NCBI GenBank assembly: GCA_964518475.1
Contig: CAZFGR010000030.1
Location: forward strand, 1-18,364
DNA: 18,364 nucleotides
Origin: an uncultured Nitrososphaerota archaeon
Lineage (GTDB): Archaea; Asgardarchaeota; Njordarchaeia; Njordarchaeales; Njordarchaeaceae
Direction of reading: 5' to 3'
Part shown: positions 1-18,364 of the stretch, in pieces
How positions within the stretch are numbered: position 1 is the stretch's first letter
How the letters are laid out: every line of letters begins with the position of its first letter
The notes under the pieces: model-generated
Databases searched by the model: none
The model's input: the letters and a program-made list of their open reading frames with translations, nothing else
What the model was told of the DNA's origin: nothing
Program-made: the position numbers and the translations under genes

Positions 1-2
1 GA

Positions 3-50
3 GATACCGGAGGTGGAGGCGGAGGTGACCTGATAACACCAGGATTCTAA
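3..50 (+). CDS. 3' end of an upstream gene, truncated by the window edge (likely ...DTGGGGGGDLITPGF*)
   Basis: Frame 3 is open to TAA at 48-50, with a Gly6 run written in varied codons (GGA/GGT/GGC), and is followed by a pyrimidine/T tract. Frame 1 (EIPEVEAEVT*, stop 31-33) cannot be excluded. Confidence 0.5.
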   Translation, partial: DTGGGGGGDLITPGF

Positions 51-61
51 AAGTATAGATA

Positions 62-95
62 TTTCTCCCTTGCTCTTCTTTTTTTTAAAAAAAAG
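62..95 (+). terminator. Archaeal oligo-T terminator including the palindrome C-T8-A8-G (78-95)
   Basis: A pyrimidine-rich run ending in T8 lies just downstream of the stop at 50. The T8A8 core is self-complementary. Confidence 0.55.
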
Positions 96-293
96 GACTT
101 TGATTTCATCTAGTTGTGTTATCCCTTCATAGAAACCTTTTGTAATCTAAAAAATTACTCTAGGATTCGCACATACTAATCTAGAAATATTGTTAACTGT
201 GTTATTGCGACAGATTCTTATCTAGTTATCTAGATTTAAGTGAGGATTTGTGTTGAATTAGATGTTTCGAAGAAAGGGTCGAGAGGATTTGTC

Positions 294-1505
294 TTGAACA
301 GGAGTGCTGAGATCGCTATAAGGGTTGGTATCCCCTTCATATTAGTAGATATTAATGCGGCAATATTTTGGACAATATTCAGGGTATTCATTTATGATAT
401 TGGGGGCTCTTTTACACAGATTGCGTTAATAAGCCTGATAGAAGGTTTGTTCACTATATTTCTATCGCCTTTCTGGGGGACTCTTAGCGATTTAATTGGG
501 CGGAGAAAACCTTTCATAATCATCGGATCTCTCTCATTAGCTATTTTCAGCCCACTATTCGTAATTGCTAGATCGGTTGTTCAGTATCTAATAATCTTTA
601 CAGCAGCGTCCTTCTTTTCTTCTATGGTATATCCCTGCCTTAATGCGACTCTGACAGAAGCAACTGAAGAAGCAGAGAGGGGGAAGACGCTAGGGTATTT
701 CTTTGGACTAAATGCCATTGGTTGGACACTTGGTAGTTTCTTAAGTGGGTACCTAGCTGATGTCTGGGGCATAGCCTATGTATTTATCTCAGCAGGTCTG
801 GTGGGTGGAGTAGGGGCTTTTGTAGCCTTATTCTTTATGCAGGAAAGTGGGGGGAAATCGATTACCGCAGTATCGATGAGAGATGCTTTTCAGAGGGTTC
901 TTGGTTCCTTCGTGGTAGAGAGAAACCCCTCTCTCTTCGTTCTCATGGGAACGATAATCCTGTATGGTCTGGGATCTGGGGTCTTTTCTACTCTCTTTCA
1001 GATAAAGTTCTTTGAGAGTGTTAAGCGGAGCTACTTAATCTATGGCATAGTCTCAGCTCTTTCTGGGCTTGGCTCTATAATAGCACCGCCTATTTATGGA
1101 TACTTCGCGGATAAAGTGGGGAAGAAAGAGGTTTTCCAAGCAACACTGCTGGCTTATACCATGTACTTCATCGTAATGGGTCTTACTTGGGATCCATTAA
1201 TTCTAGCGATTCTCTGGTTCCTCCCACTATGGCCAGGAGTGAGAATAAGCTCAATAGCTCTCGCAACAGAACTGGCTAGAAAAGACGAGGTTGGCCAGTA
1301 CCAGGGATTTGTAGAGTCCTCATCAGCATTAGCTGGGGCGATAGGTGCTATTATTGGAGGATTGATCGCTGATTACTTAAACGCTAGAGAGAACTTGTAC
1401 ATCCTAGACTATATATTGATGGGCTCAGCTATAGGACCGTTCCTAGCCACTATACTAGTCAGTGCCTTAAAAATATCTAAACCAGAGCCTATCAAACTAG
1501 ATTAA
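294..1505 (+). CDS. Major facilitator superfamily (MFS) transporter
   Basis: About 12 hydrophobic segments. MFS motif A appears in both halves (WGTLSDLIGRRKPF; YGYFADKVGKK), with a motif-C-like GWTLGSFLSG. The ORF track starts at 240; TTG at 294 is preferred because GAGAGG lies at 281-286. Confidence 0.92.
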   Translation: MNRSAEIAIRVGIPFILVDINAAIFWTIFRVFIYDIGGSFTQIALISLIEGLFTIFLSPFWGTLSDLIGRRKPFIIIGSLSLAIFSPLFVIARSVVQYLIIFTAASFFSSMVYPCLNATLTEATEEAERGKTLGYFFGLNAIGWTLGSFLSGYLADVWGIAYVFISAGLVGGVGAFVALFFMQESGGKSITAVSMRDAFQRVLGSFVVERNPSLFVLMGTIILYGLGSGVFSTLFQIKFFESVKRSYLIYGIVSALSGLGSIIAPPIYGYFADKVGKKEVFQATLLAYTMYFIVMGLTWDPLILAILWFLPLWPGVRISSIALATELARKDEVGQYQGFVESSSALAGAIGAIIGGLIADYLNARENLYILDYILMGSAIGPFLATILVSALKISKPEPIKLD

Positions 1506-1530
1506 AATAAAAATATGTTTGTGTGGGAAT

Positions 1531-4062
1531 TCATAGAAGTTTTTTCAGCGCTAGTATAACTAATACAACAGCTATCGCAAGGAATATGAGTAACGGAACG
1601 TATTCCCAGACAACGCTTCTCTTCACCACTGTTAGACAAATCTTTACACTCTTTACGTTACCAGCCGCGTCTTTAGCGATTATTTCTATGGTATGTTTTC
1701 CTTCATCTAACCAAGTGGTGTATACTGTACCGTTACCGATATATTTTGTTTCTCCATTGATTTTTACCGTTACTACGACAGGTGATTTATCATATATTTT
1801 CCACTTAATGCTTACTCTACCTGGGGAAAGTCTAGAATTGTTTACTGGCTGTAACACCTCTACTTTCGGCGGTGTTGTGTCTCTTGTAATAAATACGCTT
1901 GCTTTGTTGAGGAATTTCGCATTATCATAGCAGGCTACCGTAATGTTATAGATTCCATCTTCAGGCAAACTAACTGTATAGCTGGATACTGGTCTATTAA
2001 CGTATTCCTGAAGAGTATCGTTGAGGAATATGCCTATCTCCGACACTGGGTAGTCTCCAATTATTTCCCACCTAACAATTATTGTTGTGTTAGGGGTGTA
2101 TGTAGCATTTTTAGGCGATGTAATAATGATTGATGGAGGTTCCCTAACGTATACAAGAATACTATTCTCTCCGAGGTTACCAGCTCTATCTTTGGCCTTT
2201 ATTGTGATTAAGTAGTTCCCACTGGAGAGCTCCAAGTAAGCAGTTTCGGTATCGGTCTCTATTACGAGGCTAGAATTGACATAAATAAAGTACTGACACG
2301 AGCTAAAATCGGTTGTAGCCCAGCGAATTTTCAATGTTCCGGCGAGTTGATAAGAATTGTTAGCTGGCTCGATTATACTGATTCTTGGTGGGGTTATATC
2401 AATAGCGAAGAATACTGTATAAGTTATATTTACGCCGTTCTCTAACTCTGCTATCAAGCGAACGCAATACCATGTGGCATCCTGAAGCCCTGTCAATTCG
2501 AATCGGGTATCGGATCCAGGCAAGGTAGCTTTCAGAGAATTGTTTAGGTATAGATAGTACTTAGTAACGTTAACACTCGCACTCCATCTAACCTCGACTG
2601 TTGTTGATGGGATATAGGAGTGGTTTACAGGATACTCAAGGACGATTCCAGGTGATGCAGGGTCTCTTGGATCTGTGGAATAAATAATTACTTCTTCATA
2701 ATCTGTTAAGCCGTCGCCATCCGTGTCTGAATTAGAAGTATCTAGAGAATGATCCGTTTCATAAGCATCGCTAAGACCATCACCATCGCTATCAAATAAT
2801 ATAGAGTCACTGCTCTGGTTCCAATCCCATGCAAAAACTTCTTTGTAGAATCTAGCTATTGCTCTAGACTTGATCAGTACAGCGGCTTCCCGATTATCAT
2901 CTAATGCGGTGCCAGACCAATTAATGCTACCAACTATGACATACTCATCATCAATTATTATTCCCTTATTATGACAAAACAGTGGCGGAGAACCACTCTT
3001 AAAGGCCGGGGCTACATAGAATCCGAGCTGTGTCAAATTATTAGCAATACTAGAATAATCATCATTGAATGGTCGATCGTCTTCTAAAATTATCTGAACC
3101 GTAACGCCTCTTCTGCGGGCTTCTTCCAATGCTTGAATGAGTTTTTGTGTACTATCTGAACCGTTTTTTATGTAAAGAAGTTCCATTAAGATAAAGTGCT
3201 TAGCGTTACTTATTGCATCCAGCAACACTTGCGTGGAGTTTTCTGGAGAAAAAATTGCTTGGACACTAGCTTCTGGATCGTGAATATACTGATTCATAAA
3301 AGGGGCTGTGTAATATATCGTCCCAGAATCATCGGGCTCTTTTCCATATCCATGCTTTTCTGGGTCATAGTTTATTGCTGCAGAAAATTCTTGATCAAAG
3401 ATATTCTTGAAGATACTCGCGATTGTCCTGTTGTACATTACTGCGCTCCATCCGCGACTAGCAGTGCGATAGGGTATTCCCCTAATCCTTGTTGGGTCTG
3501 GAGGATAAGCTGTGGGAACAAAGTTTTCGCTCGCAACAAAGACTATCTCGGAATCAACAATGATTACTTTTGCATGTAAATAATAGGAGTCTTGGTCTAA
3601 TCTAACAGTAATATCGTAGCCTTGGAGTGAGAGGTTATAGAGTTTATAAGCCATCCATCTATTATATTCATCTCCACTTGGTCCAGAAACATTGCCTTCG
3701 AGAAGAATCCTAATCCTAACGCCTCTTGTAGCCGCGTCTTTGATGAGATTATATATGTCGAGGCTCCAGAATTCGTAAACCATTAGATCAATGGATGAGT
3801 TGGCTATGGTTAAGATGGATTGAAGAGCGCTATATGATGAGTCCGGATTAACAAATACGGTGGTTCCTAGACGAATATTTATTTGAGAGGTTCTAAAAGT
3901 AGTGCTTTCAAGAGTTGGGTATGGCGTCCCCTCTAAAGAAAGAGTATAGATACGGATTAGGGTTCTAGGGTTCGCGGTCTCCGAGACCACTGATGAGATA
4001 GACAATAGTATAATAATGAAGAATATTCTTATTCTTAGCAACTTATTTTGGCTCAGTACCAT
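1531..4062 (-). CDS. Secreted, C-terminally membrane-anchored phospholipase D (HKD) family protein with Ca-binding repeats and Ig-like stalk
   Basis: Signal peptide (RIRIFFIIILLSISS). Two HKD motifs: HAKVIIVD...ASEN and HNKGIIID...GSINWS. DSDGDGLSD/DTDGDGLTD repeats, four PPxIxIxxPxNxS..(I/V)xW repeats, and a C-terminal TM followed by KK. GGTGA RBS at 4073-4069. Confidence 0.9.
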   Translation of the reverse strand: MVLSQNKLLRIRIFFIIILLSISSVVSETANPRTLIRIYTLSLEGTPYPTLESTTFRTSQINIRLGTTVFVNPDSSYSALQSILTIANSSIDLMVYEFWSLDIYNLIKDAATRGVRIRILLEGNVSGPSGDEYNRWMAYKLYNLSLQGYDITVRLDQDSYYLHAKVIIVDSEIVFVASENFVPTAYPPDPTRIRGIPYRTASRGWSAVMYNRTIASIFKNIFDQEFSAAINYDPEKHGYGKEPDDSGTIYYTAPFMNQYIHDPEASVQAIFSPENSTQVLLDAISNAKHFILMELLYIKNGSDSTQKLIQALEEARRRGVTVQIILEDDRPFNDDYSSIANNLTQLGFYVAPAFKSGSPPLFCHNKGIIIDDEYVIVGSINWSGTALDDNREAAVLIKSRAIARFYKEVFAWDWNQSSDSILFDSDGDGLSDAYETDHSLDTSNSDTDGDGLTDYEEVIIYSTDPRDPASPGIVLEYPVNHSYIPSTTVEVRWSASVNVTKYYLYLNNSLKATLPGSDTRFELTGLQDATWYCVRLIAELENGVNITYTVFFAIDITPPRISIIEPANNSYQLAGTLKIRWATTDFSSCQYFIYVNSSLVIETDTETAYLELSSGNYLITIKAKDRAGNLGENSILVYVREPPSIIITSPKNATYTPNTTIIVRWEIIGDYPVSEIGIFLNDTLQEYVNRPVSSYTVSLPEDGIYNITVACYDNAKFLNKASVFITRDTTPPKVEVLQPVNNSRLSPGRVSIKWKIYDKSPVVVTVKINGETKYIGNGTVYTTWLDEGKHTIEIIAKDAAGNVKSVKICLTVVKRSVVWEYVPLLIFLAIAVVLVILALKKLL

Positions 4063-4379
4063 ATTTTATCACCTAAGTTACTGAGAGGGTTAAGAGAGAA
4101 TATAGTATCGGTCTTGCGAACTTTTTGGTAGAGAGAAAGTTGGTACTATAGTAATGTGCTTTTTACGCATTAGTAAATCCCTGAAAGACTAGTAGTTAAC
4201 TAGTGAGTAAAGGAGCTTTAAAAATCTCTGCGTCTCTATCTCTCAAAAATTGAGGTAACCGGTTAAAAGATGCGATTAGAATCCATTATAGGGACTCACT
4301 TACCGTAGTAGTAACAAGAAATTCTCATTTTGTTATTTCGTTTTGTCTTGTGGCTTTTTAAAATAGAGAGTTAGCTAGG

Positions 4380-5753
4380 TTATGGTTGGATTAGTAAGAA
4401 GTATTGGAGGGGTATCGCGAGGAGATCGCCTTCTTCTCTTATTTCCTTTTTTCTCCATACAACTAATTTTATATCAGGTTCTTCTTCCTCAAGGGCCATT
4501 TTTGCAAAGTTTTTCCTAGCTTTTCTTAAGTCACTGGTCTTGCTTTCTATACCAATGATTCTTCCAGCGAGTTTTAAAACAATATCTACTTCGGCGTTTT
4601 CTGAACTCCAGTAATATGTTCTTGGTAGAGGGTCGCCCTCGGTATGATGCAGGAGTCTTAACGAGTGTTGTACTGCAAGAAGCTCGTTGATATATCCTAT
4701 CTGTTCGTGGGTGTCTTCTTTGGATAATCTCAGCATAGCATTTCTTAGGCCGGGATCTATGGGGTAATACTTTCTTTTTCCACGCACAGTTTTTGTTGGT
4801 GATTTCCTATACTGTCTTGACTCAACTATTAGGAATGCGTGCTTAAGAGCCTCCACGTATTGCTCTACAGTAGGTACACGAATTCCCAGATTCCTTGATA
4901 AGGAATAAAAGCTCTGTTCGGAACCAGCATAATACGATATTAGAAAAAATAAGTCCTCTAATTTGTCGGGTACGCGGGCTCCTGCGATTCTCATAGCGTC
5001 TTTGTATATTGATAACCAAGTATAAGTGATTAATAATCGGTAAAGTTCTTGGTGGCTTTTTTCTCTGTTAAAAAAGATTTCTGGGAATCCCCCGTAGATG
5101 CTTATGAAATTTACCAGCCAGCTAATCCTATTGCTATACTTGTATAACACTTTTTCACTTCTAAATAATTCATGTTTAAGAATGCTTAGGTCGGAGTTTT
5201 TAACGGCGTCCATGAATCCGTTAAACAATTCTCTTGAAACTCCGTAAAGATCTATGTTCAATGCTCTTAAACACTCTCTAAGTGATAAAGGTAGCAATAA
5301 TCGTAGAAAACAACGGCCGACTAGGGACTCGGAACTACCGATAATAAGTTCGTATGCGGAATAACCACTAATCGCTATGCCTCGGTTAATTCCTAGATCA
5401 AAAAGCGTCTTTACATGGTCTGCCCAATTAGGATATTTGTGGGCTTCATCTATAATAATGTGGGCTTCCCTATACTCATCTGACACAGACTCAAATATCT
5501 TTAGGAGCATTTGAGGATCGCTTCTAACTACTGGATCATCAGCTAAGATATAGATCACAGGAATATCTGATTCCTGAGCATACTGTTTCAATGCAACAGT
5601 CTTTCCCGTCTGTCGGGGTCCGTATAAAATGAATATCTCTTTTTTCCTGAGATGCTCATGAATATCAAAAACAACATCTCTTTTAAACTCTGGAAGCTCC
5701 TCTCTTTTCCCAACGAGCCATGGGCTATGTCTGTAAATTACATCCCAAACCAA
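4380..5753 (-). CDS. AAA_14 / DUF4143 family ATP-binding protein (AAA+ ATPase + winged HTH + PD-(D/E)xK-like C-terminus)
   Basis: Walker A GPRQTGKT, Walker B IIIDEAH, SESLVGR, YGGFPE, HTH-like SLSRNLGIRVPTVEQYVEAL, KYYPIDPGLR and EVDIV...IGIESK. The ORF track starts at ATG 5789; TTG 5753 is preferred because GGTGA lies at 5763-5759. Confidence 0.92.
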   Translation of the reverse strand: MVWDVIYRHSPWLVGKREELPEFKRDVVFDIHEHLRKKEIFILYGPRQTGKTVALKQYAQESDIPVIYILADDPVVRSDPQMLLKIFESVSDEYREAHIIIDEAHKYPNWADHVKTLFDLGINRGIAISGYSAYELIIGSSESLVGRCFLRLLLPLSLRECLRALNIDLYGVSRELFNGFMDAVKNSDLSILKHELFRSEKVLYKYSNRISWLVNFISIYGGFPEIFFNREKSHQELYRLLITYTWLSIYKDAMRIAGARVPDKLEDLFFLISYYAGSEQSFYSLSRNLGIRVPTVEQYVEALKHAFLIVESRQYRKSPTKTVRGKRKYYPIDPGLRNAMLRLSKEDTHEQIGYINELLAVQHSLRLLHHTEGDPLPRTYYWSSENAEVDIVLKLAGRIIGIESKTSDLRKARKNFAKMALEEEEPDIKLVVWRKKEIREEGDLLAIPLQYFLLIQP

Positions 5754-5766
5754 ATATGTCACCAGA

Positions 5767-5851
5767 ATTTCATCATAATGAAATATCATATTTAAATATT
5801 AGTTCATTATAATGAACTAATACTAATAAAGATAATTTCATCATGATGAAA
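5767..5851. promoter_or_regulatory. Triple palindromic operator array (core TTCATYATRATGAA, 34-bp period) surrounding the TATA box of the AAA ATPase gene
   Basis: ATTTCATCATAATGAAAT (5767-5784), perfect 26-bp TATTAGTTCATTATAATGAACTAATA (5797-5822) and perfect 16-bp TTTCATCATGATGAAA (5836-5851). TTTAAATA on the minus strand at 5796-5789. Confidence 0.75.
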
Positions 5852-6029
5852 ACTTCCGCTGAAGATATTGAGTATAAGGTAGTCAAGAATACATATTAAG
5901 AATTGAGATTATAGTTCTATAGTTAAGTTGCAGGCGTTTTTATCCGCTAAATTTCTAAGAGTATGAAGGTGGAGCTTCAAAAATTTTTAAAGCATATAGA
6001 GCATAGTTTTCCTCGTTTTCCTCGTAGGC

Positions 6030-6043
6030 AAAAACCTTTATAT
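6030..6043 (+). promoter_or_regulatory. Putative BRE-TATA promoter of the tldD-tldE operon
   Basis: AAAAACCTTTATAT: an A-rich BRE-like run followed by TTTATA, about 70 bp upstream of the probable start codon. Confidence 0.45.
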
Positions 6044-6110
6044 TTTGGCATTAATGAACTTCAATATTTTATAGTTATGCTTCATAGTATTGTTAAAAAG
6101 GGGCGATAAT

Positions 6111-7541
6111 TTGAGAGACTTGCTTGAGGAACTTGTAAAATTTGGTGTTGAGAAGGGAGCAAATTTCATCGATGTGAGGATGCAAATTAGTTATGGCTCT
6201 CTCTATGTTGTTAGGGACGGCATCGCTGAGACTATCCGGGATACTCTTTCTCAGGGAGCTGGAGTAAGAGTACTAGTAGATGGTGCCTGGGGTTTTGCCA
6301 CGAGTAATAGTCTCGACAAGGATACTCTCAGGAACGCTATTAAGGACGCCATATCGATGGCTAGGGGATCAGCAAATTTGAGAAAGAGGAAGACATCATT
6401 AGCTGAGGTAGATGTCGTAGAAGATAAGGTTAAAGCGAAGGTCAGCAAGGATCCAACAACGGTTTCTTCGGAGGAAAAACTTGAGTATGCGCTAGAGATA
6501 AACAAGAACTTATTCTCCCTAGACAAGCGTGTAAAGAGTGCTCAGACCCAGTACAGCGATGAGAAGATAATCCAAGTATATGCTAATTCTGACGGGAGCT
6601 ATATTGAGCAGGAGAAAATCTACATATTCTTCGGAGCCGATGCAATGGCGATAGAGAATGGTATCAGAGCATCCGCACGCGAATACAACGGATCAATCAA
6701 AGGATACGATATCGTCCTTGAAAATAATCCTGAAGACTTCGCGATGATTTTAGTAGATAGATTAAGGAAACAACTAAAAGCAAAGGTTGCTAAGGGAGGA
6801 GTTTTCCCAGCCGTAATAGGACCAAGAGTTATTGGATTATTTACTCATGAAGCATTCGGGCACTTATCCGAAGCAGACCTAGCATTTTCGGGTGCTGTAA
6901 CCATTCAGAAAATTGGTCAGAAGGTAGCTTCGGATATCGTAACTATTGTTGATGATGGTACTTTACCAGATGCTTTTGGTAGTATCGCCTATGATGATGA
7001 GGGAGTAAGGGCTCAGAAGACAATAGTTGTTAAGGATGGTGTACTCGTCAGTTTTCTCTATGATAGAGAAATGGCGAAGACTTTCGAAGAAATGATTAAT
7101 CGCATAAATCCAAAGTTACTAGAGATTTTTAACGTGAAGCCCACTGGGAACGCCAGAGCAGAGAATTATCGCGTCCCACCCATTATAAGGATGAGGAATA
7201 CCTATATCCAGCCACGAGACTATAGCATAGAGGAATTATTCGAAGATATTAAGTTTGGATACTACTTAGTTGCCCCACTGGGTGGTCAGGCAAACCTAGA
7301 TGGAACATTCCAGGGAGGTACTCAAGAGGCTTATGAGATAGTGAATGGAGAAATCGGAGAACCCGTTAGAAATGTCTCATTCAGCGGGAACACTCTTGAG
7401 ACGTTAATGAAAATTGATGCTATTGGAAAGGACTTTGATATCAGAGCTGGTTTCTGTGGCAAGGGCCAAACGATGTATGTAGGTATAGGAGGACCCCATG
7501 TTAGGGTGCGCGAATTAGTGATTGGAGGAGGAGGTGTGTAA
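6111..7541 (+). CDS. tldD: TldD metalloprotease, catalytic subunit
   Basis: GAGVRVLVDGAWGFA, HEAFGHLSEAD (HExxxH metal motif), YDDEGV, PTGNARA, RMRNTYI, and C-terminal FCGKGQ...GGPH with the conserved Cys ligand. The ORF track starts at 6090; TTG 6111 follows GGGGCG. Confidence 0.93.
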   Translation: MRDLLEELVKFGVEKGANFIDVRMQISYGSLYVVRDGIAETIRDTLSQGAGVRVLVDGAWGFATSNSLDKDTLRNAIKDAISMARGSANLRKRKTSLAEVDVVEDKVKAKVSKDPTTVSSEEKLEYALEINKNLFSLDKRVKSAQTQYSDEKIIQVYANSDGSYIEQEKIYIFFGADAMAIENGIRASAREYNGSIKGYDIVLENNPEDFAMILVDRLRKQLKAKVAKGGVFPAVIGPRVIGLFTHEAFGHLSEADLAFSGAVTIQKIGQKVASDIVTIVDDGTLPDAFGSIAYDDEGVRAQKTIVVKDGVLVSFLYDREMAKTFEEMINRINPKLLEIFNVKPTGNARAENYRVPPIIRMRNTYIQPRDYSIEELFEDIKFGYYLVAPLGGQANLDGTFQGGTQEAYEIVNGEIGEPVRNVSFSGNTLETLMKIDAIGKDFDIRAGFCGKGQTMYVGIGGPHVRVRELVIGGGGV

Positions 7542-7544
7542 GGA

Positions 7545-8918
7545 ATGAGTTATGAAATGCTGAACGAGGACTTGGTTGAATGGGTTGTTAATGAGGCATT
7601 GAAACTAGGTGCTGATGAAGCGGAGTGTTATGGGCATTATAGCAAACAATACAATGTCAATATAATGGCTGGAGAAGTTAAACAACCATCTTTTCAAGAG
7701 GATGCGGGATTAGGGATTAGAGTAATCGTGAATAAGCGACTGGGGTTCGCTGCAACAAACGTATTTGAGCGAGAAAAGATAAGAGAAGCAATAAAGAGAG
7801 CGCTATCAATCGCTAGAGCATCTCAAGAAAATCCAAAGTGGAGAAGTCTCCCAGAAGCATCTAAGTACGAGAGCGTGAGAGGTATTATAGATACTAGAAT
7901 AAGAGATATCGACCCAGGCGAAGTATTAGAGATCACATCAAACCTGTTGAATAACATAACAAGTCTAGACAAGAGGGTTATTCCCGTATGGGGCGGAGTC
8001 TTCGCTGGTTATAATAAAGCATTAATAGCTAATTCCAATAATGTTAGAGGAGAGAAAGAAGGAACAATCATTGGAGGGTCTCTAGGAACTATAGCACGTG
8101 ATGGTAACGTTACAACCCCCGTACATTCTGAAGTCGTAATGAGTAGGACAAAAGAAATCAATTTTGATGGACTCGCACTGAAACTAGTAGAGAAAACCGT
8201 TAAATCTCTCACAATAACGAAGATAGAGACAGGCGATTATCCAGTCATATTCGACCCAGAAGCACTCTTCATGCTTTCTATAGTTACGATAATACGAGCA
8301 ATCAGCGCAGACTTTGTTCAGATGGGGCGATCACCATATACCAATAAAATAGGAGAGGTTGTAGCAAGTCAAGAAATAACATTGATAGATGATGGAACGC
8401 TACCGGGTGGAATAGGCTCAACACCCTTTGATGACGAAGGATGTCCCACGAAAAGAACCGTGATCATTGAGAGAGGAGTTCTTAAGAGATTCCTTTACGA
8501 TAATTATAGAGCAAAGATAGAGGATAAAGAGAGTACTGGAAACGGTTTTAGAGGCGGAGGTGGAGCCCAGCCAAAATACCTCTTCACACCATCGATTTCG
8601 CCAACTAACATAATTATAGAGCCTGGAAAAGAGAGCCTAGAAACTATAGTATCAGAAATTGAGAAGGGAGTCATGATCCTAGGTATCCAGGGGGCTCATG
8701 CTAGTAACCCAGAAACGGGAGAGGTTAGTGCTGTAGCTACTCCAGCATGGGTAATAGAGAAGGGTGAGATAAAAGGTCTCGCACCAGGAATAATGATAAA
8801 CATGAATATCTACGAAGCATTAAGGGATGTAAAAGCGATAAGCAAAGAGGTTCGACAAGTATATAACTTTATAACGCCATGGATCCAAATCGAGAAAGCA
8901 AAAATAATAAGTAAGTAA
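7545..8918 (+). CDS. tldE: TldE/PmbA non-catalytic partner of TldD
   Basis: GLGIRVI, PFDDEGCPT, STGNG and SNPETGEVS, with no HExxxH motif. Lies 3 bp after the tldD stop; the SD GGAGGTG is embedded in the tldD 3' end. Confidence 0.9.
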   Translation: MSYEMLNEDLVEWVVNEALKLGADEAECYGHYSKQYNVNIMAGEVKQPSFQEDAGLGIRVIVNKRLGFAATNVFEREKIREAIKRALSIARASQENPKWRSLPEASKYESVRGIIDTRIRDIDPGEVLEITSNLLNNITSLDKRVIPVWGGVFAGYNKALIANSNNVRGEKEGTIIGGSLGTIARDGNVTTPVHSEVVMSRTKEINFDGLALKLVEKTVKSLTITKIETGDYPVIFDPEALFMLSIVTIIRAISADFVQMGRSPYTNKIGEVVASQEITLIDDGTLPGGIGSTPFDDEGCPTKRTVIIERGVLKRFLYDNYRAKIEDKESTGNGFRGGGGAQPKYLFTPSISPTNIIIEPGKESLETIVSEIEKGVMILGIQGAHASNPETGEVSAVATPAWVIEKGEIKGLAPGIMINMNIYEALRDVKAISKEVRQVYNFITPWIQIEKAKIISK

Positions 8919-8940
8919 AACAACTAAAACGCATCTTGGT

Positions 8941-8958
8941 AATTCTTTTTCTCATTTT
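8941..8958 (+). terminator. Oligo-T terminator after tldE
   Basis: AATTCTTTTTCTCATTTT about 25 bp after the stop codon. Confidence 0.4.
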
Positions 8959-9122
8959 AGTAGCTCATAATTTTGCAGTATAGCGAACTTAGGCAATCTT
9001 TGTAATTTTAAGAATTATCAACGAAAATGTTTTCTTCTTTTTAAGGTAGGAAATAAATAAGCTCTAAGTAAGTCAATGAAAGGCTAAAGCTGTGTATCTT
9101 GTTTAGAAAAATGGGTGAAGAT

Positions 9123-12100
9123 ATGAAAAATCATACAAGGAGAAGTCTCGGGATACTATTTCTTATTCTTCTCGTAATCCCCACCGTTGCTACGTTATCT
9201 ATACCGCTTCGAACTCTCAACTTGGAGAGGAGATCGATTAAGAAAAATTTTCCTGTGTTTCGTGATGAAGCATTTTTGCAATCCTCTTTCCCCTTTGATG
9301 TCGCTGTGATATCTTGGAGCTATCCTACCGAGACCGCATTATTTAGTGTCGGAGACGTGGATGAAGATCCCTATTTAGAAGTTGTTTTAGCTAATACCTT
9401 GGATAATCTCAGCATCCTTGATCCATACAGATTAGAGACATCAAAAGACTTTTCATGGAGGATTTCCAGATTATTCGTTGGTGATGTCGATCAGGATAAC
9501 ATTAGTGAGGTTGTGATCTTCTCGTATAGTGATCAATTACTTAGCATATGGGATGTAGTTACTGGAGAAATAGCATCCTGGCGTGTAGAAGGAGTTACGC
9601 CAGAAACAATGGTGCCTATCCATAGTTCTGATGGATACTTCGCCATAATTTTTGCAAACAAGACGCACATTCTGATGCTTAATTATAGTGGGCTCTTCCT
9701 TTTGCATAAATTTGAATCGCCTCGAACGATCTGGAGAAGCGGTGTAGCTGATGTTGATGGTGACTCTTCATTAGAGTACATTTTTTCAACAAAAGACGGT
9801 GAAGAGGCAAAAATAGTAGTGTATGATTTTGATTCTCAAGAATTGTTAGAGATAAGTACTTCGACAGTATATTCTGCTAATTTGTTAAGAATTGATTTTG
9901 ATGGAGACTCTGTCGATGAGGTCTTCGCCTATTCAGCAACCACTTTTGGTTTAGTAGATAATAATGCTGAGAGATGGGTAGAATCAGCTAACGGAACAAT
10001 CATTGGAGCTGACATAATTGATGTTAATCAAGACGGTTTAATGGATATAGTTTTGTCAATAGAGAATAATGGATTGATAATAGTTCGTTATCCTCAAATT
10101 ATTGAGAAAATATTTGATCCATTACAGACAGTTCCAGTTGTAGCGGATTTTGATGGAGACAAATCCTTTGAAATCGCTGGGTTCTGCAATAATAAATTAG
10201 TTCTCGTCAATACTAGCGGAGAGATAGAGTATTCGTACCCAGAGACACTTCCTCCCTATGGGCAGTTCATAAAGGCGGCCGATTTAGAAGGTGACGGGTT
10301 AATAGATATTATAGCACCATTCACTTACTGGGGAACGGTTAAAATCGGGGAATTTAGATTTATAAGACTTCCTTTCAAACCCATCAGAATAAGCGATCAA
10401 TTCTCTTTACCCATCACGTATAACGTGAGCGAGTATCATGACTATAATGCATTAACAAGTATTTTGACAGAACTTTCTAATAGATACCCTAGCAAGGTAG
10501 AGGTATCTGCGATAGGTGAGTCATGGCAGGGGCGAAAAATATGGTTAGTAAAGGTAACTAATGGAGATGGCGTTGAGAAACCAGCAATTCTCTGTATAGG
10601 TGCTCATCATGCTAGAGAATTCATAACTGTAGAAAATACTCTCTATACTATAATGGTACTGATAGCATTGTATGGAAAGGATCCAGTAATTACTCAATTA
10701 CTAGATAATTTCGATTTCTACTTCGTACCGATGCTGAATCCAGATGGTGTAGAAATAGCCCTTAAAGCAAATGATTGGCAGAGAAAAAATGCTAGACCGG
10801 TCGATGATGATGGTGATGGGAGAGTAGATGAGGATCCACCAGAAGATCTCAACGGTGATGGGTTGATAGACGTTATATACGAGTATAGCGAAGCAACGGG
10901 CCAATGGATACTTAATTATGAGGGGATAGATAACGATGGTGACGGTAGGAGCGGAGAGGATTGGATAGGAGGAGTAGATCTTAACAGAAATTACGCATTC
11001 GATTGGAGCAATGAGGAGCTCTATGGAGAGAAGTCGTCAGAAATATATGCAGGACCAGAACCCTTGTCAGAACCCGAAACCCAAGCCTTAGATGAGTTAA
11101 TGAATACTACAAGGCCTCTCCTAGCTATTTCTCTCCATAGTGGTACTAGAGCAGTACTTTCCCCATTTGCTATCAATTATACATTACCTTTTGAACAAGA
11201 ACTATTTGTCGAATTAGCGGGTTTGGCGTCCTATGTCAGCGGTTTTCCAGCTATGCAACTATGCACACTTTACGAATCCTATGGATCATGGGATGATCAC
11301 GCCTATGGCTACTACAACATATTCTCGGTAACTATAGAAACTTTCCGGAATGATTCAGCTTTCACTTATATTTTCGAAAAAGGTAAGCAAATACTAAGAG
11401 GATATAGATGGTATTTTAATCCAGAACCAAGCAGGATACCCGAAGTAAATGAGATTGTTGCAGAGACCTTTATTAATGTAGCCCATTGGATGCTTAAAAA
11501 AATTCTAGCAGATCAAAAACCACCAGAGATAACCTCAGAGGATATCAATGTTGAACTACACCATAATTACGTGATAATAAGTGCAAGACCAATAGATTAT
11601 GAATCTGGTATTCATAAAGTCTTAGCGAGAGTTAAGACGAGCGAGGGAATTAAAGAGGGAGAAATGTTTAAAGATATTGAACACAGAGTTTGGGTCACGA
11701 GAATAGATTCTATAAGTAATATGATTGAGGAAGTATATATAATTATAGAGGACAAAGCTGGGCACGTTACGGAATTCTCCTTAAGTAATGTGACAGATAA
11801 TATCGGACCAGACTTGGTAAAACTCTGGTATAAACCGAGAAAGCCGAGAATCATTGATAAGATCAACGTGTATGCAATAGTTAAGGACTTCTCAGGGGTG
11901 AAAGAAGTTGTTCTGCAATATTCCATAGCGGGAACTAATAATTGGTCTAACATCACCATGGTTTATGAAGAAGATAAAGATTATTACATTGGTACTATTC
12001 CAGCACTAGTAAACATTTCCTCTGGAATCCCTACTGTTAATGAGTCATCGGCAGTAGTTGAGTTCAGAATAATGGCTGTGGATGTGTGGGGAAATCCAAG

Positions 12101-12518
12101 TAAGTCAAAGACTTTTATTATTCTAGTTTCTTCGGATCTGGAAGGACCCGAGATCTCTGTAAGACTCGTACCTCGGGCACCGTCAATGTTTGACTCAGTC
12201 AAGGTCTATGCAGATATCAGTGATAAGAGCGGAGTGGATAAGGTAATCATGAGTTATTGGAATGGTAAGGAATGGATAAACGTCACGATGGAGAGGATAG
12301 ATTACTCGACGTATCTCGGAGAAATACCGCCTCTTAAAGCGTTTACGAAGGTAATAATCAGGATAATAGCTAACGACACTGTGGGTAACAAATCCGTAAA
12401 AAGTCTCGAATACATTGTAAAACCCCTGCCTCTGAGATACATGATAGTGGCAATAATCACAATTGTAGCGATTCTGATAGTTCTTATCTACTATCGTCGC
12501 GAGAGAAGGAAGAGATAA
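9123..12518 (+). CDS. Surface-anchored M14 zinc carboxypeptidase with N-terminal FG-GAP/VCBS-repeat propeller and C-terminal Ig-like repeats
   Basis: Signal peptide and seven (G/A/I)D(V/F/L)xxDxxx(D/E)hh repeats. M14 motifs IGESWQGR, HARE, PMLNPDG, RKN, GVDLNRNY, SEPET, SLHS and TIE. Three DxxxPxh...DxSGV repeats, then a TM and RRERRKR. ATG 9123 is preceded by GGTGA at 9114-9118. Confidence 0.9.
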   Translation: MKNHTRRSLGILFLILLVIPTVATLSIPLRTLNLERRSIKKNFPVFRDEAFLQSSFPFDVAVISWSYPTETALFSVGDVDEDPYLEVVLANTLDNLSILDPYRLETSKDFSWRISRLFVGDVDQDNISEVVIFSYSDQLLSIWDVVTGEIASWRVEGVTPETMVPIHSSDGYFAIIFANKTHILMLNYSGLFLLHKFESPRTIWRSGVADVDGDSSLEYIFSTKDGEEAKIVVYDFDSQELLEISTSTVYSANLLRIDFDGDSVDEVFAYSATTFGLVDNNAERWVESANGTIIGADIIDVNQDGLMDIVLSIENNGLIIVRYPQIIEKIFDPLQTVPVVADFDGDKSFEIAGFCNNKLVLVNTSGEIEYSYPETLPPYGQFIKAADLEGDGLIDIIAPFTYWGTVKIGEFRFIRLPFKPIRISDQFSLPITYNVSEYHDYNALTSILTELSNRYPSKVEVSAIGESWQGRKIWLVKVTNGDGVEKPAILCIGAHHAREFITVENTLYTIMVLIALYGKDPVITQLLDNFDFYFVPMLNPDGVEIALKANDWQRKNARPVDDDGDGRVDEDPPEDLNGDGLIDVIYEYSEATGQWILNYEGIDNDGDGRSGEDWIGGVDLNRNYAFDWSNEELYGEKSSEIYAGPEPLSEPETQALDELMNTTRPLLAISLHSGTRAVLSPFAINYTLPFEQELFVELAGLASYVSGFPAMQLCTLYESYGSWDDHAYGYYNIFSVTIETFRNDSAFTYIFEKGKQILRGYRWYFNPEPSRIPEVNEIVAETFINVAHWMLKKILADQKPPEITSEDINVELHHNYVIISARPIDYESGIHKVLARVKTSEGIKEGEMFKDIEHRVWVTRIDSISNMIEEVYIIIEDKAGHVTEFSLSNVTDNIGPDLVKLWYKPRKPRIIDKINVYAIVKDFSGVKEVVLQYSIAGTNNWSNITMVYEEDKDYYIGTIPALVNISSGIPTVNESSAVVEFRIMAVDVWGNPSKSKTFIILVSSDLEGPEISVRLVPRAPSMFDSVKVYADISDKSGVDKVIMSYWNGKEWINVTMERIDYSTYLGEIPPLKAFTKVIIRIIANDTVGNKSVKSLEYIVKPLPLRYMIVAIITIVAILIVLIYYRRERRKR

Positions 12519-12591
12519 TAATTTCTTTCTAATTTTTAAATAGTTATTGCTACTTGCTGAAGCATCCGTGTTATGGTGAGGTGTTCATTCC

Positions 12592-13614
12592 TTGGCTGCG
12601 AACTTGCTATCACTCTTAAAAGTTGGAAAATATGTGCTAAGGAACAGGATTGTTCTCCCCCCTATGCAAGCGGATCTAGCGACAGAGGAAGGTTTAGCTA
12701 CGGAAGCACATGTTAAGCATTATGGGAGGTACGCGCGTTGGTGTGGTTTAGTAATAGTTGAGCACACAGCAGTATCGCCTGAGGGGCGTTATTCGAGAAA
12801 GCAGCTGGGAATTTGGAGCGATAAGCATATTCCCGGACTAGCTAAGATAGCAAAAGCTGTGCATGATGAGGGTGGAGTAGTAGTTATTCAACTAAATCAT
12901 GCTGGTGGAAAAGCATCACGCGAAGTGACGAATAGTTCGCCAAAAGCACCTTCCAGTGTACCTTTAGAGTTTTATCCCGAAACGCCTCGGGAGTTGAGTT
13001 TAGACGAGATAGAGTCCATAATCAGGAAATTTGGAGAAGCTGCGGAGAGAGCATATAGTGCGGAACTTGATGGAGTTGAGATACATGGAGCGCACGGGTT
13101 CTTGCTTTCTCAATTCTGGTCCCCTATAACTAATAGGCGAAAAGACGATTATGGGGGATCACTAGAAAATAGAATGAGATTGCCCTTGGAAATTGTTAGG
13201 GAAGTAAGAGATCGATTACCTAGGGATTTTCTCCTCCTTTACAGATTAGGGGTCACGGATCTTAGAGATGACGGAGTTAAAGTGGAGGAAAGCATCGTTT
13301 TCGCGAAGAAGCTTGAGAAAGAAGGTGTCGATATTATAGATGTGAGTGGAGGCCTATGCGGTTCTCGACCGAAGGAGTTAGAGGGTGTTCAGGGGTATTT
13401 CATTCCATACGCGCATGAAGTGAAAAAGAATACTAATATCCCAATCATAGGAGGAGGTGGGATAAGAGATCCATTAGTAGCTGACAAATTCATTCGAGAA
13501 GGAAAAGTTGACCTAGTGTACGTGGGACGAGCGCAGTTAGAGGATCCAGAATGGGCGAGAAAAGCAATAGAGATTCTCAAGAACAAGTATTCCCAGTTTT
13601 CTAGTCAGGGTTAA
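12592..13614 (+). CDS. NADH:flavin oxidoreductase, Old Yellow Enzyme family
   Basis: LRNRIVLPPM, QLNHAG, DGVEIHGAHGFLLSQFWSP, NRRKDDYGGSLENRMR and GGGI...DLVYVGR. GGTGAGG RBS at 12575-12581. Confidence 0.93.
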   Translation: MAANLLSLLKVGKYVLRNRIVLPPMQADLATEEGLATEAHVKHYGRYARWCGLVIVEHTAVSPEGRYSRKQLGIWSDKHIPGLAKIAKAVHDEGGVVVIQLNHAGGKASREVTNSSPKAPSSVPLEFYPETPRELSLDEIESIIRKFGEAAERAYSAELDGVEIHGAHGFLLSQFWSPITNRRKDDYGGSLENRMRLPLEIVREVRDRLPRDFLLLYRLGVTDLRDDGVKVEESIVFAKKLEKEGVDIIDVSGGLCGSRPKELEGVQGYFIPYAHEVKKNTNIPIIGGGGIRDPLVADKFIREGKVDLVYVGRAQLEDPEWARKAIEILKNKYSQFSSQG

Positions 13615-14527
13615 GGGTTTTATTTAGAAACACTTCTAAGCCTCTGTACGGTATTCTCTTAGGTATTAGATGAGTACCATCGCATGATGGAGCGTTAAAA
13701 TAGGTCTTATCAATGATGTTTTCTCTACATGTCGCGTACGACAACCCTTGTTTCCTAGCTTCATCAACTACTGGGAACAATAGCTTTTTCCTCAATTCAA
13801 TAGGCAGGAAAGCATAACTTCTCGTAATTTTTCCGGTCGGATAATATAGTTTTTTCCACTTCTTTTCAAGTTCTGGGAACTCATTTATCATCCTCGCGAA
13901 ATTATCCGGTCTTGCCTTATAAGTTGAGGTAACAACATGCTTAGCTCCAATACTAGCAACGACCCGTACTAACTCTCTGAGAGAGTGTTCATCATCATTT
14001 AGGAAGGGGATTATGGGATCTATTCTAACAGAGAAGGGGACTTCATGCCCGGCCAATTTCTCCAAAGCTCTTATTCTTGCACTAGGTAAGGGGGCGTAAG
14101 GCTCTATCCTCCTGGCTAAGGAATCATCTAAAGTAGTGATAGTAACGCTAACAGCCGCGTTGTATTTTTCTAGAAGATCGATATCCAATAGGAATAAATC
14201 ACTTTTAGTAGTTATTTGGATCCTTAGTCCGAGAGGAAGAAGAACTTTTAAAACTCGTCGAGTTAGTCTCAAAGTTTTTTCGCAGGGAGGATAGGGATCA
14301 CTGCTTAGACTCATATCAATAGGTCTTCGAGGATTAATCCTACGCAGATCATTGAATAATCGTTCAATCAAATTGTTTTTCGGAGTACTGTCTCTATAAC
14401 CTATATAAGACGTGGCGTAACAATAGAGACATTTATGAGAGCAGCCCGTGTAGGGATTTATTGTGTATTTCACGGGACATGTGCAGAGTTTACTTTTCCA
14501 GGGATCAAATAATGTCAGGACAGACAC
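13601..14527 (-). CDS. Radical SAM protein, SplB/COG1533 (spore photoproduct lyase-like) family
   Basis: INPYTGCSHKCLYCYA (CxxxCxxC), SDPYPPCE, ITTKSDL, IEPYAP and RIDPIIP. GGTGAGG RBS at 14538-14532. Confidence 0.9.
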   Translation of the reverse strand: MSVLTLFDPWKSKLCTCPVKYTINPYTGCSHKCLYCYATSYIGYRDSTPKNNLIERLFNDLRRINPRRPIDMSLSSDPYPPCEKTLRLTRRVLKVLLPLGLRIQITTKSDLFLLDIDLLEKYNAAVSVTITTLDDSLARRIEPYAPLPSARIRALEKLAGHEVPFSVRIDPIIPFLNDDEHSLRELVRVVASIGAKHVVTSTYKARPDNFARMINEFPELEKKWKKLYYPTGKITRSYAFLPIELRKKLLFPVVDEARKQGLSYATCRENIIDKTYFNAPSCDGTHLIPKRIPYRGLEVFLNKTLNPD

Positions 14528-14732
14528 TAATCCTCACCATTAAAATACACTCTAGTAAACACTTATTTGAACATCATCGTGATGCGCTTGATGTTTGAGA
14601 GGATTGGGATACACATATGTAATTCATTACACATTTAAACGAATACTACTATACAAATCGTTCAAATAATCTTTATTCTAACGTAGGCAGAACATCTTTG
14701 TTGAAAAATTCTTTCTCTAGGGGTGAGAAAAC

Positions 14733-15275
14733 TTGAGCAAGAAAGTGATTGGTATTCTTCTCGTACTACTAATAGTAGGGGGTAGCATATTCTTTCTTCA
14801 AACACAGAAAGTCACCATAGCTATTCTAACTGGTCAAGTATCATACGGAGGAGGGACTAGCATAACTATACAACAAGTAGGATTCTCTCATCTACTGAAC
14901 CTCGAAGTCAGAAATATTTCACGATTAGAATATTTCATGACTAAACGTGGTACGCCCAGAGTCACGGAGTCACGCCCAGTACAGTTACCAAACGTAGTTA
15001 ACCTAACCATAAAATTCAAATTAATCACTCCAACAAACACTGCCCTCGCTTTCGAACCACTAAAGATCGGTAAAGGAGGAACACACAACTTCGAACTAGT
15101 AATAGGCCCTGCTGAAGGACTAACGTCTCCAGGAACGTTCCACCTAATCATAGAATTCCACCTGATAGTCACAACCCCAACAGGAACAAAAGTAGTGGAT
15201 ATCCAGAGAACAATTGAAATAACCTTCACAGTTCCAAAAGGCACCGTCAGTATGAGAGAAATAGCACAATCCTAA
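14733..15275 (+). CDS. Hypothetical membrane-anchored or secreted beta-rich protein
   Basis: GGTGA RBS at 14722-14726. N-terminal KK + hydrophobic helix, then alternating beta-strand patterns and N-x-S/T sequons (NIS, NLT). T-rich tract downstream. Confidence 0.75.
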   Translation: MSKKVIGILLVLLIVGGSIFFLQTQKVTIAILTGQVSYGGGTSITIQQVGFSHLLNLEVRNISRLEYFMTKRGTPRVTESRPVQLPNVVNLTIKFKLITPTNTALAFEPLKIGKGGTHNFELVIGPAEGLTSPGTFHLIIEFHLIVTTPTGTKVVDIQRTIEITFTVPKGTVSMREIAQS

Positions 15276-15396
15276 CTTTTCCTACACCTATAATTTTTTA
15301 TACAAAATTCGAACAAATTTCTTTAAATAAAGTAAAAATCCCGCAAACATACTTCATAAACGCATAAGAACCATTGCTTATATGGGGTTTTATTGA

Positions 15397-15702
15397 GTGG
15401 TCTCCAAGAAAATAATTAGAAAAATAATTGATAAAAAACAAGACCTCCCAGAAAAGTACTCAAGGATAAAAGCACTAAGCAAATTTGACTTTTCTAGGGT
15501 AATGGAGTTTGTTGTGAAGGAGTTTCTCGAAGCTAATAAGAAGGGAAAAGAACCAAGTATTGACGCCGTCTCCAAATATGTTCCAGATATAGCCCGGGAA
15601 ATTCTTGAAGAATTCTTCGAATTTACCAAGGCTCTATTTGAGTGTTGGAAAGAACACGGCGATAAACTCGACGCCATAATGAATTGCCTAAAAGGAGAAT
15701 AG
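15397..15702 (+). CDS. Hypothetical small charged helical protein
   Basis: 101-aa ORF with protein-like K/E-rich composition. G-rich SD-like run at 15384-15387 and a TATA-like TTTAAATA at about 15322-15329. Confidence 0.65.
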   Translation: MVSKKIIRKIIDKKQDLPEKYSRIKALSKFDFSRVMEFVVKEFLEANKKGKEPSIDAVSKYVPDIAREILEEFFEFTKALFECWKEHGDKLDAIMNCLKGE

Positions 15703-15758
15703 CGAAGAATTAACGCCAAGAAAACTATGAAGCTCAGAGAACTGGAATACGGGAAGTA

Positions 15759-16202
15759 TTAAGGCAGCATCTGCAAAGCCTCTTCGGGCGTGAATATTTC
15801 TAGCTTACACCTTGTCTCTTTTGTAATTAAATTAAAGTGGGATACATTCCTGGTAACAAGCGGTATCTCATTTCTGCAACATATAGCTGCTATAAATACA
15901 TCCCTCAATCCCACTAGTTTCCCCTTCTTATGCAACATCGCGTCAATTTCTGCAGCAATCCTAGCAGATTCAGCATCAAGAGGCAACACAGTAACCCACA
16001 ACAAGAATGTTCTTACATCATCCAGCTCTTTTTCATACCCCCCATAACTTGGGCCATATATCAATTCATACACAGTTATGGATGTGACAAAGAATCGAAC
16101 CCTATCCCGCGATTCCCTGATCAATTTACTCGCTGCGGAACTCTGATCTTTCAAGAACTCAATAACAACGTCGGTATCTAAACAGAGTTCCAGCGCTTCC
16201 AC
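15759..16202 (-). CDS. vapC: VapC toxin (PIN-domain ribonuclease)
   Basis: PIN acidic motifs LDTDVVI, ITVYEL, LRDVFIAA and VTRNVSHF. Overlaps the upstream antitoxin gene. Confidence 0.92.
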   Translation of the reverse strand: MEALELCLDTDVVIEFLKDQSSAASKLIRESRDRVRFFVTSITVYELIYGPSYGGYEKELDDVRTFLLWVTVLPLDAESARIAAEIDAMLHKKGKLVGLRDVFIAAICCRNEIPLVTRNVSHFNLITKETRCKLEIFTPEEALQMLP

Positions 16203-16408
16203 CTCTCCCTAATTACTTCGAGCAATTCCTTAACATCAACACTTTCCCAACTACCAGCCAACTCATCCAACTTCTTAACCTTTTGAATAATAATCTCATC
16301 GCCCTTCAGAGTAATCTTTACGTAATCCCCCTCTTTTATCCCAAGCTTCTTTGCTATCTTACTCGGAATCGTTATTTGCCGATTCCTAGTAACTTTGACA
16401 ACAGCCAT
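16178..16408 (-). CDS. vapB: AbrB/MazE/SpoVT-type antitoxin
   Basis: VKVTRNRQITIPSKIAKKLGIKEGDYV is the AbrB signature, with an LAGSW tail. GGTGAGG RBS at 16419-16413. Directly upstream of the PIN gene. Confidence 0.92.
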   Translation of the reverse strand: MAVVKVTRNRQITIPSKIAKKLGIKEGDYVKITLKGDEIIIQKVKKLDELAGSWESVDVKELLEVIRERWKRWNSV

Positions 16409-16898
16409 AAGTCCTCACCACTCACTAACAATTCCTAACTATTAACAATGTTCTCTACTAGATATAAAATTTCTACTATAAAATGAGTTGGCTACTATAA
16501 TATAAATCATTAGTAAGAAAGAACAAACATTTCAATTGTTTCTCAGTATTTTTGAGAGCTTCAGGTTGGGCCAGAATAGTGAACACCACTCCATAAAAAT
16601 AACTACTGAGGTACAATTACTCTGAAAGGCACACGAAAATTCCCGAATAGCTCTGTTCTTCTCAAAATAGTTTGAAATAGTCAAATGAACGGGCTCTATT
16701 TTAGGCTCTTACTCGTTTTTTCTTTCTCACCGCTCCATTGCTAATCATTGATTAAGATAGCCATACGACTTCATCGACTACTGAATACTAGTGTAGATCC
16801 AGCGGTACAAGTTCTACAGAAATGGTACCCCTAACACCCACCAGTTCAAAATTTCCAAAAAAGACATTCCGCTACATGTATTTCTCTAATGATAAACA

Positions 16899-16928
16899 TT
16901 TATAACATAATTACGTAATTACATAATA
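16899..16928 (+). promoter_or_regulatory. TATA box plus operator of the second vapBC operon
   Basis: TTTATAA (16899-16905) runs into 3x ACRTAATW (16905-16928), which contains the palindrome TAATTACGTAATTA (16908-16921). Confidence 0.6.
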
Positions 16929-16955
16929 ACTAATGAAATTCAGAAGGAGTTAGTT

Positions 16956-17207
16956 ATGAAAAATAAGTACACCACGATACCCGTTACAATAGAGGTAAAA
17001 ATGATTCTAGAAAAGATAAAGGGGAATCAGGACTGGAGCAGCTTTCTAAAAAATCTCGTAGAGGAATACTTAAGGCTCAAGAGAATAATTGCGGCGCGTG
17101 AACTCCAGCTAAGATTTAGTGAGGAAGTGGAGAAAGCCTTGATGGAGTCAATACGATCCATGAGAAAACTAAGAATGAGGGAGATATTTGGTGAAGATAG
17201 CCATTGA
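16956..17207 (+). CDS. vapB: Putative VapB antitoxin (ribbon-helix-helix-like)
   Basis: YTTIPVTIEVKMILEKIKGNQDWSSFLKNL fits the archaeal RHH-like antitoxin pattern. AGGAG SD upstream; overlaps the downstream PIN gene. Confidence 0.8.
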   Translation: MKNKYTTIPVTIEVKMILEKIKGNQDWSSFLKNLVEEYLRLKRIIAARELQLRFSEEVEKALMESIRSMRKLRMREIFGEDSH

Positions 17208-17586
17208 CACTGACGTCCTAATATACCTAGTCAAGAATAAGCTTCTAGAACGCTTCCTAGAGAAATACGACGGATGCATCACAGCCATAACAGAATACGA
17301 ATATATGAGAGGAGAAGTAAAAGCAGGTGTTAAACCAAGAATATCAAAACAAACACTCAGCGAAGCCTTCGAAATTCTAGAACTCGATAACAAAAGTATA
17401 ACGATAGCATCAAAAATATGGTCAAGCCTAAGCAAGGAAGGAGAAATAATTGATGAGAGAGACCTATTAATTGGTGCCATCTGCATAGCACATAATGTCC
17501 CATTATGGACCTTCAACAAGAAACACTTCGAGAAGCTCAAAAAATTCAAACTCGTACTCAAAGACATTGACCTGCAAGAACTGTGA
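17191..17586 (+). CDS. vapC: VapC toxin (PIN-domain ribonuclease)
   Basis: IDTDVLI, ITEYE, ERDLLIGA and WTFNKKHF. GTG 17191 follows GAGGGAG (17177-17183); the ORF track starts at 17188. Confidence 0.92.
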   Translation: MKIAIDTDVLIYLVKNKLLERFLEKYDGCITAITEYEYMRGEVKAGVKPRISKQTLSEAFEILELDNKSITIASKIWSSLSKEGEIIDERDLLIGAICIAHNVPLWTFNKKHFEKLKKFKLVLKDIDLQEL

Positions 17587-17810
17587 AATCAAACCATATA
17601 AGCATAAAGGAGTCTTTGGGAAAATTGTCATAGTTGTATACAAATCTCGACAACAGGAATCACGATTGGTTATCGTTTCAAGGACATTAACAAGCTGAAA
17701 AGTTATTCATAAAAGCAATAACTAGCTAATTATTGTGCCGCCTTAATTAATTCCGAAAGTAAAAACCCCTGCCTAGTTCTATAATAAGAGCTCCGAAATT
17801 GTATCCTATG

Positions 17811-17860
17811 GCTTCTTTTTAGAAAAAAGCGAGAAGGAGAAAAGAGATCGAGAAAAGTTT
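17811..17860 (-). terminator. Pyrimidine/oligo-T terminator for the last ORF
   Basis: The minus strand reads CTTTTCTCGATCTCTTTTCTCCTTCTCGCTTTTTTCT just downstream of the stop at 17876. Confidence 0.5.
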
Positions 17861-17875
17861 ATTTTCAATCAAGTG

Positions 17876-18364
17876 TTAGGATAAGATTGCCTGTAGTGTT
17901 TGTTTGAATCTTTTGAGTCTTTTTGATACTCTACTCGGATGCAAATTTACTTCTTTTCCTATCTCGTATAATGATTTGCCCTCTAACCTCATGAGGATTA
18001 TTTTTATGTCTTTCTCATCGAGCTTCTTAAGCATCTCTAACTTCCCGTTTCCTTTTTCCTCAGAGGATATATAATAGTATTTAATCTTGAGGTTTTTTAT
18101 CAAGGGTATATCGTGCATAAGAAATGTTTCGCCCCAGGAAGTAGTTATTACTGCTTTGTCCAAGTCAGAATGATTCAGATAAATATTTTTTGTGATCTCC
18201 TTAAGAACCTCGTAGTATGCATTACCAACGTAGTTGCGTATTAAATCGTTGTCCCGCTTATCCATTAATAAGCTCTTGAAGGCGAGAATTGGGGAGTTAC
18301 GAAATGTTGGATCGAGATTATAAAATCTTTGTGTAATGAACATTATTATTAACACACCCTTATC
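17876..18364 (-). CDS. 5'-truncated protein: probable C-terminal half of an FtsK/HerA-superfamily ATPase fused to a C-terminal HTH
   Basis: The frame is open to the window edge (DKGV...). LIIMFITQRFYNLDPTFRNS matches the hhhhTQ...(L/I)DxxhR motif. C-terminal LDEKDIKIILMRLEGKSLYEIGKEVNLHPSRVSKRLKR is a sigma70-r4/LuxR-like HTH. Confidence 0.65.
   Translation of the reverse strand, partial: DKGVLIIMFITQRFYNLDPTFRNSPILAFKSLLMDKRDNDLIRNYVGNAYYEVLKEITKNIYLNHSDLDKAVITTSWGETFLMHDIPLIKNLKIKYYYISSEEKGNGKLEMLKKLDEKDIKIILMRLEGKSLYEIGKEVNLHPSRVSKRLKRFKQTLQAILS

Follow-up and report, generated by a model that had tools for sequence, protein, structure and literature searches.

The window, i.e., the whole stretch of DNA that was analysed (18,364 nucleotides), ends in an open frame, and the locus raises the question of what kind of protein this frame encodes and whether it belongs to an undescribed archaeal virus or plasmid. 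The window is the entire contig C30 of a 121-contig, 2.33-Mb MAG. A genome of the same genus (G005) has a contig identical to one of "Candidatus Njordarchaeum guaymaensis", which makes the host a Njordarchaeales (Asgard-affiliated) archaeon. On its minus strand, the frame is open from position 18364 to a stop codon at 17876-17878, and its translation is the one quoted in an earlier note on this DNA. Because the window is the whole contig, the gene is cut by the contig end: the part present (17876..18364, minus strand, 489 nt) encodes residues 109-270 of 270 plus the stop codon, that is, the 3' 60% of the gene, whereas the 5' 324 nt are inside an assembly gap past the contig end.

The full-length protein and its fold

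The full-length protein is represented by P0002, a database entry of 250 aa (270 aa from an upstream GTG) with 100% identity to the window fragment. It is encoded on a 49-kb ENA contig (locus L010) with 100% identity to the window along 10.5 kb, and L010:8920-10264 is the stretch that the window's own assembly lacks between C20 and C30. The frame is not a chance frame. The earlier note had read the fragment as the C-terminal part of an FtsK/HerA-superfamily ATPase with a fused helix-turn-helix (HTH); this reading is borne out by the fold matches given below and by the Walker motifs, which are found upstream in the same frame of the L010 protein, Walker A as GLPGSGKT and Walker B as VIIIDD (superfamily patterns GxxxxGK[ST] and hhhhD[DE]).

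An exhaustive HMMER search with a full-length paralog as the query yielded 192 representative clusters of homologues at E<=1e-3, including 42 with E<=1e-10. Among 66 family members, G25, G30, K31, D76 and D77 are each kept in at least 90%, R101 is invariant, and the conserved core comprises Walker A, N51, Q71, the DD(A) of Walker B, EIRH (with R101), TQR (with Q120) and FRNxP..FK (with R130). The back part of the ATPase domain (18086..18364, minus strand, residues 109-201), delimited by the AF2 model, fold matches and conservation, consists of strands beta4 and beta5, two helices and a beta-hairpin in the model. TQR stands at the end of strand beta4 (18326-18334, minus strand; AF2 model and conservation). 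The motif hhhhTQ...LxxxhR that had been picked out from the fragment thus corresponds to strand beta4, ending in the family-conserved Q120, plus the family-conserved R130, and the structure guessed for it agrees with the AF2 model, which has strand beta4 VLIIMFITQ, a short helix TFRN, strand beta5 ILAF and a helix RDNDLIRNYVG. Alignment offsets place R130 (18299-18301, minus strand) at about the position of R127, the proposed arginine finger of B204, of which it may be the counterpart.

Curated sequence libraries gave weak P-loop matches alone (nSTAND3 just under the cut-off, AAA, and PHROG "DnaA-like" families). At E<=1, the protein had no match to Pfam FtsK_SpoIIIE, DUF87/HerA or similar families, DUF87 was matched weakly in only 2 of the 66 family members, and sequence-only searches of the PDB reached matches at the P-loop level only. 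The ranking of fold matches was the same in a Foldseek-seeded and in an exhaustive search, with FtsK-HerA-type proteins above the other ASCE classes: VirB4 (13.5), B204 (12.8-13.0, with 157-160 of ~200 residues aligned), HerA (11.7-12.1), TcpA (11.3) and FtsK (10.2-10.6) were followed by the AAA+ protein Vps4 (9.9), the Zot N-domain (9.3) and Orc/Cdc6 (8.5-8.9, rmsd 10-13 A). The best matches among predicted viral structures were an unnamed protein, a protein of an "uncultured archaeal virus" and a protein of a Nitrosopumilus spindle-shaped virus, followed by A32-like ATPases of giant viruses. The protein is a small P-loop ATPase belonging to the FtsK/HerA superfamily, with a B204/A32-like fold and a fused C-terminal HTH. 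The Zot part of the original superfamily list was not supported by the sequence: Pfam Zot (PF05707) is absent from the protein's matches at E<=1 and from the top families of the 66 members, and the protein has no hydrophobic segment that could be a Zot/pI-type C-terminal transmembrane (TM) segment, its C-terminus being the HTH. ESM Atlas neighbours include Zot+HTH clusters, which are a lead only.

The closest compact solved relative is the packaging ATPase B204 of STIV/STIV2 (PDB 4r2h, 4kfr), from the A32-like branch of the FtsK-HerA superfamily. It shares 14-18% identity with the window protein, at a marginal profile match (E 0.0024), and lacks a C-terminal HTH. No double-jelly-roll capsid gene was recognised beside the window ATPase by Pfam or PHROGs sequence profiles.

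The C-terminal domain (17879..18049, minus strand, residues 214-270 of the full-length protein) is a three-helix HTH of the sigma-70 region 4/LuxR type. Its Sigma70_r4_2 match, at residues 110-156 of the fragment, is above Pfam's own cut-off (26.6 vs 25.7 bits, E 4.5e-6), and in a fold search the domain resembles an archaeal transcription factor and region 4 of sigma-F. Other ATPases of the family also end in an HTH, of several Pfam types. Such a C-terminus, along with weak nSTAND3 matches in 35 of the 66 members, would suit an NTP-dependent transcription regulator, a STAND/MalT-like switch that acts on genes of the element or of the host and was possibly domesticated by the latter. However, the nSTAND3 match (PF20720) of the full-length protein is under the Pfam gathering cut-off (26.1 vs 27.2 bits), the protein has only 270 aa, without the helical or sensor domains of STAND proteins, and its fold ranks with the translocases. 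We consider a regulator very unlikely.

Replication initiators, too, have an ATPase followed by a C-terminal DNA-binding domain. The main rival to the export motor proposed below is, therefore, a DnaA/Orc-like initiator of the element, the P-loop domain of which would oligomerise on an origin read by the HTH. A true homolog of the window protein, BDI55116.1 (33% identity over 160 residues, E 5e-6), is labelled "DnaA-like replication initiator protein" on the circular 84-kb Asgard mobile element 10H_0 (LC711081); it has all family motifs and a C-terminal HTH, and differs in its length of 355 aa and an inserted middle region. Weak matches to DnaA-like PHROG families (E 4e-7 to 2e-4) are also found, in 10 of the 66 members (best E 3.9e-7). 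The label is an annotation, and the fold of the window protein points to the FtsK/HerA rather than the DnaA type: Orc ranks below VirB4, B204, HerA and FtsK. An initiator appears unlikely, at a probability clearly above that of a regulator.

A partly decayed module and its relatives

The ATPase-HTH gene is the last gene of a module that has three diverged copies (A, B and C) in the host genome. Copy A, which the window enters, is a 2.1-kb integrated, partly decayed remnant of an undescribed mobile-element family, situated between ordinary chromosomal genes. Its first gene has lost the 5' end, the 105-aa gene is intact, the membrane-protein gene is in three pieces, and the intact ATPase-HTH gene and a non-coding block of ~85 bp follow. 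The rest of the element had been expected past the window; L010 has there ~1.55 kb more of the module, with two genes truncated or broken, and then chromosomal genes (DUF1028, ABC permeases and a subtilase). The copy is thus no virus genome, and no capsid, Rep or integrase gene was recognised in the copy A module.

Upstream of ATPase-HTH, L010 has a 59-aa coiled-coil ORF, the 105-aa ORF, and ORFs of 100, 58 and 57 aa with two hydrophobic helices each. Copies A and B start to match the long element L038 at one and the same nucleotide, inside the 191-aa two-TM gene of L038, and the 59-aa ORF is, therefore, a 5'-truncated remnant. The three two-TM ORFs, which have no match in Pfam, PHROGs or the ESM Atlas, were considered as capsid proteins like those of spindle-shaped viruses. 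This was rejected: they are colinear with a single multi-TM protein of 226 aa that is intact in copy B and in locus L037, with a frame change and an in-frame stop codon between them. The truncated first gene, the broken membrane gene and a direct junction of the terminal block with host DNA indicate that copy A is a decayed fragment, in which only the 105-aa gene and ATPase-HTH are intact. No tRNA genes or Rfam families were found in or near the module, nor any convincing terminal direct or inverted repeats; the flanks in congeners are too diverged, and on different contigs, for an empty-site comparison.

The 105-aa protein is predicted to be all-helical, at low confidence (pLDDT 57), and its predicted complex with the ATPase domain scored 0.00, which gives no verdict either way. 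Upstream of the distant ATPases of loci L027 and L015 there are ORFs of ~105 aa with no demonstrable kinship to it. In the membrane gene, a long Ser/Asn- and Arg/Lys-rich tail was noted at the end in L037:9711-10382 and L011:285-1034; at C118:1203-1391 (copy B), the same tail is in an alternative frame that overlaps two additional TM helices, pointing to a frameshift variant or to two forms of the C-terminus.

Outside the module, the host-side flank (16956..17586, plus strand) has a small antitoxin-like ORF and a PIN (VapC-type) toxin gene. Altogether, two toxin-antitoxin pairs (15759-17586; MazE-like plus PIN, and the small antitoxin-like ORF plus PIN) stand between the module junction and metabolic genes, and they have no homology to the related elements. 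The chromosomal position of copy A beside these genes, and the recurrence of its host/block junction in an independent hydrothermal-vent run, would also suit a transcription regulator. Conversely, the distribution of ATPase-HTH is patchy and multi-copy, unlike that of a conserved chromosomal regulator: of 41 related genomes, only 3 have strong profile matches. Within the host genome, copy B is divided between contigs C118 and C98, and copy C (contig C55) has upstream genes that differ from those of the other copies.

The same decay may be taken to mean that the gene is an inert relic, intact only since decay has not reached it and with no function in this genome. Apart from the truncated first gene and the membrane gene split by a frameshift and a stop, the lack of an integrase in copy A and the ATPase frame of copy B, which stops after ~57 residues and passes into unrelated DNA, are in favor of this view. 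Against it, the gene has kept every catalytic and family-conserved residue through 270 codons of AT-rich DNA; of the six database homologs of the 105-aa gene, five share 84-94% identity with it and the sixth 67%; and the promoter-proximal region is 75-92% conserved between copies. Among the public runs listed as containing the locus, none was an RNA run. Complete inertness is assigned a low probability, equal to that of a regulator.

Related contigs from other samples resemble mobile elements, being virus- or plasmid-like and carrying integrases. The earlier suggestion of an undescribed virus or plasmid is, thus, supported by the relatives and does not apply to the window copy itself. L011 (13.5 kb) has a resolvase, L015 (9.6 kb) is made up of same-strand ORFans, and L027, a contig of Njordarchaeum guaymaensis, has a tyrosine integrase 1.1 kb downstream of its ATPase. 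The fuller members of the family, of ~13.6 kb, have an integrase, a run of about ten membrane proteins, the conserved ~105-aa protein and then the ATPase. In L038 (13.6 kb), these are an integrase, about ten proteins with TM segments, a 102-aa homolog of the 105-aa protein and the ATPase, along with a 294-aa weakly TGT-like protein, a PaaX-like winged-helix protein and a PAPS reductase. Capsid families had no match in L010, L011, L015, L027 or L038 (Pfam and PHROGs sequence profiles, which a divergent major capsid protein may escape). A pattern scan of IMG/VR with A2 and a tblastn search against deposited phage and archaeal-virus genomes yielded no relatives.

Several further genes were observed near the module copies. 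The 294-aa protein is conserved downstream of the ATPase (L038:7290-8174, minus strand; L011:2239-3123; L032:317-1201) and is weakly similar to queuine/archaeosine tRNA-ribosyltransferase (TGT, E 2e-4, below the cut-off); with the PAPS-reductase-family protein (L038:12614-13366), it could form a DNA-modification (DpdA-like) module. Related ORFs of ~360-380 aa, which we guess from sequence to be TnpB/IS605-OrfB-like, lie within a few kb of several module copies in different genomes (C98:1487-2635; L019:3-959; L027:548-1681 and 13137-14222), with no Pfam match on the part tested. On C55 (L043:78-1556), copy C is adjoined by a fragment of the tRNA ligase RtcB, 109 aa long and covering profile positions 65-164 of 426, which may be a disrupted or duplicated piece of rtcB at the element border; a LAGLIDADG endonuclease ORF lies there on the opposite strand.

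The block after the stop codon and CRISPR observations

Directly after the stop codon of ATPase-HTH is the conserved non-coding block (17787..17875, minus strand), which holds the same place in all copies of the A, B and L011 type and is absent from the long element L038. It includes an exact 25-mer common to copy A, copy B, L011/L012/L013 and a congener genome. At the right border (window position 17787), past ...GGAGCTCT, the other copies run on together and copy A turns to host DNA. Nucleotide identity between copies is 89-98% in the block, 67-93% in the 105-aa gene, ~40% in the membrane gene, 70-90% in the 5' part of the ATPase and ~47-55% in its 3' part and the HTH. Within the gene, divergence is greatest in the HTH coding region, whereas the block does not vary, and this is weak evidence against a specific pairing of HTH and block. 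In the source metagenome, the depth of the block is 3-6 times that of its flanks, and on the ATPase side the block connects to at least four different sequences. A stable RNA in the block was not significant (z -1.4).

In the replication-initiator reading, this block, adjoining the ATPase-HTH gene, would be the origin, and it is in favor of this reading that no other recognisable replication gene is found in L038 or L011. The short modules keep the 105-aa gene and the invariant block, copy A also an intact ATPase-HTH, and they occupy differing chromosomal sites: in one case near toxin-antitoxin genes, in another immediately adjoining a CRISPR repeat that neighbours cas6. They might be, rather than mere debris, self-standing satellite-like or defence-like hitchhikers of Asgard archaea, in which ATPase-HTH reads the block as a pac/clt-like site and uses the membrane machinery of L011/L038-type helpers for export, or blocks their export. 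This is improbable, in our estimate, falling between the initiator and the regulator.

The host genome has two small CRISPR arrays at contig edges (C46:8441-8766 and C82:19-450). A spacer match to the module had been proposed as a check, and none of the ~10 host spacers matches any module copy or related element. Two 35-38-nt matches in congeners were rejected as spacers, being located in a helicase gene without repeats. The second C82 spacer matches C39:6774-6812 of its own genome at 37 of 39 nt; judging from this match, the spacer is either self-targeting or the C39 site marks an integrated element. In L037:9020-9430 (ENA ERZ2433807 NODE_17262), the short module starts directly after a CRISPR repeat downstream of cas6 and has a truncated first gene, a 106-aa gene, a 223-aa membrane gene and an ATPase fragment. 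It is located in a Csa3/PglZ/HerA island, and its CRISPR repeat hardly differs from that of the C46 array in the window's genome. At C4:96883-97080, amid AT-rich DNA, a G+C-rich unit of ~55 nt stands in tandem in three exact copies; this is not a CRISPR array.

Proposed role and meaning

We lean, somewhat beyond an even chance, toward ATPase-HTH being a DNA-guided translocation/egress motor of Njordarchaeales mobile elements. The fold, the conserved catalytic set, the terminal place in a membrane-protein-rich gene block and the nearest viral relatives point to a DNA motor that would form a ring. K31 and D76/D77 would serve the binding and hydrolysis of ATP, with R130 acting in trans, as proposed for R127 of B204. 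The HTH would tether the motor to the DNA of the element, for which the invariant block is a candidate cis site, and the motor and the upstream membrane proteins would move this DNA out of the cell or into membrane-derived particles. In copy A, the motor gene and the 105-aa gene are intact and the partner genes are broken, so that any present activity would need other copies, or be vestigial.

In FtsK (gamma domain, KOPS) and Streptomyces TraB (clt), a C-terminal (winged) helix domain directs an FtsK-type pump to specific DNA. The window protein may be analogous; these motors are much larger, membrane-anchored and of another HTH type, and the site of the window protein is only a candidate.

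The pI/Zot-like ATPases of wyrdviruses, NMV3 and the Nitrosopumilus spindle-shaped virus, a protein of which is among the top structural matches, are likewise small soluble ATPases that lack a TM domain and are encoded last in a membrane-protein-rich (morphogenetic) module of an Asgard or archaeal element. For the spindle-shaped Asgard wyrdviruses, Medvedeva et al. described a pI/Zot-like ATPase that has no TM domain, closes the morphogenetic module and probably drives extrusion, and a 2026 preprint described the same for the ATPase of the visualised spindle virus NMV3. These descriptions favor a DNA-guided motor for export or morphogenesis, with the HTH giving DNA recognition.

Small FtsK/HerA-type ATPases of archaeal viruses and mobile elements are already known. 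The literature searched, in which Njordarchaeales were linked only to a rod-shaped virus, had no description of the HTH fusion of sigma-r4 type, of the Njordarchaeales element family or of the invariant block that follows the stop codon. These results suggest that the label "DnaA-like initiator" of the 10H_0 homolog should be examined afresh. Copy A itself is a small remnant in decay, found in a heat-loving Asgard (Njord-group) archaeon, and it leads to an undescribed family of integrase-bearing, membrane-protein-rich elements of hydrothermal sediments, some of 13.6 kb or more, in a group of archaea with very few known mobile elements. The hallmark of the family would be, judging from the predicted structure, a B204-like motor ATPase that brings a DNA-reading domain of its own. 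Should the HTH guide the motor to the DNA of the element, this would bear on how capsid-less or spindle-shaped/pleomorphic archaeal elements select and export their genomes.
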